From Promethearchaeota archaeon (lineage in GTDB: Archaea; Asgardarchaeota; Lokiarchaeia; Sigyniarchaeales; SOKP01), in assembly GCA_019058445.1 (NCBI GenBank), contig JAHPZA010000003.1, forward strand, positions 282,810 to 346,809: a DNA stretch of 64,000 bases. The letters run 5' to 3'. Below the pieces are notes generated by a model that worked only from the letters and a program-made list of their open reading frames with translations, did not search any database and was not told the origin of the DNA. Numbering within the stretch: position 1 is the first letter of the stretch; each line of letters opens with the position of its first letter. Shown piece by piece: positions 1-64,000 of the stretch. The translations under genes were made by a program, and so were the position numbers.

Positions 1-285
1 TTCGTTAAATTCTTTATGAGTATATTTTTCATCCTCATATAAAAGAGCCCAGTTATCGGGATATTCTACTGCATGTTCTTCAATCCGAAGTCCTATAGAG
101 TACTTGGATTCAGGTGGATGCGCTTCTATCCATGCTGCTCCCTGCAATATCAATGGAGTTTTTTCATCCCATGATGGCTGGATTTTAGCTTTATATTTTT
201 CTTTTGATATGACGTAAGGTTTCGTTTCCTCTCCGTTTTGAGTAGTTTCTCCTGATAATGGAATTTCTGATTTTTGATCGTTCAT
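1..285 (-). CDS. Long-chain acyl-CoA synthetase (AMP-binding/FATP-like), N-terminal part, truncated by window edge
   Basis: Manual translation from ATG at 285: MNDQKSE...SIGLRIEEHAVEYPDNWALLYEDEKYTHKEFNE, open to base 1. Resembles the N-terminus of adenylate-forming acyl-CoA ligases. Not in the ORF track. Confidence 0.6.
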   Translation of the reverse strand, partial: MNDQKSEIPLSGETTQNGEETKPYVISKEKYKAKIQPSWDEKTPLILQGAAWIEAHPPESKYSIGLRIEEHAVEYPDNWALLYEDEKYTHKEFNE

Positions 286-411
286 TTTCCATCGTTATTA
301 AGAATAAAATATTATGGGCAAGAAAATGTTAAAATGTTAAAAAAATTTAGTAATTATTCTTCGAAATAGAGAAATTTTAAAATCAAATTTAGAATAATAA
401 AAAAAATTAGA

Positions 412-762
412 TTAAAACTGTTTATATTCTCCTTTGTACCACCATCTCTGAGATTTTCGCAATTCTTGAGGCATATCTTCATAGGGTGAAATTTCCTCAT
501 CTAATTTACAATCAGAACCATATCGATGTTGATTTCCAGGATGAACAAAACCGGTTCTCGCGATTCCATTTGCTGCTCGCAGGGAAGTTCTTCGTGCTAT
601 AAGAGAAGCTCCCTTAATGTAGAAATATCTCCATTTATTTTCGTCTTCGACAAGCTCAATAAATATTCCTTCATCCATACTATTATCAGATTCGATGGGT
701 TCGAACTTACCAGTAGTTTCATTCCATTTTAATAATAAGTTCTTAGGTTTTTCTTCGTTCAT
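412..762 (-). CDS. Hypothetical protein, possible degenerate single-domain gelsolin-like fold
   Basis: 116 aa; segment IFIELVEDENKWRYFYIKGASLIARRTSLRAANGI resembles the gelsolin strand-strand-long helix pattern. Confidence 0.45.
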   Translation of the reverse strand: MNEEKPKNLLLKWNETTGKFEPIESDNSMDEGIFIELVEDENKWRYFYIKGASLIARRTSLRAANGIARTGFVHPGNQHRYGSDCKLDEEISPYEDMPQELRKSQRWWYKGEYKQF

Positions 763-825
763 TTTACCGTTAAATTTTTTGGATTTTTTTTCAAATATTA
801 AAATTTGATAATATAATAGTGTACT

Positions 826-2031
826 TTATTTTAAAGATTTAATAAAATCAACCACAAAATCAAGTTTTTCTTTTGAAGCCAAAAGCATCTCATGGGGGAA
901 TTCAATACTCCGAGAATATATATCCGAAACGATAGGGAAATTTTTATCATCACTTTTGGTACCTCCCCAATTTGCATTCGAATAATCTATTCCTTTTCGC
1001 AAATCCATATTTTTAAAGCAATCTAATCTATGTAAAGGAGGATAACAATCATCTGTAGGAATTTCATTGCGATTCAATTTTTCTTTAAATTCTAATTTTG
1101 AAATATTCCCAAATTTTTCGGGTTCGAAAATAAAAGGATACACATAATAACCCAATTTCTCAGTACCGGGAGTAGGATTCATAACTCGAATGCCATCAAT
1201 ATTATTAAGTTTTTTCATGAAATACTGAGCATTTTGATTCCTTAATTTGTGCTGGGCAGGAAATTTTTTAATTTGTTCCAATAAGATTGCTGCCTGATAT
1301 TCAGACATACGATAATTTGTACCATATATAAAATGAGCATAACCATATCCATTCTTTTTTCTTCCACAGTCAGAGATTGAATATATTAAATCAGCTAACT
1401 CATCTTCATTAGTAATGACTGCCCCTCCTTCTCCTGCCGTTAAAACCTTAGAAGCTTGAAAACTAAAGGACCCAGCATGCCCCCAATTTCCTACATGTTT
1501 TCCTTTATATTTTGATCCGTGAGCATGTGCACTATCTTCTACAACTTTTAAATTATGTTTATCTGCAATTTCCATTAGTTTATCCATTTCGACAGGATTT
1601 CCAGCCAAATGCACAGGAACTATAGCTTTCGTTCTTGTAGTGATTAATCCCTCGACTTTATTAACATCCATAACAAAAGTATCTGGATCTATATCACAAA
1701 AAATAGGAACAGCGTTAGTAGCAACCACCGCAGATGCTGAAGCTACAAAGGTATAATCTGAGACTATAACTTCATCCCCTAGTCCTATTCCTAATGCTAA
1801 TAAAGCAACTTCAATAGCTACAGTACCATTAAAAACTGCTATACAATGCTTAGCACCTTGAAATTTAGCAAAATCTTCTTGGAATTTCCATACATTCTCT
1901 CCTTGGTGAACTCCTGGAGCACCACACCACCAATTTCCTGACTTAATAACATTTGCTAAAGCCTCAACTTCTGAACTATCATAAATTGGCCATTTAGGGA
2001 ATTGCCTTTTTGCCTCTTGTTTAAATGACAT
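826..2031 (-). CDS. DegT/DnrJ/EryC1/StrS family PLP aminotransferase (RifK/BtrR-like)
   Basis: FNGTVAI, VVEDSAHAHG, SFSFQASK (PLP lysine), GEGGAV, GTNYRMSE; N-terminal FPKWP..GNWW as in RifK/BtrR-type enzymes. Confidence 0.9.
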   Translation of the reverse strand: MSFKQEAKRQFPKWPIYDSSEVEALANVIKSGNWWCGAPGVHQGENVWKFQEDFAKFQGAKHCIAVFNGTVAIEVALLALGIGLGDEVIVSDYTFVASASAVVATNAVPIFCDIDPDTFVMDVNKVEGLITTRTKAIVPVHLAGNPVEMDKLMEIADKHNLKVVEDSAHAHGSKYKGKHVGNWGHAGSFSFQASKVLTAGEGGAVITNEDELADLIYSISDCGRKKNGYGYAHFIYGTNYRMSEYQAAILLEQIKKFPAQHKLRNQNAQYFMKKLNNIDGIRVMNPTPGTEKLGYYVYPFIFEPEKFGNISKLEFKEKLNRNEIPTDDCYPPLHRLDCFKNMDLRKGIDYSNANWGGTKSDDKNFPIVSDIYSRSIEFPHEMLLASKEKLDFVVDFIKSLK

Positions 2032-2102
2032 TATTACACAACTCTTAATTTAATATTAGGATAATAAAATTATGAATAATTAAAAAAAAGTATTTTTTTA
2101 GA

Positions 2103-3518
2103 TTATTGGTTTTTTACCTCATCAAAAAGATTTAGTACTTCTTTAATGGTATATTCACCACATTTTGGACTGAAACTTGCAACTGGTTCATAACCTCCAA
2201 TTTCTATATACTCCCTAGGAGAGAATAAATAGGCAATCCAGTCGTTAGCATTTTGAAAGATAAATGTATCTTCTTTTCCAGTAGGTGATTTTTTAAACAA
2301 GATTTTACCAAGATCTTCAAATAACTCTCCCGGAACGGTTAAAATACTTAACTTATTTTCTGCTTTATTTGATTTTAACCTTAACCTTACATATTGTATA
2401 ATAGAATAGCAATGGAATCGAAAAGGCTTACGTTTAATTATAAATGCTGGAAAATTAGCATTTTCGCTTAAGATCTTAGTCACGGGGAGAATTAGATATT
2501 TTTTTATTATAAAGGATAGTTTATTTTGAGACCAAGCAGGGGTAAAATATTTATAATCTTTAAAAGGAATCCAATAATGCCTTACTTCAGCAATAAATTC
2601 CAATTCTTGATAATATTCCTCACTTTTGATGGATTGAGCCATTTTTAAAGCCTTTTTTGCGATAATATTTCCTATCCTTTGCGTATCATCATAAGTACCA
2701 GATTGACCATACATTTTTTTTCTGCCCTCTTTACCAGCATTTTCTAATTCGTTGTAATTTGTGCCACATGTGGTTATTGGATTTAAATCTGCGGAGGGAC
2801 CATTAAAATACACTGCTTCTATTGTGTTATTAGTTAATTCATTAATATTATTGATAATCCTACCGGGATATTCCGCTGATATCTTGTTATTTTCACCGGG
2901 GAGTGTCGTTGGATGACAAGCATAATTAATGATAAACCCTATCATTTCATTATTGTCAAATCTACGAAATGTAATTACTCCTAGTTCGGGAGTGGATCTT
3001 CTGGATGGATGCCTTCGATTTATAACTATATCCGGATTAAAAGGTGTTTTCATCCACGCCATTTTGCAGGGAATTAATTTGTCAAATAGTTTTTGGACCA
3101 TTTTTACTATTTTATCTACAAAATAGACGACATATTTATCATTTCTATTCATGCCGAACATAATTCCTTTTATTGCGTTAAATATTCCCCCTGGAAATTG
3201 AAATTCTCCAGTTAGATCAGGAGCAGAATGAGTATGGGTACAGTGAATTAAGATTTGTTCTGGACTTAAAAAGTCAAAAAGTTTTTTTATTTTAAGTTTA
3301 ATATAATCTGCTATACTCATTGGGATTTTAAGTAAATCTAATGAAATTAATAGCAAATATTTATTAACAATATCTTTATTTGAAGCTTCTAGTAGAATTC
3401 CATATGCAAATATGTCATCTAACTTACCTAAGCATGGATCAGGACGAGTATATCCGGCCATTGGCATGCCAATATAGTTTTTAGGCGTAATTGTTATATT
3501 GTCAAATGCTACTCTCAT
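2103..3518 (-). CDS. Neutral/alkaline ceramidase-like amidohydrolase
   Basis: MAGY, HCTHTHSAPD, INRR, NYACHPT, ISAEYPG, VPGELF, GGYE motifs. Confidence 0.75.
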   Translation of the reverse strand: MRVAFDNITITPKNYIGMPMAGYTRPDPCLGKLDDIFAYGILLEASNKDIVNKYLLLISLDLLKIPMSIADYIKLKIKKLFDFLSPEQILIHCTHTHSAPDLTGEFQFPGGIFNAIKGIMFGMNRNDKYVVYFVDKIVKMVQKLFDKLIPCKMAWMKTPFNPDIVINRRHPSRRSTPELGVITFRRFDNNEMIGFIINYACHPTTLPGENNKISAEYPGRIINNINELTNNTIEAVYFNGPSADLNPITTCGTNYNELENAGKEGRKKMYGQSGTYDDTQRIGNIIAKKALKMAQSIKSEEYYQELEFIAEVRHYWIPFKDYKYFTPAWSQNKLSFIIKKYLILPVTKILSENANFPAFIIKRKPFRFHCYSIIQYVRLRLKSNKAENKLSILTVPGELFEDLGKILFKKSPTGKEDTFIFQNANDWIAYLFSPREYIEIGGYEPVASFSPKCGEYTIKEVLNLFDEVKNQ

Positions 3519-3644
3519 GATTTATCAGTTTAAGTTATGAATTGAATTTATAACAAATTCTTTTTGAATTTTATTTAGTATTTAGATTATTAATCATTTC
3601 TCATAGAATTTTTCATTTTAGGAAAAAAAAAAGAAAAATTAGTT

Positions 3645-4370
3645 TTAATCTTTCTTAATTAAAGCTTTCTTTATTATATCTGGTAAGGTAAATCCAATAT
3701 AAAATTCAGTAAATGAGGTAATCTGAACTATTCTTGCGAGTGTTTCTGTTAAAGCTGTTGCCTCAAAAGCAATATCCAAAATAGCACCAATTACAAATGA
3801 GATTAAGGCTATTAAAATAAACTTTCCTTTTAACCGAACTTCTTTATTGTCTGATTTTAGAGATCCACGAGCAAAGAAAAAACCTGCGATTAGAAAAATA
3901 AGCATCAAACATAAATAATAATATATAAGTATCGGCGCTTCCCGATAATATCTGCTTCCATAAGGTATTAGAATCAATGTAGGCTGTACTAAAATCGCAT
4001 ACACTAAAAATGTTTCAAATACCACCAGTTGTACTATAATGATTCCTAATATTATCTTCTGTTTTTCTTTATATAATAGATCTGTTATTAATGTGAGCCA
4101 TGTTAAACTTGCAAAAGCTACTAATGCAATTCCAAGATAAATTATTTCAACTGGTGGAGTGATACCTATTAATAAAATTGTAAGAAAATCAATTACTGTA
4201 TATACATATGGCATTATCATTAGTATTAATGTTATACCCGCTAAATAAAACTCTCTTCTCTTATGTTCAAAATACTTTAAACAAATTTTTATACCCAAAA
4301 CTACCGCAATGGAAACAAAAATTAATGTAAATAGCCCTTGTAAAAACTCTAATTGTGTAAGTTCAACCAT
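3645..4370 (-). CDS. Integral membrane protein (about 7 TM), function unknown
   Basis: 241 aa with about seven hydrophobic segments. Confidence 0.7.
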   Translation of the reverse strand: MVELTQLEFLQGLFTLIFVSIAVVLGIKICLKYFEHKRREFYLAGITLILMIMPYVYTVIDFLTILLIGITPPVEIIYLGIALVAFASLTWLTLITDLLYKEKQKIILGIIIVQLVVFETFLVYAILVQPTLILIPYGSRYYREAPILIYYYLCLMLIFLIAGFFFARGSLKSDNKEVRLKGKFILIALISFVIGAILDIAFEATALTETLARIVQITSFTEFYIGFTLPDIIKKALIKKD

Positions 4371-4534
4371 AATAATTCCCGTTGAAAATAAATTATTATA
4401 TATTATTCTTTGAGATGATTGAATTTAAAGTTTTATCAATTTCATTATTATTATTAGTAGTGATTATTAACAATTGAATTAAGCCTAGTTTACAATCATA
4501 AATTTATTTAAGGAAGATTGTAGAATTAATTAAT

Positions 4535-5884
4535 ATGAATAATAGTACTAAAAATAGTTCAATTCTTTCTTTATTACTTTTTATTACAATAGTGGCAATA
4601 ATTAATTCTGCTCAGTATATGATTTCTCCGAATCTACTGGTTATTTCAAAATATTTTGGATTTGGTAAAAATATAACTCCATTAGGAATCTTAGCTTTTT
4701 CATTTATCATCTTATCAGGAGTATCTATGCTCATATTCGGTTATTTAGCCGATAAGATTGTAAGAAAATGGATTTTATTCTGTGGGGTTATAATTTATTC
4801 TATTTCATCAATATTTACAATTACTGTTCCTCCTGGAATAAATGGTTATTATCTGTTTTTTCTTCTAACAATTATTATTGGAATTGGATTTGGAGCGATA
4901 ATTCCAAGCACTTTTTCATTAATAGGAGATATTGTTTCTAAAGAAGATAGATCTAAGGGATTATCATTTTTTTCTATAGCCTCTCTATTTGGTTTGTTTG
5001 TAGGGACTGGATTAGCTATATTTGCAGGTACTGCAGATTGGAGGTTCCCATTTTTGATTATAGGGATTACAGGAATTATAGTAGCAATTATAATTCTATT
5101 TTTTAAGGAACCCTCTAGGATTGGAAAAGATTATTTTAATGTATTAGAAAAAGGTGCAATAGATTATACATATAGAATAAAATTCTCTGACTTAAATATA
5201 ATCTTCAAAAAAAAGTCTAATATTTGGTTGATTATCAATTTTGTGGATACTATCCCTACAGGTATAATTTTATTTCTGCTTTTTGCCTATATGGAGAATT
5301 ATCATAATCTAAAAGGAACAATCCCATTGATTGTATTATTACTTACACTGTTAAGCACTTTAATAGGTACCATTATCTTTGGATTTGTTGGAGATAATTC
5401 TTTTAAGAAAGGAAATAAGAGGGCAAGAGTGAAATTGGCTCTCTTAGGGAATATAATTCCAATCCCCTTCGTATATATTGCTTTAGTATTTCCTTTCTGG
5501 GTTCCTGATAATGCAACAATAGTAGAAGTATTTTTAATTCCAGGATTTCTAATTATGTTAATCTTTCTTATAATTGGATTATTCGCAAATGGCGCTGTAA
5601 ATGGAAATTGGTACGCTACAGTTGTAGATTTAAATTTGCCAGAACATCGTGGAACTGTTCTGTCAAGTGCCAATTTTTTTGATATCATTGGTAGGGCTTT
5701 GGGACCGCTAATTGGTGCAATAATAGCAGACAATTATGGATTTGTATGGGGTATGGCTATTTCAATTATCTTTTGGATCTTCATCCCCGTCTTTTGGATT
5801 TCAGTAATGAAAAATTGTGTATCTGAGATGGAAGCAACCGAAGCGATATTTGCAGAAAGAATAAAATCTATGAAAAATAATTAA
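4535..5884 (+). CDS. MFS transporter
   Basis: About 12 TM; motif A GYLADKIVRK; LPEHRGT in the second half. Confidence 0.9.
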   Translation: MNNSTKNSSILSLLLFITIVAIINSAQYMISPNLLVISKYFGFGKNITPLGILAFSFIILSGVSMLIFGYLADKIVRKWILFCGVIIYSISSIFTITVPPGINGYYLFFLLTIIIGIGFGAIIPSTFSLIGDIVSKEDRSKGLSFFSIASLFGLFVGTGLAIFAGTADWRFPFLIIGITGIIVAIIILFFKEPSRIGKDYFNVLEKGAIDYTYRIKFSDLNIIFKKKSNIWLIINFVDTIPTGIILFLLFAYMENYHNLKGTIPLIVLLLTLLSTLIGTIIFGFVGDNSFKKGNKRARVKLALLGNIIPIPFVYIALVFPFWVPDNATIVEVFLIPGFLIMLIFLIIGLFANGAVNGNWYATVVDLNLPEHRGTVLSSANFFDIIGRALGPLIGAIIADNYGFVWGMAISIIFWIFIPVFWISVMKNCVSEMEATEAIFAERIKSMKNN

Positions 5885-5939
5885 CATCAAAATATCTTTA
5901 TTTTTAAATTATTTAGATAACAAAAAGTGAAAATCTCAC

Positions 5940-6572
5940 ATGGTCGATGTAAGAGGAAGCTCAAGTTTCGCATTTTCAACAACTTTTAATACAATAGAAG
6001 ACATTTCTGATGAATATAAAAATAAGATGAGTGAAAGACTCGATGAAATAATAAAAGCAATAGAAAATCCTAATGAAATTATGGACGAAGCTGTACTTCA
6101 ATGTTTTCAATTATTTGAAATACCCAAAAAAGATTTTAAGAAATTTAGTAGCGAAGATGGTGAAATCGAGTACAGGAACAAATCAAGAATTCTTAATATC
6201 TCTTATAAAAAAGTCAACCAGAATAAAAATTCTAAAGTTATTTCAGAAAAGCTCAAGAATGTAAACAAAATTCACGCTTACGAAGTTGATTGGGTAATAT
6301 TTAATGTAAATTGGGATCAATGGAGTGAAAGGATACGAAAAATCCATGAGTTCATTGTAAATAAAGGGTTTAAAGCACGAATACCTGGGCTTGGAGGGTT
6401 ATTAGCAGACTTTATTAACAAAAAAATAAAGGAGACTGGAGATAAATGGATTGTCAAAGACATTAATAGCGAGTTTAATGAAATTTTTTACTCTTTATTA
6501 AAATCTAATCCCGCAATAGAATACATTAAATATGGAAATAAAAAGCTAATAAAATCCAGCGATTTGAGTTAG
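5940..6572 (+). CDS. Hypothetical protein
   Basis: 210-aa ORF filling the gap between neighbours; no motif recognised. Confidence 0.6.
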   Translation: MVDVRGSSSFAFSTTFNTIEDISDEYKNKMSERLDEIIKAIENPNEIMDEAVLQCFQLFEIPKKDFKKFSSEDGEIEYRNKSRILNISYKKVNQNKNSKVISEKLKNVNKIHAYEVDWVIFNVNWDQWSERIRKIHEFIVNKGFKARIPGLGGLLADFINKKIKETGDKWIVKDINSEFNEIFYSLLKSNPAIEYIKYGNKKLIKSSDLS

Positions 6573-6577
6573 AAATG

Positions 6578-7555
6578 TCAAATCGAATTGTGTTTCCAAG
6601 TATCCTTAAATACACGCATCAAGTTTTTATGGGATATTTTTTCAATATCTTGAACGCTGTACCCTTCTTCAAAAAGGTAATTCCATAGATCAGGATACTT
6701 CGAACAATCTTTAAGGCAATTTGGGGTGTTTGCTCCATCAAAATCAGAACCTATAGCGACAGTATTAATATCTGCAATCTTTGCAATATGATCTATTTGA
6801 GTCTTAATTGCATCAAAACCCATTTCGTAATTATCTTCCCCTGGCTTTTCAGCATTTAAAAATCCCATACTAAAATTAATCCCAATTGTGCCTTTTTTTT
6901 CATAAATTGCTTTAATTTGATCGTCGGTTAAATTTCTTGGATGATCCACAATGGAACGGGCATTGGAATGGGAAGCAAAGATCGGTTGTTGGGCAACTTC
7001 ATAAACATCCCAAAAAGAAGGTTCATTTAAATGGGATACATCAATCGTAATTCCTAAAGATTGTGCTTCAGCAACTAATTCTCGACCTTTATTTGTTAAT
7101 CCAGTCTCCTTTTGAGGGTCCTTGAACATCGCACCTGTGGCAAACTTGTTTATATTTGCCCAACTTAATCCTAGAGTTCTCAATCCTAATTGATATGCAA
7201 TTCTTAAAAATCTGAGATTATTATCTATACCACCTGCGCCTTCGAAGTGAAGAATAGCTCCTTTTTTTTCTAAAGATAAAGCTTTTTGAAAATCATTAAG
7301 ATTTTTGATCTGCATTAACCCATTTTCACGATTCATCACAAGCTTAAACCAAATATCTAAAGACTTCAGGATATAATTCAGGGAAGATGTTGGATAAATC
7401 GCGAATAATGCCGCTTGTACATTTCCGGTTTTCATTCGGGAAAGATCATAATGACCAATTTCAGATTGTTCCGAGAAAATACGCTTATCTTTTGGCATTT
7501 TATATACGGTATCTACATGTCCATCAATTACTGGAAAGTTACGTTTAGCTATCAT
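6578..7555 (-). CDS. Membrane dipeptidase (peptidase M19)
   Basis: IDGHVD, HFEG, IDVSH, ASHSNAR, HPRNLTD, IGSDFDG. Confidence 0.92.
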   Translation of the reverse strand: MIAKRNFPVIDGHVDTVYKMPKDKRIFSEQSEIGHYDLSRMKTGNVQAALFAIYPTSSLNYILKSLDIWFKLVMNRENGLMQIKNLNDFQKALSLEKKGAILHFEGAGGIDNNLRFLRIAYQLGLRTLGLSWANINKFATGAMFKDPQKETGLTNKGRELVAEAQSLGITIDVSHLNEPSFWDVYEVAQQPIFASHSNARSIVDHPRNLTDDQIKAIYEKKGTIGINFSMGFLNAEKPGEDNYEMGFDAIKTQIDHIAKIADINTVAIGSDFDGANTPNCLKDCSKYPDLWNYLFEEGYSVQDIEKISHKNLMRVFKDTWKHNSI

Positions 7556-7675
7556 CGTTATAAAATTCTGACCTTTATTGTAATAATAAGAATTGATTAA
7601 AGATAATTATATAAATAAATTCATCCAATATTTAAAAAATATTAAAGATTTTAATCATAATTCTTAGGGATTTTA

Positions 7676-9076
7676 ATGGAAAATAATAAAATTGAAATTT
7701 CTCATAGTAAAGCTAATATGGCGAGCTATGCGGTTGGTACATTTATTAATGAATTTATTATGATGGCCTTTTTTGCTTTCACTTTCTTTTTTTATGAGAG
7801 CGAGATTGGGTTAGATGTATGGCTGGTCGCGGCAGGTTACATTATATTTGCTATATGGAATGCGATAAATGACCCTATAGTAGGGTATTTAACTGATAAA
7901 CCATTTAGGTTCACAAAAAAATGGGGTCGGAGGTTTCCTTGGTTAATGTTAGGAGGATTTCCATGGGTTTTAAGTTATATACTTATTTTTATGCCTCCCG
8001 CTGTTGATCCAAATACTCAACAAGGAGCCTTGATTCTTCTAGTTTGGTTTATTATGTCTATGTGTTTATTTGATACATTTGCCTCTGTCTTTTGGGTTAA
8101 TTATGCAAGTCTATTTCCAGACAAATTTAGATCAACTGAAGAACGTCGAACGGCAAATGGATTATCGATTTTTATTGGCGTCTTTGGAACTGTAGCTGGT
8201 GCGATTGTCCCTCCATTATTTTTCACTTTTGGAGTATTATCATCGTATATAATTCAAGCAGGAGTAGTAGTTTTGATAGGCATTATTGCTATGGTATTGT
8301 TGATTCCTGGTGGTCGAGAAGAAGAGATTCTAATTGATCAATTTCTTGTAGCATATGAAGAAAAGATGGAGAGAGCTTCGTTTTTTAAAACTTTAAAAGG
8401 GGCTATGAAACATAGAAATTTTGTTGTTGTAATTATCGTCCTTTTTCTTTATCAAGTCATGATTAGGTCAATGACAGCTTCGATGCCTTTTATTGTAAGA
8501 TTTATTTTAAGTATGGATGCAAGTGTAATAACGGTAATAATGGGACTATTTATGATCTCAGTGCTTATCTGGACACCGATTTGGGTTAAAATTGCCCAGA
8601 AGAAAAATGATAATCGTAAGATAACTTTAATTACTGGAATACTATTAACTATTTTCACAATACCCTTAATATTTGTCAATACATTTTTAGGTTATATTTT
8701 AGCGATGATTTTATGGGGGACTGTGCTAGGCGGATTTTGGGTAACACAACTGTGGATTTTAAGTGATACTATTGATGAAACTGTTTGTAAAACAGAGAAA
8801 CGAGAAGAAGGAATTTATAATGGAATTAATCAATTTTTTAGTCGTATCGCTCTTGTAGTCCAAGCGCTTAGCTTCGCAATTGTGCATGAATTAACAGGGT
8901 TCGTTGAAGGTGCTGACACACAATCAGCTCAAGCAATAATAGGAATACATATTCATTTCGCTGTGGTCCCCTTCTTTGCTATGGTAATGGCTATGCTAAT
9001 CTTTTGGAAATGGTATGATCTTACTCCCGAAAGAGTAAAAGAAAATCAACAAAGGATGAAAGAGCTGTGTCTCTGA
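7676..9076 (+). CDS. GPH (glycoside-pentoside-hexuronide)/MFS_2 sugar:cation symporter, paralog 1
   Basis: WNAINDPIVGYLTD, KWGRRFPW, REEGIY, WYDLTPE. Confidence 0.9.
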   Translation: MENNKIEISHSKANMASYAVGTFINEFIMMAFFAFTFFFYESEIGLDVWLVAAGYIIFAIWNAINDPIVGYLTDKPFRFTKKWGRRFPWLMLGGFPWVLSYILIFMPPAVDPNTQQGALILLVWFIMSMCLFDTFASVFWVNYASLFPDKFRSTEERRTANGLSIFIGVFGTVAGAIVPPLFFTFGVLSSYIIQAGVVVLIGIIAMVLLIPGGREEEILIDQFLVAYEEKMERASFFKTLKGAMKHRNFVVVIIVLFLYQVMIRSMTASMPFIVRFILSMDASVITVIMGLFMISVLIWTPIWVKIAQKKNDNRKITLITGILLTIFTIPLIFVNTFLGYILAMILWGTVLGGFWVTQLWILSDTIDETVCKTEKREEGIYNGINQFFSRIALVVQALSFAIVHELTGFVEGADTQSAQAIIGIHIHFAVVPFFAMVMAMLIFWKWYDLTPERVKENQQRMKELCL

Positions 9077-9114
9077 ATAATAAAAATTAAAGAATATAGA
9101 ATAATTTATGAATT

Positions 9115-9171
9115 CTTACTCCAGAAAAAGCACAAGCGAATCAATTAAAGATAAAAGAGATGTGTATCTAA
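9115..9171 (+). pseudogene. C-terminal remnant of a deleted GPH transporter paralog
   Basis: Translates LTPEKAQANQLKIKEMCI*, matching the end of the upstream gene (LTPERVKENQQRMKELCL*). Confidence 0.75.
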
Positions 9172-9242
9172 TTTTTTTTTAATTTTATTTTCATAATTGT
9201 TCTTCAAAAAGGATCCATATAGGATGAAATTTTGGACAAAAC

Positions 9243-9272
9243 TATATATATTTCTTTAACTAATTAGTTAAA
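9243..9272 (+). promoter_or_regulatory. TATA-like box followed by a perfect 18-bp palindrome TTTAACTAATTAGTTAAA
   Basis: TATATATA at 9243, palindrome at 9255-9272, 75 nt upstream of the ATG at 9318. Similar layout precedes paralogs 3-5. Confidence 0.5.
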
Positions 9273-9317
9273 AATAAATTAGTTTTCGTTAAAATAATAA
9301 TCCTATAGGTTTTAAAT

Positions 9318-10709
9318 ATGGAGAATGAAGTAATTAAAATCCATCACTCAAGAAGAAGCATAGCTTCATATAGTTTTGCTGGATTTATCTGGGAATTTCT
9401 AGTCATGGCTTTTAGTGCTTATAGCTATTTCTATTATGAGACAGAGGTTGGATTAAATAGCTTACTTTGTGGTTTGGCATTTATCATTTATGCCATATGG
9501 AATGCAGTGAATGATCCCCTTATGGGTTATCTAACTGATCGCCCATTTAAATTTACGAAGAAATGGGGCCGACGTTTTCCTTGGTTGCTTATCGGGGGTT
9601 TCCCATGGATCATTAGCTATATCCTTATTTTTACTCCACCTGACGTGAACCCACAAGATGGCGCGTGGATTATATTTGCATGGTTTACAATTACCATTTG
9701 TTTATATGATACTTTTGCAACCTTATTTATGGTCAATTATGATGCTCTTTTTCCTGACAAATTCCGTTCAGATGAAGAACGTAGGATGGTCACTGGAACG
9801 CGTGTACCCATAGCTGTTTTTGGAACTGTTTTAGGAGCAGTCTTACCACCACTTTTTATAGAATTTGGAAATGAACAATCATATTTATTACAAGCTGGGT
9901 TTGTATTTTTGATATGTCTTATTGCTCTTTTTATTTCACTTCCTGGCACCCGCGAGGATCAGGTAAGAATTGATTCTTATCTTGAAAGTTGTGAAGAAAT
10001 TGAGAAAACCTCCTTTTTTAAAGAATTCAGGAGGGCTCTTAAACAAAAAGCCTTTGTAGCATACATTTTTCTTTACTTTTGCTATATGGTCCTGGTAAGA
10101 TCTATGACATCCTCAATCGCCTATTCAGTAAGATATATTTTAAAAATGGAAGCAAATGCAATCTCTTTAATCATGTTAGCTTTTCTCGTAGGTGTATTAA
10201 TTTCAATTCCAATATGGTATAAACTGGCAAATAGGATAAATAACAACCGTAAAGTAATGATAATATCAGGAACCCTTGTTGGACTTTTTGTATCACCCTT
10301 AATTATATTAGAAGATTATACTCTTATTATTATTACTTTGTTCATATGGGGTTTAGCTGAGGGAGGCTTTTGGCTCATGTTATCACCAGTTTTTGCAGAT
10401 ACTATCGATGAATCAGTAGTAGAAACGGGTGAACGTAGAGAAGGATTATATAATGGATTTTTAGCTTTTTTTGCTCGACTGGCTATAGCAGCTCAAGCAA
10501 TCAGTTTTGCTGTAACACATACATTAACGGGATTCGTAGAAGGTGCCGATACCCAATCTGATTTGGCAGTATGGGGAATTCACATTCACCTTGCTTTGAT
10601 CCCTATGATTTTCATGTTAATAGGGATATTTATCTTTTGGAAATTTTATGATCTCACCCCTAAACGTGTTCAAGAAGTCCAGCTTAAACTAAAGCAATTA
10701 AAACTCTAA
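9318..10709 (+). CDS. GPH/MFS_2 transporter, paralog 2
   Basis: WNAVNDPLMGYLTD, KWGRRFPW, RREGLY. Confidence 0.9.
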   Translation: MENEVIKIHHSRRSIASYSFAGFIWEFLVMAFSAYSYFYYETEVGLNSLLCGLAFIIYAIWNAVNDPLMGYLTDRPFKFTKKWGRRFPWLLIGGFPWIISYILIFTPPDVNPQDGAWIIFAWFTITICLYDTFATLFMVNYDALFPDKFRSDEERRMVTGTRVPIAVFGTVLGAVLPPLFIEFGNEQSYLLQAGFVFLICLIALFISLPGTREDQVRIDSYLESCEEIEKTSFFKEFRRALKQKAFVAYIFLYFCYMVLVRSMTSSIAYSVRYILKMEANAISLIMLAFLVGVLISIPIWYKLANRINNNRKVMIISGTLVGLFVSPLIILEDYTLIIITLFIWGLAEGGFWLMLSPVFADTIDESVVETGERREGLYNGFLAFFARLAIAAQAISFAVTHTLTGFVEGADTQSDLAVWGIHIHLALIPMIFMLIGIFIFWKFYDLTPKRVQEVQLKLKQLKL

Positions 10710-10826
10710 ATTAATTAATTTTACATTTTTTTCAGATAACGTTTAGTAAAGCAAAATATATAAATTGATTCAACAAATATTGAAAAAACGTAATCTATAA
10801 TATATAAAACAAATTTGGTAATGTTT

Positions 10827-12221
10827 ATGGAAAATAAAGACACAGAAATATTACATTCGAAAAAAGAAATGGCTTCATACGGTTTCGGGAAGATAATCAT
10901 GGAACTTTTAAATATGGCATTTGGAGCATATGTGTTTTTCTATTATGAAAGTGAATTGGGATTAGATGTGTGGTTAATAGCTTTAGGTATCATCATATAT
11001 GCAATTTGGAATTCCATCAATGATCCCTTTATCGGTTATTTAGTAGATCGCCCCTTTAAGTTCACGAAAAAATGGGGTAGACGATTTCCATGGGTATTAA
11101 TTGGAGGAGTGCCATGGATCTTTTTTTACTTACTTCTTTTCATACCACCGGACGTTAATCCTCAAGAAGGAGCTTGGATCCTCTTTGCTTGGCTTGTAAT
11201 CATAGCGTGTTTATATGATTTATTTGGATCACTTTATCTTGTAAATTTTACTTCGATTTTTCCCGATAAATTCCGTACAGAAAGTGAAAGAAGAGATGCA
11301 GGTGGAATTGGCACCCTGGTTGGGACTTTTGGCGTAGTTTTGGGGGCTATTGTACCTCCAATGTTCATAATTTTTGGGAATAGAACATCATATGCATTGC
11401 AAGGAGTAGTAATTATTATTATATGTTTAATAGCTTTAGGATTAACTATTCCAGGGATACGGGAAGATCAATATCGAATTGATTGCTATTTAGAGGTGTG
11501 CGAAGAGGGTTTTGAAAAAGAATCGTTTTTTAAGACACTTAAATACTGTATAAAACAAAAGAATTTCTTGGCCTATATTATCGCATTTGTGTTTTATTCA
11601 ACTATGACGACAATGATGATAGCATCCATTCCATTTCTCGTACGATTCGTATTTAAGATGGAAGCGGGAGCGGTGACTTTAATAATGGTAGGTTTTCTCC
11701 TTGGATCATTTTGTTCCATTCCTTTATGGATTAAAATTGCTCATAAAACAAATGATGACCGGAAAACAATCATTATAACCGCGTTTTTTATGGCATTCGC
11801 TTTAATACCGATGATCTTTCTTAGAGACTATTATTTGTTCATTATTTCAGTTGCGATATGGGGTATAGGGCTAGGAGGTTTTTGGGCCATGCAAAATCCA
11901 GTTTTATCTAATGCGATTGATGAAAATGTAATTAATACCGGTAAAAGAGAAGAAGGGATATATGGTGGTATTCAAACCTTATTTTCACGTTTGGCAATTG
12001 CTATCCAAGCGATTTGTTTTGCAATTGTGCATACCCTCACTGGGTTTGTAGAAGGAGCTAACACACAATCTGAATTAGCAGTATGGGGTATAATTATTCA
12101 TATGGCTTTGCTTCCAATGATTTTCATGTTCATAGGATCTTTCATACTTTTAAAATTCTATAATTTAACACCTGAAAAAGTAGCAATTAATAAAACTAAA
12201 TTAGCTGAAATGGGACTATAA
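10827..12221 (+). CDS. GPH/MFS_2 transporter, paralog 3
   Basis: Same motifs. Start moved to ATG 10827 (MENKD) by comparison with paralogs. Confidence 0.9.
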   Translation: MENKDTEILHSKKEMASYGFGKIIMELLNMAFGAYVFFYYESELGLDVWLIALGIIIYAIWNSINDPFIGYLVDRPFKFTKKWGRRFPWVLIGGVPWIFFYLLLFIPPDVNPQEGAWILFAWLVIIACLYDLFGSLYLVNFTSIFPDKFRTESERRDAGGIGTLVGTFGVVLGAIVPPMFIIFGNRTSYALQGVVIIIICLIALGLTIPGIREDQYRIDCYLEVCEEGFEKESFFKTLKYCIKQKNFLAYIIAFVFYSTMTTMMIASIPFLVRFVFKMEAGAVTLIMVGFLLGSFCSIPLWIKIAHKTNDDRKTIIITAFFMAFALIPMIFLRDYYLFIISVAIWGIGLGGFWAMQNPVLSNAIDENVINTGKREEGIYGGIQTLFSRLAIAIQAICFAIVHTLTGFVEGANTQSELAVWGIIIHMALLPMIFMFIGSFILLKFYNLTPEKVAINKTKLAEMGL

Positions 12222-12351
12222 AGTGATTTTTAGCTCCATTAATTTTCTATTCTTTTTTTCATTATTTTTTTTTAAAAAAAATATATAAATGCTTTTAACA
12301 AATATTGAAAGAACATACTTTATTAAATTCAAAACCAATTTGGGAATGTTT

Positions 12352-13746
12352 ATGGAAAATAAAGACATGGAAATATTACATTCTAAAAAAGAAATGGCTT
12401 CATATGGGTTCGGTAAGTTTGTAAATGAATTTCTGAATATGGCATTCGGTGCTTTGGTCTTTTTCTATTACGAAACTGAACTGGGTCTTGATGTCTGGTT
12501 AACAGCATTTGGTTATATTATATTTGCTCTCTGGAATGCTTTTAATGATCCAATACTAGGCTATTTAACAGATCGCCCTTTTAAATTTACGAAGAAATGG
12601 GGAAGACGCTTTCCATGGGTTTTTATCGGAGGAGTGCCTTGGATACTTAGCTATATCTTACTTTTTACACCCCCTGATGTTGATCCTAAACAAGGTGCTT
12701 GGATCTTGTTCGCATGGCTCGTATTTTCAACTTGTTTATACGATACCTTTGCTTCTCTGTTTAATGTCTCTTTCTACGGGCTTTTTCCCGATAAATTTCG
12801 TGAAGATAAAGAACGTAGAACTGCTGCTGGAATAAGTACTTTAGTAGGGACTTTTGGCGTAGCTTTAGGGGGAATTTTACCACCGCTGTTTATCGTATTT
12901 GGAGACAGATCCTCATATGCGTTGCAATCGGGGATTGTTGTTATTACTTGTATAATAGCATTGGCATTAACAATTCCAGGGTGTAGGGAAGATCAATATC
13001 GAATTGATTGCTACTTAGAGAAGTGTGAAGAAGGATTTGACAAGGTGCCGTTTTTTAGTAACGTAAAATCATGCTTGAAACAAAAGAATTTCCTCGCGTA
13101 TCTCAGTCAATGGATCTTTTATCGAGCATTGGTTGTTATGATAATTGGCTCAATACCCTATCTCGTACGATTCGTATTAAAAATGGAAGCAAGCGCTGTG
13201 ACTTTAATAATGATTGGATTCCTTTTAGGCTCATTTTGTTCTATTCCAATATGGACTACAATTGCTCATAAAACCGACAATGATCGCAAAACATTCATTC
13301 TAGCAGCATTTCTTATGACAGTACTCTTAATTCCATTAATATTCATCGTTGATTATGTCTTAGTCATTATTTTTGTAGCAATCTGGGGATTTAGCCTTGG
13401 AGGGTATTGGCTCATGCAAGATCCTGTATTATCTGAAATTATCGATGAATCTGTCATTTTAACTGGAAGAAGAGAAGAGGGCATCTATAATGGGGTGGTG
13501 AACTTCTTCGGTCGTTTAGCACTTGTTATTCAGGCTGTCTGCTTCGCGATAGTTCATACTTTAACTGGATTTGTAGAAGGCGCTCCCTCACAAACCGCCA
13601 CAGCACAATTGGGAATTCAAATTCATTTCGCCTTACTGCCAATGATTTTTATGTTATTTGCAACCTTAATACTATGGAAATGGTATAACTTAACGCCTGA
13701 AAAAGTTGCTGAGAATAAAACAAAACTAGCTGAAATGGGTTTGTAA
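12352..13746 (+). CDS. GPH/MFS_2 transporter, paralog 4
   Basis: Same motifs. Start at ATG 12352 (MENKD); upstream DNA resembles that of paralog 3. Confidence 0.9.
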   Translation: MENKDMEILHSKKEMASYGFGKFVNEFLNMAFGALVFFYYETELGLDVWLTAFGYIIFALWNAFNDPILGYLTDRPFKFTKKWGRRFPWVFIGGVPWILSYILLFTPPDVDPKQGAWILFAWLVFSTCLYDTFASLFNVSFYGLFPDKFREDKERRTAAGISTLVGTFGVALGGILPPLFIVFGDRSSYALQSGIVVITCIIALALTIPGCREDQYRIDCYLEKCEEGFDKVPFFSNVKSCLKQKNFLAYLSQWIFYRALVVMIIGSIPYLVRFVLKMEASAVTLIMIGFLLGSFCSIPIWTTIAHKTDNDRKTFILAAFLMTVLLIPLIFIVDYVLVIIFVAIWGFSLGGYWLMQDPVLSEIIDESVILTGRREEGIYNGVVNFFGRLALVIQAVCFAIVHTLTGFVEGAPSQTATAQLGIQIHFALLPMIFMLFATLILWKWYNLTPEKVAENKTKLAEMGL

Positions 13747-13867
13747 GTTAAATTCAAAATTAAATATCAAATTATTTTTTTCTTTTATCTTTATTTCTGG
13801 ACAATTATTAATAATGCTTATGATTAATTAATTCTATAATAGTTCTCAAAAAAAAATTGTTATAGAG

Positions 13868-15067
13868 ATGAACGATTCAAATATTCTTAATCTAATAGAA
13901 GCGGAACGTATGTATAGCCATGTGTTGGAGATTGAAGGTTCAAGGCATCCTGTTGATGATTTTGAAAAATTAAATGAAGTAGCAGATTATATATCACTGG
14001 AATTTGAAAAGTATGGGTTAAGGGTAAATGAACATAAATTCAATGTTAAGGATTTAGATAACACATTTAGAAATATAGAAGGCAGTATTGGTGATTCGAA
14101 GAGTGCTGAATTTATACTTGGGGCTCATTATGATACAGTTCCTAATTGTCCGGGAGCAAATGACAATGCGTCTGGAGTTGCTGTTATGCTTGAAACTGCT
14201 AGAACTTTATCTCAGGTGGAAAGTTTAAGTAATATTCGATTTATAGGATTCAGTCTTGAAGAACCTAGCGCTGTTTTGCGAAATAAATATAGGGAGATCG
14301 CCCAGAGATATGGGGTGATGGATGATAACGATCACTATACATCTTATAGAACTCTAAAGCTGATAAAAAAGCACTCAGATCAATTAAGTATTGCACGTGG
14401 CTCGATTAAAACATACCCTGAAGCTTATTATGAAGTTACAGAAAATCTCAAGTCAAGTTTGACACAAGAGGAATATGATTTCTTTAATGAAATCGCCAAA
14501 ATTTACGAGGGAATAATGACCAGTTCTTGGGTGGGTAAGACTGCGATAATAGGAAGTAGTAGATGGATTAGAGATGCGTTAAAATCTAATAAAAAAATAT
14601 CAGGAGTAATATCAATAGATTCGGTGGGATATGCTTCTAAGAAAAGATACTCTCAACACTTCCCCAAAGGATTAAAAATGAAGATCTTTAAAACTCATAA
14701 TGTCAAGGAAAAGTATTTCATAGGGGACTTTATCTTTGTAATCAGTAATAGTAATTCCAACGAGCTAGCTGAAGTGTTTTGTTCTCAATGTCAAAAAGAC
14801 TCGATTAACCTTCCCTATGCTTGCTTTGAACCTTCAGTTACATTTGAAAAATTCTGTGTAAATTTGCCCTTTTTACTGGGTTCTGATCACGCGCCATTTT
14901 GGCGAGAGGGAATACCTGCCCTGGAATTAACGGATACTGCGAACCTTAGAGACCCATATGCTCATACATCAGCAGATACCATAAATAATCTTGATTTTGA
15001 TTTCATGAAGAAAGTCGGAAAAGCGGTTTGTATGACAGCAATAAATAGATGTCAAGAAACTTCTTAA
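13868..15067 (+). CDS. M28 family metallopeptidase with internal insertion
   Basis: GAHYD, GANDNASGVA, FSLEE, SDHAPFW, H-TSAD; about 90-aa insert after the EE motif. Confidence 0.85.
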   Translation: MNDSNILNLIEAERMYSHVLEIEGSRHPVDDFEKLNEVADYISLEFEKYGLRVNEHKFNVKDLDNTFRNIEGSIGDSKSAEFILGAHYDTVPNCPGANDNASGVAVMLETARTLSQVESLSNIRFIGFSLEEPSAVLRNKYREIAQRYGVMDDNDHYTSYRTLKLIKKHSDQLSIARGSIKTYPEAYYEVTENLKSSLTQEEYDFFNEIAKIYEGIMTSSWVGKTAIIGSSRWIRDALKSNKKISGVISIDSVGYASKKRYSQHFPKGLKMKIFKTHNVKEKYFIGDFIFVISNSNSNELAEVFCSQCQKDSINLPYACFEPSVTFEKFCVNLPFLLGSDHAPFWREGIPALELTDTANLRDPYAHTSADTINNLDFDFMKKVGKAVCMTAINRCQETS

Positions 15068-15187
15068 AATCAAATTTCATATACTATATCTTCTATATTT
15101 TTTTAAAGATATCTATATAAATTTGATTAACTAATGTTTAAAATACATATCAAATTTTCATATGTAAATTTATGATGGTAATTAATT

Positions 15188-16579
15188 ATGGAAAAAAATA
15201 GTGAAGAAATTTTACATTCTAAGACAAGTATAGTTTCCTATGGATTCGGAAAATTTGTGTGGGAATTCTTAAACATGGCGTTTGGAGCGTTCGTATATTT
15301 TTATTATGAAAGTGAGTTAGGTTTAGCTTCATGGTTAACTGCTTTTGGATATATTATATTCGCGACTTGGAATGCGGTCAACGATCCTATTCTTGGATAT
15401 CTTATTGATCGTCCCTTTAAATTTACGAAAAAATGGGGGAGACGATTTCCATTTGTGTTTATAGGGGGAGTTCCGTGGATTATTACATATGTGTTGCTTT
15501 TTATACCTCCAGAGGGGGCTGGGATGTGGATTATTTTTGCGTGGCTGGTGATAACCACTTGTTTATACGACACTTTTGCTTCAATTTTCAATGTGAGTTT
15601 CTATGCGATTTTTCCGGATAAATTTCGTGCTATGGACGAGCGTAGGAGCGCAGCTGGAATCAGCACATTAGTTAGTACTTTTGGTGTGGCGTTAGGGGCA
15701 ATTATACCTCCATTATTTATCGTATTTGGTGATAGATCGACATATGCGATGCAATCAGGAGTCGTTCTTATTGTATGTTTGATTGCTTTAGCGTTGGCCA
15801 TTCCTGGAGCCCGAGAAGATCAATTCCGCATTGATTGTTATTTAGAGGCTTGTGAAAAAGGAGAAGAAAAGGCATCCTTCATGAAAACTCTAAGAGTATG
15901 TTTAAAACAGAAAAATTTTGTGGCGTTCATTTTTGCGTATATTTTTTATCGTTCATTAGTGATGATGATTGTTGCTTCTCTCCCATACATGGTAAGATTT
16001 GTATTTCTAATGGAAGCAAGCTCATTGACTCTAATAATGGCAGCGTTTCTCATAGGATCCTTTGTTTCCATCCCTATATGGATTAAATTCGCTCAAAAGA
16101 CTAATGATAACCGGAAAACCTATATGTATGCTGCGTTCCTTATGACGATACTTACTGGAATTCTTTTCTTTGTCCAAGATTATTATTTAGCGGTTCTCGT
16201 GATTTTGTTCTGGGGAATGGGGCTCGGAGGATTTTGGGTTATGATTGATCCCACTCTTAGTGATGTAATTGATGAAGCAGTTATTACTACTGAAAAAAGA
16301 GAGGAAGGAGTTTATATTGGCATTCAGACATTTTTTAGCCGCATGGCAATGATAGTGCAGGCGGTTTGCTTTGCAATTGTCCATATTTTAACAGGATTTG
16401 TTGAAGGTGCAGGACCAGAAGCTCAACCCGAGTCTGCGATATTGGGGATTAGAATGCATTTTGCGTTACTCCCAATGGTTTTTATATTTATAGCAGGTTT
16501 GATCCTATGGAAATTTTATAAATTGACACCTGACCAAGTAGCGATTAATAAAGCAAAATTAGCCGAAATGGGATTATAG
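15188..16579 (+). CDS. GPH/MFS_2 transporter, paralog 5
   Basis: WNAVNDPILGYLID, KWGRRFP, REEGVY. Confidence 0.9.
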   Translation: MEKNSEEILHSKTSIVSYGFGKFVWEFLNMAFGAFVYFYYESELGLASWLTAFGYIIFATWNAVNDPILGYLIDRPFKFTKKWGRRFPFVFIGGVPWIITYVLLFIPPEGAGMWIIFAWLVITTCLYDTFASIFNVSFYAIFPDKFRAMDERRSAAGISTLVSTFGVALGAIIPPLFIVFGDRSTYAMQSGVVLIVCLIALALAIPGAREDQFRIDCYLEACEKGEEKASFMKTLRVCLKQKNFVAFIFAYIFYRSLVMMIVASLPYMVRFVFLMEASSLTLIMAAFLIGSFVSIPIWIKFAQKTNDNRKTYMYAAFLMTILTGILFFVQDYYLAVLVILFWGMGLGGFWVMIDPTLSDVIDEAVITTEKREEGVYIGIQTFFSRMAMIVQAVCFAIVHILTGFVEGAGPEAQPESAILGIRMHFALLPMVFIFIAGLILWKFYKLTPDQVAINKAKLAEMGL

Positions 16580-16643
16580 ATATACTATTTATATTTTTTT
16601 TCTTTCTTATTTTTAATATTTTCTATTCTCAATCTACTTATCC

Positions 16644-18104
16644 CTATAAGTCTTTTATCTTATGAAACCTGTTTCTTTCAATGTATAAATCTATTTTACC
16701 TGCAGACTCCACATCAAATTCCACATTAGTTCTCCCTCCTAGTCCTGATAAGAAATAAAACTTAAATTCATCGAGAGATTCGGGAATTAAAGGAGCACTC
16801 ATCCCATTATTGAAAGGTGTAGGGCCTTCTTCGGGTTCAAGATAAACTACTGCTCCGCGTTTTATTACGGATAATTTATTTATGCCCTTATACGTTTCAT
16901 AAAATCCCTGCAATAATGATAATTTCTGCTCTATCTCGATAAATTTAATATCTTTTAAAGGATTCTTCCCTAATAAAAATACCATAGTTAACAGAGGGAT
17001 TGCAGAAATAAGAGAATTTCCACCTCCAGAATTACATGCACATGCTATGCCAAGCTTTTTCTCTGGTATGAATCCAATGAATGATGTTGATACATTCGTT
17101 CCCCCCACATGAAAAATTGTTGTATGCTCAAAAAAATCCTCAATTATGATCCAACCATAGCCATATCCCACTTTCTCAAATTCCCCTATTGCATCGCGTA
17201 TTATATCAGTTTCAATATAGTTTGTATGCATTTTTTGTATCAAATCTTTATTTAATATCGTTGTTCCCTCAAAAGTACCTTGGTTAATATTCATTTTTAT
17301 GTAATTTATCTGTTCGATAGCCGAACTAAGCAATCCCCCCGGAGCAAAAATATATTTATCGAAGGGATGAGACGCAGGCTCGATTTGGATAATATTTCCA
17401 TTTTCAAATTTTGGAAAGTATGCTGTCATGATATCCGAATCTTTTTCAAACTCATCTCTTAAAAAACAGGAACGTTTCATGTTCAGAGGATTTAGTATGT
17501 TCTCTCTCACATAATCTTCGTATTTCATGTTACTAACTTTTTCAATAACCACACCCAACATTGTATAACTTTCATTTGAATAAGCGAAGCGTTGTCCTGG
17601 CTCAGCTGCAACCTCTTGTTTCGCATCGTTTATGAAAGTTAAATAATCATCCCAGCTACTCAACGGAATATGATATTCATTGTAACCAGCATTACGACCA
17701 AGTAAAATTTCTGCAGTACCAAGATTAGGAATTCCAGATGAATGAGTTAAAAGATGATGAATGGTTATTGGATTTCTTTTCTTACCCAATTTAAAATTGA
17801 AATATTTTTTCACTGGATCATATAAATCTAATTTACCTTGTTCATATAACTGCATTACTGCTAATGCTGTATAAGATTTTGTGCATGAACCAAATCCATA
17901 TAACGTGTTGGGTGTAGCAGGGATATTCATTTCTAAATTTCTAGCACCAAATCCTTTAGCATAAAGTATATCTTCTCCTGAAAGAACGGCTAGACTCATT
18001 CCAGGTATTTTAGATTCTTTCATAATGGAAGCAATGGAACTTTCCAAAAGTTCAAGTATGCCTACCGGAATAGTCTTTGGAGTATCGTTTTGACTCATAG
18101 ACAT
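16644..18104 (-). CDS. Serine hydrolase, beta-lactamase class C/peptidase S12 family (Pab87-like) with C-terminal domain
   Basis: SxxK (SCTK), LLTHSSG, YSN, HVGG. Confidence 0.85.
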   Translation of the reverse strand: MSMSQNDTPKTIPVGILELLESSIASIMKESKIPGMSLAVLSGEDILYAKGFGARNLEMNIPATPNTLYGFGSCTKSYTALAVMQLYEQGKLDLYDPVKKYFNFKLGKKRNPITIHHLLTHSSGIPNLGTAEILLGRNAGYNEYHIPLSSWDDYLTFINDAKQEVAAEPGQRFAYSNESYTMLGVVIEKVSNMKYEDYVRENILNPLNMKRSCFLRDEFEKDSDIMTAYFPKFENGNIIQIEPASHPFDKYIFAPGGLLSSAIEQINYIKMNINQGTFEGTTILNKDLIQKMHTNYIETDIIRDAIGEFEKVGYGYGWIIIEDFFEHTTIFHVGGTNVSTSFIGFIPEKKLGIACACNSGGGNSLISAIPLLTMVFLLGKNPLKDIKFIEIEQKLSLLQGFYETYKGINKLSVIKRGAVVYLEPEEGPTPFNNGMSAPLIPESLDEFKFYFLSGLGGRTNVEFDVESAGKIDLYIERNRFHKIKDL

Positions 18105-18156
18105 ATTAGGATGTTTATTTATTTAAACCTTTTTAGCTTTGGATATTCATAAGACC

Positions 18157-19200
18157 TTAGAAAGTTTTTACAAATTTAATGATATCTTGTATTTTCTCAT
18201 TATCCATAATTAATGTTGGTAAGTTATAAAGAGAATATAGTAAGTTTTCGTCTACCACGTAATTTTTTACTTGTGCTAAAGCTGATTTTAAATGAGTATA
18301 AGATATCCCCTGATGTTTGGGGGTAAAATTTAATTTAATATCATCTAAAAATTGCATTATATCATCTGAAGAGAATTGAGCATATTCCTCCTGTAAATAA
18401 AGACTTATCAAAATATTCATTCCTATAAGATTCCCGTGGATATAATGATCATGAGTAATTGATTCTAAACAATATGCTAAAAAATGCTCACTCCCCTCCT
18501 CAGGACGAGCATTTCCCCATCCTTCACACAAAAGTACCTCCTTATAAAATCCATCCACTAAGGCTTGTATTCCCTTTTCAGTCACGTCTCTAATTTCATT
18601 TCTAGAATCCACTAAATTATTTGCGATGGATTTAGCTCTATTGAAAACACTCTGGTCAAATTTTTCATCTATTTCATCTTTTGCGATTAACCAATCTCCC
18701 AATGCTGACGTGATAGATATTGTGTCTGAAACGCCTGCTCTATTTAGAAATTCTGGAGCCTCTCTAATTAAATCAAAATCAATAATGATATCCTTCGGAT
18801 TACTTTCCCCGATATACTTCACTTTATTATCGATTCTAACGGCAATTGCAGAACATAAAAAAGCATCTACAGAAATGATTGATGGCATAAGATATAGTTC
18901 TAAATTAAAATTAAATTCTTCTTTGAATTTCCAAGCTAAGAATTTTGCTGAATCACACGCCGTACCCCCACCCATACCTACAATAGCATAGTCATCCGTA
19001 ATAAATGGTTCAAAACTGTTGTAAAACTTTTCTAAGCTATCTAAAGACATATCATAATTAAATTCCAAATATGTAGGCTTGTTGGTAATTCTATTTTCAA
19101 TAATTTTCCATGGCTCCTCCATGGTAATGAGAATATATTTATTTAATGAATCTAAAGTATCAACTGCAAGCCATTTACCAAAATTTGGCTTAATAACCAT
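18157..19200 (-). CDS. Glycerol-1-phosphate dehydrogenase-like protein (DHQS/Fe-ADH superfamily), divergent
   Basis: GMGGGTACDSAKF, PSIISVDA, GSEH, HGNLIG. Confidence 0.7.
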   Translation of the reverse strand: MVIKPNFGKWLAVDTLDSLNKYILITMEEPWKIIENRITNKPTYLEFNYDMSLDSLEKFYNSFEPFITDDYAIVGMGGGTACDSAKFLAWKFKEEFNFNLELYLMPSIISVDAFLCSAIAVRIDNKVKYIGESNPKDIIIDFDLIREAPEFLNRAGVSDTISITSALGDWLIAKDEIDEKFDQSVFNRAKSIANNLVDSRNEIRDVTEKGIQALVDGFYKEVLLCEGWGNARPEEGSEHFLAYCLESITHDHYIHGNLIGMNILISLYLQEEYAQFSSDDIMQFLDDIKLNFTPKHQGISYTHLKSALAQVKNYVVDENLLYSLYNLPTLIMDNEKIQDIIKFVKTF

Positions 19201-19321
19201 AAATAAAATAAGAAGAAAATAAAAATAAAAATTAGGAAAAGATTTTTTTTATTCTAAATAAAAAATCTTCTAAAAAACTAGACGAGAATTGATTAGACCT
19301 CTCTATTAAATTATTCTGTAT

Positions 19322-20725
19322 TTAAATTTTCAATTGTCGTAATTTGATTTTAATTTCCTCTGCCTTTTGTGGAGTTATGTCGTAATATTTCCAAAAAATT
19401 ATCAAGCCTATAGCAACAAATATTCCAGGTATTAATCCTAAGTGAAGTCTTATGCCAATTAAAGCCAATGGTGTTTGTGTATCTGATCCCTCAACAAAAC
19501 CTGTTAATTCATGAACCGTTGCAAGTGTTATTGCTTGAAGTACCCTTGCTAAATTAATAAAGAAATTCCGAATCCCTCCATAGGTACTCTCTCTACGTTT
19601 TCCACTTATACTTACAGACTCATCGATCACGTCGCTATATACTGGACTTAACATTACCCAGAAACCACCTATAGCTATTCCAAATAGAAAGACAATGATT
19701 ATTATACCTATTAAGCCATAGGTAAAAGTCATTATAATTGCAAAACAAGCCATCAAAAATGCTGAGATTATAAATGTTTTCCGATGATCTTTGGTTTTGT
19801 TAGTATAAAGCAACCAAAATGGAACTGAGACTATTCCGCCTATTAATAGCATTCCTGATATGATAGCCACCATCTCAACCTGTCCTCCTAAATTAAATCT
19901 AGCAAAATATACAAATGAAGCCAACATTGTCTGAACTAAAGCTTGATATAAAGTATACAGACATAAAAACGCAACGAAATTTTTTTGAGAGAACATATCT
20001 TTTAGACTTTTAAAAAAGGAATCTCTTTCCTCTTCCTTATAATGCATTAGATAATTTTCAACCGTTTTTTTGTCATCTCTTACACCAGGGATCATAAAAA
20101 TCCAGCATACGAATGAAATTGCGACGCAAACCCATGCCATTAATGCGTATGAACTAAAATTCCCATAAACTATTATAAAAGAAGGTAATATAAAAGCTAA
20201 AACTGAACCGATAAAACCCAGATATACTTCGAACATTGCCATCGTTCTACGTTCAGATCTATTTCTAAATTTATCAGGAAGTAAAGATAAATAATTTACA
20301 GTCCAAAGAGATTCAACAACATCAAAAAGGCATGTCGAAAAAACCAGCCAGCTGAAGACAATCCAAGGTGATTCTTGAGCATCTATATTCGGTGGCATGA
20401 AGATAAGTAGAAAACATACAAGCATTGGTATATACCCTAACATAATGAATGGAAATCTTCTTCCCCATTTTTTCGTAAACTTAAAGGGGCGATCTGTCAA
20501 ATAACCGATAAGAGGATCATTAAAGGCATCCCAGATTGCGTAAATTGCTATTCCAAGTCCGACTAATAAAGAATTTAATCCAATTTCAGCCTCGTAAAAG
20601 AAAAATATCAAAAGACTGAGCACTCCTTGGATTAATTCAATAGGAAGACTTGTCACATTGTAAGAAATAAGTTCTTTTTTAGAATGAAGCTTTATGGGAT
20701 AGTTATTACTTTCATTAACGTCCAT
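19322..20725 (-). CDS. GPH/MFS_2 transporter, paralog 6
   Basis: WDAFNDPLIGYLTD, KWGRRFP, RRESTYGG. Confidence 0.9.
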   Translation of the reverse strand: MDVNESNNYPIKLHSKKELISYNVTSLPIELIQGVLSLLIFFFYEAEIGLNSLLVGLGIAIYAIWDAFNDPLIGYLTDRPFKFTKKWGRRFPFIMLGYIPMLVCFLLIFMPPNIDAQESPWIVFSWLVFSTCLFDVVESLWTVNYLSLLPDKFRNRSERRTMAMFEVYLGFIGSVLAFILPSFIIVYGNFSSYALMAWVCVAISFVCWIFMIPGVRDDKKTVENYLMHYKEEERDSFFKSLKDMFSQKNFVAFLCLYTLYQALVQTMLASFVYFARFNLGGQVEMVAIISGMLLIGGIVSVPFWLLYTNKTKDHRKTFIISAFLMACFAIIMTFTYGLIGIIIIVFLFGIAIGGFWVMLSPVYSDVIDESVSISGKRRESTYGGIRNFFINLARVLQAITLATVHELTGFVEGSDTQTPLALIGIRLHLGLIPGIFVAIGLIIFWKYYDITPQKAEEIKIKLRQLKI

Positions 20726-20813
20726 TTTCTAATTCTCCTAATTAATTTTAATGATTTTATTATTAGTTTTTAATGTTTATAAATCTATTTTTAACTAATT
20801 TCAATTCCTCAAT

Positions 20814-22733
20814 TTATCTAAACCATCTCTTTGCGGTTATAATTCGGTTGAAAATCCATAAAAATAGATTTCCATCATTTTCAGGCCTCCAAGCTTTCCA
20901 CGTTTCTGAAGGAATAAAGCCATGGTCCACCATTAAATCCGGAAAAGGGCCGAGATTTTTCTTATTCCATTTTATATCTGCTGTAATAATGGTTCTCTCG
21001 TTTGAATTAGCATTTTTAGGGATAGTTATTAAGATTGGAATTGCCTTAAAAGTATTAGGTTCAATAATTATTGTTTCACTTGAGGGGGAAGCCTTCCAGC
21101 TATCGGGTAAATTCACGCTATATTCTAACTTGCTTTGCTTGTTGAGATAATTCCGAATAATAAGATTGGTCTTAAATTCATCTCCTGGTTTGGCTACAAT
21201 TCTGATCGGTTTGAAGCAAATCCAATTTGGATCAAGCCCCATATTTGGATTATCCTGTGCTACAATATCGTTAATTACAGGTTCGTATTCAGAAACAAAT
21301 TCTTTAAATTTCTTTAATAGGGATTGGTCTACTTTGATAATACCGTAATGACTAATGGCAATATACTCAGGGTTACATTTCAATAAAATATCAGCACATT
21401 TCATAAATCCAACTTGTTCCCCTAATCTACAGAAGTTAAGTCCATTTAAATTCGTATCCCGATCTACAAACGATCTTTGTGTAATTGTATCTCCTGCAAA
21501 AAAGATAGATTTTCCATCAATCTTTCCGAAAAGACTCATATGATATTCTGTTTGACCGGGGAAGTGGAAAATCTGGAATTCATACTCGTCCCATTTGAAA
21601 ATTTCCTTATCCTTTAAGACTCGATCTACCTTAATTTGCTGGTCTATTAAACATCCAATTCTATAGTGCGTAGGATTTTCCAAAACATCTACCATATTCT
21701 CTAAAGCATACACTTTAAGCCCTTGTTTATGCTGCAAAAGCGGGATTCCTGATGTATGATCATCATGGTAATGCGTTGGTAAAATAAAATCAATTGTTTC
21801 AATATTATTCTCTTTTAAAATCTTTTGTAATTCGGGGAGTTCATATCCATGCTCATCATCTCCAGCAAAATCAATTAGCATACAATTTTTATTATTCCCT
21901 TTAATTATGAATGGAGGACAGATATCTCTATGAAAAATATGTGGAAATTCTTGTTTTATATCAACAGTTTTCATTTCCCTTTCAGTTAATTCAGGTACCT
22001 CAATATCTATCCCCGAAAATCTGGAACAAAATGAAAATCTAGCCCGTTCGAATTTGTTTTTTAAAAGATCGATCTCTTTTTTGGGACTATCAATAATTGC
22101 TCCATGCGAGGGTAATAATACATCAGGGTGGGATTCCATTAGTTTTTTAAAGGATTCAAGTGAGCGCTTTATACCTCCCTCTCCATTATCATTATAGATA
22201 TATTCTAAATCATAATACGTAATCACTTTCGCACCAGAATGAATTAAATCTCCTGTAAATGCAAGAACTTTTCCATTATATTCCAAGATATAGGAAATTG
22301 AGCCTGTTGTATGGCCACTTGTACGAAGGATTTTAAATTGGAAAGGGTTCCAGTTAAAAATGTCACCATTCTTAAAGGTTTTCTCTAAAGGAATATTATA
22401 AGTCGAAACAAAAAATGTAGGTTTAAAATAGTAAAGATTATAGTAAGGTTGTGTTTTCCAGAATTCCTCAGCAGAAACAAACAATTTTCTTTCATGACGT
22501 GGAGCTGCTATTTTAATATTGCGCTCTAATGCCTTTATATCACCAAAACATTGATCTCGATGATAATGTGTGTGAAAAATATAATCAATCGTATCAATAC
22601 CTAATTCCGGTAAATAGTTTAATATGGCTCCTGAGCCGAAATCTATAAGTATTGCCTTTTTTCCATTTTTGATTACGTAAACATTTATAACGTCCTTAAA
22701 AAGATAAATATCTTTAAAAATTTCAGTAGACAT
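20814..22733 (-). CDS. Tandem double metallo-beta-lactamase-fold hydrolase with C-terminal Ig-like (NEW3-like) domain
   Basis: Two MBL motifs, THYHRDQ and THYHDDH, each followed by G(H/Q)T and GD; beta-rich C-terminus. Confidence 0.8.
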   Translation of the reverse strand: MSTEIFKDIYLFKDVINVYVIKNGKKAILIDFGSGAILNYLPELGIDTIDYIFHTHYHRDQCFGDIKALERNIKIAAPRHERKLFVSAEEFWKTQPYYNLYYFKPTFFVSTYNIPLEKTFKNGDIFNWNPFQFKILRTSGHTTGSISYILEYNGKVLAFTGDLIHSGAKVITYYDLEYIYNDNGEGGIKRSLESFKKLMESHPDVLLPSHGAIIDSPKKEIDLLKNKFERARFSFCSRFSGIDIEVPELTEREMKTVDIKQEFPHIFHRDICPPFIIKGNNKNCMLIDFAGDDEHGYELPELQKILKENNIETIDFILPTHYHDDHTSGIPLLQHKQGLKVYALENMVDVLENPTHYRIGCLIDQQIKVDRVLKDKEIFKWDEYEFQIFHFPGQTEYHMSLFGKIDGKSIFFAGDTITQRSFVDRDTNLNGLNFCRLGEQVGFMKCADILLKCNPEYIAISHYGIIKVDQSLLKKFKEFVSEYEPVINDIVAQDNPNMGLDPNWICFKPIRIVAKPGDEFKTNLIIRNYLNKQSKLEYSVNLPDSWKASPSSETIIIEPNTFKAIPILITIPKNANSNERTIITADIKWNKKNLGPFPDLMVDHGFIPSETWKAWRPENDGNLFLWIFNRIITAKRWFR

Positions 22734-22756
22734 TTTTCAAGGAATAAAATATATTA

Positions 22757-23113
22757 TTAAATTTTATCCATTAAATAATCAATAAATTCTGAATCAATGG
22801 TACCAAACACCCTAATCACATCTTCTGATTTAAATGCTTTAAAATCATCAAAACTAAGGTCTATATCGTCTCCTGTTTCTAAGGACTTGAACATTTTTAG
22901 TTTAAAAAAATTATAAACTAACTCATATGAATAAACTTCTGTATTTTTTGAGTCTAAAATTAATTGGCTATTATAATTTTCCTCAATTTCCTTTATTAGA
23001 TCTTTAATTTTAATATTTTTTAAATTATTCTGCTGTAAAAATTCTGAAATATTGAGAAAACTATTTATTTCTATTTCCTTCGTTATTAATTCTACAATTT
23101 CTTTTGATTCCAT
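22757..23113 (-). CDS. Hypothetical protein
   Basis: 118-aa ORF closely packed with 23125-24514. Confidence 0.55.
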   Translation of the reverse strand: MESKEIVELITKEIEINSFLNISEFLQQNNLKNIKIKDLIKEIEENYNSQLILDSKNTEVYSYELVYNFFKLKMFKSLETGDDIDLSFDDFKAFKSEDVIRVFGTIDSEFIDYLMDKI

Positions 23114-23124
23114 AATTTTGAATA

Positions 23125-23781
23125 TTATATTTTAGTAATCGTTTTATTTTTAATATCTATCAAAATGTTAGAATATGCCTCTAAAGGAAAAAAACTGCGA
23201 AATAGTCTAATATCTTCTAATTTTTCTTCATTCAATACTTTTAAATTTCCGCTCTCAATAATCTTCTGATATTGTTCAAATTTGTCCCTTATAATTTCAA
23301 AACGTTGAATTTTTGAATAGAGCTCCTTAAATTTTTCTTTAAAATGATGAAAATTGGTTAAACTTTCTTTTAATTTATCACATTTATCTTTAAATACATC
23401 TCGCTTGATTTTTTCATGAAATATATCGCAAAATAAAAGTTTAAATGGTGATATAGAATCATTTTCATTTAATTGCTTAAATAAATCATGTTGTTTATTA
23501 AAATTAATTAATTCATCCGTGTCAATGAATCTTTGAAAAATTCTTTTAATACTTTGATTTAATCTATTAAAATCTTTTAGTTTAATTTTAGATTCTAATA
23601 TTTCCTTTATGGTATTTCTTAAATAATAGAATCCTAATGTAAGTTTTGTTTCTTCAACTTGATTATCAGGATTGATGAGGGTAACTCTAATTTTCCCTAA
23701 ATTAAATATGCGCTCCTTGGCAAGATCTTGAAAGTTTTTAATTTTGTCCTGTAATACATTTAAAGAATATTCTAAACTCAT
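23125..23781 (-). CDS. Hypothetical helical/coiled-coil protein
   Basis: 218-aa ORF, 1 nt from the upstream gene. Confidence 0.6.
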   Translation of the reverse strand: MSLEYSLNVLQDKIKNFQDLAKERIFNLGKIRVTLINPDNQVEETKLTLGFYYLRNTIKEILESKIKLKDFNRLNQSIKRIFQRFIDTDELINFNKQHDLFKQLNENDSISPFKLLFCDIFHEKIKRDVFKDKCDKLKESLTNFHHFKEKFKELYSKIQRFEIIRDKFEQYQKIIESGNLKVLNEEKLEDIRLFRSFFPLEAYSNILIDIKNKTITKI

Positions 23782-23782
23782 A

Positions 23783-24514
23783 TTAATTTGGATTTTGGTT
23801 GATTTCAGTTAATGAATTTTTTTCAAATTTTAATTTTTGAACCATAATATCATAGATTTTTTCTCTTACCTCTTTATTATCGGTAAAATCAATATGATCC
23901 ATTTTTAGAAAGAATTCTCCAAATTCTTTTTGGATTTCAGATGTAAATTGGTTCATCCTTTCTATTAATATTGGTGAAGGTACTCTTCCTAAAATAAATA
24001 ACACCGCTAAATCACTATCTTGAAAACGAATCATCTTAAATTCCATACCCTCAACACTTAATCCTTTAAGTTGTCGTTCAATGGCCTCCTGACTAAAGCT
24101 AGTTATTGCAGTAAAAAGACCAATAACTAACTCAATACTTTTTTTAAAGATTGAATGATTCCAACCAAATTTTACAAGCCCAGCTGACGCGTTAAAAATT
24201 ATATAACTCTTAATACATTCTACGTCAGGATCGCCTTTAAGTAACTCTATTAAATATAACCGAATTAACTCCAGTTCTTGATTAAAATCCGGGAGCTCAA
24301 AAAGATCTTCAAAATCACTTACTTTTTTTTCTAAATTTGACTCAATGATTAATTCAATCGTTGATTTAATATCCATTAAATAATCTTCATTTTGCAGATT
24401 GCTTTTTAATATATCTTCAGTGCCCTCAGAACGATTTTCAAATTTCTCTAATAAATAAACCTTCCTTAACTTATCAAATGCATCAACAATTCCAGGAGTT
24501 ATAGCATTTATCAA
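23783..24514 (-). CDS. Longin/roadblock-like domain protein
   Basis: YIIFNASAGLVKF...LVIGLFTAITSFSQE...LKGLSVEG...VLFIL pattern resembles Asgard longin-like domains. Confidence 0.55.
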   Translation of the reverse strand: MINAITPGIVDAFDKLRKVYLLEKFENRSEGTEDILKSNLQNEDYLMDIKSTIELIIESNLEKKVSDFEDLFELPDFNQELELIRLYLIELLKGDPDVECIKSYIIFNASAGLVKFGWNHSIFKKSIELVIGLFTAITSFSQEAIERQLKGLSVEGMEFKMIRFQDSDLAVLFILGRVPSPILIERMNQFTSEIQKEFGEFFLKMDHIDFTDNKEVREKIYDIMVQKLKFEKNSLTEINQNPN

Positions 24515-24743
24515 TTTAATCTCAATGACTCAAAAAATTTAGTTTTGTTATTATTTCACTATATTTATATAAATTCTGTTATTTTAATTATTTCTTATTA
24601 AAACAATTATTCTTGTTGTTAATGGTTAACATAAAATAATAAAAATAAAATTTTAAATAGAATTGGTTAGACTAGATATTTGCTATTTTTGTCAGGAAAA
24701 TTGGAGATTATAATAATTTATTTCAGTATTAGAGGAGTTTTTT

Positions 24744-26621
24744 ATGGAAATTAATTTAGAAAACCTTGATGATCAATTAAGATGTTTTTATGAATTCTCT
24801 TTAGATTTCCTCTTTATTTTGGATTTAAATGAGAAAATTCTTGATATGAATTCTATTGCTTTAGAAAATCTGGAATATACGAGAGAGGAGATTTTCAATA
24901 GAACCTTGAATGAATTTATTTTAAATGAAGATGTTAAGATATTTGAAGAATATATTATCAAAATCAAGAAAAAAGAAAAACCTATAGAAAAGATCACCAT
25001 AAGATTAAAAAAAAAATATGGTACTTATTTAGATTTGGAATTAAATGGAGTACCAATTCAGACAAAAGATAATAAGTATATAATATTAGTGATAGCTCAT
25101 GATATCACAGAATACAAAGAAGCTAAACAAAAACTAATAGAATCGGAAGAAGAATATAGACTAATTACAGAAAATGCCAACGATCTTATTGCCATTGTAA
25201 ATCAAAAATATGAACATGAATTTATTAATGAACAAACTTACATGAATATTTTAGGGTATTCTAATAAAGATATGCTAGGAAAAACCAGATTAGACATAGT
25301 ACATCCTGATGATTTGGAAAAAGGAATGAATGCTTATAAAACTGGCTTTCTAAATGGCGTAGGAACAGTTGAGCTAAGACTCCGACACAAACAAGGACAT
25401 TATATCTGTTTTGAATTTAAAGGTAAGACATATCGGAATTTAAAAGGTGATTTGAAAGGCTTATTAATTGGCAGAGAAATTACACAACGGAAAAAAACAG
25501 AGCTAAAATTAAAAGAATCGGAAGAAAAATATCGGAATATTACGGAACAATCTTTAATGGGTATTGGCATAATCCAAGATAATAAAATTAGGTTCATCAA
25601 TAAGACTTGTGCTGATATATTCGGATATACTATTGAAGAAATGATGCAATGGGAATTAAAAGATGTTATTAATGCTATGCATCCTGAAGATAGAAATTTT
25701 CTGATACCACAATTAACCAAAAAACAGAGAGGAGAGAAAGGATTTGAAATTTCTTATCAATATCGTGGTATTAAAAAATCGGGTGAATTAATATGGATTG
25801 AGAATTATTCTAATTCAATTCAATTTAGAGGTAAACCTGCAGATCTTATAACTGTGATAGATATTACGGAGCAAAAAATAGCAGAACAAAGGTTAAGAGA
25901 ATCTGAAGAAAACTATCGAAAAGCATATGAACGAGAAAATTTTTATAAAGATTTGTTTGCTCATGATATGAGCAATATTCTTCAAGGAATGCTTATATCT
26001 CTAGAAATTTATGGATTAGAATTTAGTTCTCCTAAAGAATCTTATATTTCTAAGGAAATTTTAAATATATATGAAGATCAAGTAAAAAGAGCCATTAGTT
26101 TAGTGAATAATGTAATAAAATTTTCTGAACTTGATCAAGCTCAGATAATATTAAAAAAAATAGACTTTAGAAAAACAATTAAAGAAGCTTATAATCTCAT
26201 TTTAAATCAAGTAGCAGATAAGAAAATCAATCTACAATTAAACTTCTCGTCTGATATCTTTTTTATAAAAGCTGATAATTTTTTATTGGATGTATTTGAA
26301 AATCTACTCTATAATTCTGTTAAACATAATGAGAATCAAGAAATTGAGATTCTCATTAAATCATCTACCATCCAAAAAGAAAAAAATCGATTTTTGAAAT
26401 TAGAAATAATTGATAATGGAGTAGGTATCCCTGACGAGAGAAAAGAAAGTATATTTATGAGAGTAAATAAGGAAGATAAAAGTGTTAGTGGAATAGGACT
26501 TGGTCTTTCTCTTGTAAAAAAAATCCTTGAGAATTATAATGCAGAAATATATGTTGAAAATAGAATCAGTGAAGACTATACTAAAGGCAGTAATTTTATT
26601 TTAGTATTTTCGGACGTATGA
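24744..26621 (+). CDS. Cytoplasmic PAS-domain sensor histidine kinase (3 PAS)
   Basis: PAS/PAC repeats (VHPDD, MHPED); H-box FAHDMSN; N-box NLLYNSVKH; DNGVGI; GIGLGLS. Confidence 0.92.
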   Translation: MEINLENLDDQLRCFYEFSLDFLFILDLNEKILDMNSIALENLEYTREEIFNRTLNEFILNEDVKIFEEYIIKIKKKEKPIEKITIRLKKKYGTYLDLELNGVPIQTKDNKYIILVIAHDITEYKEAKQKLIESEEEYRLITENANDLIAIVNQKYEHEFINEQTYMNILGYSNKDMLGKTRLDIVHPDDLEKGMNAYKTGFLNGVGTVELRLRHKQGHYICFEFKGKTYRNLKGDLKGLLIGREITQRKKTELKLKESEEKYRNITEQSLMGIGIIQDNKIRFINKTCADIFGYTIEEMMQWELKDVINAMHPEDRNFLIPQLTKKQRGEKGFEISYQYRGIKKSGELIWIENYSNSIQFRGKPADLITVIDITEQKIAEQRLRESEENYRKAYERENFYKDLFAHDMSNILQGMLISLEIYGLEFSSPKESYISKEILNIYEDQVKRAISLVNNVIKFSELDQAQIILKKIDFRKTIKEAYNLILNQVADKKINLQLNFSSDIFFIKADNFLLDVFENLLYNSVKHNENQEIEILIKSSTIQKEKNRFLKLEIIDNGVGIPDERKESIFMRVNKEDKSVSGIGLGLSLVKKILENYNAEIYVENRISEDYTKGSNFILVFSDV

Positions 26622-27073
26622 AAGGATTTGAATAGGCAAAAAAAAAAATTATTAATTGTTTATAATTTCATTTCAAATGCATCTATAATTTCAGGATTTA
26701 AAGTATTTATCAAACTAATCGTGATTATTCTTAAAATTATTATTTATTCCTTTTCTATTATATTTATATCAGTTCTTTTATTTTAATTAATTCTTTCCAA
26801 AATCTCTATTCTAATAATAGTTGTTAATAAAATGTTTCGAAATGAGATATAATAAATATTCTTTTAAGCTTCAATATCTTTAATAAATAAATTTAAAATT
26901 CTATGTCTTTCCCTTAAGATTTAATAAAATTTACCATAAAAGAAAAATTTTTAATAAAAGTAATTTTATTTGAAAGTTATAAACGATTTATCCAAATAAA
27001 TTAAATCAACAATTATCAATTAAATTGTGAGTAGTTAATATGCTTATAATTAGGTGATTTAGAAATATCAGAA

Positions 27074-28261
27074 GTGATGATTTGGAATCCTATTGAACGA
27101 TTCTTATGGGGGTTAGCGACAGCAATTCTAATATTATGTGGCCTACTATATTTTAAAAGAAGTTTGGAACGGGATGATAATAAAGAAAGGAATTATCTAA
27201 TAGGTTTTGGAATAGTCTTCATTTCTATGGCTATAACTAGATGTATTTTTATTCTTGCTGATTTGCAAATTCAAGGACATTTTATAGATAATGCATTTTA
27301 TGGGGATATTTATGCATCAAATAATTCAAATTACTGGATAATGATTAAAACAGGAAATATTATTTGGAATATATGTGTATTAATTTTTTTATTCACTTTA
27401 CCATTAAACTCCAAACGTATCAAATATACTCTTTTGACAATACAATTTGTTTTTTTGCTATTAATTATTTTTACTCCAGATCAAATATCTCATGAAATTG
27501 ATAGTATTGAGGTTATCTTTTTTTTCTTAGTTTTTTATATAAATTTAATTTCTTTAACTAAAAAATCAAGACTTGAATTAAAGGGTATCTCATCAATATT
27601 ATTATTTGGAATGAATATCCATCTTATTGGTGTTATATTTTATTCTCCAGAAATAAAAAGTCTTAATACAGCACCCTTAATATTAGCCCCATTACTTACC
27701 TTAATTGGTAGTCTAATTTCTATAATTCCTATGATAATAAAACAAATCTATTATACAAACGCTTTAAAATTTTGGTTAGTTCTTGGAATCACTACTATTG
27801 TAATATCAAGTTTTATGGCATTTTATTTTATATATCTAGGGCTTATAGTCTTTTTTATTTTAGCAATAATATCAATTTTAATTTTAATCTATATATTTTA
27901 CCAGGCAATAATTAATATTGAATTTGAAGCTAAATCAGATATAGAAGTAGAACATGAAGATATGTTGGGTATATTTACCAGACCTGATAAAATTAATGAA
28001 GAGGATATATCACTTTCTATAGAAAAAAAAATTTGTTTAGTTTGTAAAGGAAAAGTATCAAGATTTAATAGTTATATATGTGAATGCTATGTTTTATATT
28101 GTGAAAAATGTGCTCAGGCATTATCGAACTTAGAAAATGCATGCTGGGTCTGCAATGCTCCCTTTGACGAGTCAAAACCAGTGAAAGAATATAAAAACAT
28201 AGAAGAAAAAACAGATGCTGGATTTTTGGATATGATTAAAAAAAATTCAAAAGTTAATTAA
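27074..28261 (+). CDS. Polytopic membrane protein with C-terminal C4C4 RING-like zinc finger
   Basis: About 9 hydrophobic segments, then C-x2-C-x11-C-x-C-x4-C-x2-C-x10-C-x2-C. Confidence 0.75.
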   Translation: MMIWNPIERFLWGLATAILILCGLLYFKRSLERDDNKERNYLIGFGIVFISMAITRCIFILADLQIQGHFIDNAFYGDIYASNNSNYWIMIKTGNIIWNICVLIFLFTLPLNSKRIKYTLLTIQFVFLLLIIFTPDQISHEIDSIEVIFFFLVFYINLISLTKKSRLELKGISSILLFGMNIHLIGVIFYSPEIKSLNTAPLILAPLLTLIGSLISIIPMIIKQIYYTNALKFWLVLGITTIVISSFMAFYFIYLGLIVFFILAIISILILIYIFYQAIINIEFEAKSDIEVEHEDMLGIFTRPDKINEEDISLSIEKKICLVCKGKVSRFNSYICECYVLYCEKCAQALSNLENACWVCNAPFDESKPVKEYKNIEEKTDAGFLDMIKKNSKVN

Positions 28262-28357
28262 GAATTTTCTAAAAACTAATTATAATAAATCGATTGATAA
28301 ATTAGGTTTGAATTTAATTAAAAAAAGATAAAAAAAAATTGATCTAATTAATAGTTT

Positions 28358-29752
28358 TTATAATTTCATTTCAATTAATTTTGCCTTGTTTTGTTTAACC
28401 TTATCTGGTGTTATGTCATAGAATTTCCAAAAGATTAAGACTCCAATACCTATATATATGGCTGGTAAAAGTCCAAAGTGTAATTGAATTCCAAATAAGG
28501 CACTCTCAGGTTGTGTAGCAGCGCCCTCCACGAACCCTGTAAGCGTATGTACGAGAGCTAGTGTTACTGCTTGAATTACTCTTGCTAAATTGAGGAAAAA
28601 TTGACGAAATCCTCCATATGTAGATTCTCTTCGCTTTTCGGACATAACTACGGATTCATCAATCACATCGCTAAAAACTGGTGTTATCATAACCCAAAAA
28701 CCTCCAAATGCAAGACCGTACAAGAAGAGCACTATCAAATCACCGGTTAAATTCGTCATAAAGGTTAAAGGAGCTGCAGTTATTGCCATAAGAGTAGCAC
28801 TGTAGATCCAGGTTTTTCGATTATCTTGAGTCTTATTTGTCCATCTGATCCATAATGGAAGTGAGATTAATCCTCCAAAAAAAAATGCTAATATAAGAAA
28901 AGTTACAACCTCCGGGTCTACGTTTAAGATAAATCTAGTATGGTAATATACTGAAGCCAGCATTAACTGAACCATTGCCTGATATAAAATATATAATAAT
29001 AGATATGCCAGATAATTTTTATGTGATAAAACAAATTTTACTGATTTAAAAAAGGATTCTCTCTCCTGTTTCTCATAACTAACCAGAAAATGTTCTACTG
29101 TTTCTTTATCATCAGTTATACCGGCATACATAAGAAACCAGACACCAACACTAATTCCTACGCATACCCACGCCATTATTGCATAAGAGCTAATATTTCC
29201 AAAATCTATAATCATTGGGGGGACTACAAATGACAAAATTACTCCAATAAAACCAAAATATACTTCAAAAGTAGATAGTATCCTACGCTCTCCCTGGTCT
29301 CTGTATTTGTCTGGGCCAAGAGCCCAATAATTCACCGTAAAAAAAGATTCGACGGTATCAAATAAACATGTAGAAAAAACAAGCCAACCAAATAAACCCA
29401 ATTGAGAATTTTGAACAAAATTTGGCGGAGAAAACACAAGTAGAAAACAGAATATCATTGGAATGAAGAAAACAGCGATAAATGGAAATCTGCGTCCCCA
29501 TTTTTTAGTCCATCTGAAAGGACGATCGGTCAAATATCCGACTACGGGATCATTAAATGCATCGTAAACAGCATAAATAGCTACCCCGAGTCCAGCCAAT
29601 AATGAGTTTAATCCAAGTTCTGCTTCATAGAAGAAAAAAATCAGAATACTAAGCACACCCTGAATTAATTCAATTGCTATGCTTGCCGTATTAAACGAAG
29701 CCATATTTTTTTTAGAATGTAATATTATTGGTGCTTCTTTTCTTTCACTCAT
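28358..29752 (-). CDS. GPH/MFS_2 transporter, paralog 7
   Basis: YDAFNDPVVGYLTD, KWGRRFP, RRESTYGG. Confidence 0.9.
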   Translation of the reverse strand: MSERKEAPIILHSKKNMASFNTASIAIELIQGVLSILIFFFYEAELGLNSLLAGLGVAIYAVYDAFNDPVVGYLTDRPFRWTKKWGRRFPFIAVFFIPMIFCFLLVFSPPNFVQNSQLGLFGWLVFSTCLFDTVESFFTVNYWALGPDKYRDQGERRILSTFEVYFGFIGVILSFVVPPMIIDFGNISSYAIMAWVCVGISVGVWFLMYAGITDDKETVEHFLVSYEKQERESFFKSVKFVLSHKNYLAYLLLYILYQAMVQLMLASVYYHTRFILNVDPEVVTFLILAFFFGGLISLPLWIRWTNKTQDNRKTWIYSATLMAITAAPLTFMTNLTGDLIVLFLYGLAFGGFWVMITPVFSDVIDESVVMSEKRRESTYGGFRQFFLNLARVIQAVTLALVHTLTGFVEGAATQPESALFGIQLHFGLLPAIYIGIGVLIFWKFYDITPDKVKQNKAKLIEMKL

Positions 29753-29966
29753 TTTCTAATACCTCTTATAGGTTTTTCCTATTTTTTTCATTAAATTTGT
29801 TATTTTCTAGTTTATTTTTCAGATAAATAAATATTTATAACTAACTCCTTTTTTTCAGAAAATCTTGTATAGTTAAACTTGTATAACATTGCAAAATTTA
29901 AGGTTTTATTAAATGAAATGATTCGAAATGAAAAAAGGAAAAAAAAGAGGAATTAATTAATTTCTT

Positions 29967-31361
29967 TTATAATTTTTTCTCGATTAATTTTGCCTTGTTT
30001 TCTTGTACTTTGCTTGGCGTTAAATCATAGAATTTCCAAAATATTAATACCCCAATGGCAAGGTAAATTGCAGGAATAAGACCAAAATGTAATTGGATGC
30101 CAAATACTGCCAAAGGAGACTGTTTGCTGGCACCTTCCACAAAACCTGTAAGTTCATGTACAAAGGCCAAGGTTAGTGCTTGTATCACTCTCGCTAAATT
30201 GACGAAGAATTGGCGAAGACCCCCATAGGTGGATTCTTTTCTTCGTTCAGAATTCACTACTGACTCATCAATAACATCACTATATGTGGGCGTAATCATT
30301 ATCCAAAAACCTCCGAATGCCAGCCCCCATAGAAAAAGAATAACCAAATCAGCAATTAAACTTGCCATAAAGGTTAAAGGTGCGGCAAATATCACCATAA
30401 AAGTAGCAGAAAGTAACCAAGTTTTTCTATTATCTTGTGTTTTTTCAGTATACTTTTTCCAGAATGGAATTGAGATTAATGAACCAAGAAATAATGTCAA
30501 AATTAGAAGTGTTACTACTTCTTCTTGTTCCTTTATGACAAATCTGGTATGATAAAACACAGAGGCTTGCATTAACTGTATCATCGCCTGATATAAAATA
30601 TATAAAATTAGAAATGCTATGTAGTTCTTATGGGTGACAACTGATTTTAAAGACTTAAAAAAGGGTTCCCTTTCTTGGTTTTCAGCATTTGCCAAGTAAT
30701 TATCAACTGTTTCTTGGTCATCTCTTATGCCAGGTAGCATAACAAACCAAACTATAGAACTAATTGCAACGCAAATCCAAGCCATTAGGGCGTAAGAACT
30801 GATATCTCCAAAATTAATTATCATGGGAGGAATAACAAAGGATAATATTACACCAATGAATCCTAAGTAAACTGTAAAAGATGACGCAGTCCTACGCTCT
30901 TCTTGGTCTCTAAATTTATCTGGTGCTATACTCCAGTAATTCACAGTGAAAAAAGACTCAACTGTATCAAAAAGACATGTTGAAAACACTAGCCAACCAA
31001 AAATACCCATTTGGGACCCTTGAATTGCTGTTGGGGGAGAAAAAACTAGTAAAAAGCAGAGAAGCATTGGTATAAAAAATATAGCAACGAATGGAAATCT
31101 TCTTCCCCATTTTTTTGTCCACCTAAATGGACGGTCAGTTAACCATCCTATGAGAGGATCATTAAACGCATCATACACGGCATAAATTAAAATACCCATA
31201 CCAGCGAGAAATGAACTCAATCCAAGTTCGGTTTCATAAAAGAAAAAAATCAATATACTTAGAACTCCTTGAATCAATTCTATAGCTATACTTGCTGAAG
31301 TCATGGAAGCCATAATCTTCTTAGAATGTTTTATTGCTGGTACTCCCTTAATTTCACTCAC
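29967..31361 (-). CDS. GPH/MFS_2 transporter, paralog 8 (GTG start)
   Basis: Close paralog of 28358-29752; both share the upstream motif AGATAAATAAATATTT (+ strand 29821 and 31427). Confidence 0.9.
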   Translation of the reverse strand: MSEIKGVPAIKHSKKIMASMTSASIAIELIQGVLSILIFFFYETELGLSSFLAGMGILIYAVYDAFNDPLIGWLTDRPFRWTKKWGRRFPFVAIFFIPMLLCFLLVFSPPTAIQGSQMGIFGWLVFSTCLFDTVESFFTVNYWSIAPDKFRDQEERRTASSFTVYLGFIGVILSFVIPPMIINFGDISSYALMAWICVAISSIVWFVMLPGIRDDQETVDNYLANAENQEREPFFKSLKSVVTHKNYIAFLILYILYQAMIQLMQASVFYHTRFVIKEQEEVVTLLILTLFLGSLISIPFWKKYTEKTQDNRKTWLLSATFMVIFAAPLTFMASLIADLVILFLWGLAFGGFWIMITPTYSDVIDESVVNSERRKESTYGGLRQFFVNLARVIQALTLAFVHELTGFVEGASKQSPLAVFGIQLHFGLIPAIYLAIGVLIFWKFYDLTPSKVQENKAKLIEKKL

Positions 31362-31555
31362 TCTTGAATACCTCTAAATAACTTTTTGTTTTTTTTATAA
31401 ATTTATTATTTTATATCTTGCTTTGTAGATAAATAAATATTTTGAACTTAGAGCTATTTTTAAGAAATTGTATAAAATTTAGCTTTTCTAATTTTTTAGA
31501 ATTTCATTTTTGGATATATGAAATTTTTAATATTTACGCTATATTTTCAATTCAC

Positions 31556-32905
31556 ATGAGTAAAAAACCTAACATCGTATCATTTATAACTCACGATCAG
31601 GGTCAATTTATCGGGTGTTATAATACACCTCAAATACCTAATTCGTTAAATACCCCAAATCTGGATAAATTAGCCTCAAAGGGCGTAAGATTTACAAATT
31701 ATTTTTGTACAGCTCCTCAATGTAGTCCTAGTCGAGGAAGTATTCAAACATCATTATATCCTCATCAGAATGGATTGATGGGACTTGTCAATAGAGGATG
31801 GACATTGCCACTTGAAAATAAGACGATACCAATGTATTTGAAAGAAAATGGATATTCCACTCATTTAATAGGGTTACAACATGAAAGTCTAAAACCATCT
31901 GATTTAGGATACGATACTCTTAGTGAGAGATTTTTTCATAAAGATCTCGAAATTGATTTTATGTATAATTGTAAATTAGTAGAAAACGAGTGTTTAAAGT
32001 TTTTTCAAAAACATAAAGAAGATGATTATCCATTTTATTTAAATATTGGAGTAGAAGAAGTTCATAGACCTTTCAAAAGTTGGGGAGACCCCGTAGATCC
32101 AAAATCCGTCGAAGTTCCTCCTTTTTTACCTGACAATGAAATTTTTAAAAAAGAACTTGCAGATTATTACGGAGCAATACATAGTGTTGATATTACAATT
32201 GGAAAAATTATTAAGATGTTGGAAGAGATAGATTTACAAAAAAATACGCTCTTTATTTTTACAACTGATCATGGAAGTCCCTTCCCAAGAGCAAAAGCTA
32301 CGTTATATGACCCTGGAATTAAAACAAGTCTTATAATGTACCAACCAGATTCAGAATTATTTGAGGGAGGAAAAGTATTTGATAGTCTCCTAAGTAATCT
32401 TGATTACCTTCCAACCTTACTTGATTTCATTGGAGCAAAAGTTCCTGCGGAAATTGAAGGTAAGAGTTTTCTACCTATATTAAAAGGAGAAAAAGAGCAA
32501 GTGAGGATAGAAATTTATGGAGAAAAAACATATCATGATATTTACGACCCAATGCGTGGAATTAGAACTCATAATTATAAATACATCAAAAATTTTGAGG
32601 ATATAGATACCCTATACGTGCTGCCATTACCTATGGCAATGGCACCATCGGGTAAGTTCTTAAAGGACAAAATTAATAAACCCAGGGCAAAAGAAGAGCT
32701 ATACGACCTACAAAAAGACCCTCATGAAAGAAATAATTTAATAAATAATCCAGAATACAAGGAAATTGCCAATAATTTACGAAAAAAGCTTAAAGATTGG
32801 ATGATAAGAACGAAAGATCCACTTCTAAAAGGAAGGGTTAAACCACAATCTCAGGAAGCCTATGATAAGGATCTAAAGAAAAGAAAGAAGTTAAAAAATC
32901 TGTAA
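31556..32905 (+). CDS. Cys-type sulfatase (sulfamidase/N-sulfoglucosamine sulfohydrolase-like)
   Basis: KPNIV, CxPxR (CSPSR), HRPF, TTDHG, ELYDL..DP.E. Start moved to ATG 31556. Confidence 0.9.
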   Translation: MSKKPNIVSFITHDQGQFIGCYNTPQIPNSLNTPNLDKLASKGVRFTNYFCTAPQCSPSRGSIQTSLYPHQNGLMGLVNRGWTLPLENKTIPMYLKENGYSTHLIGLQHESLKPSDLGYDTLSERFFHKDLEIDFMYNCKLVENECLKFFQKHKEDDYPFYLNIGVEEVHRPFKSWGDPVDPKSVEVPPFLPDNEIFKKELADYYGAIHSVDITIGKIIKMLEEIDLQKNTLFIFTTDHGSPFPRAKATLYDPGIKTSLIMYQPDSELFEGGKVFDSLLSNLDYLPTLLDFIGAKVPAEIEGKSFLPILKGEKEQVRIEIYGEKTYHDIYDPMRGIRTHNYKYIKNFEDIDTLYVLPLPMAMAPSGKFLKDKINKPRAKEELYDLQKDPHERNNLINNPEYKEIANNLRKKLKDWMIRTKDPLLKGRVKPQSQEAYDKDLKKRKKLKNL

Positions 32906-32958
32906 TTGTTTTGTTAAATTTTCATAAAGAATTTAAATTGACAAATTTAAGAATATCC

Positions 32959-34248
32959 ATGACAGAGAAGAAACAAAAATATATTTTTCGATGTTTAAAG
33001 TGTAATGAAAATTTCAATGAGATAAGTAGCATAATCTCTAAGTGTCCTAAATGCTCAGGTCCGCTATCTGTAGAGATGAATATAGCACTATTAAAAGAAT
33101 CTATTTCACAAGAAAAATTCTATAAGCAAAAGATTGATTCAATGTGGTCTTTTTTTCAATTTCTACCATTACTCAATGAAAAGAATATCATTTCACTTAT
33201 GGAGGGAAACACACCGACTCTTAAAAGTAATCATTTATCAGAACAATTTGGTCTTAAAAATCTATATCTAAAGCTTGATTTTCTAAATCCTACAGGGTCG
33301 TTTAAAGATCGGCAGATTTCAATGGGAATAAGTAAAGCCATTGAATTAAACAAAACCTCAGTAATTACTATGTCATCGGGAAATGTGGGAGCTTCTGTTG
33401 CTGCATATTCTGCGAGAGCAGGTCTAAAAAATATCATACTTATCCCATCAATAGCCCCAGAAAGTAAGATTATCCAAATAAAGCAATATGGAGGAAATGT
33501 GATTAAAATTGAGTCTGATTCTACGAAGTTTATTTCCCAAATCGTCCAAGATGCGAGTAATAAGTTTGATATGGCAAATTTGATTACAGCTGGTATATAC
33601 AACCCATTCATTAATAAGGGTGCTAAAACAATCTCATACGAGATTGCTATTCAGAGTATGCCTAAAAATCTAGAATTTCCAGATGCAATTATTATCCCCG
33701 TTGGGGGAGCTGGATTGTTAAGCGGAGTTTTTGAGGGATTTCAAGAATTATATGAGTTAGATCTAATTGAACGCATTCCAAAACTGTTTGGAATTCAACC
33801 AAAAGGATGTGCTCCTTTTGTAAGAGCAATTGAAGAAAAACTTACGCCAGAATATTTATTTCAAAATCCTTGGAAGGATATTAATACTATTAGTACTGCG
33901 CTTGCCGATGATATTCCATTAGATTGTTATACCGGGATTCCCGCGATCAAGCATTCCGGAGGAAATGCAATAGCCGTATCAGATGAGGAAACTTTGGTTG
34001 CTGGAAAACAATTAAGTAATTTAGAAGGTATGTTTGCAGAGCCTTCTAGTTGCACGACTATTGCTGCAATTCCAAAATTATTGGAAAAGAATTTGATTCA
34101 AGCAGATGAAAATATTTATTGTCTAATAACTGGAAGCGGATTTAAGGATATCAAATCCATTGAACCGATGCTCCCGAAGTCGATAAAGGTTAAAAAAGAT
34201 TTCGATTGGGAAGCCTTATTCGATAAGATATTAAAAAATAAGATCTAA
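32959..34248 (+). CDS. Threonine synthase-like PLP enzyme (fold type II)
   Basis: N-terminal CxxC..CxxC, EGNTP, NPTGSFKDR, SSGNVGAS, PVGGAG, ITGSGFK. Start at ATG 32959. Confidence 0.85.
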   Translation: MTEKKQKYIFRCLKCNENFNEISSIISKCPKCSGPLSVEMNIALLKESISQEKFYKQKIDSMWSFFQFLPLLNEKNIISLMEGNTPTLKSNHLSEQFGLKNLYLKLDFLNPTGSFKDRQISMGISKAIELNKTSVITMSSGNVGASVAAYSARAGLKNIILIPSIAPESKIIQIKQYGGNVIKIESDSTKFISQIVQDASNKFDMANLITAGIYNPFINKGAKTISYEIAIQSMPKNLEFPDAIIIPVGGAGLLSGVFEGFQELYELDLIERIPKLFGIQPKGCAPFVRAIEEKLTPEYLFQNPWKDINTISTALADDIPLDCYTGIPAIKHSGGNAIAVSDEETLVAGKQLSNLEGMFAEPSSCTTIAAIPKLLEKNLIQADENIYCLITGSGFKDIKSIEPMLPKSIKVKKDFDWEALFDKILKNKI

Positions 34249-34263
34249 CAAGATAAAAAAAAA

Positions 34264-36240
34264 TTAATCAGAAGCAAGATCTGCTAAAAATCCTGCATCA
34301 ATTTTATTATATTCTTCTGCATACTTTACTCCATATTTTTTCCCTGTTTCCCCATAAACATATTTAACTAGCAAATTCACTCTAATTGCATTTGGGACGT
34401 CTTCCTCCAGTAATTCCACGTATAATCTGTTAGCTCGTGCTAATAACAGGTTCTGATGGAACCAATTTTTAAGGACTGTTTTATGTTCACTAATAGCTTG
34501 GATTTTATCATCTATGAAGTCTGTAATATCCACATGAAAGTTTATGACAGTGGGATTTCTCGCAAATAGATATCTCTCTCCAGGCAAATGAATTTCTAAT
34601 CCTTCCTCAAAATGTTCAGGATAGCATAAATCAAACGAGCTCTGCCAGCACGCCTCGTTAACTGCCTGTGCAGTTATGATATGATCCATGTTTTCTTCAT
34701 CAGTTCCGTTTAAATCAAATGAAACTACAATATCGGGTTTATATTTTCGTATCAGATAAATTAATCTTTTCCGTAATTCCATATAATCCACTCCAACTAA
34801 TGTATCAGTTGGATAATCCATATGGACTATTTCCTCTGCCCCCAATCTTTTATATGCCCGCTCGACTTCTTTTCGATTTCTTTTATATCCTTGTTCAGCA
34901 GTAATTCCTACACAATCCCAATAATCGTCCGTAATTCGGATACATATCAATTTATTTCCCTCAGCTGAAAGTTTTTTAAGAGTCCCTCCAGCCCATATCG
35001 TAAGATCGTCAGCATGTGTTCCAAAAGCTACTACAGTTTTATACACAAATAAATCTCGAACTGTTCTCCTCACTACCTCAGCAGCTTCCTTACCAATTGA
35101 TTCTGTTTCATGTCCGATAAACTTACCATCAACAATGTCATCGACCCAAACTTGAGGTTTCAAACTAAATTGATCTAAGGGAATAAAATACCCAATAGAA
35201 TCATTAGAATTAGAAATAAACATTATCTCTTTTTCTGAGTTATTATTAAGAATTTTGGTAAATAAACCTGGAAAAGGTTCACCAGGTACATGTACAATAT
35301 GTAAATTTCCAATCCGGACTTTACTAATAGTACTTATCGCGTTATTGTCTTCTTTGAGTTCTCTTTCAAAAATCCCAATTGCAAATAAAAATTGAAAATC
35401 TGGATTCTCAAGCTTCATATCAACTCTTCGATGTCTTATCTCAATCGGGGATACTTCCAATTTTACTGCTTTAGGAAAGATATTTTGAATCTCTGAAAAC
35501 ACATCTTTTGCAAATAATTCCATTTTTTCGTATCCTGCTTCACAATATATTGGTGATTGTGAACCACATAAACCCATTCCAAATAATGAGATTCCTCCGA
35601 ATTCTTTTTCTATCATATCACACACAATTCCGGGATAATCCGCTGAGATAGATACATTTTCTCTAGTTGTTATCTCTGGTTGGGCGGCATATGTCCATAA
35701 ACTGCCAATTACTTTATTATTTGATACAAATTTTACAACTTTTAGATCTCCATTTATATCATCTTTTATTCGGTAATTTTCTACAAGCTTTTCTAAGTTT
35801 GATTTTGTCAAGTAGAGCTCAGCATCTTCAAGGTTTTGTTCAGCTTCTATTACTGCTTGGACTATGCTCTCAATTAAAAAAAATTGGTATTTCTTATTAA
35901 TTCCATTCACTCCTATAAGGGGGCCCCATAAACCCATTGTATCAGGTCCTGCATGAGTGTGGGTGGCCCAGACATAAATTTGTCTTTCTTTATAATCATA
36001 AGCAGATAATCTATCGCGGACTCTATCTATAAAATCTGCCATTAAACCAATACATTCTACTGATACTAATACGATCTTGGTAGTTCCATCTGATAAAACC
36101 ATTGCCCGAGCATAGATGGGATCATGAACATCTTTAATTTTAGGAGCCATCATTGTCAAATATCCCGCGATATAACAATCTCCGATATCGGGTGGAGGAA
36201 CGATATTTCTTTTTGATGTTCCACATTTCAATACGGTCAT
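34264..36240 (-). CDS. Fusion: ceramidase-like N-terminal domain + PIG-L/LmbE-type deacetylase
   Basis: N-part: IAGY, VHDP, ATHTHAGPD, SADYPG, VPGEPFP. C-part: GTHADD, YKPDIV, MDHIIT, VDITD..DKIQAI..HKT. Confidence 0.8.
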   Translation of the reverse strand: MTVLKCGTSKRNIVPPPDIGDCYIAGYLTMMAPKIKDVHDPIYARAMVLSDGTTKIVLVSVECIGLMADFIDRVRDRLSAYDYKERQIYVWATHTHAGPDTMGLWGPLIGVNGINKKYQFFLIESIVQAVIEAEQNLEDAELYLTKSNLEKLVENYRIKDDINGDLKVVKFVSNNKVIGSLWTYAAQPEITTRENVSISADYPGIVCDMIEKEFGGISLFGMGLCGSQSPIYCEAGYEKMELFAKDVFSEIQNIFPKAVKLEVSPIEIRHRRVDMKLENPDFQFLFAIGIFERELKEDNNAISTISKVRIGNLHIVHVPGEPFPGLFTKILNNNSEKEIMFISNSNDSIGYFIPLDQFSLKPQVWVDDIVDGKFIGHETESIGKEAAEVVRRTVRDLFVYKTVVAFGTHADDLTIWAGGTLKKLSAEGNKLICIRITDDYWDCVGITAEQGYKRNRKEVERAYKRLGAEEIVHMDYPTDTLVGVDYMELRKRLIYLIRKYKPDIVVSFDLNGTDEENMDHIITAQAVNEACWQSSFDLCYPEHFEEGLEIHLPGERYLFARNPTVINFHVDITDFIDDKIQAISEHKTVLKNWFHQNLLLARANRLYVELLEEDVPNAIRVNLLVKYVYGETGKKYGVKYAEEYNKIDAGFLADLASD

Positions 36241-36397
36241 AACTTATTCTTTCCTTTAGTTATTTAGTTCTATATTATGATAGTGTAATTATTGTAACAT
36301 ATTTGAATTCTATTATTTAATACTATTAATTTCAAGTTTAGGAGATAATGATAAAGAAAGAAAATAAAAAAAGGAAGAAATTAGAATAGAATCTAAT

Positions 36398-37792
36398 TTA
36401 TAATTGTTTTTGCTTTAAAAGTTCTGAATTTTCTTCAACTTTGGCTTTATCTAATTTATATGCTTTCCATATGAGTAAAAATGCTAGGAAGTAAAAGGCC
36501 ATAGGAATCCCTGCCATAAGTAGTCGAATTCCAAATTGTGCGAGTAATGTCTGAGAGTTTTGTCCAGGAACCGCACCTGCTCTATAACCTGTAAGAGGAT
36601 GAATTACCGCAAATGAAACTGCTTGTATTATTATAGAAATTCTTTCAAAAAAGATCCTAATTCCAGTCAAAGCTCCTTCATTTCGTTTTCCTGTTCTCAC
36701 TACTATATCATCAACAACATCCGAAAATGTAGGATACATGAGAACCCAGAAACATCCAATACCTATTCCAATAAGAGCTATGATTATAGTAGTGCTTAGT
36801 ATATCGCTCACAAAAAATAATGGAAAAAATAAAATCGTAGTAATTAATGTTCCGTAAGTTACAGCCTTTTTATTTCCTATTTTTCGACCTATCTTAGTCC
36901 ATATGGGAACTGAAATCAAAACTGCCACAAGAAATCCTGCAGCCATTACAGTTTCAAGCTCAGGGTCTGAAGATCCTATTATATATTTGTTCCAATATGG
37001 TAGAGAAGCGAGCATCATAACAGTCATGACAGCGTGTCCTAATGCTATAAGGACGTATGCTAGGAAATTTTTATCCTTAATTCCATAACTCAAGACTTTC
37101 CAAAAAGAATCTTTTTCTTTCTGTTCTTCTAAAATTCGTAATTGACGCTCGATTAATTCCTCATCTTCTTTCATACCCGATAGTGAAAGTATCGCCATAA
37201 TAAAACCAATAATTGACACGACTAATGCTGCGATAATAAAGGATGAGACATCGCCATAAACAATAATTAAAGGAGGGATTAAAACGCCTAAAGCTATTCC
37301 TAATACTCCCCAAGCTGTATTTTGTGCTCCAGCCCGAGTTCTTTCTGCAATTGATCGAAATTTATCTGGGAAAAGCGAGAGGTAATTTACAATAAACATA
37401 GAGTATAAAAATTCAAATAGGCAAATAGTAATCAGAAGCCATATAAACATCCCAATCTCATCAGTAAAGGGTACTGTGAAAATGAAAAGATATACCCACA
37501 CAAAGGAAAGAGCACCTGCAGCGAAGAATGGAAATCTACGACCCCAACGTTTTGTAAAGCTAAATTTTTTATCAGAAATCCATCCTAACAAAGGATCATT
37601 AATCATATTCCAAATTCCGTAGATAACAAATGCTAATCCCACCCAAAAGATAGTAAGAAGTAATTCATTTTCATAGAAATCAATAACTCTTACGGTGAAT
37701 GCTGCTGTGAAGAAATTATCAACAAAGCCACCAATTCCATATGAGATATATACAAATCTCGAATACTTAGACTTCTCACTCATTTCCAACAC
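36398..37792 (-). CDS. GPH/MFS_2 transporter, paralog 9
   Basis: WNMINDPLLGWISD, RWGRRFP, KRNEG. Confidence 0.9.
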   Translation of the reverse strand: MLEMSEKSKYSRFVYISYGIGGFVDNFFTAAFTVRVIDFYENELLLTIFWVGLAFVIYGIWNMINDPLLGWISDKKFSFTKRWGRRFPFFAAGALSFVWVYLFIFTVPFTDEIGMFIWLLITICLFEFLYSMFIVNYLSLFPDKFRSIAERTRAGAQNTAWGVLGIALGVLIPPLIIVYGDVSSFIIAALVVSIIGFIMAILSLSGMKEDEELIERQLRILEEQKEKDSFWKVLSYGIKDKNFLAYVLIALGHAVMTVMMLASLPYWNKYIIGSSDPELETVMAAGFLVAVLISVPIWTKIGRKIGNKKAVTYGTLITTILFFPLFFVSDILSTTIIIALIGIGIGCFWVLMYPTFSDVVDDIVVRTGKRNEGALTGIRIFFERISIIIQAVSFAVIHPLTGYRAGAVPGQNSQTLLAQFGIRLLMAGIPMAFYFLAFLLIWKAYKLDKAKVEENSELLKQKQL

Positions 37793-37931
37793 TTTATTTT
37801 AATTTTACAAAAAATAATATTATTTCAAAAAATATAGCTAAATGTTAATTTTTTTTTGATCTATAAATAATTAATTATCATAACTTGGAAAATAGCGATA
37901 TTGAAAAATAACAAATAGTTAAAGGTATAAA

Positions 37932-38948
37932 GTGATTATCATGAAAGCAGCCGTTTTTGATGGAAAGGAGATTAAAATTAAAGAAGTTCCAAAACCTCAT
38001 CCAACAATTACTCAAGCGTTGATTCGTGTAAAAGCAGCAGGAATCTGCGGAACTGATATTGCCATAATGAAGGGAAATTTGCCCGCTCCGGCAAATCTCA
38101 TTCTGGGTCATGAATTTGCGGGAGAGGTTGTCGAAGTTGGAAATGAAGTTGATTCCTCTTGGATCGGTAAAAAAGTAACCTCTGAAATTAATAGCAACAT
38201 TGATTTTGATTGTTTTTATTGTAAACGTGAAATTTTTACTCAATGTATCTCAAGAAAAGCACTTGGAATTGATATTGATGGTGCTTTTGCAGAGTTTATT
38301 GCTGTTGAATCATATTTATTACATGAAGTTCCTGAATCAATCTCGTATGAAGAAGCCACATTTATAGAACCATTAGCAGCAGCTTTTCAAACATTTGAGA
38401 TGATGCCCTTAGAGGCAGATGATAATGTAGCAGCAATCTTTGGCCTTGGAAAATTAGGCCAACTACTTATACAAGTTGCGAAGTTAAAAGGTCTTGAACT
38501 GGTTGCGGTAGATGGATCTGAGAAAAAATTAGCTCTAGCTAAGAAATTTGGTGCTTCTCATGTTATTAACCGTATTGAAGCAAAGGATATACCCCAAATC
38601 ATTCAAGATTTGACAAATGGCTTAGGTGCTGATATCGTTATTGATAGTTCGGGGAATCCAGATGCTTTAAAAGATATAATTTCATCTTGTAGGATTCGAG
38701 GAAAATTGCATATAAAAAGTACCCATGGCTTAGCAACTCCGATAAATCTCACAGATATCGTTGTTAGGGAATTAACTCTCTATAGTAGTAGATGTGGACC
38801 TTTTGAAAAAGCAATTGGAGCATTAAAATCTAGAAAAATCCATGTAAAAGAATTAATTTCGGATGTATATCAGCTTAGTGAAATAAAAGAAGCATTCACT
38901 TCTTATGAAAAAAATCGAGAAAATATAAAAACAATAATTAAGATATAA
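37932..38948 (+). CDS. Zinc-dependent alcohol/sugar dehydrogenase (MDR family)
   Basis: GICGTD, GHEFAGEV, CFYC..C, GLGKLG. Confidence 0.9.
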   Translation: MIIMKAAVFDGKEIKIKEVPKPHPTITQALIRVKAAGICGTDIAIMKGNLPAPANLILGHEFAGEVVEVGNEVDSSWIGKKVTSEINSNIDFDCFYCKREIFTQCISRKALGIDIDGAFAEFIAVESYLLHEVPESISYEEATFIEPLAAAFQTFEMMPLEADDNVAAIFGLGKLGQLLIQVAKLKGLELVAVDGSEKKLALAKKFGASHVINRIEAKDIPQIIQDLTNGLGADIVIDSSGNPDALKDIISSCRIRGKLHIKSTHGLATPINLTDIVVRELTLYSSRCGPFEKAIGALKSRKIHVKELISDVYQLSEIKEAFTSYEKNRENIKTIIKI

Positions 38949-38949
38949 C

Positions 38950-39870
38950 TTATTTAATTAGGTTTGAGATCAAGATATCCATTAGTTTGGCTGGTCCGGT
39001 TGATTCCTTAAAATCCATGCAATATGTAATAGGTGCCGAATTTTCTTTATCATTATCTAAAACCGTTACTCTACCAAAAATTTCGTCAGTATCTACTCTT
39101 AAATAAACATCTCTCGTAGTAAACAGTTCTGGTTTTAGGAGATAAATTGGTACTAAAGTATCAAATGGATAAAAACCATTAATTTTGTTAAATTTCCATA
39201 AATTCATCCAATAAACTATATAATCATAAATAAATTGGGGGATTGGCTTCTGTACTTCTTTTATTTTCATTAAATGCTTTTCTTGAAAAAGAACTTTTTT
39301 ACATATATCAAGTCCTACGCCAATTCTAGGGGTACTGGTATTAGTTTCTATAAATAGTTGTGTTGCAAAGGGGGCGCTATGGAAGTTAAACTCTGTAGTT
39401 TTAAATAATTCACCTAAGTCAAAGAGAGATTTATTATCCTCAATAGGTTCCAACAATCCGCCCATAAAAATAATTGTTTTTAAATCATCAAATAATTCAG
39501 GATAATGCTGCAAAGCTGTTGAGACATTTGTTAAGGGGCCTAATGGCATGAGAATTAAATCATTTGGTTGTTCTTTAACCATGTTAATAATAAAATGTGA
39601 AGCTTCGTTTAATTTTCCTAATTCTCTCTTTGATTTTGCACCTAATTTACAAGGAATATCCGGTTGAGCAGCAATCTCCAAATATTTTCTCAATAAAGAA
39701 TATCCCTTATTAACTCTTGTATTTCCGTATACTGTAGTGATTCCTTCAATTTCGAATATATCTTGATTATTTAACATAAAAAATAATGCTAGTCCATCAT
39801 CAACGTCAGCACCATTATGACCAAGCCCGGGATCCGTATCAATTAAAACTCGATGTTTTTTCTCACTCAT
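38950..39870 (-). CDS. Inosine-uridine preferring nucleoside hydrolase family protein
   Basis: DTDPG..DVDD, TTVYGN, LGPLTN, MGG, EFNF. Confidence 0.85.
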   Translation of the reverse strand: MSEKKHRVLIDTDPGLGHNGADVDDGLALFFMLNNQDIFEIEGITTVYGNTRVNKGYSLLRKYLEIAAQPDIPCKLGAKSKRELGKLNEASHFIINMVKEQPNDLILMPLGPLTNVSTALQHYPELFDDLKTIIFMGGLLEPIEDNKSLFDLGELFKTTEFNFHSAPFATQLFIETNTSTPRIGVGLDICKKVLFQEKHLMKIKEVQKPIPQFIYDYIVYWMNLWKFNKINGFYPFDTLVPIYLLKPELFTTRDVYLRVDTDEIFGRVTVLDNDKENSAPITYCMDFKESTGPAKLMDILISNLIK

Positions 39871-40051
39871 AATCCTAAAATATCCTCTAATTTGATTTTA
39901 GAAATATTTTTTCTAATTAATTTTTATCGCATATAGATTAATTACTTAAGACTTATTTCTAAAACGAATAAGAGTTAGCCTTTTAATCAAATTAAAAGGG
40001 AAAAAAAACCTTTCTATCAAAAGAAACTAATTTTTATCTAAATAAGATTGA

Positions 40052-40849
40052 GTGGAGATAAAAAAAATGAAGCAGCATCATAAAAATGCAATCGAAAAAC
40101 TAACTGAAAGTCTTAAAAAAGATGATCGGTATTTAGCCGTAATCATCACTGGCTCAGTCGCAAAAGGTGAAGAAAGGGATGATTCGGATATTGATTTTAT
40201 TTTAGTGGTTACAGATGAGGAATATAAAAAGAGAAAAAGAAGGAATCGACTTATGTTCTTCGATACTCAATATTGCGATTATCCTGGAGGGTATGTTGAC
40301 GGTAAAATTGTAAATCTCGCTTTTTTAAAGATTGTTGCTGAACGAGGTTCTGAACCCGCGAGAGATGCATTTAGGGATGCATGGATTGCCTTTTCTAAGA
40401 TCCCTGAACTCGAGGAAATTTTAAAAAAAATTCCTATTTATCAGAAAGATGAAAAAGCTGAAAAAATTCAGAGTTTTTTAGCCCAATTTGATATAGCATA
40501 TTGGTTTATAGGAGAAGCAGAAAGAAGGAAAGATAAATATTTATTAACTCGTGCAGCTACAGATCTCGTATTATTCGGAGGAAGATTAATTTTAGCTCAT
40601 AATGAAATTATATACCCATACCATAAATTATTCATGAATGCATTGAAAAAAGCGCCTGAAAAACCTGAAAATCTTATTGAATTAATAGAGGAATTATTAA
40701 AGGAGCCAAATTCTAAGAACGCTCAAGCTTTATATGATACCATTAAGAGTTTTAAAAAGTGGAGGATAAAGGGATTTCCTAGTGTTCAATTCATGATTGA
40801 TACCGAATTGGCATGGTTTGAGGGTAAACCTTATATCGGAGATATTTAG
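40052..40849 (+). CDS. Pol-beta-type nucleotidyltransferase domain protein with helical C-terminus
   Basis: TGSVAKG...DSDID signature. Confidence 0.8.
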   Translation: MEIKKMKQHHKNAIEKLTESLKKDDRYLAVIITGSVAKGEERDDSDIDFILVVTDEEYKKRKRRNRLMFFDTQYCDYPGGYVDGKIVNLAFLKIVAERGSEPARDAFRDAWIAFSKIPELEEILKKIPIYQKDEKAEKIQSFLAQFDIAYWFIGEAERRKDKYLLTRAATDLVLFGGRLILAHNEIIYPYHKLFMNALKKAPEKPENLIELIEELLKEPNSKNAQALYDTIKSFKKWRIKGFPSVQFMIDTELAWFEGKPYIGDI

Positions 40850-41061
40850 TAAGCTACTTATATTTTATAAATATTTTTTTACCACAAATCCAAGAAATCT
40901 CTTTTCTATTCAAAATTTGTGTTGAGAATATTTGTTTTTCGTTACTATAAATTATAAACGATAAGACAAAAGTATATAAAAAAAATCTTAAATTATCAAA
41001 TTAAGCTATTATGTATTAGCTCATTATATACTATTCTATATATATAAAAAGGGGATTAGTT

Positions 41062-44000
41062 TTGAGTAAAGCAAGGGCCGGCTCAAGTCCTTTTGAGGAG
41101 AAAGGAGCATTCTTATTTAAGCATCTTCCCATGCCCTCTTACGCTTGGCAAATTGTGGAGAATGACCTGATTCTAATTGACTATAATAATGTTGCTTTTG
41201 AAATTACTGAAGGAAGAATCGAGAAATATTTAAAGATTAAAGCTACAGAATTATATAAGGATCAGCCTGAAATTCTTGAGGACTTAAGAAAATGTGTTAG
41301 GGAAAGAACTAATTTTTTCAAAGAAATAAAATATAAATTTACTTCTGTTGATCTTGAGAGATATTTTTCAGTTAATTACGGTTTTATACCACCTGATATA
41401 GTTATCGTTCATACAAATGATATTACAGAGAAAAAACAAATCGAATTCCAAAAGCAGCAACTTGAAGAAAAGTTAATCAAATTAACAAAGGAATTAAGTA
41501 TAGTTAATCAAGAATTAGAACAGAAATATCATTATAAATCTAACCAATTACTAAAATCAGAAGAGAAGTATAAAATTATAACTGAGAATGCTAATGACAT
41601 TATTATAGTATTTAATAGGGAATTTAAAATTGAATATTGCAACGAGAAACCGCTAAATCAAATTCTAGGTTATAAAATTGAAGAACTTATTGGAATGTAT
41701 GGATATGAATTAATTCACCCTGATGAAAAAGAAACAGTTATAGCAGGATTCATGAAAGGGAGAGAAACCGGCAAAAGCGTTGTTGTAGCAAGAATAAGAC
41801 ATCAAAAGGGGTATTATATTTGGATTGAAGCCACTGGAAGGGTTTTTACAGACAAAAATGGGATAAAAAAAGATGTTGTAATTGTGAGAGATATTTCTGA
41901 TCGTAAATTAGCAGAAACAAAATTACTTAATTCAGAATTTGAGCTAAAGGAGAGAGTTAAGGAACTTAGTGCCTTATACCATATCTCTAAAATTTTTGAC
42001 ATTTCAAATATTTCTGTTGATGATGTATTATATGATGTTACCAATTTTTTACCAGCTGCTTTTCAGTATCCCAATATAACATGCGCTAGAATAAGGTATA
42101 ACACTAATGAGTATAGAACTATTAATTTTAAAGAGACAGATTTAAAAATCTCAATTAAAGAAAGAATTAATGAAAAATTATTAACAATTGATATATATAT
42201 TCTCGAAGATAAACCATTTTTAGAGGAAGAGGTTTATTTTCTAAATGACATTGGAAAACGCTTAAAAAATTTCTTAGAAAAAAAAGAAACTGAACAATAT
42301 TTAAGAAAATCTGAAGAAAAATACCGTCTTATTTCTGAAAATGCTAATGATTTGATTGTTATAGTAAGTAAGGAGGGAATAATAGAGTATGTTAATAAAA
42401 GACCTCTATTAAAAAATTTTGGATATAGTTTAACTGAAATAATAGGGAGAAAACCAAACGAATTTATACATCCTGATGCGCTAGAAGAAGGAGAATTTAA
42501 TATTATAAAATATCTTAAAAAAGGAAAAAAAAACATAAATGCGAGACTCCGGCATAAGAAAGGCTATTTTGTTCCCGTTGAATTTAGTATAAGCTTATTT
42601 ATAGATGCTTATAAAGAACCAAAACAACTCGTAATTGTTAGAAATATATCTAAACGACAAGAAGCTGAACAAAAATTAAAAGAATCAGAAGTAAAATATA
42701 GACTAATAACAGAAAATGTAAATGACCTAATCTCGATTGTGAACGAAGAATTAAAATATGAATATATTAATGAAAATGTCACACAAGAAATGAGGGGTTT
42801 TTCAAGGGAGGATAGAATTGGCAATTCACCCATTGATATACTCCATCCGGATGATATTGAAAAAGCTAAGAGGGCGATACTTGAAGCTTTTGAAGTTGGG
42901 GAGGGAAGATTAGAAGTCAGATTAATAAATAGAGATGGAGGATATGATTGGTTCGATGTTAAAGGAAAAACTTTTATTGACATAGATGGGAAAAAGAAAA
43001 TTCTTCTAGTCTCAAGAGATTTGAACGAGAGAAAAGAAGCCGAAAAGAAGCTTAGAGAATCAGAAAAAAAATATAGGCGTCAATTTGAAGATTCTCCGAA
43101 TATGATTCTTCTCCTTAATTCAAGTGGTACTATTATAGATGTCAATCCAGCTTTTCTACTCAATTCAATTCATAATAAGGGAGAACTAATTGGAAATAAT
43201 TTTCAACATATTAGTGGATTCGGTACATTACATATGCCACTTTTTCAAGAGAAATTCGCAGAATTATTAAATATAGGGCATCTAAAACCTATTGAACTTC
43301 AAGTACATCTGAAAGACAATCAATTAAAATGGATTTCTTTACAAGCTTCTGTTATAGATATAGATGGAGTTAAATTAGTACAAGTAATAGCACAAGATAT
43401 CAATGAACGTAAAGAGGCAGAGCAAAAATTAATAGAATCCGAAGAAAAATATCGCCTTATAGCAGAAAATGCCAACGATATGATTTATGTTCTAAATAAA
43501 GATTATAGGTTTGAGTATATAAATGAAAGTACATTAATGAAACAAATGGGTTATACTAGTGAAGAGCTAATCGGCAAAATGCCATTGGAATATATACATC
43601 CAGAAGATATAGGTAGGGTTCGTAAGGGGTTAAGAAAAGGATTTGGAACAGGTCAAGGTACGATTGAGGTTAGAATCATGGATAAAGAAGGTAAATATCA
43701 TTGGGTTGAAATTCGAGGACAAACATTTATAGATTCTGATGGAAAGCTTAAAGCTTTATCAATAGCTCGAGATATTAATGAACGAAAAATAGCTGAACAA
43801 CAAATAAAAGAGTCAGAAGAAAAATTTAGGACTATTGCTGAGCAGTCTTTTCTTGGTATCGCCATAATACAAGATAATCTGCTTAAATATGTAAATCAAA
43901 AACTTGCTGATATCTTTGGTTATTCGATTGAAGAAGCAGATACTTGGCAAGTCGGAGAGTTTTTAAATGTAATTCATCCCGAAGATAAACAATTTGTAGC

Positions 44001-46053
44001 CAAACAGGCTATGAAAAAACAAATGGGTGAACCAGACGCTGAAAATCAATATCAATTTAGGGGTATAAAGAAGGATGGAACTGTGATTTGGTTAGAACTT
44101 TTTTCTAAAACGATTAGTTATCAAGAGAAACTAGCTGTTCTTGGTACTATTTTAGACATTACCGATAAAAAATTAGCAGAAAAAGCCCTAAAAACTGAAA
44201 AAAAATTTTCAGAAGATATGATAAACACTACTTCAGATACAATTTTTGTATTTGAGCCAGCAACGGGTAAAGCTATTAGATGGAATAATTCTTTTAGTGA
44301 TGTTAGCGGATACACTAATGAAGAGATAGTTTCTATGAAAGCTCCAGACTCCTATTACAGCGAGGAGGATCTTGAACAAGCAACCAAAGCTATTAAAAAA
44401 ATATCAGAAGAAGGAGAAGTTACTGTTGAAATGTCCTTAATTAGTAAAGATGGGCGCTCCATACCTTTTGAATACAGAGCAAGATCTTTCAGCACTTCAG
44501 ATGGTAGAGACTTGATAGTTTCTTATGGAAGGGATATAACAGAAAGAAAGGAAGCTGAACGACAATTACGTGAATCAAAGGAAAAATTCCGCGCTCTAGT
44601 CGAGACTACTAGTGATTGGATATGGGAAGTGGATCATAATAATATCTATAAGTATGTCAGTCCAAAAGCCAAAGACTTATTAGGATATGAGCCTGAAGAA
44701 CTTATCGGTAAAACCCCATTCGACACGATGCTGCCTGATGAGAAACAATCCATAAGAGAAATGTTTGAGTCCATTAAACAATCCAAAAATTCTTTTACAG
44801 GATTAGAAAATATATGTATAACTAAGAACGGGGAAAAAATTGTTATTGAAACGAGTGGAGTTCCAATTTTTGATGAAAAAGGCAATTTTAGGGGTTATCG
44901 TGGTATTGATCGCGATATTACTGTTCGTAAAAAAATTGAACAAAAATTAAAAGAGTCAGAAGAAAAATATCGTCTTATTTCTGAAAACGTATACGACCTA
45001 ATTGGCATTCTAAATCAGAAATTTGAATATGAATACATTAATGAAGAAGCTTTTATATCTACATTAGGCTATACTAATGAAGAGATTATTGGAACATACG
45101 CATTAAATTACATTCATCCTGAGGATCGTGAACTAGCATTAAATAATTTAGCTGAAGGCTTTAAAACAGGGTACGGATCTGCAGAAGTGAGATTTAAACA
45201 CAAGAATAACCAATGGATATGGATTGAAGCAAGAGGAAAAACTTTCACGGGTTCTGATGGAGATTTAAAAGCATTGATAGTATCAAGAGATATTACCAAA
45301 CGTAAAAAAGCTGATGAAAATCTAAGAGAATCTGAAGAAAAATATCGGGATGCGTATGATCAAGCGAACTTCTATAAAGATCTTTTTGCCCACGATATAA
45401 ATAACATTATGCAAGTTATCAATTCTTCAGCAGAACTTATAAATTACTATATGAATAGCCCTGAAAATCTTGAAGAAATCGGCACAATTGCCGATATGAT
45501 TAAAAAACAAATTGCTAAAGCAAAAATTCTAGTCCATAACGTAAACACTCTCTCAGAACTAGAGGAAGGGACAAAACCAATCAAATTAATAGAAGTTTAT
45601 GAGTTGGTACAAAATTCAGCGAAATATGTTAGAACTGCTTTCCAAGAGAGAGCTATTGATATTGAAATTGAATCTTTCAGTAACAGAATATTTGTACAAG
45701 CCAATGAATTGCTGCAAGAGGTATTTGATAATATTTTAACAAACGCCGTAAGGTATAATGATAATTCTCTAATTAAAATTTTGGTAAATGTGTCTAGAGA
45801 AAGAAAAGATGATCAAAAATATCTTAAATTTGAATTGATAGATAATGGCATTGGTATAGAGGATGAAAGAAAAAGAATTATATTTAAGAGAGGTCATAGA
45901 GAATCTAAAGGGCAAAAAGGAATGGGTTTAGGATTATCCTTAGTAAAAAAAATATTAGAAGGATTTAATGGAGAAATTTGGGTTGAAAATCGAGTTAAAG
46001 ATGATTATACTAAAGGAAGTAATTTTATACTATTAATACCAGAAGCAGGGTAA
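41062..46053 (+). CDS. Giant multi-PAS (about 10 PAS + GAF-like) sensor histidine kinase, 1663 aa
   Basis: Repeated ESEEKYR..ENAND/IHPED/RDI PAS-PAC units; H-box FAHDINN; NILTNAVRY; DNGIGI; GMGLGLS; no TM segment. Confidence 0.92.
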   Translation: MSKARAGSSPFEEKGAFLFKHLPMPSYAWQIVENDLILIDYNNVAFEITEGRIEKYLKIKATELYKDQPEILEDLRKCVRERTNFFKEIKYKFTSVDLERYFSVNYGFIPPDIVIVHTNDITEKKQIEFQKQQLEEKLIKLTKELSIVNQELEQKYHYKSNQLLKSEEKYKIITENANDIIIVFNREFKIEYCNEKPLNQILGYKIEELIGMYGYELIHPDEKETVIAGFMKGRETGKSVVVARIRHQKGYYIWIEATGRVFTDKNGIKKDVVIVRDISDRKLAETKLLNSEFELKERVKELSALYHISKIFDISNISVDDVLYDVTNFLPAAFQYPNITCARIRYNTNEYRTINFKETDLKISIKERINEKLLTIDIYILEDKPFLEEEVYFLNDIGKRLKNFLEKKETEQYLRKSEEKYRLISENANDLIVIVSKEGIIEYVNKRPLLKNFGYSLTEIIGRKPNEFIHPDALEEGEFNIIKYLKKGKKNINARLRHKKGYFVPVEFSISLFIDAYKEPKQLVIVRNISKRQEAEQKLKESEVKYRLITENVNDLISIVNEELKYEYINENVTQEMRGFSREDRIGNSPIDILHPDDIEKAKRAILEAFEVGEGRLEVRLINRDGGYDWFDVKGKTFIDIDGKKKILLVSRDLNERKEAEKKLRESEKKYRRQFEDSPNMILLLNSSGTIIDVNPAFLLNSIHNKGELIGNNFQHISGFGTLHMPLFQEKFAELLNIGHLKPIELQVHLKDNQLKWISLQASVIDIDGVKLVQVIAQDINERKEAEQKLIESEEKYRLIAENANDMIYVLNKDYRFEYINESTLMKQMGYTSEELIGKMPLEYIHPEDIGRVRKGLRKGFGTGQGTIEVRIMDKEGKYHWVEIRGQTFIDSDGKLKALSIARDINERKIAEQQIKESEEKFRTIAEQSFLGIAIIQDNLLKYVNQKLADIFGYSIEEADTWQVGEFLNVIHPEDKQFVAKQAMKKQMGEPDAENQYQFRGIKKDGTVIWLELFSKTISYQEKLAVLGTILDITDKKLAEKALKTEKKFSEDMINTTSDTIFVFEPATGKAIRWNNSFSDVSGYTNEEIVSMKAPDSYYSEEDLEQATKAIKKISEEGEVTVEMSLISKDGRSIPFEYRARSFSTSDGRDLIVSYGRDITERKEAERQLRESKEKFRALVETTSDWIWEVDHNNIYKYVSPKAKDLLGYEPEELIGKTPFDTMLPDEKQSIREMFESIKQSKNSFTGLENICITKNGEKIVIETSGVPIFDEKGNFRGYRGIDRDITVRKKIEQKLKESEEKYRLISENVYDLIGILNQKFEYEYINEEAFISTLGYTNEEIIGTYALNYIHPEDRELALNNLAEGFKTGYGSAEVRFKHKNNQWIWIEARGKTFTGSDGDLKALIVSRDITKRKKADENLRESEEKYRDAYDQANFYKDLFAHDINNIMQVINSSAELINYYMNSPENLEEIGTIADMIKKQIAKAKILVHNVNTLSELEEGTKPIKLIEVYELVQNSAKYVRTAFQERAIDIEIESFSNRIFVQANELLQEVFDNILTNAVRYNDNSLIKILVNVSRERKDDQKYLKFELIDNGIGIEDERKRIIFKRGHRESKGQKGMGLGLSLVKKILEGFNGEIWVENRVKDDYTKGSNFILLIPEAG

Positions 46054-46118
46054 CACGTTTAGCCTTATTTCAAATATTTTAATATTATTAAGTGTCTTAA
46101 TTGTTACTTTATGAAGAA

Positions 46119-46271
46119 TTAATCGCGTTCATAAAATTTGCCTGGTTTTGCACCACAAAATGCCTCAAACTTGAAGAATGGCACAGTTTTTTCACAAGAT
46201 GGACATGCATAGGTTCCAGGAGCTGAATTTTGTAATACATAGTTACAGTTTGAACATATTGCCCACTTCAT
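46119..46271 (-). CDS. Zinc-ribbon microprotein (50 aa), Cys-containing paralog of 49307-49420
   Basis: Manual translation MKWAICSNCNYVLQNSAPGTYACPSCEKTVPFFKFEAFCGAKPGKFYERD*; CxxC-x13-CPxC. An alternative in-frame ATG exists at 46295. Confidence 0.75.
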   Translation of the reverse strand: MKWAICSNCNYVLQNSAPGTYACPSCEKTVPFFKFEAFCGAKPGKFYERD

Positions 46272-46473
46272 ACTTGATATATTGAATATGAACATAAAAT
46301 TTTTAATATTATGAAATAAAACATATCCCTAATTTCTATTGTTTTAGATTAAAGATATTTATGCAATTTCATATATACTATAAATCCGAATTGGAAATCT
46401 TTTTTATTTTTATTAACCCTAATTATAAATTTTTGAATTTTCATTAGTTTCTCAAAAAGCATTTGCTAGAAAT

Positions 46474-46827
46474 ATGGATGTATCAAAAAATTATTACAAA
46501 ATTCTTGAAGTTGAAAAAGATGCCAGTGAAGAAGAGATTAAGTTAGCCTATAGGAAGCTGGCAAAGAAATATCATCCTGATTTAAACAAGAATGATCCAA
46601 ATGCCAAAGATAAATTTATTGAATTGAAAGAAGCATATGATATTCTAATAGATCCAGAAAAACGAAAGATATATGATCAAATCGGATATAATCCTCAAAA
46701 TATTGACTTTAGCGACCTTTTCAGCAAATATGATAACAGGAGACTTAGAGAGTTGCTTAGAAGGATATTTGGAAGTGATTTTAAGAGGGATTCCTACAAA
46801 CCTCCCCCAGAAACGATGTATATCTAA
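46474..46827 (+). CDS. Small J-domain (DnaJ-type) protein
   Basis: [24 protein letters not shown]; no zinc-finger or substrate-binding domain. Confidence 0.9.
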
Positions 46828-46863
46828 TCCTTTTTTTTATTAATAAAAAAAAGATGGTAAAAT

Positions 46864-46921
46864 ATATCCAGAACCCTTGCTGGGTTGTCATCGTGCGTCT
46901 CATTTTTTTTCCTTTTTTTAA
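46864..46921 (-). promoter_or_regulatory. 3' half of a SECIS-like element (copy 3) split by IS insertion
   Basis: Minus strand reads ...A-rich loop-AG-ACGCACGA-TGAC-AACCC-AGCAA-GGGTT-CTGGATAT, the same layout as the 3' halves of copies 1 and 2. Confidence 0.7.
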
Positions 46922-48325
46922 GTAGAAAACCATATCTTTTAGGAAATGGATGATCTTGTATAAAAATTATTAATCCCCTTCAGTTCTTACTTTTTTATAG
47001 AGCTTCAGTCAAATATTTATAATAGGATATCAAAAAAGGAGGATAACTCTTGAAAATTAACAAAACAATGAAGCTTCGGCTCTATCCGACCAAAATCCAA
47101 CGAGAACTGTTGAATAAGACATTTGGCTGTTGCCGTCTTCTATGGAATCAGATGTTAGCGGAGCGCAACGAGGTATTTCAAGAATTTAAAGAGAACTCCG
47201 AAACCTTGAGGAATTATAAGTATAAAAAAGAAAAGGATTATAAACAAGAATTTGAGTTTATGAAAGAGGTCGATAGCAAGGCTTTACAATCTACAACCCT
47301 ATACCTAATAGAGGCATTCAATAATTTTTTTAATGGGTTAAAGGTGTCCCGAAAAGTAGGATATCCGAGGTTTAAATCAAAAAAAAGTAAACAATCCTAT
47401 ACTACTTATAACATCAATAGCAATATTAAAATTGATTTTGACCTAAAACATATTAAGCTCCCAAAAATTAAAAAATGGATAAAGTATAAGGATGATAGGA
47501 GTTTTACCGAGCCAATTCGTCATGTAACCGTTTCGAAAACCAAGAGCGGACACTATTACTTGGCCATTTTGATTGAAAAAGAGCTTGATATCTCACCTCT
47601 AACGGAAATCCACGAAGATCGTATAGGAGCATTTGATATGTCAGCCACAAGGTTTCTGATTAGTGAAACTGAAGACTTTTCCAATCCTAGGTTTTATAGA
47701 TCCTCAGAAGCGAGGTTAAAGCAATTGCATCGCCAATTATCTCGCAAAAAAAAGAATTCTCAAAATCGACTGAAAACCAAGCTGAGACTTGCTCGAATGT
47801 ATCAAAAGATTTGGTATCAAAAATATGATTGGACACATAAAACGACCCTTAAACTAGCTAATAAATATGATGTAGTAGTCTTAGAAGACCTTAACATCCA
47901 AGGAATACAAAAATTTAACAGCGGTCTATCTAAATCCGTGACATTAGATTTTTCATGGCATCAGTTTAAAACATTGCTAAAATATAAACTTGAATGGCGA
48001 GGAAAGCACTAACTAGAGGTGAATCGTTTTTTTCCTTCAAGCAAATTATGCTCTGTATGTGGGCATAAAAATATTGATTTAACATTAGCAGAACGCGTAT
48101 GGGTATGTACTGAATGCGGTACACAACATCATAGAGATAAAAATGCGTCAAGCAATCTAAAAAGAGAGGGTATTCGTCTCTTACAAGAAAGAGGAATTAA
48201 AGTCATTATTTGACCTACCGTTGGGACGACGGGAAGTTACGCTTGTGGAGATCTTGTAAGACACCCTTTAAGGTGCTTTGGTCAGGGAAACAAGAATCCA
48301 GATCCTATATGGACTGGTAGTTCAA
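46922..48325 (+). mobile_element. Non-autonomous IS200/IS605-family (IS1341-type, tnpB-only) element
   Basis: Preceded by TTTAA (46917-46921); left-end hairpin ACCATATCTTTTAGGAAATGGA; right-end hairpin then GGTAGTTCAA ending at 48325; no tnpA. Removing it rejoins two halves of one RNA structure. Confidence 0.85.
47050..48213 (+). pseudogene. tnpB: TnpB RNA-guided nuclease with in-frame TAA at 48010-48012
   Basis: KLRLYPT, FGCCRLLWN, GYPRFKSKK, RuvC motifs AFDMS/VLEDL/HRDKNA, Zn ribbon CSVC..CTEC. ORFs 47050-48012 and 48019-48213 are in the same frame, separated by one TAA. Confidence 0.9.
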
Positions 48326-48345
48326 GCAAGATTCATTCTAAACTG
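48214..48345 (+). ncRNA. Putative TnpB omega-RNA (right-end scaffold plus about 20-nt flanking guide)
   Basis: Right-end sequence CCTACCGTTGGGACGACGGGAAGTTACGCTTGTGGAGA...GAAACAAGAATCC...GTAGTTCAA, typical of tnpB elements. Boundaries approximate. Confidence 0.6.
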
Positions 48346-48350
48346 GATAT
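48326..48350 (-). promoter_or_regulatory. 5' half of SECIS-like element copy 3
   Basis: Minus strand ATATCCAG-TTTAGA-ATGA-A-TCTTGC. ATATCCAG pairs with CTGGATAT on the far side of the IS. Confidence 0.7.
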
Positions 48351-48354
48351 CTAA

Positions 48355-48393
48355 TTATAAATATTTATTAATTGCATCCGTTAGTATATCTAT
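48355..48393 (-). pseudogene. C-terminal remnant of a second peroxiredoxin-like gene
   Basis: Encodes IDILTDAINKYL*, versus IEILTDAIDKYL* at the end of 48592-49107; lies immediately upstream of SECIS copy 3. Confidence 0.8.
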
Positions 48394-48477
48394 TTAGGAT
48401 TTATTAATTTAAAATATGGAAACAATTTATTGGTTAAAATGATTTAAATGTTTAATAACACTCATTAATTTTATAAA

Positions 48478-48542
48478 CCTTAATCCTTGGCTAGGATGTC
48501 AGCAAATGTCTAAAGTTTTTACATTTGCCTCATTCGTTAAGG
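48478..48542 (-). promoter_or_regulatory. Eukaryote-like SECIS element (copy 1), 3' UTR of the UxxU gene
   Basis: CCTTAA-CGA-ATGA-G-GCAAATGT-AAAAACTTTAG-ACATTTGC-TGAC-ATCCT-AGCCA-AGGAT-TAAGG: AUGA/GA core, perfect 8-bp helix II, apical A-run, closing helix I. Confidence 0.9.
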
Positions 48543-48591
48543 AAAGAATTTAAAATTTCAGTTAAGGAATGGTGTATCGATTATCATTTAC

Positions 48592-49107
48592 TTATAAATA
48601 TTTATCAATCGCATCAGTTAATATTTCTATTGTGGGTCTATCTTCTTTACTACCTATATAATACCAAACTATTTCTCCATTTTTTTTAATAAGTACTTTA
48701 GCAGGAAGAGCATTATTAACTTGTAAATCATCATGACCATCGGTTTTTTCTGTTACAAACATATTATATGATTTAGCTATTTTTCCGCCTTTATCAGGGA
48801 TAGTCGTGAAATTAAAATTATTAACTTCTTTCATCTTTTTCAATCGTCTAGTACTATCTTTTGCTATTGCTATTAACTTTACGTTGCGTTTTTCGAACTC
48901 TGACATATTTTTGGTTAAGTATTTAAAGTGTTCTATTCAATATACTCACCATCCCCCTCTAAAGAAGTCGATTAAAACCCCTCGATGGTTCTCAAGCATA
49001 ATCGCTAAATTTGCTTCATTCCCATCAATGTCGGTTGTATCGATAGTAGGAGCTTTGGAACCAATAGGTAATCCTTTATTAGGTATAGAAATATGTAAAT
49101 CTGTCAT
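48592..49107 (-). CDS. AhpC/TSA peroxiredoxin-like selenoprotein with UxxU motif (171 aa)
   Basis: From ATG 49107: MTDLHISIPNKGLPIGSKAPTIDTTDIDGNEANLAIMLENHRGVLIDFFRGGW-TGA-VY-TGA-IEHFKYLTKN, continuing in frame into ORF 48592-48906. The TGAs (48946-48948, 48937-48939) occupy both Cys positions of the family motif F(Y/F)RGxWCPxC; SECIS downstream. Confidence 0.92.
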
Positions 49108-49202
49108 TATTAACAATAAAAACAATAGAAATAAAAAGGATATTGAAATATTTTAAAAGAAAAAATAAAGAAAAATGATTAATTGTGTGTAGCGTTTTTT
49201 AA

Positions 49203-49270
49203 TCCTTAATCCTTGGCTAGGCCGTCAGCATACGTCTATATTTTATACGTCTGCCTCATTCTATTAGGAA
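49203..49270 (-). promoter_or_regulatory. Eukaryote-like SECIS element (copy 2)
   Basis: TTCCTAAT-AGA-ATGA-G-GCAGACGT-ATAAAATATAG-ACGTATGC-TGAC-GGCCT-AGCCA-AGG-ATTAAGGA; 7 of 8 helix II pairs, with compensatory changes relative to copy 1. Confidence 0.88.
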
Positions 49271-49306
49271 TTAAATTAAATTTTTTAATTACGTCAGATA
49301 TATGAT

Positions 49307-49420
49307 TTATCATTTAAATCTTAGTTCCATGAAAAATACAAATCTTCGACAGTTAGGGCAATAATAGTATCCACTCGTATTCTCTTGTATTGTATGTCCA
49401 CACTTTTGGCATATTATCAT
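49307..49420 (-). CDS. Zinc-ribbon microprotein, candidate C-terminal selenocysteine (36 aa + U)
   Basis: MIICQKCGHTIQENTSGYYYCPNCRRFVFFMELRFK-TGA-TAA. Aligns without gaps to the 46119-46271 paralog, with TGA opposite Cys39; SECIS core 50 nt after the TGA. Confidence 0.7.
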
Positions 49421-49663
49421 ATGGTATCATTTAGTTGATAATTTGACATCTTTTAAAGTTTAATTTTATATTTTAAATATTAATTAGCAAATCATATTTA
49501 TATATATAAATCCGAGAAAAAAGTCGCTTTTTTCAGATGAAAACACGTACATAAAATTGCGTAATTAAATTTATATTATCCAACCCTATTATTATATCAA
49601 TTCCTAAAAGTATAATGCATTGAAATATTATCTAAAATATTAACAGAAAGGGGTTGTTTTTTT

Positions 49664-50416
49664 ATAAATATCGTTAAAATAATCGTTGACGGATTTGGTG
49701 GAGTAGGAAAGACAACCTTACTCAAAAAACTCGAGTACGGAATCTTCGACCCAGATACAAGGTTAACGATCGGATGCGATTTTTTTGCTAAAAAAACAAA
49801 CCTTTTTGGACATAGTGTAACTGCACAATTTTGGGATTTAGTAGGAGCAGCCCGATTTAATTTTTTGCGACCAATTTGTTATAAGGGAGCAAATTGTATT
49901 GTTTTAGTGGCAGACCTCACGAGACCAATCACTTTTGAGCGAATTGATTATTTTATTGAAGTCGCAAAAAAAGCTAATATTAATCCTAATCAAATTATTT
50001 TAGTAGGAGCCAAAACAGACTTATTTTATGAAAGAAGCGTTGACTCCCTTTATTTATCAACAATTTTAGAAAAGCTTGGCATATCCGAATCCGTAGAAAC
50101 ATCGGCAAGAAATAACCATAATTTAGAGGAATTATTTGAATTAGCTACTGCCTTGGCAATGTATCACAAGGGAATGATTACTGAAAATGAATATATCTTT
50201 ATGAAAGAAGAAGTTAAACAGAGAATTAAAGAACCAGTGCCCGAACCATATGAAAAATTAATAAGAAAATGCTGGAAGTGTGGAAGATCGTTATTCTTTC
50301 ACGAATTTTGCGATTCTAATAATAAAATTTATAATGAAGAGAGATTATTAGAATTATGGGAAAATCCTGTTCTTGAATTTTATTGCTGTGCTTGTTATAA
50401 AGAGCTAACTTCTTAA
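49664..50416 (+). CDS. Rab/Ras-like small GTPase with C-terminal Cys-rich (zinc-binding) domain; probable non-canonical start
   Basis: The frame upstream of the listed ORF carries VKIIVDGFGGVGKTT, TIGCDF, FWDLVGA; then GAKTD, ETSAR; C-terminal CWKC...CCAC. No ATG/GTG/TTG lies between the stop at 49613 and 49865; ATA at 49664 follows GAAAGGGGT. Confidence 0.8.
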   Translation: MNIVKIIVDGFGGVGKTTLLKKLEYGIFDPDTRLTIGCDFFAKKTNLFGHSVTAQFWDLVGAARFNFLRPICYKGANCIVLVADLTRPITFERIDYFIEVAKKANINPNQIILVGAKTDLFYERSVDSLYLSTILEKLGISESVETSARNNHNLEELFELATALAMYHKGMITENEYIFMKEEVKQRIKEPVPEPYEKLIRKCWKCGRSLFFHEFCDSNNKIYNEERLLELWENPVLEFYCCACYKELTS

Positions 50417-50441
50417 TTCTTAATTACTCAAAAAAAAAAGC

Positions 50442-51209
50442 TTAATCATTTAAAATTTGTTTAACAATTTTCTCCATTTCAATAAGACTCGGAGACTCAT
50501 CTAATAGTTCAATTATAGGTTTACCTTCCAAATCATAATTCGTAATATTTTGATCATCCGGTATCTGTCCGATTATGGGTAAGTTTAATTCATTTAATTT
50601 CTTATAAATAATCTCTATGTTCCCTTTTACTTTATTAATAATAACTCCTATTTTTTTGTAGCTTGTGAACTTTTTAGCACTCTTCCTAATGGAATTAGCG
50701 GTTTCAATGCTTCTTAAAGAGATATCAGTGACAATTATTATGAAATCGACGGATTTTAAGACCATTCGATTAATTTGCTCAAGTCCTGCTTCGCAATCGA
50801 TTAAGATAATATTAAAATCTTTCGTAATTGATTCTAATACTTTTCTTAATAGAGTATTTGAAGGACAAAAACATCCCGGTCCCTCCGGCTGTCCAATTGA
50901 AAATAAGCAAAAATTTTTACTTTCAGCCATCCCTTCATATACATCAAAATCAATTCTTTCTGCGAGTTTTTGAGTATCTTCACTTTTACTGTGGGCTTGT
51001 CTTACAGCATTAAGTCTAATTTGTTCAAGACTCTTCTCAGGAGTAAGTTTTACCATACTACATAAATGAGGGTGAGTCGGATCGGCATCAATTAACAGCA
51101 TCTTATAATCATATAATTGAGTAATTATTTTAGCCATTAGAGTTGTAAGTACGGTTTTACCAACTCCTCCCTTTCCTGTTACGGCAATTGTAAGTGGATT
51201 AGCTTTCAT
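50442..51209 (-). CDS. CooC/AcsF-type Ni-insertion ATPase
   Basis: GKGGVGKT, IDADP, GPGCFC, DCEAGLE. Confidence 0.88.
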   Translation of the reverse strand: MKANPLTIAVTGKGGVGKTVLTTLMAKIITQLYDYKMLLIDADPTHPHLCSMVKLTPEKSLEQIRLNAVRQAHSKSEDTQKLAERIDFDVYEGMAESKNFCLFSIGQPEGPGCFCPSNTLLRKVLESITKDFNIILIDCEAGLEQINRMVLKSVDFIIIVTDISLRSIETANSIRKSAKKFTSYKKIGVIINKVKGNIEIIYKKLNELNLPIIGQIPDDQNITNYDLEGKPIIELLDESPSLIEMEKIVKQILND

Positions 51210-51238
51210 TTTATGTTTAGAATGGTTTTTTTAATTTA

Positions 51239-52003
51239 TTACTCCCCCATTTTACTTCGTTCCTCCAAAACTTCCTTAACTTCCTCACATATATCATAAT
51301 ATGGACATACCTCACATTCCCAATCATAGTCGCAATCTATTCTTTTCTTCCATTTCTCTATTTTATCTTTCCATTTTAAGTCAATATACTTACGGATATC
51401 AGATGTGATTTCAATAAATTTATCTATTAACTCCGGATATGAATTAATAAAAATTACTTCGATAGAGGTGATTAATTCCTTAAAATATTGCTTATATAAG
51501 TGGATAATGGCTTTTCCTAATAATTCAAAAGAGAACTTTTTTTTTACGCTTTCACTAATACGACACCAAAATCTTCTTGGGATGGTACGGATCATAAAGC
51601 CTTCAATCCCGCTCGAGATAAAACTAAGATGTCTAAGCGCATCAAATTCTTTTTCACTTATCTTTGTAGAACCAATTAATATGAAAATTCCAAAATCAAT
51701 TGACTGTTCTGAGATTTCATTTATTTCCGGACCAATTAAAGTGATTATTCCATCTTGAATATGGGCTATTTCATAATAAGGATATACTAATGAGAAAGAT
51801 TTCTTATTTATGCCCCCTAATTCAAGGCCTGTTTCTTCTTTTAAAATAATTTCTTTAAAACCATCTAATTCTACACCTATCTTCATTTTTTTAAAGTAAG
51901 TAGAGAGTTCTGAAGTCTTTTCATAAACACTAACCTTCTTTCCAGCATTAGCTTCCTTTTCTATAAATTCTCTAATCCTTTCTATTGCTTTTGAGTTTTC
52001 CAC
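51239..52003 (-). CDS. Acetyl-CoA synthase beta subunit (CdhC)-related protein with C-terminal Cys cluster
   Basis: ELGG..SF.LV, DG.ITLIGPEI, IEGFMIR..WCRIS resemble the ACS middle domain; CDYDWECEVCPYYDIC; adjacent to the CooC-like gene. Confidence 0.65.
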   Translation of the reverse strand: MENSKAIERIREFIEKEANAGKKVSVYEKTSELSTYFKKMKIGVELDGFKEIILKEETGLELGGINKKSFSLVYPYYEIAHIQDGIITLIGPEINEISEQSIDFGIFILIGSTKISEKEFDALRHLSFISSGIEGFMIRTIPRRFWCRISESVKKKFSFELLGKAIIHLYKQYFKELITSIEVIFINSYPELIDKFIEITSDIRKYIDLKWKDKIEKWKKRIDCDYDWECEVCPYYDICEEVKEVLEERSKMGE

Positions 52004-52067
52004 TATTTATTATAAACCTTTTTTACCTTTTAAATTGCCTTATTTAAATTTAATTTTGATTTAACTA

Positions 52068-53993
52068 TTATTCAAAGATTTCATGGAGAACTCTTCCTTG
52101 AGAATCCTTAGGTTTTGGAATTTTAAGATAATGGGCAAAAGTGGGGGCCAAATCGATTAAGTCCACGAAATCTTTCAATTCAATACCCTTTCTTATATTT
52201 GGACCTGTTATAATTAGTGGAACGCTATTTGAGTAATTTCCGAACTTTTCATTCGGTAAATAATAAGCATGAGCTCCAAAACAGTTTTTTGCTGGAGAAA
52301 TAACAGGTTCTCCCATATATTTTCTTGAAATTTCCGATGGATTGAGTTGTTCTAAAATTTCATCATAAATTTGATAAGGTGGATTTAAAAAATAAATCAC
52401 ATCTCCCACTCTATTTCCGTTTAATCCTAAGTAATTGGCTTCTTCCCTTTTAAGAGCAAGTTTTATAACTTTGTCTCCAGTCTGAGGATCTTTCAAATTT
52501 GTTAGAGCATCAATGATATTATCTCTTACTGATTCATATTCTGCAGAAGTTACTATACCTTGGGGATCCCTTCCCTTTAAATTTACCCAAATAAAAGGAG
52601 GTTCAACATAAGGAAATGCATACGTCTTTTCCCAGTCTATGATATATTTTTTTTGAGCTTCATTCCACTTATAACTTAATAATCCGGCGTTCATTAAAAC
52701 AAACGGAATATTGACGATCTTCCATGCGGGCATAGCACCATGATCAGATACAAATATCGTAATCGTTTCGTTATCTACACAAGAATTAAGTAAGTCCCCT
52801 ACTAAGTCATCGATAATTTTATAAGCTATCTCAACATTTCTACTCGCTCTTTGGAAGTTATCTTCGGAAAATATAGGTGAATTCTTATGCAAAAATGCTA
52901 ATTCTTTATGATTAACGCTATCTAAAAGATGGACATGAAAGTAGCAAACATTCCAATTTAACTGGGTCTTAGCGTATTTAATTGCGTTTTGTAATGTTAA
53001 AGCCTCTTTTCGGGCATAAGTTAAATAAGACTCAACTTTACCTTCAATTTTGTACTCAATTTCTTGAATTTTTGGAGCAAGATCATAACTTATAACATTT
53101 TTAATTAAATCTTCACCTAATTCATCGGGTTTCGTCCAACCTTTAGTATTATAGATAGAAGTGGTTTGAATCTTTATTGAAGTACCCTCCTTAGAAAGCT
53201 CTAAGATTTTAATTTTAAATAAACAAGGTAAAACTCCATAATTTGTTGAAATTTCTGATTTTATCCAATCACTCCAGCCATTTTTCTTAATTATGATCCA
53301 TTGATTATTTTTTTCATTAAGGATTGACAGAGAATCATAACCTTGACCATTAGAACTAGTAATATAACCGGATAAAACAGTTTTTTCAGGCGTGTTCACA
53401 GGAGTCATATCAACACTTATTTGAAGTGGATCTTGTTCATTTTTAGGCATTTCGACATTATTCTTAACTTTCAAGATTCTTTTTGATAATATTTCTGAAT
53501 CGCTTGAAAATTCGAAAAATAGGGGGTATGATATTACTCTTGGAAATGATTTATAAATTTGAAAGTCACCAGTAAATTGCCATATGAGCAGACTCATCGC
53601 ACCATTTTTAAAATTAGCTGGCCATCCACTGGGATAATTTATGACAAATGGAGTATATCCACTCCTATCTGCAACATCCCAAAGGTATTCTGCTTTGCAG
53701 AATCTCGATAATTGAGTTCGTGACCTATGGCGTAAACCAAGCTCAAATGGATCACCTGGAATATGGACATAGAAACTTGTGGCACCATGGACTGCTGTCG
53801 TTGTTCCAGTAGCTATCGTCGTCCAGTTTGTAGGAGTATCACAGGGAGGACAAGAGTATGCCACGGTATATATTCCCTCCTCTACAAGTTGACTAATATT
53901 AGGCAAACTACCTTCATTCATAAATTTCTTAACAAGGTAAGGTATTGCCTGGTCAACACCAATTAATAATAGCTTTTTTCGCTTGGAAGTCAT
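52068..53993 (-). CDS. Type I phosphodiesterase/nucleotide pyrophosphatase (alkaline phosphatase superfamily)
   Basis: LIGVDQA, TPTNWTTIATG, DSVNH, VSDHG, VNLKGRDPQG, DLAPT. Confidence 0.85.
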   Translation of the reverse strand: MTSKRKKLLLIGVDQAIPYLVKKFMNEGSLPNISQLVEEGIYTVAYSCPPCDTPTNWTTIATGTTTAVHGATSFYVHIPGDPFELGLRHRSRTQLSRFCKAEYLWDVADRSGYTPFVINYPSGWPANFKNGAMSLLIWQFTGDFQIYKSFPRVISYPLFFEFSSDSEILSKRILKVKNNVEMPKNEQDPLQISVDMTPVNTPEKTVLSGYITSSNGQGYDSLSILNEKNNQWIIIKKNGWSDWIKSEISTNYGVLPCLFKIKILELSKEGTSIKIQTTSIYNTKGWTKPDELGEDLIKNVISYDLAPKIQEIEYKIEGKVESYLTYARKEALTLQNAIKYAKTQLNWNVCYFHVHLLDSVNHKELAFLHKNSPIFSEDNFQRASRNVEIAYKIIDDLVGDLLNSCVDNETITIFVSDHGAMPAWKIVNIPFVLMNAGLLSYKWNEAQKKYIIDWEKTYAFPYVEPPFIWVNLKGRDPQGIVTSAEYESVRDNIIDALTNLKDPQTGDKVIKLALKREEANYLGLNGNRVGDVIYFLNPPYQIYDEILEQLNPSEISRKYMGEPVISPAKNCFGAHAYYLPNEKFGNYSNSVPLIITGPNIRKGIELKDFVDLIDLAPTFAHYLKIPKPKDSQGRVLHEIFE

Positions 53994-54028
53994 TGTAAAT
54001 CGCTTATAAAATTTATAAGATACGTTTT

Positions 54029-55582
54029 TTAAGGTTCCACATCATCTTTTAAAAAGATTTCTTTTGGAGCATAATTTACATCATGGAAACTTAACCTTTG
54101 ATTGAACTCATTTAGTCGAGTTAAAAAAGATTGATAGTCTTTTTTTATCTTTAATGACCACCCCGTTTCTGCTACGGCGCTTAACCGTGGAAAGGCCTGA
54201 AACTCTAACCGTTTACTATCTTTAACATATTCAGCCCATACGCAAGCTTCAAGTCCTAATACATTTTGATGAAACTTATTTTCTAAATCATCAGGAATCG
54301 GATCATATTCATAAGTCCTATGAAGTGGGGTTCTCGAATAAGGATAATTTAAATATACTGCCCGCATTTCCGACATTACAATTTTCCGCCCTTTTCTAGC
54401 ATTATCCAGAACTTCATCAAATTTCTCATTCCAATAATGACAAATTGCATTATCTGCTAATTTATCATTTAGGATTTCATTCCAGCCCATCAATCTACGA
54501 CCGTTAGATTCTAAATAGTTGGCAATCCTATTCGTGAAATAAACTTGAAGTTCTTCTTCAGATTGAAGCCCTTCTTTAGAAATTCTGGCTTGACAATCAG
54601 CGCATTTTTTCCATCTCCTTTTAGGAACCTCATCGCCTCCAGTATGAATAATTTTAGAAGAAAAGACCTCCATTACCTCGTCTAATACATTTTGCACAAA
54701 GTCAAATACTTTTTCTTTTCCTACGCATAAAATTTCTTTATGAATTCCGAAATGTGTACTTACTTCAAAAGGTCCACCTGTACAGCTCAATTCCGGATAT
54801 GATGCGAGAACTGCCGTCACATGACCTGGGACATCTATTTCTGGATTAATGGTAATATATCGATCAGAAGCATATTCTATAATTTCCTTTATTTCATCTT
54901 GGGTATAAGACCCTGATATAGGAATTCCATCAATTTTCCTCAGAGAGATATTAGTTCCTTTCCTTTTAGAGCCAATTTCTATGAGACGGGGGTATTTTTT
55001 TATTTCTATTCGCCAACCTTGATCATCAGTTAAATGCCAATGAAATATATTAAATTTTAAACTGGCCATAATGTCAAGCATTTTTTTTACCGTATCCTTG
55101 CCAAAGAAATGCCTTGACTCATCCAACATAAATCCTCGCCAAGAAAATCGAGGAAAATCATCAATACTTACGCATGGAATACTCCATTCCATAGTTATTT
55201 TAGAAGGACTCTCAATCTCAATAGGAAATAATTGTCGTAGGGTTTGAATCCCATAAAAAACACCTTGGGGGGTAGTTCCCGATATTATTATCTTATCTGG
55301 ATCAGCTTCAAGAGTATATCCTTCAGGATTTGGTGAGCTTTCATTTTCCTCAACATTAAGAATAATAAGATTGATATCTTCCTCATTCTTGTTCAAGCTC
55401 TTTATAGCTAATTCAAATCCAGTTGCTGGAGCTATAAGTTCTTTTAAATATTCTGCTTGTTTTTTTAAAGTTGGAACTGTAGCAATAACAGTCTTATTAT
55501 TGAGAATAAATTGACCTTGTTTTACATCAATTCTTTTTGGTTTCGGGATGATTGAAATTCCTTCATTTGATTTGGGTTCCAT
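54029..55582 (-). CDS. Beta-N-acetylhexosaminidase (GH20)
   Basis: IIPKP, DFPRFSWRGFMLDESRHF, FHWHLTDDQGWR, HTGGDE, WAEY. Start moved to ATG 55582; no signal peptide. Confidence 0.95.
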   Translation of the reverse strand: MEPKSNEGISIIPKPKRIDVKQGQFILNNKTVIATVPTLKKQAEYLKELIAPATGFELAIKSLNKNEEDINLIILNVEENESSPNPEGYTLEADPDKIIISGTTPQGVFYGIQTLRQLFPIEIESPSKITMEWSIPCVSIDDFPRFSWRGFMLDESRHFFGKDTVKKMLDIMASLKFNIFHWHLTDDQGWRIEIKKYPRLIEIGSKRKGTNISLRKIDGIPISGSYTQDEIKEIIEYASDRYITINPEIDVPGHVTAVLASYPELSCTGGPFEVSTHFGIHKEILCVGKEKVFDFVQNVLDEVMEVFSSKIIHTGGDEVPKRRWKKCADCQARISKEGLQSEEELQVYFTNRIANYLESNGRRLMGWNEILNDKLADNAICHYWNEKFDEVLDNARKGRKIVMSEMRAVYLNYPYSRTPLHRTYEYDPIPDDLENKFHQNVLGLEACVWAEYVKDSKRLEFQAFPRLSAVAETGWSLKIKKDYQSFLTRLNEFNQRLSFHDVNYAPKEIFLKDDVEP

Positions 55583-55785
55583 AATATCCACTAATATAAA
55601 GTATAAAGTAAATTTTGAATTAATTATGGATTTTATTTTTAAAATTAATATTTTTCCTTTTAATTTCAAAAAACTAATATATTAAAGAAATCGACTCGAT
55701 TAGCTAACATAATTAATCCTAAATATTATATATAATGAAAATTAATCTAAAATTATCATTTTAGCTAATTTTTAAGGGATAATAA

Positions 55786-56634
55786 ATGTGTAAATTTTGT
55801 AGGAAACATGCAAAAGAGCATGGAAAGTGGTATCTTAACCCAGAAGGATATACTGAAGAACTATTTTACAAATTGAATTTATTAGATAGAATTTTAGGAA
55901 GAAAACCAAAAAAAGTAAGAGACGCATACAAAAGCGCCGATGCTGCTTGGTATCCCTTGGATATCTCAAAACAACTTGAATTAGTTGATTTAGCTAGTAA
56001 ACCCGTGTTAGGGAAATTAGTCAGGATGATAGGCAATCATATTGCAATCAAATCTCATTCAGGACAAGTAGTTCCCACGGAAGATGCCCTCAAAATTGTA
56101 GATTTAAGCCATGATCATGCTGTTTATCCTTGTATGTGTAAAAGACTTTTTAAAGGACAAGATGAATACAAGTGTCTAAACTTTGCTCCTATCACAGACA
56201 TAACGAGACACACTCCAAGACATTGGAAAGAAAAAAGACTCAGCCCAGAAGAAGCCAAAGCATGGTTACAAGACTTTTCAGATAAAGGATATGTCCATGC
56301 GGTGTTCTGGTGGTGCGATATGCCTCAGGCAATTTGTATTTGTAATTGTGACAATAAATATTGCTATGCATCCAGACCAAAGAATTGGTATGATATAACA
56401 AACGTGTATCGTAGAGCAGAATACGTAGCTGAGGTCGATCCAGATGAATGCATCAGTTGTGGCAAATGTCAAGAAAGATGCCAATTTGGCGCAATCAGCT
56501 ATGATTCTAATGGACGAGCTCAAGTAGATCCTAGAATTTGCTTTGGTTGTGGTCAATGTCGGGGCGTGTGCGAACAAAATGCCTTAAAACTTGTAGATAG
56601 AAATACCCACACAATCGCAAAGAAAATTTGGTAA
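55786..56634 (+). CDS. 4Fe-4S ferredoxin-domain protein
   Basis: CMCK, ICICNCD, and two CxxCxxCxxxC motifs at the C-terminus. Confidence 0.85.
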   Translation: MCKFCRKHAKEHGKWYLNPEGYTEELFYKLNLLDRILGRKPKKVRDAYKSADAAWYPLDISKQLELVDLASKPVLGKLVRMIGNHIAIKSHSGQVVPTEDALKIVDLSHDHAVYPCMCKRLFKGQDEYKCLNFAPITDITRHTPRHWKEKRLSPEEAKAWLQDFSDKGYVHAVFWWCDMPQAICICNCDNKYCYASRPKNWYDITNVYRRAEYVAEVDPDECISCGKCQERCQFGAISYDSNGRAQVDPRICFGCGQCRGVCEQNALKLVDRNTHTIAKKIW

Positions 56635-56912
56635 AGGTGAAATTCAATATGGTTAAATTCCAATTCGATCCAACTAAGTGCATATTACCTTATGATGCCA
56701 AAGAACTCCGCCCCACAAAATGTTTGAAATGTTTAGAGGTGTGTCCTGGGTCATTATTGATGTTTCGTCCCCTAAAAGAAAAGGACGAGAACGGAGCTCC
56801 TAAGTTTTTTGAAATTCATATGCTCTTCAAAGCTTATAGCAAAAAATATTGTCCTGATTGCTTCAAATGCGTTGAAATTTGTCCCGAGCAAGCTATAAAA
56901 ATTATTATCTGA
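56628..56912 (+). CDS. Small ferredoxin-like protein
   Basis: CLKCLEVCP and CPDCFKCVEICP; probable start ATG 56649. Confidence 0.8.
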   Translation: MVKVKFNMVKFQFDPTKCILPYDAKELRPTKCLKCLEVCPGSLLMFRPLKEKDENGAPKFFEIHMLFKAYSKKYCPDCFKCVEICPEQAIKIII

Positions 56913-56915
56913 AAA

Positions 56916-58007
56916 TTATTTGTTTAAGATCTTTTTGGTGTATTCTCCTATTTTTTGAAATGCTTCATCTGCTTCTGGTAACTGATGTAAACCAAAGCCT
57001 TGAAATACATGGACCATTTCATCCCACGATTGTAATTCAATATCCACACCTGCCTTTTTAGCTCGTTCATAAAATCGTTTAATCTCACTATAAAGAATTT
57101 CACAAGAACTTGCTTGGATTAATATGGGTGGTAATCCCTTTAAATCTCCAAATAAAGGGGAAATCAAAGGATCTTGAGAATTAGCTCCTGCAATATAAAT
57201 ATAAGGCCACCAAAAAATTCCAAGATCTGCTAAAATTGGGTCTGTTTCTCCATTTTTAATAGATAAATCATCTAGACGTGAAATATCTTCTACATATGAA
57301 AGATCAGTGGCTGGTGAGATTGGTATTGCTCCAGCAGGTAAAGGTATTCCATCATCTCGTAATTTTATAAGACTTGAGAGTGTTAAATTTCCCCCTGCTG
57401 AATCTCCTGCTATTATTATATTTTCGGGTTTTATATCATTGGATAACAACCATTTATAAGCCGCAACACAATCTTCCACTGCTGCTGGGAATGGATGCTC
57501 TGGCGCAAGCTTATAATCAACACTTAGAACCCGCATTTTAGTTACCTTGGCCAATTCAAGGGTTAGTAATCGACAGGTATTTGGAGATCCCATAATCCAT
57601 CCACCTCCATGGAAATACAATAAGACTCTTTCTTTATGCGCCCCAGGTACGGTTTGCCACTCAGCGGGGATTTCATTGATTACGATTTTCTCAATTTTTA
57701 CATCATCGGGTATTGGAGTCTTTTTTTGTTCTAAACTTGCACCATAATCGAATCCATGCCTAAGCAAGTTTACCATAAAGCGTCTTTCTTTTTCCGTTAA
57801 TAAATTAGTTAATTCTTCAACATTTTTCTCTTTTTTAAAAAACAATTCATTTGCGTCCGTGATTTTCTTATAAAGTGTCTGGAAATTAAATTCTTTATTC
57901 TCTTCTCTGCTTAAAAATTCCAAAATTCCAGTCATTTGCTCTTTAAAACCATCATCATAAATTTTAAGAACATCTGGTCGAATTTTTTTTCTATTTAAAA
58001 TAGGCAT
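56916..58007 (-). CDS. Alpha/beta hydrolase, HSL family esterase/lipase
   Basis: HGGGW, LAPEHPFPA, GDSAGG, HVFQ. Confidence 0.92.
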   Translation of the reverse strand: MPILNRKKIRPDVLKIYDDGFKEQMTGILEFLSREENKEFNFQTLYKKITDANELFFKKEKNVEELTNLLTEKERRFMVNLLRHGFDYGASLEQKKTPIPDDVKIEKIVINEIPAEWQTVPGAHKERVLLYFHGGGWIMGSPNTCRLLTLELAKVTKMRVLSVDYKLAPEHPFPAAVEDCVAAYKWLLSNDIKPENIIIAGDSAGGNLTLSSLIKLRDDGIPLPAGAIPISPATDLSYVEDISRLDDLSIKNGETDPILADLGIFWWPYIYIAGANSQDPLISPLFGDLKGLPPILIQASSCEILYSEIKRFYERAKKAGVDIELQSWDEMVHVFQGFGLHQLPEADEAFQKIGEYTKKILNK

Positions 58008-58131
58008 TATTTAATCTACCTCGAATAATTTTAGAATTTATACTTATAAATTTGAATTAACTTCAATTGCTTATAATTTTTTATTTAACAATAGGAAAAA
58101 AAAAAAGTAAGTAAAATTAAATTAAATTGAA

Positions 58132-59526
58132 ATGATAGAATTTGAACAGATTTTTTATGCCAAATCAATTGCCATAGTAGGAGCTTCGAATAAACCGTCA
58201 AAAGCTGCCCATCAGATAATTAATACCATGCTTAAAGGAGGATATCAAGGCACTATCTATCCAATTCATCCAAGAGAAAAGGATGTTTTAGGATTAAAAT
58301 GTTATCAATCAATATCAGAAATTGAAGAATCCCTCGATTTATTAGTCATTGGAGTTCCTGCAAAAGAAGTGTATAAAATATTTCTAGAAGCTTCTACTCG
58401 TGGAGATATTAAAGGAGCGGTAATTTTATCAGCTGGATTTAGTGAAACTGGTGATCCTGAATTGATAGAATTAGAAGATAAAATCGTTAATATTGCAAAA
58501 AAAGCCGGAATTAGAATATTTGGTCCAAATTGTATTGGAATTATCAATTCGGATATTAAGTTAAGTACTAGTTTTGCTCCAGTCTCTAAAGTTGCTAATG
58601 GTAATCTTGCATTTATCACTCAGAGTGGCTCATTTGGGGGATCGCTTCTGATGCTAGCTGAGGAATCCCCTAAACCTTTAGGATTTAATAAATGGGCCCA
58701 TGTAGGAAACATGTCGGACGTTACTAATATCGAAATCTTAGAATATTTTGGTACTGACCCAAAAATAACTTCAATTGGCATGTATTTAGAAGGGCTAGCT
58801 CATGGAAATGAGCTTTTGAAGATCGCAAAAAACATTACTCAAAAAAAACCTATATTTTTGTTAAAAGTAGGCAGAACAGAATTAGGTTCAAGAGCGACCT
58901 TATCTCACACAGGGATTATTGCTGGTTCTGATAAAATTTATGATGGTGCACTTAAACAATCTGGGATAATTAGAGTAGACAATATGGAGGAGTTAATTGA
59001 CTCCTTAAAAGCTTCTTCAACGCTCCCAAAACCTAAAGGGAATAAGGTTTGTGTACTAACAGAAGCAGGAGGTCCAGGGATTATTACTATTGATGAGATT
59101 ACTAAAGATAACTTTTTACAATTAGCTCCAATAACAGACCATACAATTAACCAATTAAAAAAAGTATTATATCCTATGGCGACGATATGTAAGCCAAATG
59201 GCTATATAGATATGACTGCTGCTGCCTTGGAAAAAGAACATGCCGATTCGTTAAGATTAGTATTAGAAGATCCGCATGTGGACAGTGTAATCTTAATATC
59301 TTTGCCACCAACTTTTCTACCTGCTCTCAATGTAGCTAAAAGTATTGCTGAGGTTATAAATAAATATAATAAACCAGTTGCAGTCTGTTTTATGAAAGGT
59401 GTAAAAATGCTTGAATCTAGAAAATTTTTAGAAAAAAATAATATTCCAACATTTGATAATCCTAGAAGAGCAGCTAGAGCTTTAATTAATTTAACAAAAG
59501 CTTCGAGCTACCTTAAAACAGAATAA
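58132..59526 (+). CDS. ADP-forming acyl-CoA synthetase alpha subunit (CoA-binding)
   Basis: IAIVGAS, SAGFSE, GPNCIG, TQSG, LKVGRT..SHTG, EAGGPG. Confidence 0.88.
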   Translation: MIEFEQIFYAKSIAIVGASNKPSKAAHQIINTMLKGGYQGTIYPIHPREKDVLGLKCYQSISEIEESLDLLVIGVPAKEVYKIFLEASTRGDIKGAVILSAGFSETGDPELIELEDKIVNIAKKAGIRIFGPNCIGIINSDIKLSTSFAPVSKVANGNLAFITQSGSFGGSLLMLAEESPKPLGFNKWAHVGNMSDVTNIEILEYFGTDPKITSIGMYLEGLAHGNELLKIAKNITQKKPIFLLKVGRTELGSRATLSHTGIIAGSDKIYDGALKQSGIIRVDNMEELIDSLKASSTLPKPKGNKVCVLTEAGGPGIITIDEITKDNFLQLAPITDHTINQLKKVLYPMATICKPNGYIDMTAAALEKEHADSLRLVLEDPHVDSVILISLPPTFLPALNVAKSIAEVINKYNKPVAVCFMKGVKMLESRKFLEKNNIPTFDNPRRAARALINLTKASSYLKTE

Positions 59527-59542
59527 AAACTGGTTAATAATC

Positions 59543-60832
59543 TCATTTTCGATAGATTCCATACTTGAATGTAGCATCAGTCATCGCTTTTACATTTTCA
59601 GGTTTGGATTCGTCAGGAATTCCAGAAACCCCCCCATCTACAATATATCCTCCTCCTTCCATGCACCCTTCAATTGACTGCTTAACATAATCCTCTACTT
59701 GCTGAGGGGTACCAGTCACTAAAAGAGAGCCAGGTACATTTCCTTTAATACACGCATAATCTCCAAAATCCTCTTTTCCCTTAATAATATCTGATTGATC
59801 AAACCAGTATACAAGTCTCCCTTTATGTTTTTTAGCAAATTCGGTAAGATAGGGGAACCTATCTGTATATTTCCCTTCAAAAAACGGCATTGGAATTAAA
59901 TTATTCTTAATGAGTCCCTCCATGATTTTAGTTAATGTAGGCCAATAAAATTCCTCAAATTGCTCGAAGCTCATAAAACTTTCAGCTCCTCTATGTAGTG
60001 GAATGAAAATAATATTGTTTTCTTTAAACATTTTTGCGAGATTCGCCACAGATGCTATTGACGATTCCACTAATAACTCTAACAATGCTTTTAATTCTTC
60101 AGGTTTTCGATACATGTCTAACATGGTTCCCTTCATTCCTCTGAAAAATTCACTCACTACATCATATGGTGCCTGTGTGATATTTAAGAATTGTATTGGA
60201 TATCCCATCTTCTTCATATCTCTGGAATAATTAAGTTGAGTCTGTATCCAGCTAAAAAAGCTCTGACTTGCTTGTTCAATGGTTTGGAGCATTTTTTTTG
60301 ATTGGGGTAGTGCAAAATAGGATGGTAACCCAAGTTGGGACATATAACCACTAGCAAGACTAATTAAATTGGGAAATTCTGAGAAACCTACGAGATTTTT
60401 ATAATGTCTTGGAAGAAGCTTTCGGAGTAAAAAGCCGGTTGGATCTTTAAAAAATTTTTCATATTCATTAGCTTTCATATATTCTCCCTCAACATATTGA
60501 TAAGGCATATTATCTTTCAAACTTTGCGTCTCTTCTTCTGCTCCAGGCCATTTAAAATATTTTACTCCCAATATATCATAAAGTGTTCCGTTAAACATCA
60601 CTGCGATGGGAGGAACCATATCCCAATTGAGAGGACTAAAAGTTTTAATGGTTGCTTGAGCAAACTTATCTGGGTCATACATTGCTTCTTTTTTGCTCAT
60701 TCCCTGCTGGTTAGAAGCATAAAATGTTGATAATGGTGCAATCGGTACTCTATCAGGTTCCTTTATACTTATCGTAGTCAAAACACGTTGAAATCGTTCC
60801 TTATATAGCTCTTTTGGCTTTTTTTCACTCAT
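59543..60832 (-). CDS. Uroporphyrinogen decarboxylase/MtaA-like TIM-barrel protein, paralog A
   Basis: KEPDRVP, RGMKGTMLDMYR, FEEFYWP, CIKGNVP, GGGYI, KPENVKAM. Confidence 0.85.
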   Translation of the reverse strand: MSEKKPKELYKERFQRVLTTISIKEPDRVPIAPLSTFYASNQQGMSKKEAMYDPDKFAQATIKTFSPLNWDMVPPIAVMFNGTLYDILGVKYFKWPGAEEETQSLKDNMPYQYVEGEYMKANEYEKFFKDPTGFLLRKLLPRHYKNLVGFSEFPNLISLASGYMSQLGLPSYFALPQSKKMLQTIEQASQSFFSWIQTQLNYSRDMKKMGYPIQFLNITQAPYDVVSEFFRGMKGTMLDMYRKPEELKALLELLVESSIASVANLAKMFKENNIIFIPLHRGAESFMSFEQFEEFYWPTLTKIMEGLIKNNLIPMPFFEGKYTDRFPYLTEFAKKHKGRLVYWFDQSDIIKGKEDFGDYACIKGNVPGSLLVTGTPQQVEDYVKQSIEGCMEGGGYIVDGGVSGIPDESKPENVKAMTDATFKYGIYRK

Positions 60833-60884
60833 AATAGTACACTTTTTTTTATATTATATGAAATTTATTCCTAAATTAAAAACA

Positions 60885-62180
60885 CTATTTTCTATATACT
60901 CCATACTTAAATGTGGCATCAACCATGGCCTTTACATTTTCAGGTTGAGCTTCATCTGGTATGCCAGAAACTCCTCCATCTATGATAAAACCTCCTCCAT
61001 CTTTGCAGATTTCAATGCTTTCTTTTACATAATCTTCTACTTGTTGGGGAGTTCCCATATTTAGTAAAGATCCAGGGACATTCCCTTTTATACATGCATG
61101 ACCACCGAATAATTCTTTTGCTTTTGCTAAATCTGTTCGATCGAACCAGTATAAAACCTTTCCTTTATGTTTTTTAGCAAATTCAGCTAAATATTCTAAT
61201 CGTTCGTTATATCCCCCCTCAAGGAATAATCCGGGAATATAATTATTTTTAATCAATCCCTCCATTACACTTGTCAAACCTGGCCAATAAAATTCTTCAA
61301 ATTGATCCTTGCTCATGAAACCATCAGCACCACGATGTAGTGGCATAAAAATCACTTTTATTTTTGGCGTCAATTGAGCGAGTTGAACTCCTGCTTTAAT
61401 CTGCCCTTCAATAAATATATTCGTCAATTTTTTTAGTTCTTCTGGATGACGATACATATCGAGCATAGAACCTCTCATCCCCCTAAGTAGATCACTAACA
61501 ACATCAAACGGGGCCATTGCTATTCCAGTATAAAAAAGGGGAAATCCTAATTTTTTCAAGCTATTACCATAGTTATTAGTAATAGAAAAATATTTTATCA
61601 AATAATCTGAAGCTGCATTTAATGCTTCATTTATTTCTTTTGTTTTAGACATTGCACTAAAAATTGGTAAAGTAAACATGACTCCCAATCCGCTGGCCAA
61701 ATTTGAAAATTCTGGAAATTCAGAAAAACCTTGAAGTGCCCCAAACTGTCTCGGAATGACTTTTCTCAAGATAACACCTGTGGAGTCTTCAAATAGCTCC
61801 TCATATTCTTCTGCTTTTAGATATTCTCCCTCTACGAATTGAAAGGGGAGATGATCTTCCAGTCTAGAAATCTCTTCAGCGGCTCCAGGCCATTTAAAGA
61901 CTCTAGCTTTTAAAATATCCATTAATTTACCTGGCCATATACTTAACAGCGGTGGCAAAGCATCGATATTTAAGGGTGTTAAAACCTCTAAATATGCCTT
62001 CGCTGTTTTTTCTAAGTCATACATCGCTTCTTTTTTAGTCATCCCATATTGTTCCGTAGGATAAAACATTACCCCTGGGACTACTGGTACACGATCAGGT
62101 TCCTTAATGTCTATAGTAGTCATTACGCGTTCATATCGTTCTTTATACAACACACGTGGTTTTTTTTCACTTACGATCAT
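60885..62180 (-). CDS. URO-D/MtaA-like protein, paralog B
   Basis: Same motifs as paralog A. Confidence 0.85.
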   Translation of the reverse strand: MIVSEKKPRVLYKERYERVMTTIDIKEPDRVPVVPGVMFYPTEQYGMTKKEAMYDLEKTAKAYLEVLTPLNIDALPPLLSIWPGKLMDILKARVFKWPGAAEEISRLEDHLPFQFVEGEYLKAEEYEELFEDSTGVILRKVIPRQFGALQGFSEFPEFSNLASGLGVMFTLPIFSAMSKTKEINEALNAASDYLIKYFSITNNYGNSLKKLGFPLFYTGIAMAPFDVVSDLLRGMRGSMLDMYRHPEELKKLTNIFIEGQIKAGVQLAQLTPKIKVIFMPLHRGADGFMSKDQFEEFYWPGLTSVMEGLIKNNYIPGLFLEGGYNERLEYLAEFAKKHKGKVLYWFDRTDLAKAKELFGGHACIKGNVPGSLLNMGTPQQVEDYVKESIEICKDGGGFIIDGGVSGIPDEAQPENVKAMVDATFKYGVYRK

Positions 62181-62241
62181 ATATTTTAAACCTCATTTGA
62201 TTTTTATTTCTGGAAATTTCATTTTCTTATTCTTTTATTTC

Positions 62242-63534
62242 TTATTTTCTATAAACTCCATACTTAAATGAAGCGTCACACATAGCTTTCACATTTTCGG
62301 GTTTCGCTTCATCTGGAATTCCTGCGTCTGCATCAATTAAATAACCCCCACCTTCCATGCATTTTTCTATGCAAATTTTCATATATTCCTCCACTTTTAG
62401 TGGAGTTCCAACATTTAATAGAGAGGAAGGCACATTTCCCCTCAGACAAACATAATCTCCAAACATTTCTTTAGCTCTAATTATATCAGATTGACCAAAG
62501 CGATATATTAATTTCCCTTTATTCCTTTTGGCATATTCTTCTAAATAAGGAAAACGATCATCATACTTTCCCTGAAAATGTGGCATTGGAATTAATCCTC
62601 TCTCTATTAAACCATCCATAACTTTCGTTAGAGTTGGCCAATAAAACTCCTCAAACTGTTTAAGACTCATAAATCCATCTGCTCCTCTATGTAATGCGAT
62701 AAACACAACTTTATATCGGGGAAAGAGCTGAGCGATGTCTGAAGTAACGTCAATAGCAGGTTGAGTTAAAATGTCAAGTAATTTTTTCAATTCTTCAGGT
62801 TTTCGATACATATCTAACATCGAACCTTTCATCCCTCTCAAGAAATCACTTATAAGATCAAAAGGAGCTTGTGTATAATTAAGAAATTGTAGAGGAAAGC
62901 CCTTTTTCTTCAATTGATTTTCATAGAACATCATATCTCCTATATATTTTGCATAGGTTTTTGTGATTTCTTGTATGGTTTCAATCATTTTAGCCGCAGC
63001 TGGCGAACTGAAAAAAAGTGGAATTGTTAGTACTGAAAGGAAACCATCAGTTAAAGAACCGATATCAGGAAACTCTGAAAAAAATTTTAACTTTGAAAAA
63101 TGTCTTGGAATTAATTTACGAATAGAAAATCCAGATGGATCTGCGATAAATTCTTCATATTCATCAGCTTTCATGTATTCTCCCTCTGTAAATTGAAAAG
63201 GCTGATTCTCACTAAGTCTTTGCTCATTATCAGCCGCTCCAGGCCATTTAAAGTATTTTATTCCCAAGGCATCCATCAATGGTCCATTATTAATTTGTGC
63301 TAATGATATAACTTGATCGACGTTGAGTTCGGAATAAATTTCTATAGCTGCTTGAGCGGATTTTGCTGAATCATACATAGCTTCTTGTTTTGTCATTCCC
63401 TTTTGAATCATGGGATAAAAGTGAGCTAATGGAGTTATGGGTACTCGATCAGGTTCCTTTAGCTGAATAGCATCCATGACACGAAGGTTGCGTTCTTTAT
63501 ACAGTTCACGCGGATTTTTTTTGCTAATATTCAT
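62242..63534 (-). CDS. URO-D/MtaA-like protein, paralog C
   Basis: Same motifs as paralog A. Confidence 0.85.
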   Translation of the reverse strand: MNISKKNPRELYKERNLRVMDAIQLKEPDRVPITPLAHFYPMIQKGMTKQEAMYDSAKSAQAAIEIYSELNVDQVISLAQINNGPLMDALGIKYFKWPGAADNEQRLSENQPFQFTEGEYMKADEYEEFIADPSGFSIRKLIPRHFSKLKFFSEFPDIGSLTDGFLSVLTIPLFFSSPAAAKMIETIQEITKTYAKYIGDMMFYENQLKKKGFPLQFLNYTQAPFDLISDFLRGMKGSMLDMYRKPEELKKLLDILTQPAIDVTSDIAQLFPRYKVVFIALHRGADGFMSLKQFEEFYWPTLTKVMDGLIERGLIPMPHFQGKYDDRFPYLEEYAKRNKGKLIYRFGQSDIIRAKEMFGDYVCLRGNVPSSLLNVGTPLKVEEYMKICIEKCMEGGGYLIDADAGIPDEAKPENVKAMCDASFKYGVYRK

Positions 63535-63604
63535 TTATCTTACGCCTTGATCAATTCGTTTTTCTCAATTATCTTTATATTTCTTTATTTTCATGTTTTC
63601 TTAA

Positions 63605-64000
63605 TCATTTTCTATAACTTCCGTATTTATATACTGCCTCACACATCGCTTTCACATTTTCAGGTTTAGCCTCGTTAGGGATTCCTAATCCGCCATCCAC
63701 TATGTATCCTCCTCCTTCCATACATCCTTCGATACATTCTTTAACATAATCTTCAACTTGACGTGTAGTTCCTGTAATTAGGAGTGTAGCAGGAACATTG
63801 CCACGTATACAAGCATAATCTCCAAACATCTCCTTACCTTTGATAATATCGGACTGGTCAAACCAATATATTAATTTACCTTTATGTTTTTTAGCAAAAT
63901 CAGTCAAATATTCAAATCTATCAGAATATTTTCCTTCAAAAAAAGGCATAGGAATTAGGCCATTCTCTATAAGACTTTCCATTACTTGTGTAAGGCTAGG
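63605..64000 (-). CDS. URO-D/MtaA-like protein, paralog D (C-terminal part; start lies beyond the window)
   Basis: Frame open to the window edge: PSLTQVMESLIENGLIPMPFFEG...CIRGNVP...KPENVKAM. Confidence 0.85.
   Translation of the reverse strand, partial: PSLTQVMESLIENGLIPMPFFEGKYSDRFEYLTDFAKKHKGKLIYWFDQSDIIKGKEMFGDYACIRGNVPATLLITGTTRQVEDYVKECIEGCMEGGGYIVDGGLGIPNEAKPENVKAMCEAVYKYGSYRK

Follow-up and report, generated by a model that had tools for sequence, protein, structure and literature searches.

Genes at the locus

The window is the whole stretch of DNA that was analysed, 64,000 nt in length. The locus considered here holds a micro-ORF and a Prx-like gene on the minus strand, predicted SECIS elements downstream of both, and a TnpB element that splits a further SECIS.

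49307..49420, minus strand: zinc-ribbon micro-ORF of 37 codons ending K-TGA-TAA, TGA at 49310-49312; candidate C-terminal-Sec selenoprotein
48592..49125, minus strand: Prx-like (AhpC/TSA) selenoprotein gene with a U-x-x-U motif (PF00578, E = 6e-22)

The Prx-like gene has in-frame TGA codons at 48946-48948 and 48937-48939; its likely start is the ATG at 49107. The micro-ORF is a candidate selenoprotein with Sec at the extreme C terminus, and is probably the gene served by copy 2 below. BLASTP aligns it with a Cys paralogue at 46122-46295 (E = 2e-8), the U standing opposite Cys47. The ending ...[RK][FY]K-TGA-TAA is common to four congeners; a SECIS of the present type lies downstream in three, and in one congener the TGA-TAA end has no SECIS nearby.

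Complete and split SECIS elements

The first-pass annotation had described three SECIS copies sharing an extra hairpin, in the order helix I, GA-AUGA, helix II, loop ending AG, UGAC, hairpin, helix I'. Copies 1 and 2 are complete and follow this layout on the minus strand; copy 3 had been misparsed and is a 3' half, split off by an IS.

49201..49270, minus strand: copy 2, complete type I lokiSECIS ('A-type'; model R1, 45.5 bits)
49263-49270, 49256-49259, 49236-49246 and 49225-49226, minus strand: copy 2 helix I 5' strand, AUGA, loop and GA
49247-49255 with 49227-49235, minus strand: copy 2 helix II, one G.A mismatch
49224, 49209-49223 and 49201-49208, minus strand: copy 2 -1n C, T hairpin and helix I 3' strand
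48478..48542, minus strand: copy 1, complete type I lokiSECIS (model R1, 48.9 bits, the top score of the genome)
48538-48542, 48530-48533, 48510-48520 and 48499-48500, minus strand: copy 1 helix I 5' strand, AUGA, loop and GA
48521-48529 with 48501-48509, minus strand: copy 1 helix II, 9 bp, no mismatch
48498, 48483-48497 and 48478-48482, minus strand: copy 1 -1n C, T hairpin and helix I 3' strand

In copy 1 the AUGA starts 59 nt downstream of the stop codon of the Prx-like gene with its U-x-x-U motif. The TGA of the micro-ORF is followed after about 50 nt by copy 2, which has an orthologue at the same place in congeners G003 and G008. The apical loop is AAAAACUUUAG in copy 1 and AUAAAAUAUAG in copy 2, both 11 nt, A-rich on the 5' side and ending AG. 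The marks of a type I lokiSECIS found in both copies are AUGA directly before the main stem and GA/AA directly after it, a 9-bp stem, an 11-nt loop with A-rich first five positions and terminal AG, and a short distance downstream of a gene with in-frame UGA. Both are predicted to be working Loki-type SECIS elements in 3' UTRs. The short helix II, at first taken for a special trait, is the 9-bp stem of the published lokiSECIS description (text of PMC4989117).

The hairpins are present as first read: AUCCU-AGCCA-AGGAU (48483-48497), (GG)CCU-AGCCA-AGG(AU) (49209-49223) and, in copy 3, AACCC-AGCAA-GGGUU (46872-46886). The region of copy 1 (48558-48469) is 80% identical to that of copy 2 (49284-49195) over 90 nt, and by this alignment copy 1 is a recent duplicate of copy 2; the shared AGCCA loop therefore has no independent weight. 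The covariation noted earlier between their helices II consists of a single compensatory change, from U-A to C-G, accompanied by one new G.A mismatch. In single-sequence folding, the MFE structure of copy 1 is a three-way junction, that of copy 2 is without the T hairpin, and the folding-energy z-scores of the three copies (-1.9, -1.3 and 0.06) are not significant. Support beyond chance is comparative and does not come from single-sequence folding energies.

46864..46909, minus strand: 'copy 3', 3' half of a B-type Prx-like SECIS from the apical-loop end onward (89% identical to the corresponding half in G003)
46890-46898, 46888-46889 and 46887, minus strand: its helix II 3' strand, GA and -1n C
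46872-46886 and 46864-46871, minus strand: its T hairpin and helix I 3' strand
48326..48350, minus strand: 5' half of the original B-type Prx-like SECIS (91% identity to G003)
48343-48350, junction, 48333-48336 and the first 7 nt of helix II, minus strand: helix I 5' strand, junction, AUGA and helix II start of the 5' half
46910..48325, plus strand: IS200/IS605-family TnpB-only element, 1416 nt, splitting the B-type SECIS within helix II (ends known to about 3 nt)
48349..48394, minus strand: relic of the original Prx-like gene end, its duplicated last 46 nt (85% identity to 48586-48631)

Only 8 nt separate the 'AUGAG' and 'UGAC' of copy 3, and on its own this copy fails the AUGA criterion of a lokiSECIS. 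Its 'AUGAG' is read as the end of the apical loop, the true AUGA lying beyond the IS at 48333-48336. Homology to G003 breaks off at 48326 and picks up again at 46909; in G003 the same gene-end stretch passes directly into the B-type SECIS. As aligned to G003, the original SECIS of the Prx-like gene is cut in two by an IS605/TnpB insertion. Contigs of three further runs span the IS junctions, the right junction among them, and no IS-free form of the locus was found among the contigs of further runs compared; no RNA run is listed as containing the locus. The inserted element has the domains HTH_OrfB_IS605, OrfB_IS605 and Cas12f1-like_TNB, which place it in the IS200/IS605 family by TnpB domain, and it resembles other TnpB elements of that family in these three domains, in its single ORF and in its size of about 1.4 kb. 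It differs in being without TnpA, in a TnpB frame (47050-48213) interrupted by an in-frame TAA (48010-48012) and in its target, a SECIS helix. Copy 1 would serve the U-x-x-U Prx-like gene, replacing its IS-split SECIS.

A third arm on a kink-turn core

Core-only covariance model R1 was used, and 109 non-redundant SECIS were gathered from about 90 related genomes. The R1 search gave seven elements in this genome and matches in all 90 of the family's genomes. Because the sequences are kin, the following percentages overstate independent support: 92.7% of the 109 elements have a hairpin beginning 0-5 nt 3' of GA (26-28% in three controls) and 50% have one that reaches a stricter hairpin score (3-7% in controls), GC lies within the hairpin loop in 78% (12-17%), constrained MFE gives a three-way junction in 66% (20-21%), and helix I scores at least 12 in 44% (5-7%). 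Helix I was evaluated by a custom script and not by a covariance model, since its geometries were too varied for a gapless seed.

Compensatory change in the hairpin stem, first proposed from the three local copies, is borne out in the wider set. When 93 elements are aligned with the covariance model, pairing in the T helix reaches 92% (slid controls, 40-52%), with 25-44 double-sided changes at each of five pairs; these best counts come from a structure-fitted alignment or from a set picked by the hairpin finder. In a family picked regardless of the hairpin, the inner pairs are 94-100% paired and nearly invariant, with double changes at two of the five. MAFFT on whole elements misaligns the arm, and MAFFT with RNAalifold on 108 elements recovered helix II alone, because the register of the arm differs among gene families. 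The loop AGC(C/A)A, proposed as conserved, does not hold as such: what recurs close to the apex is a G with C or U as its 3' neighbour, present in 99 of 101 hairpins and most commonly as UGCAA, UGCGA or UGCCU. The motif is loose, with G at loop position 2 or 3.

Presence of the hairpin in the SECIS of other genes had been set beforehand as the test, and it was found there. T-arm SECIS occur with VhuU (twice), a HesB-like gene (twice) and one Cys-Sec-Sec protein; the type II SECIS of selD has the arm CCAAC-UGCGC-GUUGG. The arm is also present in family f7 of the same class, in family f2 of the same order and in the selD SECIS of families f12, f18 and f21 of the phylum. selD of f24 and f13 was left out of this comparison, an extra TAA lying inside the match. 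VhuD (FlpD) genes of this genome are without in-frame TGA, so there is no VhuD SECIS for comparison. No variant lacking the kink-turn was found among 150 first-look candidates scored genome-wide with the longer model R2, a search that missed known copies and whose extra weak matches are unlike SECIS. Asgard SECIS have this side hairpin (the T arm) as a conserved and integral third arm. The three-armed form, first thought a local variant, is the general architecture of Loki-type SECIS and apparently Asgard-wide.

In 108 of 109 elements the nucleotide preceding A-AUGA is paired with the one that follows GA (-1b:-1n), as G-C in 92, A-U in 15 and U-A in one; it is paired in 93 of 93 in the covariance-model alignment. 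This pair is a new observation. The G of the 'GA' before AUGA and the C of 'UGAC' are these two partners and not loop bases. The next pair, -2b:-2n, forms in 85 of 109 (48 +/- 5 on shuffling). The core thus comprises a C stem of 1-3 bp, a 3-nt bulge (A/G)AU, tandem G.A/A.G pairs, a 9-bp arm and an A-rich loop. The -1b:-1n covariation makes this core a standard k-turn in its pairing, seated by its short C stem (1-3 bp) on a three-way junction; the 3-nt bulge lies between a Watson-Crick C-stem pair and tandem G.A/A.G, as in standard k-turns. The 3' strand directly below the C stem forms the T hairpin, and helix I then closes the junction; the junction of hairpin, helix I and kink-turn arm proposed at first is supported, its hairpin by covariation. 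The 3b.3n position is A-U, U.U, G.U or A.C, and two of 109 elements fit the rule for folding in ions (taken from PMC4382518). By that rule these pairs would be of the kind that needs more than ions to fold, pointing to a protein-dependent k-turn.

Relation to known elements and proposed role

The text of PMC4989117 defines the lokiSECIS by its AUGA, a stem of 9 bp, a loop of 11 nt (AAAAA..AG) and GA. Copies 1 and 2 are members of this group (Asgard type I eSECIS-like elements; PMC4989117, PMC11227280, as described in their text), with the same AUGA, 9-bp stem, 11-nt loop and 3' GA, the same 3'-UTR position and a Prx-like host gene. The published text (Mariotti et al. 2016, PMC4989117; Huang, Xiao & Zhang 2024, PMC11227280) presents a stem-loop on the GA quartet, with an 'internal loop and lower stem' without conserved nucleotides. 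The side hairpin, the three-way junction and the covarying bulge-closing pair are absent from these text descriptions; a figure might draw the arm.

The core resembles the standard kink-turn (Kt-7, box C/D, U4 snRNA; PMC4382518) in C stem, 3-nt bulge, tandem G.A/A.G and non-canonical stem, and its 3b.3n makeup is that of the protein-dependent class of U4 and box C/D (PMC4382518). It differs in having a C stem of 1-3 bp only that ends in a three-way junction, and its kinked fold and L7Ae binding are predicted from sequence rules. With k-junctions (TPP riboswitch, DUF-3268; PMC4005666, PMC10573300) it shares a third helix on the non-bulged strand and a three-way junction. In k-junctions two linker bases separate A1n from the T helix, which faces the bulge directly (PMC4005666, PMC10573300), whereas here 1-3 ordinary C-stem pairs precede the T helix; the element is therefore a k-turn beside a junction and not a k-junction proper. 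Eukaryotic SECIS (Rfam SECIS_1) have the AUGA/GA quartet, unpaired apical adenines and 3'-UTR location in common with it; unlike those of RF00031 and its clan, it has a shorter helix II (9 bp) and a third arm. The Rfam SECIS families including the RF00031 clan gave no match at gathering score or at E up to 10.

As a whole, the locus is probably best explained by two working SECIS copies, a third split by an IS, and a T arm integral to the SECIS. To our knowledge, SBP2 is missing from Asgard archaea. The k-turn is probably kept folded by a housekeeping L7Ae-family protein, and the junction would set how the kink-turn arm is oriented with respect to the mRNA. The YGC-type T loop may form a second read-out surface for the Sec machinery (archaeal EFSec/SelB), and an L7Ae-held k-turn together with the junction arm would stand in for the missing SBP2. 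It is a tentative proposal that the T arm, in which the apical G-C is nearly invariant, is a putative dock for Asgard EFSec/SelB or an unknown factor, that an SBP2-independent k-turn (L7Ae/L30e) plus arm is ancestral, and that the arm was lost in eukaryotes once SBP2 took over.

A purely architectural T arm, steadying the junction or docking a GNRA-like loop on another helix to let the k-turn fold unaided by protein, with no factor reading the loop, is an equally tentative reading. Many loops (UGCAA, UGCGA, CGCAA) are of GNRA type with one extra base, k-turns often make tertiary contacts, and k-junctions fold in ions without L7Ae (PMC10573300). Among 189 Asgard genomes at least 90% complete, no additional L7Ae-family paralogue is linked to Sec use; PF01248 genes number two in nearly all. 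Against this stand the Cys-Sec-Sec family, a third of the elements, whose NUGCC- or NUGCU-type loops are without the GNRA 3' A, and the 3b.3n pairs of the class not folding in ions alone; moreover, no conserved receptor is seen in helix II in the covariance-model alignment.

A hairpin that acts on the mRNA instead of on Sec decoding, for instance as a signal for the 3' end, for stability or for termination that happens to adjoin the SECIS, is very unlikely. It does lie in 3' UTRs near gene ends, often with A/T-rich tracts downstream, but helix I encloses it, with a 3' strand that begins 0-2 nt beyond it in most well-scoring elements, its position is fixed relative to the k-turn, and the f12 selD and VhuU SECIS overlap the stop codon, helix I extending into coding sequence; a terminator would not be expected to show these traits. 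Mere local duplication of one element, or chance, is scarcely credible as its source: the kinship of copies 1 and 2 fits, but the arm stands in unrelated SECIS of the genome, with differing stems, and in other families, and this wide occurrence together with the -1b:-1n and T-helix covariation refutes it.

Asgard SECIS are a proposed link between archaeal and eukaryotic selenocysteine encoding and have been modelled as shortened eukaryotic SECIS. If instead the k-turn sits on a conserved three-way junction, far more specific search models for Asgard selenoproteins become available. With the T loop and the -1b:-1n pair, the SBP2-replacement question would gain two RNA targets that can be mutated, and the step to eukaryotic SECIS would be loss of an arm and not lengthening of a stem. 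The Prx-like gene, with its own SECIS destroyed by an IS and a copy of the SECIS of its neighbour in place, is a natural experiment, and such replacement suggests that these elements are interchangeable modules.

Anatomy of the SECIS elements and breadth of the third arm

All three elements proposed in the window (copies 1, 2 and 3) lie on the minus strand. Copies 1 and 2 share one plan.

48478-48542, minus strand: copy 1; CCUUA of helix I, ACGA, AUGA, 9-bp helix II, loop AAAAACUUUAG, helix II', GA, C, hairpin AUCCU-AGCCA-AGGAU, UAAGG.
49201-49270, minus strand: copy 2; plan as in copy 1, but helix II holds one G.A mismatch.

The hairpin of copy 2, (GG)CCU-AGCCA-AGG(AU), is weaker than that of copy 1. 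Published lokiSECIS consists of AUGA, a 9-bp stem, an 11-nt loop and GA; the first five loop positions are A-rich and the 'ultraconserved' last G is preceded by A (PMC4989117). Copies 1 and 2 agree with it in every one of these features. The elements are SECIS of known type, and the 'short helix II' that the first-pass annotation took as a variant trait is the 9-bp stem already known for lokiSECIS (PMC4989117). An Rfam search gave no model matching the elements.

The third arm is the hairpin 3' of the GA core. To avoid circularity, elements were collected with a covariance model restricted to the core (R1: AUGA, stem, loop, GA), flanks excluded. R1 matches 7 elements in this genome and has hits in 90/90 genomes of the family, 4/14 of the next family and one further genome of the same class. 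The test set comprises 109 non-redundant elements from fetched loci, defined by the core alone. A hairpin starting 0-5 nt after GA (≥3 bp, score ≥8) is present in 92.7% of them, against 26% of dinucleotide shuffles, 28% of DNA about 110 nt downstream and 28% of reversed 5' flanks; at score ≥11 the values are 50% and 3-7%. GC lies within the hairpin loop in 78% (controls 12-17%). The proposed three-way junction is borne out: it is recovered by constrained MFE folding in 66% (controls 20-21%), and helix I, formed by the 5' flank with the bases directly past the hairpin, reaches score ≥12 in 44% (controls 5-7%). Helix I sequences are diverse, including ACCGAA/UUCGGU, CACCCAA/UUGGGUG, GUUGGU/ACCAAC and CCUCC/GGAGG.

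Covariation of the hairpin, as first claimed, is upheld. In a gapless one-register alignment of 31 sequences, biased in that its members were picked by the hairpin finder, the four inner pairs form in 97-100% of cases, and each shows 4-6 double changes. In a gapless family chosen solely by helix II sequence (n=33), four inner pairs are 94-100% paired and near-invariant, with double changes at only 2 of 5 inner pairs. In the all-family alignment (R2, n=93), which is fitted to a structure including the arm and so leans towards it, the arm helix is 92% paired versus 40-52% in slid controls; each of its five pairs has 25-44 double-sided changes and 4-5 pair types, a level resembling helix II. On covariation taken together with the unbiased enrichment, the arm is regarded as established by sequence comparison.

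Absence of the arm, or a lack of covariation, in SECIS of other selenoprotein genes would have pointed to mere local duplication; this reading is refuted. In this genome the arm accompanies the SECIS elements of two VhuU genes, two HesB-like genes and one Cys-Sec-Sec protein, and it occurs as CCAAC-UGCGC-GUUGG in the type II selD element. No TGA occurs in the VhuD genes of this genome. Other families of the phylum carry it in selD 3' regions: CCACC-AAUGCA-GGUGG (f21), AGCC-AAAAGCA-GGCU (f18) and GCCGY-YGYGA-GCGGC, with a GCUGC/GCAGC variant (f12), each followed by a strand able to pair with the 5' flank. The AGC(C/A)A loop described as conserved is not general: loop sequences vary across 101 hairpins. 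Five-nucleotide loops are commonest (54/101), and G then C or U stands close to the apex in 99/101, mostly as UGCAA, UGCGA, UGCCU or CGCAA.

The stop UGA of two VhuU genes is the UGA of the SECIS AUGA core; a single codon is thus both stop and part of the k-turn in these micro-genes, which lie outside the window.

L009 1354-1593 (this genome, C3), plus strand: VhuU-like micro-gene, …RCFDCU….
L011 1522-1698 (this genome, C3), minus strand: VhuU-like micro-gene, …RCFDCU….

In f12 selD (L163-L172) the stop UGA likewise seems to double as the UGA in the core of a type II SECIS, whose helix I would extend into the coding sequence; bases other than A and G also occur directly before this UGA.

The core as a standard k-turn

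The G of 'GA-AUGA' and the C of 'UGAC' in the consensus first given pair with each other: the base two before AUGA pairs with the base directly after GA in 108/109 elements (G-C 92, A-U 15, U-A 1), and the selD element adds C-G. This -1b:-1n pair is therefore the C-stem pair closing a 3-nt bulge, (A/G)AU, with G.A and A.G pairs next. The next pair outward is formed in 85/109, versus 48 ± 5 on shuffling. Position 3b.3n, the pair with which the '9-bp stem' begins, is often not Watson-Crick (A-U 33, U.U 32, G.U 23, A.C 10). A G at 3n or C at 3b, the signature of k-turns folding in metal ions alone (PMC4382518), occurs in only 2/109; Watson-Crick or G.U at 3b.3n marks the U4 and box C/D class, dependent on an L7Ae-type protein (PMC4382518). 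The arm exits the non-bulged strand past 1-3 C-stem pairs. Lilley's k-junction has a similar arm on that strand, but its arm begins directly opposite the bulge (PMC10573300); with C-stem pairs intervening, filing as a k-junction is rejected.

The junction may orient the k-turn arm and make the arm loop a second surface for recognition. Membership of the k-turn in the protein-dependent class suggests that it may be clamped by a housekeeping protein of the L7Ae family. Among 189 Asgard genomes (≥90% complete) no extra L7Ae-family gene tied to Sec use was found, consistent with the reported absence of SBP2; nearly all have exactly two PF01248 (L7Ae/L30e) genes, Sec users or not. The main rival reading is a purely architectural arm, whose loop may be GNRA-like and engaged in a tertiary contact. 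Since helix I encloses the arm, it is unlikely to act as a terminator or stability signal.

The third arm and canonical k-turn geometry refine the picture of known SECIS; they are well supported and appear undescribed so far. A 3' hairpin or three-way junction in Asgard SECIS is unmentioned in the texts (figures aside) of Mariotti 2016, Huang 2024, Sun 2021 and a 2026 review; Huang et al. describe an 'internal loop and lower stem' in which nucleotides are not highly conserved (PMC11227280). A full-text literature search for SECIS with 'three-way junction' gave nothing relevant. Specific to this work are the quantified -1b:-1n covariation and 3b.3n makeup, as well as the IS-split SECIS, its replacement and the corrected copy 3.

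Probable host genes and the IS-split SECIS

The AUGA of copy 1 starts 59 nt past the stop of an AhpC/TSA (Prx-like) gene of 171-177 codons with two in-frame TGA (motif W-U-V-Y-U). Copy 2 lies 5' of this gene, about 50 nt 3' of a zinc-ribbon micro-ORF.

49307-49420, minus strand: zinc-ribbon micro-ORF; 37 codons, ends K-TGA-TAA, own putative SECIS.

The K-TGA-TAA end recurs in four congeners, with this SECIS type behind it in 3/4, and Cys replaces TGA in a paralogue in the window (46122-46295; gapless BLASTP alignment, E = 2e-8). On these grounds copy 2 is assigned, with reservations because one congener has no nearby SECIS, to the micro-ORF, a putative selenoprotein whose C-terminal residue would be Sec. 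Together with its Cys paralogue, the micro-ORF points to a candidate family of selenoproteins ending in Sec. The paralogue ORF (46119-46295, minus strand) has 58 codons, with Cys at the aligned position.

Copy 3 (46864-46909), counted earlier as a full SECIS, is half an element: there are just 8 nt between its 'AUGAG' and 'UGAC'. A congener (G003, same genus, 87% identity here) has, in this order, the micro-ORF, a copy-2-type SECIS, the Prx-like gene and a different complete SECIS; by blastn this last SECIS matches two separate stretches of the window.

48394-48326, minus strand: duplicated 46-nt gene end, helix I 5' strand, AUGA (48333-48336), 7 nt of helix II.
46910-48325, plus strand: TnpB-only IS605-family element within helix II of a SECIS.
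46909-46859, minus strand: apical loop end, helix II 3' strand, GA, C, AACCC-AGCAA-GGGUU, helix I 3' strand.

As blastn places the halves around the TnpB element, the 'AUGAG' of copy 3 is not a core; it is the loop tail, an A-run followed by UGAG. The halves are 1416 nt apart, and the TnpB gene between them (HTH_OrfB_IS605, OrfB_IS605, Cas12f1-like TNB) is interrupted by an in-frame TAA (48010-48012). The element has only one, distant relative elsewhere in the genome (63% identity). The copy 2 region is duplicated, at 80% identity, as copy 1, which is located between the present end of the Prx-like gene and the relic gene end. The simplest reading of the sequence is that the Prx-like gene's own SECIS was lost to the IS and that a duplicate of the neighbour's SECIS would now be used. 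The IS junction and the gene-to-copy-1 junction are spanned with 0-1 differences by contigs of three further runs, two belonging to the same study and one to a different study, so misassembly does not account for the arrangement.

A gene for a small DnaJ-like protein with a J-domain (…KKYHPD…; 46474-46827, plus strand) converges on the SECIS relic, its stop about 35 nt from the relic's helix I strand. Just upstream (41062-46053, plus strand) a 1663-codon protein has, by eye, many PAS-like repeats and a histidine-kinase-like C-terminal end.

Follow-up and report, generated by a model that had tools for sequence, protein, structure and literature searches.

Can a transposon lodged in a SECIS element switch selenocysteine (Sec) decoding of the adjacent gene off and on, and what serves that gene if the element is broken? 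The question is raised by a locus in a 64,000-nt stretch of contig JAHPZA010000003.1 (the window; 31% G+C) from a Promethearchaeota archaeon whose genome, G000, spans 4.6 Mb in 10 contigs and is 92.6% complete. An original prediction, made from the letters alone, had placed a TnpB-bearing insertion sequence (IS) inside a SECIS and proposed that its insertion or excision could act as such a switch. The element proves to be a member of the IS200/IS605 family, and both the SECIS in which it sits and the selenoprotein gene before that SECIS are of known types. The overall explanation that we hold to be very probable is a dead insertion in one SECIS, (c), with Sec insertion most likely proceeding through another, (b).

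LokiSECIS is the type I, eukaryote-like SECIS of Lokiarchaeia, whose host genes include PrxL genes (Mariotti et al. 2016, PMC4989117; survey of 2024, PMC11227280). It is defined there (PMC4989117) by AUGA, a 9-bp stem, an 11-nt loop with adenines first and AG last, and GA; the 3′ flank of the stem is GA, rarely AA.

If our explanation is right, an Asgard SECIS has here been knocked out naturally, and a natural replacement stands beside it; a span of 2.6 kb holds the donor, its copy with the compensatory stem changes, and the disabled original. What deserves the attention of specialists is SECIS (b), donated by a neighbouring gene; as a transposon, the element is an ordinary fossil of the IS605 type.

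Searches and models

IS relatives. Relatives of the IS were sought in the DNA of 121 genomes from the family, and copies at 65-81% identity were recovered. Left ends were compared in an alignment of the copies L028, L030-L033, L050 and L052.

Empty site. The one close empty site is that of a genome of the same genus, G003. Exact-pattern scans for the empty site across the metagenome collection gave no match, and no strain-level empty allele was found in them.

SECIS model. A covariance model, R1, was built from eight SECIS cores, all (c)-type sequences being excluded: (a), (b) and four other elements of G000, and the (a) elements of G003 and G008. Its input consisted of fixed-geometry 41-nt cores; MAFFT misaligned the 91-nt SECIS segments, and that alignment was discarded.

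The selenoprotein genes and Sec machinery

Two genes precede the broken element, both read from the minus strand; the second of the features below belongs to the upstream one.

49107-48592, minus strand: PrxL selenoprotein gene, 171 codons, with in-frame TGA at 48948-48946 and 48939-48937, motif GGWUVYU
49222-49262, minus strand: core of SECIS (a), with AUGA at 49259, of the type from which (b) derives; its gene is the 37-codon zinc-ribbon gene at 49420-49307

Pfam AhpC-TSA matches the C-terminal part of PrxL, and both Cys of its CxxC are replaced by Sec codons. The frame and both UGA codons are intact in G000, and the protein is 87% identical to that of G003. Orthologues read UxxU in G003 and UxxC in G005, G015 and G002. 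The G000 protein is of the PrxL.1 type of Lokiarchaeal selenoprotein, in which the two-Sec form (UxxU) is served by one SECIS according to the account of PrxL in PMC4989117.

The zinc-ribbon gene (minus strand) has a CxxC...CxxC pattern and ends in ...RFK-TGA-TAA. Its reading frame, the TGA-TAA pair and a SECIS about 45 nt downstream are shared by G003 and G008, where substitutions are mostly conservative, and the last residue of this microprotein is probably Sec.

SepSecS is found in G000 at 380 bits. The Rfam tRNA-Sec model had no match in the genome; Aragorn with introns allowed predicted a tRNA-Sec at G000:C1:27020-27126, with anticodon TCA and an intron of 17 nt; the intron fits the one described for Loki tRNA-Sec in PMC4989117. 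Very few tRNAs of G000 are detected at all without intron-aware settings. G000 is a Sec-using Asgard archaeon (Promethearchaeota, Loki-type).

Divergent from the microprotein-PrxL unit, positions 49655-50416 (plus strand) hold a gene for a Ras-family small GTPase, whose P-loop GGVGKT is encoded near 49700 and whose real start precedes the TTG open reading frame listed for it.

Ends, target and empty site of the insertion

The insertion and its ends were located as follows.

46912-48325, plus strand: IS200/IS605-family element, a tnpB-only derivative of 1414 bp, its ends taken from related copies and the G003 empty site
46907-46911, plus strand: position of the target motif at the left end, TTTTC here and TTTAC in the G003 empty site
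46912-46965, plus strand: left end of the IS, 10 AT-rich nt and then GTAGAAAACCAT...ATGGATGA, an imperfect hairpin judged by eye
48213-48325, plus strand: right end of the IS, a conserved structured RNA like an omega-RNA scaffold, with a predicted guide start at 48326

On the right, 18 related copies (two at one shared site; at least 17 copies are in other genomes) close with GGTA(A/G)TTCAA and pass into unrelated flank, and the window copy, ending in ...GGTAGTTCAA, stops at the same base, 48325. On the left, seven other copies at six sites start 10 nt before a conserved G(C/T)AGAAA block; the flank before that start is TTTAC in 6/7 of them and TTTAT in the seventh. These seven left ends put the start of the window IS at 46912, directly after TTTTC.

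G003 is about 87% identical to G000 here, with the PrxL gene and the DnaJ-side flank adjacent. Its plus strand reads CATTTTTTTAC/GCAAGATTCATTC at the empty site, that is TTTAC/GCAAG with no target duplication. Insertion 3′ of a fixed tetra- or pentanucleotide without target duplication, a trait of the IS200/IS605 family, is what this site displays. The ends, the target and the empty site of the IS are established by these comparisons, although the target in G000 may have differed from TTTAC before the insertion. G000 contains one copy of the element, plus a relative at 63% identity, and the IS was not found at this site among 40 relatives.

The related copies and the G003 empty site bear out the original prediction of a tnpB-bearing IS200/IS605-type element that entered a SECIS without target duplication, and its right end at 48325 stands. 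Its left end, 46922, was off by 10 nt, and the TTTAA that it took for the target gives way to TTTAC, found beside six other copies and in G003. The checks that it had proposed thus turned out unevenly: an IS-less relative does carry the empty-site allele, but the predicted junction CCTTTTTTTAA/GCAAGATTCATTC does not exist, and the other IS copies agreed with its right end and not with its left end or target motif.

The SECIS split by the insertion

Outside the IS, on the minus strand, lie the two parts of one element.

48326-48350, minus strand: 5′ half of SECIS (c), with the helix I arm ATATCCAG, AUGA at 48336-48333 and stem positions 1-7
46864-46911, minus strand: 3′ half of SECIS (c), with stem positions 8-9, the 11-nt loop AAAAAAAUGAG, the 3′ arm ACGCACGAU, GAC, a mini-hairpin and the second helix I arm

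With 46912-48325 removed, the joined minus strand gives AUGA, 9-nt arms, the 11-nt loop and then GA, and the loop, adenines first and A-G last, is as the lokiSECIS rule has it. The AUGA directly 5′ and the GA directly 3′ of the upper stem are found alike in the joined G000 element and in the orthologues of G003, G005 and G002. In G003 the minus strand at the empty site reads AUGA-AUCUUGCGU-AAAAAAAUGAG-ACGCACGAU-GAC, with AUGA 18 nt past the PrxL stop, and an uninterrupted (c) also follows PrxL in G005 and G002. Helix I of 8 bp (ATATCCAG / CTGGATAT) is present in the G000 letters, as are AUGA, GAC and the mini-hairpin AACCC-AGCAA-GGGTT; every local SECIS element has a mini-hairpin of this sort in the interval from GAC to the 3′ arm of helix I. 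Pairing of the upper stem is 7/9 in the joined G000 element and 8/9 in G003. A single base separates the two cores, at stem position 9 (U in G003, A in G000), where the joined G000 element has an A.A closing pair; the base at this position is the A of TTTAC read on the opposite strand.

The model R1, trained without any (c)-type sequence, matched, well above chance expectation, the (c) orthologues of G003 (38.2 bits, E 6e-6), G005 (40.9 bits) and G002 (30.9 and 38.4 bits), with E-values from 3e-4 to 2e-6 across them; in the window it gave no match at either split half. When the three-helix structure (helix I, upper stem and mini-hairpin) was laid on the five (c)-type sequences, 82.7% of cells were paired, against 28-53% with the partners slid, and 4 pairs were changed on both sides, modest covariation evidence because the sequences number only five. 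Rfam at gathering scores reported nothing in the whole window and chance-level matches only in 46700-49500; its eukaryotic and archaeal SECIS families did not report the local SECIS elements.

From its structure and place, element (c), now split, is identified as the SECIS of PrxL and as lokiSECIS in type. The IS lies on the strand opposite to the selenoprotein gene and interrupts the upper stem between positions 7 and 8, two pairs below the loop. With 1414 bp between these positions, (c) should be unable to fold as a single RNA hairpin and is presumably silent in G000.

The hairpin rebuilt in the original prediction was right in its 8-bp helix I, AUGA, GAC and mini-hairpin; its 21-nt loop is actually 11 nt, since a start at 46922 left 10 IS bases inside the hairpin, which also produced two apparent stem defects. 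Nor did the insertion fall in the apical loop proper, its point being in the upper stem, and a SECIS whose joined core is one base from the intact G003 element was hardly decaying already.

A second SECIS copied from the neighbouring gene

Relative to G003, the interval from the PrxL stop to (c) is longer by 240-260 nt in G000; this extra segment is made up of the following.

48463-48591, minus strand: SECIS (b) module, a copy of the stop region plus SECIS (a), from local alignment with 49317-49192
48496-48536, minus strand: core of SECIS (b), with AUGA at 48533, a perfect 9-bp stem (9/9, pattern scan), the loop AAAAACUUUAG and GA
48395-48462, minus strand: AT-rich spacer, its similarity to the PrxL 5′ leader not significant
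48355-48394, minus strand: PrxL 3′ leftover (IDILTDAINKYL and stop codon) that repeats the end of the intact gene

The first part of the extra segment is thus a 122-128-nt copy that runs from the stop of the neighbouring gene (TAAATGATAA) through SECIS (a), the second an AT-rich spacer of 68-74 nt and the third a 43-nt copy of the PrxL 3′ end. This last lies directly upstream of (c), is 86% identical over 43 nt to 48631-48589, was matched by tblastn and aligns with the end of the G003 gene. Compared with the PrxL leader, the spacer scored no better than chance (128/500 shuffles scored as well).

A pattern scan of the minus strand found two complete SECIS, (a) and (b), the latter between intact PrxL and broken (c), so that PrxL need not depend on (c). 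The stem of (b) shows four differences from that of (a), with pairing maintained or improved by them (C-G to U-A; G.A to A-U), and these compensatory changes suggest that (b) has been retained as a hairpin. Under R1 (b) scores 50.7 bits, but as a training row it is not scored independently.

The alignment points firmly to SECIS (a) of the neighbour as the origin of (b), and it is most likely (b), 58 nt past the stop, that serves Sec insertion in PrxL. For the fuller claim, that (b) is a working signal which PrxL gained through a copy of about 125 nt from the 3′ end of the neighbouring microprotein gene, we judge the case to be evenly balanced. If it is true, the locus has caught a SECIS module passing between unrelated selenoprotein genes, and (b) would explain why destruction of the native SECIS by a transposon was tolerated, or how it was made good. 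The Asgard selenoproteome survey (PMC11227280) proposes that new selenoprotein genes acquire their SECIS from existing ones.

State of the transposon

The coding part of the IS is as follows.

47050-48216, plus strand: pseudogene of tnpB (388 codons), interrupted in frame at codon 321 by TAA (48010-48012), where relatives have TAT (Tyr)

Its product contains the Pfam domains HTH_OrfB_IS605 (PF12323), OrfB_IS605 (PF01385) and Cas12f1-like_TNB (PF07282). Codon 321, TAA in G000, is TAT or TAC in 10/11 relatives compared, and the eleventh is frameshifted there. By the Pfam domain positions, the TAA precedes the zinc-ribbon domain; given the usual arrangement of TnpB, it also precedes the last RuvC motif, and a TnpB lacking both should be inactive.

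The closest full relative (L028, in genome G125) encodes a Y1 TnpA (PF01797, E 2e-37) and an intact TnpB of 397 aa with 75% amino acid identity. In the G000 copy only 138 nt separate the left end from tnpB, which leaves no tnpA, and no Y1 TnpA was found anywhere in the G000 genome at its completeness of 92.6%. With tnpA missing from copy and genome and present in L028, the copy is a non-autonomous IS200/IS605 derivative. TnpB-type genes in G000 number eight, and the named relatives of the transposon all come from Promethearchaeota (Asgard) metagenome-assembled genomes.

In the RNAalifold consensus of the right ends of 15 copies, 33 pairs were predicted and compensatory changes were seen in 4; Rfam had no family match to the right-end RNA. 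The right-end stems are thus conserved with covariation, whereas the left-end hairpin was seen by eye only. The right end folds as expected of an omega-RNA scaffold, and its predicted guide would be the flank GCAAGATTCATTC..., that is, the SECIS DNA itself. Without tnpA, with tnpB broken and with its target motif mutated, the G000 element is a fossil.

Order of events and alternative explanations

The ancestral layout, still present in G003, would have been the zinc-ribbon microprotein gene, SECIS (a), PrxL (UxxU), SECIS (c) and a convergent DnaJ-domain gene. The layout fits a local duplication of the unit formed by (a) and PrxL, after which most of the second gene copy was lost while (b) and the PrxL leftover remained; with a spacer lacking significant similarity to the PrxL leader, this tandem-duplication model is unproven. 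In the G000 lineage, the IS would have inserted on the plus strand 3′ of TTTAC, which is the antisense of the G-U top of the SECIS stem and the first loop adenines, splitting the upper stem of (c) and later decaying to a fossil.

Module (b) is 71% identical to (a) of G000 and 68% to (a) of G003, whereas between the two genomes (a) itself is 84% identical. Since (b) is more diverged than (a) is between species, and the halves of (c) are almost unchanged, we lean towards (b) being older than the insertion, an order that rests on about 40-130 nt in short stretches under differing selection. Taken at face value, it would mean that the IS struck a SECIS already backed up, or one serving the now-deleted second gene copy.

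A related arrangement occurs in the same-genus genome G002 (L017; G002:C323, 704-1523 in minus-strand view). A decayed leftover of the PrxL 3′ end, interrupted by a stop, comes first there, and the full PrxL (UxxC) after it has a (c)-type SECIS on either side, the second of which leads up to the same DnaJ-side flank. Here a leftover and an extra SECIS occur without an IS, so local PrxL/SECIS duplication recurs in the genus.

The reverse order, in which the IS first destroyed the only SECIS of PrxL and a copy from the neighbour was then fixed and restored Sec insertion, we regard as unlikely. The IS and (b) are both restricted to the G000 lineage among the genomes searched, the perfect 9-bp stem of (b) has been kept by compensatory changes and PrxL retains both UGA codons, all of which speak for a rescue. 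The identities just given nevertheless suggest that (b) is old, and a one-base change in the core of (c) with a single disabling change in tnpB suggests that the insertion is recent; the G002 locus, moreover, is a duplication that needed no IS.

The reversible switch of the original prediction, by which insertion and precise excision of the IS would toggle Sec decoding of PrxL, is very improbable. Precise excision of IS200/IS605 elements is established, the joined flanks are one base from a SECIS of working type, and relatives bearing TnpA exist in other genomes of the family; yet no Y1 TnpA was found in G000, tnpB is broken, the motif at the left end is TTTTC rather than TTTAC, and the element is a single copy that is not at this site in 40 relatives. 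Excision would in any case change little with (b) between the gene and the broken element. That the IS was misplaced by misassembly of a metagenome bin is scarcely credible. The assembly is a draft of 10 contigs and the relatives are metagenome-assembled genomes, but the element is single copy in the assembly, leaving no repeat to mislead the assembler, the site lies deep in a 672-kb contig, and both junctions fall at the conserved ends of the family, beside its target motif. We therefore keep to a dead insertion in (c), with Sec insertion most likely through (b).

SECIS as an insertion target

TTTAC arises wherever a lokiSECIS has a G-U stem top followed by an adenine run, and (b) likewise reads TTTTTAC at its stem-loop junction (48516-48522, plus strand), the same relative place as in (c). 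A literature search on IS-disrupted SECIS returned no such report among its top-ranked papers. The pattern of right end plus 7 nt plus TCAT had 28 matches in 154 genomes of the order, mostly in unrelated genes and with a few true right ends, and none but that of G000 joins into a SECIS; the flanks of the other IS copies examined bore no SECIS likeness by eye. TTTAC occurs 16,745 times in the G000 genome. This abundance, with no second case of an IS in a SECIS, argues against SECIS being a preferred target, and the most fitting reading of the insertion is an accident of the kind usual for an IS, unusual in its location.

Comparison with known systems

IS608 targets TTAC and closes its right end with TCAA, which TTTAC and TTCAA of the G000 element resemble. 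With IS200/IS605 elements (IS608-like, and the tnpB-only IS1341 type) the element shares a TnpB with HTH, OrfB_IS605 and zinc-ribbon domains and, apparently, structured ends without terminal inverted repeats; it differs in that the G000 copy is without tnpA, its tnpB is a pseudogene and the host range is Asgard. In ISDra2 and related elements, TnpB guided by omega-RNA reportedly cleaves the empty donor site and so aids transposon retention. The G000 right end likewise encodes a conserved structured RNA, whose predicted target would be the uninterrupted SECIS DNA with TTTAC as the adjacent motif, but the G000 system should be inactive owing to the nonsense codon in tnpB.

The elements of G000 and G003 share with lokiSECIS the AUGA, the 9-bp stem, the 11-nt loop, the GA and a place just past the selenoprotein stop. 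Unlike it, (c) of G000 is split by a 1414-bp transposon, and a second SECIS of another lineage stands behind the same gene; the small local hairpin from GAC to helix I is not described in the structural passages of PMC4989117 and PMC11227280. Selenoprotein genes with two SECIS are known from vertebrate SelP and Metridium MsrB, as cited within PMC4989117, and there too a gene that has at least two Sec codons is followed by both elements. The G000 pair, in contrast, is of differing origin with one member broken, and the G003 orthologue, with the same two Sec codons, has one SECIS. The locus thus offers four ready-made variants for probing what a lokiSECIS needs: module (b), the (c) of G003, and the (c) of G000 either joined, with its A.A closing pair, or split.

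Other SECIS-like matches

At 57814-57853 (minus strand) the window holds a weak SECIS-like match (18.9 bits, E 0.13) with AUGA, a 9-nt stem of 8 pairs, a 10-nt loop and GA, which is probably due to chance. The R1 search of the whole genome returned the six training elements and one more, absent from the training set and outside the window, at G000:C3:156309-156350 (minus strand; 38.1 bits, E 4e-4), which may mark another selenoprotein gene.

Follow-up and report, generated by a model that had tools for sequence, protein, structure and literature searches.

Introduction

What marks out the selenium biology of Lokiarchaeia, according to the literature, is a peroxiredoxin-like (Prx-like) selenoprotein with a U-x-x-U redox box, together with a eukaryote-like SECIS element. 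Mariotti et al. (2016, Mol Biol Evol, PMC4989117) described Loki PrxL.1, a protein with two selenocysteines (Sec, U), a proposed diselenide and no other Cys, as well as further one- and two-Sec PrxL homologues in a related metagenome. In the same work, the lokiSECIS of the PrxL, VhuU and HdrA-VhuD genes was described as a 9-bp stem with an 11-nt apical loop, acting over up to ~2 kb in HdrA-VhuD pairs, and the tRNA-Sec gene, with an intron in its T loop, was found on the strand opposite to EFsec at a distance of ~6 kb. Prx-like selenoproteins were later reported in 43% of the Sec-using Asgard archaea (Huang et al. 2024, PMC11227280), and the prokaryotic selenoprotein table of a 2026 AEM review (PMC13188914) includes the entry [quoted passage not shown]. 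The family, the motif and the RNA signal were thus already described in Lokiarchaeota in 2016. A UxxU box is also present in SelL, a Prx-like2 selenoprotein of animals and marine bacteria (Shchedrina et al. 2007, as cited in PMC4989117).

We analyzed a 64,000-nucleotide stretch of a Promethearchaeota archaeon (assembly GCA_019058445.1, contig JAHPZA010000003.1, positions 282,810 to 346,809), from here on the window, in which an earlier note made from the sequence alone had pointed to a Prx-like gene with a double-Sec UxxU active site. As UxxU PrxL proteins had been described in 2016 (PMC4989117) and tabulated in 2026 (PMC13188914), the finding is correct but already known; the note's own statement that Prx-like selenoproteins occur in Lokiarchaeia agrees with PMC4989117 and PMC11227280. 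The repeated Sec/Cys switching and the SECIS replacement described below are modest additions and do not constitute new biology.

Results

A Peroxiredoxin-Like Gene Split by Two In-Frame TGA Codons

The PrxL gene is encoded on the minus strand, from an ATG at 49107-49105 to a TAA at 48594-48592, in a frame of 171 codons whose sole interruptions are two in-frame TGA at codons 54 and 57 (Table 1). The sequence around them reads FFRGGW-TGA-GTA-TAT-TGA, in such a way that codons 53-57 give the redox box W-U-V-Y-U, exactly as the earlier note had read it, with TGA at both redox positions and a frame otherwise intact for 171 aa. The note was also right in that the gene is hidden from the ORF caller: the list made with table 11 splits it into a 59-aa N-terminal piece and a 104-aa piece (48592..48906) which is only its C-terminal part. 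In the public protein database, this protein and its close relatives are likewise found as pieces of 104-114 aa only; the name of one is "peroxiredoxin family protein [Promethearchaeota archaeon]". Public annotation still cuts PrxL in this way, which shows that Asgard genomes still need to be annotated with selenoproteins in mind.

The complete protein contains no Cys at all, and 62 of 77 PrxL homologues have none outside the redox box. Its N-terminus is hydrophilic, and no N-terminal hydrophobic segment is present.

Table 1. Features of the PrxL locus and Sec machinery of the genome. Positions without a prefix are those of the window; prefixed ones refer to contigs of the assembly.
Feature	Position	Strand	Evidence
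PrxL-type selenoprotein gene (peroxiredoxin-like, AhpC/TSA fold), 171 codons + TAA	48592..49107	-	translation with TGA=U; Pfam
UGA codon 54, first putative Sec of the W-U-V-Y-U redox box	48946..48948	-	TGA in 79/79 homologues
UGA codon 57, second putative Sec of the W-U-V-Y-U redox box	48937..48939	-	TGA/TGC/TGT among homologues
SECIS#1, Loki-type, now in the PrxL 3' UTR	48478..48542	-	fold and pattern; matches published lokiSECIS
Tail B, diverged duplicate of the last ~14 PrxL codons + stop (46 nt)	48355..48400	-	blastn double match of the G052 locus; alignments
5' half of ancestral SECIS#0 (ATGA + 7 nt of stem)	48326..48336	-	comparison with the intact G052 SECIS
IS200/IS605-type element with interrupted tnpB, inside SECIS#0	46911..48325	+	blastn vs G052; junctions; NCBIfam
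3' half of SECIS#0 (loop, 3' stem strand, GA, extra hairpin)	46864..46909	-	colinear with G052
36-codon zinc-ribbon ORF ending K-TGA-TAA, candidate C-terminal-Sec microprotein	49310..49420	-	conserved upstream neighbour of PrxL
SECIS#2 (core 49259-49225), 3' SECIS of the mini-ORF	49204..49268	-	pattern; kept in G052 with pair-preserving changes
SepSecS	C6:1056455-1057600		E 1e-113
Selenophosphate synthetase (SPS), one in-frame TGA (classical Sec codon)	C10:463853-464689		in-frame TGA
EFsec	C6:1064111		best NCBIfam family selB, 242 bits, >100 bits above EF-Tu
PSTK candidate	C4:303842		archaeal PSTK model end to end, 1e-43, below curated cut-off
tRNA-Sec, UCA anticodon	C6:1059763-1059917	-	weak Rfam tRNA-Sec match, 28 bits, below curated cut-off

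The TGA Codons Are Conserved and the Second Alternates with Cys

With the read-through protein as query, a six-frame search at a threshold of E<=1e-10 covered 161 genomes of the class and gave homologues in 92 of them. Every match spanning the redox box has TGA, around 80 with one, 37 with two (the window gene included) and two with three; the three matches free of TGA are fragments that fall short of the box. In the 79 homologues that were extracted, the first box position is always TGA and the second is TGA (37), TGC (22) or TGT (20), so the box is either W-U-x-x-U or W-U-x-x-C. No C-x-x-C form was found in the 161 genomes of the class, nor among the near-length proteins of a large protein database. 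These counts, which the earlier note had proposed as a check, do not bear out its view of UxxU as a rare motif as far as this clade is concerned, as it is carried by about 37 of about 120 homologues of the class and was published in 2016. The only two full-length entries of PrxL homologues in that database (P0007, P0008) appear as W-W-x-x-C, the gene caller having read TGA as Trp; such entries are a trap when Cys-type homologues are counted.

The nearest orthologue, in a genome of the same genus (G052), is 87% identical and keeps TGG-TGA-GTA-TAT-TGA exactly, and the dN/dS between the two genes is 0.235, that is, the gene is under purifying selection. With the TGAs conserved and this dN/dS, neither an assembly error nor a chance pair of nonsense mutations can explain the gene, and it is not a long-dead pseudogene. 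In particular, the suspicion that TGC or TGT is really present at these codons did not turn out to be justified, because the TGAs are conserved over dozens of genomes.

A maximum-likelihood tree was built with 77 PrxL proteins (36 UxxU and 41 UxxC, with U residues treated as gaps), a sample that contains all the two-TGA matches but just about half of the one-TGA matches. At least 11 changes between UxxU and UxxC are needed on it, at least 6 of them on strongly supported branches alone, and a single UxxU clade was rejected by the AU test (delta lnL 271, p 1.5e-58). In the tree, the window gene pairs with its G052 orthologue, both of them UxxU, in the midst of UxxC genes, one of which belongs to the same genus, and in two other genera tandem pairs of a UxxC gene followed by a UxxU gene, each with its own SECIS, are common. 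These repeated flips offer a natural series in which the benefit of a diselenide can be set against that of a selenenylsulfide.

The box residue before the second redox position is Tyr or Phe in 23 of the 36 UxxU proteins and in none of the 41 UxxC proteins, and His in 7 and 32 of them, respectively. A link between this Tyr/His choice and the state of the second position was nevertheless dropped, as it is not significant with only 6 phylogenetically independent contrasts. A second PrxL gene of the genome from which the window comes (C6:495892-496296, L022) has the box U-P-Y-C and is followed by a lokiSECIS.

A Probable Thioredoxin-Type Redox Box on a Peroxiredoxin-Like Fold

Against Pfam, the read-through protein gave AhpC-TSA (PF00578) with an E-value of 6.2e-22 over positions 1-123 of the 124 of the model, and Redoxin with 7.7e-15. 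An AF2 model on 41 sequences had a pLDDT of 92.3 and a pTM of 0.89, and places residue 54 just ahead of a helix (55-66), which is the canonical C-x-x-C position; the Prx-like thioredoxin fold claimed in the earlier note is thereby upheld. The top Foldseek matches were BCP, PrxQ and AhpE, with TM scores of 0.77-0.81 (0.80 for Bcp4), and ResA reached 0.69. By sequence, the closest PDB entries were the archaeal BCP peroxiredoxin 2cx3 (2.5e-10) and ResA 4nmu (1.7e-9), and the NCBIfam matches, all below their cut-offs, were ResA (the best, 2e-13), thiol peroxidase (2e-11) and "SelL-related redox protein" (7.5e-8).

In the alignment to the A. pernix BCP (2cx3), the Ser of S-P-V-C is the counterpart of the first U and the peroxidatic Cys that of the second, whereas in the alignments to ResA (4nmu, 3c71) both U fall on the Cys pair of W-C-x-x-C. 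PrxL fails the motif of Prx proper, Pro-x3-Thr/Ser-x2-Cys plus Arg, as Arg50 is found at the Pro position, U54 at that of Thr/Ser, and Pro135, invariant in 41 PrxL sequences, at that of the catalytic Arg. By its position, Pro135 would be the cis-Pro that lies opposite the redox box in thioredoxin folds. From the box, Pro135, Arg50 and the fold, the protein is therefore read as a Prx-fold scaffold that would carry a thioredoxin-type redox box.

Regarding the known systems, the protein resembles Loki PrxL.1 in its AhpC/TSA fold, the U-x-x-U in place of C-x-x-C, the lack of other Cys, the lokiSECIS and the class of its host. The fold, the Sec box, the Cys-free rest, the lokiSECIS and the Sec machinery of the host that characterize PrxL (Mariotti et al. 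2016) are all found here, and there is no difference in kind from PrxL.1; the local differences are a SECIS that is a copy of the neighbour's and nearest tree relatives of the U-x-x-C type. SelL also has a Prx-like thioredoxin fold, a UxxU box and a single SECIS for two UGAs two codons apart, and a diselenide has been proposed or shown for it, according to the work cited in PMC4989117. However, it belongs to another subfamily: in the comparison with the AhpC/TSA and SelL families suggested by the earlier note, the SelL_rel_redox profile (NF040769) gave 32.2 bits against a cut-off of 120, and no match to AhpC-TSA_2 (PF13911) was found in PrxL with Pfam at E<=0.01. SelL also differs in having eukaryotic or bacterial SECIS and in its host range. 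The W-C-x-x-C of ResA/TlpA (PDB 4nmu, 1st9) aligns residue by residue with W-U-V-Y-U, also with a conserved Pro opposite the box, but ResA is a membrane-anchored, extracytoplasmic, Cys-based protein; PrxL has no anchor, its fold is nearer to BCP, and it gave 50.6 bits with the ResA profile NF002854 (cut-off 170). BCP/PrxQ proteins (PDB 3hjp, 2cx3) provide the best matches in both structure and PDB sequence, and PrxL differs from them in its catalytic site, where the Prx residues Pro, Thr and Arg are missing.

With these data, the gene is very probably the orthologue of the Lokiarchaeial PrxL.1, encoding a cytoplasmic, Cys-free protein of 171 residues in which the UGAs would be decoded as Sec and which would likely act as a diselenol/diselenide oxidoreductase. 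Both UGAs would be decoded by Sec-tRNA(Sec) and EFsec under the direction of a single lokiSECIS of eukaryote-like type located in the 3' UTR, and the resulting W-U-x-x-U box would sit at the N-terminus of helix alpha-1 of a peroxiredoxin/BCP-like thioredoxin fold. The C-x-x-C geometry at the helix N-terminus in the model and the precedent of SelL, as cited in PMC4989117, suggest a cycle between diselenol and intramolecular diselenide as the most likely chemistry. An oxidoreductase rather than a peroxidase is the most likely function, and PrxL would then work on a partner or substrate in the manner of thioredoxin or ResA, unlike a classical peroxiredoxin.

The SECIS Element Behind PrxL

The element now present in the 3' UTR, SECIS#1, starts 49 nt past the PrxL stop with helix I, in which 48542-48537 pairs with 48483-48478. 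Its core (48533-48499) has AUGA, a perfect stem with 9 of 9 bp formed, an 11-nt A-rich loop and GA, which has a small extra hairpin on its 3' side. This design is identical to that of the published lokiSECIS, and PrxL presumably uses the element, which is the sole SECIS in its 3' UTR. No Rfam family matches SECIS#1 when the whole window is searched at gathering thresholds. The AUGA lies 58 nt from the stop, compared with a median of 12 nt in the homologues (range -4 to 58). The SECIS that the earlier note had placed about 50 nt past the stop does exist, but it is a copied replacement and not the original one of PrxL, as explained below.

The lokiSECIS pattern is found 3' of the stop in most of the PrxL homologous loci, and only once over all the opposite strands combined. 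When 55 PrxL SECIS elements, chosen by having at least 7 of the 9 stem pairs, were aligned, changes on both sides were detected in all 9 pairs, with a covariation score of 0.465, versus 0.26 for shuffled alignments and at most 0.17 when the partners were slid. The percentage of pairing in the stem is biased because of the way in which the elements were chosen; the closing helix and the extra hairpin, neither used for selection, are paired in 64% and 84% of the cells. In the PrxL lokiSECIS, the extra hairpin (5 bp) comes after the GA core and before the closing helix resumes with its 3' strand, and both partners have changed in 3 of the 5 pairs. Together with the closing helix it would give a three-way junction.

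A Candidate Sec-Tipped Zinc-Ribbon Microprotein Upstream, with Its Own SECIS

Upstream of PrxL lies a mini-ORF (frame 49420-49313) with the zinc-ribbon motifs C-x-x-C ... C-P-x-C, followed by SECIS#2. Among 28 relatives, 23 end in K-U-stop, 22 of them with a SECIS 27-49 nt downstream, and the remaining 5 end in K-C-stop, none of them with a SECIS. The mini-ORF is located directly upstream of a PrxL gene in 13 of the 28 loci. A family of Sec-tipped zinc-ribbon microproteins was not found in those published lists of Asgard selenoproteins that were consulted. In one relative (genome G151), Sec is also present in the second C-x-x-C. Paralogues of the zinc ribbon without terminal Sec or Cys, with acidic or longer tails, were also detected (L084, L091, L092, L116, L118, L122), and in relatives they are found near PrxL genes or Sec-tipped mini-ORFs.

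The UxxU PrxL and the Sec-tipped microprotein might be partners in a redox relay of their own, based largely on selenium, in which the terminal Sec of the latter would exchange electrons with the diselenide of the former, a proposal that we regard as doubtful. If it were true, the six or more switches between Sec and Cys that the second position of PrxL has undergone would represent a tuning of this couple to selenium supply or redox niche.

Loss and Replacement of the Native SECIS

The PrxL gene of G052 has kept an intact SECIS, which begins 19 nt past the stop. In the window, the two halves of the corresponding element, SECIS#0, are separated by a 1.4-kb IS200/IS605-type element that is missing in G052 (blastn). 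Its boundaries are approximate to a few nt, and its interrupted tnpB is represented by two ORFs (47050-48012 and 48019-48213; NCBIfam IS200_TnpB, 1.3e-74). Between the PrxL stop and the relic of SECIS#0 there is a block of ~237 nt composed of a copy of the unit found downstream of the upstream mini-ORF, plus tail B. The copied unit is 76% identical to the original behind the mini-ORF over ~190 nt, and 85% identical over the SECIS itself (SECIS#1 versus SECIS#2). Judging from this alignment, SECIS#1 is a copy of the SECIS#2 of the neighbour, and tail B would be the relic of a lost second copy of the PrxL gene.

The simplest history would be a tandem duplication of the segment [SECIS - 5' UTR - PrxL], followed by the loss of most of the second gene, the order covering these two steps alone; a spare SECIS would therefore have been left behind the surviving PrxL. 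The native SECIS was destroyed by the TnpB insertion sequence, and PrxL would now depend on the duplicated SECIS of its upstream neighbour. The locus documents how a mobile element can remove a lokiSECIS and a copy from a neighbouring gene can take its place, which would imply that these signals are modular and position-tolerant.

Two other arrangements were considered and ruled out. The position of the SECIS in G052 excludes that this genome lacks a 3' SECIS and uses the upstream SECIS#2 from the 5' UTR of PrxL; SECIS#2 is not a 5' UTR element of PrxL because it belongs to the upstream mini-ORF. A degenerate second PrxL gene upstream of SECIS#2 was discarded as well, as no PrxL-like frame is present there.

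Alternative Explanations

An unlikely reading is that PrxL is a genuine peroxidase, with the second Sec as peroxidatic selenol, like in the bacterial TxxU Prx selenoproteins, and the first as the resolving one. It would agree with the best structural matches (BCP/PrxQ/AhpE), with the second U lying on the peroxidatic Cys of the A. pernix BCP and with the match to the thiol peroxidase model, and the overall fold, nearest to true peroxiredoxins (Bcp4 above ResA), therefore leaves room for some peroxidase activity. On the other hand, 3 of the 4 Prx active-site residues are gone (Arg50 for Pro, U for Thr/Ser and Pro135 for Arg), and the box is of the W-C-x-x-C kind of ResA and thioredoxin, precisely the criterion by which Mariotti et al. 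(2016, PMC4989117) divide Prx-like proteins from Prx.

It is quite improbable that PrxL died recently in this genome, with its native SECIS destroyed, the copied one non-functional and translation stopping at codon 54. The split of the ancestral SECIS by the TnpB element, the unusual distance of its replacement and the loss of the neighbouring gene copy, of which the tail alone is left, are in line with such a death, and a very recent one would be compatible with the dN/dS found because this value averages over the whole divergence. But the frame has remained open over its 171 codons, with both TGAs in place and a low dN/dS, SECIS#1 has a complete stem with canonical AUGA and GA, and lokiSECIS elements are reported to work over up to ~2 kb in HdrA-VhuD pairs (PMC4989117). 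The chance that the TGAs are assembly errors, or that TGA is read as Trp or Gly genome-wide, is practically negligible: the two database entries translated with W would fit it, but all 79 homologues, taken from independent assemblies, have TGA at the identical place, the second position alternates with Cys codons only, a covarying SECIS is found behind each gene, and the full Sec pathway is present, with an SPS that itself contains the classical Sec codon.

The Sec Machinery of the Genome

The assembly has 10 contigs that add up to 4.6 Mb, a G+C content of 31% and a completeness of 92.6%. The earlier note had named tRNA-Sec, SelD/SPS, PSTK, SepSecS and EFsec as the components to look for; all are present (Table 1), so the objection that the genome might lack Sec machinery is answered. 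The tRNA-Sec gene was found by searching next to EFsec, from which it is separated by 4 kb; it had not been found in the whole genome with ARAGORN, with and without intron mode, or with the Rfam tRNA-Sec model. Standard searches miss it because it appears to have two introns, one in the T loop (7+31 nt) and a second insert of ~35 nt in the D arm. This differs from the published Loki tRNA-Sec, with an intron only in the T loop. Inspection by eye showed a 9-bp acceptor stem, a G73 discriminator and a 4-bp T stem, and after in silico removal of the two inserts ARAGORN called tRNA-SeC(tca) in 1041 of 3040 variants and another tRNA type in none. An ARAGORN "tRNA-SeC" at C1:27020 was discarded, as it is a 7/5 type-II tRNA with an intron.

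The genes for SepSecS, tRNA-Sec and EFsec are clustered in a stretch of less than 9 kb (C6:1056455-1065010; L001, L010, L020). Several other UGA-containing ORFs of the genome are followed by a lokiSECIS: two VhuU-like ORFs with D-C-U-L-S-C-A-A-H (C3:242100 and C3:156350; L123, L124), tandem paralogues with R-S-U-S-G-T-F-C and no Pfam match, with an element behind each (C10:78200-80000; L126, L127), and a 156-aa ORF with G-C-U-U, also without a Pfam match (C6:633500-634100; L128).

Follow-up and report, generated by a model that had tools for sequence, protein, structure and literature searches.

The selenoproteins of Asgard archaea have been the subject of several inventories. In a 2016 study of Lokiarchaeota, five selenoprotein families were described, and a SECIS-first scan brought up no further family (PMC4989117). 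A homology-driven survey of more than 400 Asgard genomes listed seven families in 2024 (PMC11227280), and a review from 2026 gives eleven selenoprotein families for archaea (PMC13188914). Selenocysteine (Sec) as the very last residue of a protein has been described in bacteria. SaoC has the ending Cys-Sec-COOH and a UGA-UAG ‘double stop’, the DUF466 proteins of Campylobacter and Helicobacter end in Lys-Cys-Sec-COOH, and annotation pipelines cannot yet predict a terminal Sec that is encoded with a double stop (bioRxiv 10.1101/2022.07.06.499078). No precedent for a terminal Sec with a double stop in archaea, or in combination with a SECIS in the 3′ untranslated region (UTR), was found in the literature that we searched.

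Sec residues at or near the C-terminus also occur in the eukaryotic selenoproteins thioredoxin reductase (GCUG), SELENOK and SELENOS, which use a kink-turn SECIS in the 3′ UTR and carry the residue on a mobile, unstructured redox tail. Each of these is a large protein or a membrane protein, and its Sec is not the last residue but is followed by one or two more. Among the C(P)xCG zinc-finger and rubredoxin-like Pfam families, we know of none that carries Sec.

Here we describe a minus-strand gene (49420-49307) located in the window, by which we mean the whole stretch of 64,000 nucleotides of Lokiarchaeial DNA that was analysed. This gene very probably encodes a zinc-ribbon protein of only 37 residues whose last residue is Sec. 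A very small zinc-ribbon selenoprotein with terminal Sec had been proposed for this site in an earlier note, and each of the comparative tests that the note had suggested gave a result in favour of that proposal. The family had not been recognised at the time, and this assessment stands given that we found no report of it: the zinc-ribbon micro-protein is not among the seven Asgard or eleven archaeal families (PMC4989117, PMC11227280, PMC13188914), and a full-text literature search for a zinc-ribbon micro-selenoprotein found nothing. The features of the locus and of its surroundings, all on the minus strand, are as follows.

49451..49475, minus strand: promoter-like element ATATAAAATTAAACTTTAAAA, with a TTTAAAA box 37 nt before the ATG of the mini-gene
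49310..49420, minus strand: coding region of the mini-gene, with 36 sense codons plus the UGA at 49312-49310 as the predicted Sec37
49307..49309, minus strand: TAA adjoining the Sec codon, the likely true terminator of the mini-gene judging from the comparative data for codon 38
49198..49274, minus strand: predicted SECIS of the mini-gene (‘copy 2’), 76.4 bits with covariance model R1
49155..49175, minus strand: oligo-T tract 3′ of the SECIS, read directly, with a similar T-run in the closest relative (G003)
48592..49107, minus strand: peroxiredoxin-like (Prx-like; AhpC/TSA) selenoprotein gene, Pfam AhpC-TSA at 6.2e-22
48472..48548, minus strand: SECIS in the 3′ UTR of the Prx-like gene (‘copy 1’), 72.4 bits and 82% identical to copy 2
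46119..46271, minus strand: long Cys paralogue of 50 aa, whose fifth Cys lies in the motif FCGAKP and aligns with Sec37

Translation of the minus-strand ORF at 49420..49310 gives MIICQKCGHTIQENTSGYYYCPNCRRFVFFMELRFK, which includes a CxxC motif at residues 4-7 and a CPxC motif at residues 21-24. The 3′ end of the ORF reads K-TGA-TAA, with the TGA at 49312-49310 and the TAA at 49309-49307. Direct reading of the window bears out every sequence statement of the earlier description, among them the ORF at 49420-49307 that ends in TGA-TAA, the complete SECIS (49198-49274) whose AUGA core begins 50 nt after the TGA, and the T-rich tract that follows it (49175-49155). The mini-gene and its SECIS together occupy only about 225 nt (49420-49198). 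The sequence at 49451..49475 is a putative promoter element, and a TATA-like box starts at position -37 or -36 in 31 of 55 orthologues, where the surrounding motif is common to several genera. Likewise, the oligo-T tract at 49155..49175 is a putative terminator-like end of the mini-gene transcript.

Orthologues were collected by searching with the mini-gene peptide against 61 related species genomes, and then with a profile against the whole GTDB family to which the window belongs (135 species genomes). The short form of the gene is present in 56 of these 135 genomes (E ≤ 1e-11), and weaker matches in many more of them belong to two paralogous subfamilies. Outside the family, a cut-off of E ≤ 1e-4 gave no member in 26 other Lokiarchaeial genomes, and E ≤ 1e-7 gave none in 265 genomes of the phylum (which include these 26). 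All 56 orthologous loci were read, and the 55 copies of standard length have nucleotide sequences that are all distinct.

Several characteristics of these copies are those of a protein-coding sequence. Entropy by codon position in the 55 standard-length copies is 0.93/0.73/1.31, such that the third position is the most variable. For the 199 pairs in which pS is unsaturated, pN/pS averages approximately 0.5; when all 1,485 pairs are considered, pS has a median of 0.76. Both TGT and TGC are used at each of the four Cys residues, and these residues (C4, C7, C21 and C24) are invariant among the orthologues. In one species, a possible second UGA is seen at a metal-ligand Cys. Lys36 is likewise invariant, and is encoded by AAA (30) or AAG (20) among the Sec forms. 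The earlier note had cautioned that the tail between V28 and codon 37 is poorly conserved, such that a match to Cys could be due to chance. Within the short family this is not the case, given that the ending F/Y35-K36-U37-stop is nearly invariant in the 55 standard-length orthologues. Ten of the orthologue peptides were looked up in a collection of approximately 15 billion predicted proteins, and none (0/10) was present. The comparative evidence shows the mini-ORF to be a conserved protein-coding gene, and one that has been missed by gene callers.

Four independent lines of evidence speak for a Sec codon, and the first two concern the end of the reading frame. All 51 Sec-type copies that we read have Lys-TGA with TAA or TAG as the very next codon, and the remaining five copies end in Lys-Cys(TGT)-stop. 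Of the 55 standard-length copies, 50 have TGA as codon 37 and the other 5 have TGT; neither a third codon nor a different end position is seen. The ending K-TGA-stop is shared by the two variant copies, which are G013, longer by three residues, and G156. The TGA form is found in eight genera, and the length is fixed at 36+1 codons across them. Codon 38 is TAA (41) or TAG (9) in 50 of 50 standard-length Sec-type orthologues, although this sample size overstates the number of independent observations because the orthologues are related. Per-site entropy is 0/0/0.68 at codon 38 and rises to 1.4-1.9 in the next codon. Constraint that collapses immediately after codon 38 indicates that selection on the frame ends one codon past the TGA and not at the TGA itself. 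As background, only 12.8% of the long ORFs (>150 aa) of this genome stop at TGA, and 5.5% of those TGA-ending long ORFs have TAA or TAG as the codon directly after the stop. Sec codons are usually recognised by conservation on both sides of the UGA. Homology cannot continue past a terminal Sec, and here this criterion is replaced by the conserved second stop. The earlier note had proposed to examine whether position 37 is consistently TGA or Cys, and had named variable end positions as an outcome that would count against a selenoprotein; TGA is present in 51 orthologues and TGT in five, and no orthologue ends elsewhere.

The element located downstream of the mini-gene has its 5′ core AUGA at 49259-49256, which 50 nt separate from the TGA, and its 3′ UGA at 49227-49225. 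Its recognisable parts are helix II, an A-rich apical loop, the closing GCUGAC, a small 3′ hairpin CCUAGCCAAGG and a lower stem. A SECIS-like pattern occurs twice in the window and not once in 100 shuffles. A covariance model (R1) was built from 17 of the downstream elements, using helix II only. This model finds a match just 3′ of every one of the 51 TGA forms (38-76 bits), where the UGA-to-AUGA spacing is usually 33-55 nt and once 137 nt. Spacings of 33-55 nt are short, and are below the minimum reported for eukaryotic reporters. In contrast, R1 detects no SECIS between the Cys form and the next gene at any of the five Cys loci, where the sole SECIS is located approximately 600 nt further on, behind the Prx-like gene. 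Thus, as the earlier note had reasoned for a selenoprotein, only the TGA versions carry the element (51/51 versus 0/5). Furthermore, R1 has only six matches (E < 1) in the whole 4.6-Mb genome.

Support for the SECIS structure was taken from covariation, because minimum free energy folding of the SECIS region alone was uninformative (z = -0.59). Compensatory changes are observed at all eight of the eight pairs of helix II across 17 species. The covariation score of 0.625 compares with 0.237 in shuffles, none of 500 of which scored as high, and the score falls to 0.16 or below when the 3′ partners are shifted by one to three columns. All 17 elements share the AUGA of the 5′ core, three adenines of the apical loop and the A-C of the 3′ core without variation. 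The 3′ core G is present in 16 of 17, and the exception (G003) has the AUGA_AA variant that has also been described for Asgard type I eSECIS-like elements (PMC11227280). The AUGA_GA core and the A-rich apical loop of copy 2 fit the published form of this type (PMC11227280), and on these structural grounds copy 2 is of the Asgard type I eSECIS-like form. A scan of the whole window with Rfam at gathering thresholds gave no match; the Rfam SECIS models do not cover the eukaryote-like Asgard form.

A second line of comparison comes from the paralogues. In an alignment of 27 sequences, the TGA of the mini-gene shares its column with the fifth Cys of the long paralogue, as expected from the gap-free pairing of Sec37 with paralogue Cys39 that had been noticed earlier. 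This fifth Cys is kept in 10 of the 12 long paralogues aligned and is Asp in the other two. Lack of conservation of Cys39 had been regarded as a possible argument against the assignment, and these counts speak against it. The alignment and tree of the 27 members resolve three subfamilies. One is the short U/C form, which makes a single clade (100/100); another is a short form that has an acidic tail and is without the fifth Cys; and the third is the long form of 50-59 aa, also a clade (100/99), with the motif F-C-G-[AS]-K-P. Short forms that end in Cys are found in two places in the tree, namely in four species of genus g11 and in one species of the window’s genus, and the starred branches, which derive from a short alignment, do not force more than one Cys/Sec change. 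Sec and Cys forms both occur within one genus. The long paralogue has six homologues at 76-84% identity in the protein database, all without names, and a protein-atlas search with it returned only generic hypothetical, zinc-ribbon or rubredoxin-like clusters.

The host genome carries other signs of Sec usage. SepSecS is present (380 bits), as are other genes with UGA and SECIS, including the adjoining UxxU Prx-like gene with a SECIS of its own. The Rfam model for tRNA-Sec (RF01852) yields clear genes in other genera of the GTDB family, but within the genus of the window, where this genome and nine others were searched, no match exceeds its cut-off. A weak RF01852 match is located 2.2 kb from SepSecS and, when inspected by eye, displays a 9-bp acceptor stem that ends in G-CCA, an anticodon arm with UCA and a long extra arm, and extra sequence interrupts it. 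This interrupted candidate is a probable but unverified tRNA-Sec. A different sequence, called ‘tRNA-SeC’ by Aragorn at C1:27020-27126, was rejected on account of its 7/5 fold, G discriminator and long extra arm, and is better explained as a tRNA-Ser(UGA) that contains an intron.

Given that a Prx-like selenoprotein gene is located immediately downstream in the window, ownership of SECIS copy 2 must be considered with care. This gene encodes 171 aa and contains in-frame UGAs at 48948-48946 and 48939-48937, which give the motif W-U-V-Y-U, and all of its orthologues across the family carry one or two TGA codons. Copy 2 might therefore be imagined as a 5′-UTR SECIS of this two-UGA gene, in which case the mini-ORF would simply stop at its TGA and the TAA would be there by chance or as a back-up. 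The position of copy 2 in the window, between the mini-ORF and the UxxU gene, would suit this explanation, as would its 82% identity to the 3′ SECIS of the Prx-like gene, and a 5′-UTR SECIS is known for one Methanocaldococcus gene. Genera g1, g3, g5 and g12 also have the Prx-like gene immediately after the mini-gene, and so do all five loci with a Cys form. However, the Prx-like gene is the next gene in only 8 of the 51 TGA-form loci, and there is no Prx-like gene within approximately 1.1 kb in at least 36 of the 51, counting loci that were fetched or listed. In genera g2 and g11, for example, what comes next after the SECIS of the mini-gene is one or two long Cys paralogues that are free of TGA, a set of unrelated genes, or directly a convergent gene, which is met at its 3′ end. 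Since the element follows the mini-ORF in all of these settings, copy 2 most likely serves the mini-gene and is not the 5′ leader of the Prx-like gene. Moreover, the Cys forms reside immediately upstream of a UxxC Prx-like gene, with a spacer of 80-110 nt that lacks a SECIS. In the window, the oligo-T run and a TATA-like box lie between copy 2 and the start of the Prx-like gene, an arrangement that fits (and does not prove) separate transcripts for the two genes. That copy 2 is transcribed only as the 5′ UTR of the peroxiredoxin-like gene had been named earlier as grounds for rejecting a mini-selenoprotein, and gene context excludes this as a general explanation; we assign it a very slim chance. 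If read-through transcripts exist, copy 2 may also help the Prx-like gene.

We also considered it highly unlikely that the product is a 36-residue zinc ribbon that ends at the TGA, with the hairpin having another role in the 3′ UTR (L7Ae binding, stability or termination) and the TAA acting as a safety stop for a leaky UGA. Tandem stops do exist in this genome (the 5.5% after TGA given above), tRNA-Sec was not cleanly found, and the case for Sec incorporation is so far built from sequence comparison. Yet this reading leaves unexplained why a Cys codon is the sole alternative to TGA at codon 37, and why the Cys forms alone lack the element. It is also difficult to reconcile with an element that cannot be told apart from the SECIS that bona fide UxxC/UxxU genes of these genomes carry, and with a TGA that is fixed in 50 of 50 copies even though TGA is a minority stop (12.8%). 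Finally, the ORF might be no gene at all, and the similarity among loci might reflect a conserved non-coding region or a repeat upstream of the SECIS. The ORF is certainly very short, gene callers leave it uncalled, and its orthologue peptides are absent (0/10) from the 15-billion-protein collection. Against this are the codon-position pattern, the synonymous Cys and Lys codons and the invariant metal ligands, together with the fixed length of 36+1 codons across eight genera, the promoter-like box at a fixed distance, a confidently predicted fold, and the existence of two paralogous subfamilies that are themselves conserved. A non-coding origin is thus already contradicted by the comparative data, and we find it scarcely credible.

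We therefore return to the selenoprotein interpretation and to the protein that the mini-gene would encode. An AF2 model calculated with a 19-sequence alignment has a mean pLDDT of 89.5, with strands at residues 2-4, 17-21 and 26-32 and with the last five residues (33-37) forming a tail outside the strands. By this model, the mini-protein is predicted to adopt a three-stranded zinc-ribbon or rubredoxin-like knuckle fold. No Pfam family reaches its gathering score; the best match is zf-FPG_IleRS (20.4 bits against a cut-off of 21.3), and the lower sub-threshold matches are HVO_2753_ZBP, Zn_Ribbon_1 and RUBY_RBDX. A Foldseek search of the AF2 model against the PDB likewise gave no match at E ≤ 0.001, and the non-significant structural neighbours are small ribosomal zinc ribbons and the rubredoxin-like domain of LapB.

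The working group of the protein would be the selenol on its flexible C-terminal tail, and we infer a role for the protein in thiol/selenol redox chemistry or possibly in the handling of soft metals. A role as a small redox partner or substrate, whose selenol exchanges with UxxC/UxxU proteins or reacts with peroxides, is a serious possibility that falls somewhat short of being probable, and soft-metal binding is its main alternative. In many lineages, the protein could act together with the adjacent UxxC/UxxU Prx-like selenoprotein and with the longer Cys paralogues. At the level of whole genomes, co-occurrence is weak, since the Prx-like gene is present in 39 of 56 genomes with the mini-gene (70%) and in 46 of 79 without it (58%). 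The functional link between the two genes is accordingly weak at this level, and they are adjacent in only some genera.

We conclude that the mini-gene is real, and propose that it is independently transcribed and that its UGA codon 37 is very probably read as Sec, with the eukaryote-like SECIS that lies 50 nt further 3′ directing the decoding. The adjacent UAA would then stop translation, to yield a product with a short free tail that ends in Lys36-Sec37. A consequence of UGA being the last sense codon is that failed Sec insertion would yield a 36-residue protein that lacks nothing but the reactive residue. This selenium-free product would be complete but presumably inactive. These considerations can be joined into a broader and more speculative proposal, which we regard as tentative and rather unlikely to hold in every part. 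According to this proposal, the protein would be the smallest natural selenoprotein known to us and the first archaeal one in which Sec is the last residue, and the zinc ribbon would serve as the handle of a free-standing ‘selenol arm’ whose Sec bonds to the adjacent UxxC/UxxU protein through an intermolecular selenenylsulfide or diselenide. Selenium supply would then decide whether the active 37-mer or the inactive 36-mer is made from the same mRNA.

If the selenoprotein assignment is correct, the mini-gene founds a twelfth family of archaeal selenoproteins, and one that has been missed both by homology-based surveys and by gene callers. This in turn would mean that Asgard selenoproteomes have been undercounted, at least for micro-ORFs. 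A gene that, together with its SECIS, spans approximately 225 nt would also constitute a natural minimal cassette for establishing how the eukaryote-like SECIS of Asgard archaea works. Questions that become testable with it include the minimum spacing from UGA to SECIS, how release factor and EFSec compete for a UGA that precedes a real stop, and the identity of the kink-turn binder. The split between Sec and Cys forms in one genus and the possible second UGA would provide natural experiments on the exchange of Cys for Sec, and the recurrent linkage to UxxC/UxxU genes of the thioredoxin fold offers a handle on an uncharacterised Prx-like family.

How, then, does the mini-gene relate to the systems described at the outset? 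It shares with SaoC and DUF466 a C-terminal Sec, an apparent double stop, the presence of Cys in most or some relatives, and the fact of having been missed by annotation. However, the mini-protein has no sequence or fold relationship to these proteins and differs from them in size. SaoC and DUF466 rely on a bacterial SECIS hairpin at the UGA, whereas the mini-gene has a eukaryote-like SECIS in the 3′ UTR and an Asgard host. Their Sec is located beside a Cys (a CU motif), whereas the mini-protein has an invariant Lys before its Sec or Cys and no vicinal Cys. The Sec form is rare for SaoC (3/52) and common for the mini-gene (51/56). With its terminal Sec and double stop, the mini-protein would work as SaoC and DUF466 do, yet it belongs to neither group.

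The Asgard PrxL genes provide a different kind of comparison. Their SECIS (PMC4989117; PMC11227280) is of the same type as that of the mini-gene (AUGA_GA, A-rich loop, 3′ UTR), and one model, R1, finds both. The two are adjacent in several genera, and both are restricted to Sec-using Lokiarchaeia. They differ in that PrxL proteins are thioredoxin folds of 171 aa with Sec in a UxxC motif, whereas the mini-protein is a zinc ribbon of 37 aa with Sec at its terminus. The tail of the mini-protein recalls the Sec-bearing tails of thioredoxin reductase, SELENOK and SELENOS, to which it has no homology. With the small archaeal C(P)xCG zinc-finger micro-proteins and the rubredoxin-like knuckles, it shares two CxxC knuckles, a length in the range of 30-60 residues and a three-stranded ribbon, whereas the fifth Cys/Sec position is specific to the mini-gene family. 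The bacterial examples of terminal Sec mean that the proposed mechanism is of a known kind. As far as can be told, what is new is the family, its host domain, the 3′-UTR context of its SECIS, and its size.

In the window genome, the SECIS of the peroxiredoxin-like (Prx-like) gene (copy 1, 48472-48548) shares 80% identity with that of the neighbouring zinc-ribbon mini-gene, whereas in the closest relative (G003; Prx-like element at L016:699-775) the two elements are 61% identical. By eye, the Prx-like element of G003 instead looks closer to a third SECIS copy, whose sole mark in the window is a weak, partial match (46861-46918, 25.8 bits) to the covariance model of SECIS helix II. Given these identities and this likeness, the sequences point to SECIS units having been duplicated and replaced locally. 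In another species (G002), 137 nt separate the UGA of the mini-gene from its SECIS. The intervening sequence (L015:1378-1476) carries a remnant corresponding to the last 33 residues of a Prx-like protein, with 48% identity, which suggests that the mini-gene SECIS was here acquired from a Prx-like paralogue that is now mostly deleted.

Between the SECIS of the Prx-like gene and the long paralogue of the mini-gene lies a further feature:

Window 47050-48213, plus strand: TnpB-like ORF of 320 aa, followed by a stop and then a 64-aa zinc-finger continuation.

This ORF looks like an insertion of the IS200/IS605 type that split an ancestral gene cluster.

Prx-like orthologues were counted across the family at E <= 1e-25, with 113 matches listed from 85 genomes. 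Among these matches, every orthologue has one or two in-frame TGAs, except for one broken copy with three TGAs and a TAA, and no all-Cys form was seen. Forms with two TGAs (UxxU) are common rather than rare within the family.

One mini-gene orthologue also carries a second in-frame TGA:

L085 (G156:C10:33955-35468), reverse-complement positions 301-417, minus strand: mini-gene orthologue of G156.

Its ORF reads MIICQKCGKILHLDKKTNGYHYCPL-TGA-KSIQYFMVFSFK-TGA-TAA, and in this single species the extra TGA coincides with the fourth metal-ligand cysteine, C24. The ORF keeps its frame, its K-TGA-TAA ending and an intact SECIS. Either the extra codon is a second Sec in place of a zinc ligand, or it arose by recent nonsense mutation or through a sequencing error.

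Comparison of the 70 nt 5' of the mini-gene at 55 loci (49421-49490 in the window) revealed a common motif, (C/T)TATAA-TT-AA-CTTTAAAA, at about -55 to -31, and a TGAT box at about -10. A Shine-Dalgarno-like purine run is present at only one of the 55 loci. This arrangement suggests that the mini-gene leader is short or absent.

A probable tRNA-Sec was located outside the window, 2.2 kb from SepSecS:

G000:C6:1059760-1059920, minus strand: candidate tRNA-Sec of ~161 nt, inserted sequence included.

Read by eye, its acceptor stem spans 9 bp, G-CCA and an anticodon arm with UCA are present, and the extra arm is long. Its Rfam RF01852 score is only 28 bits, and no RF01852 match above the cut-off was found in this genome or in the nine other genomes of its genus that were searched.

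Finally, the mini-gene SECIS of G003 (L016:1386-1462) has CUAAC rather than CUGAC on the 3' side of its core. This is the AUGA_AA variant, which has also been reported in some Lokiarchaeial hdrA/frhD genes.
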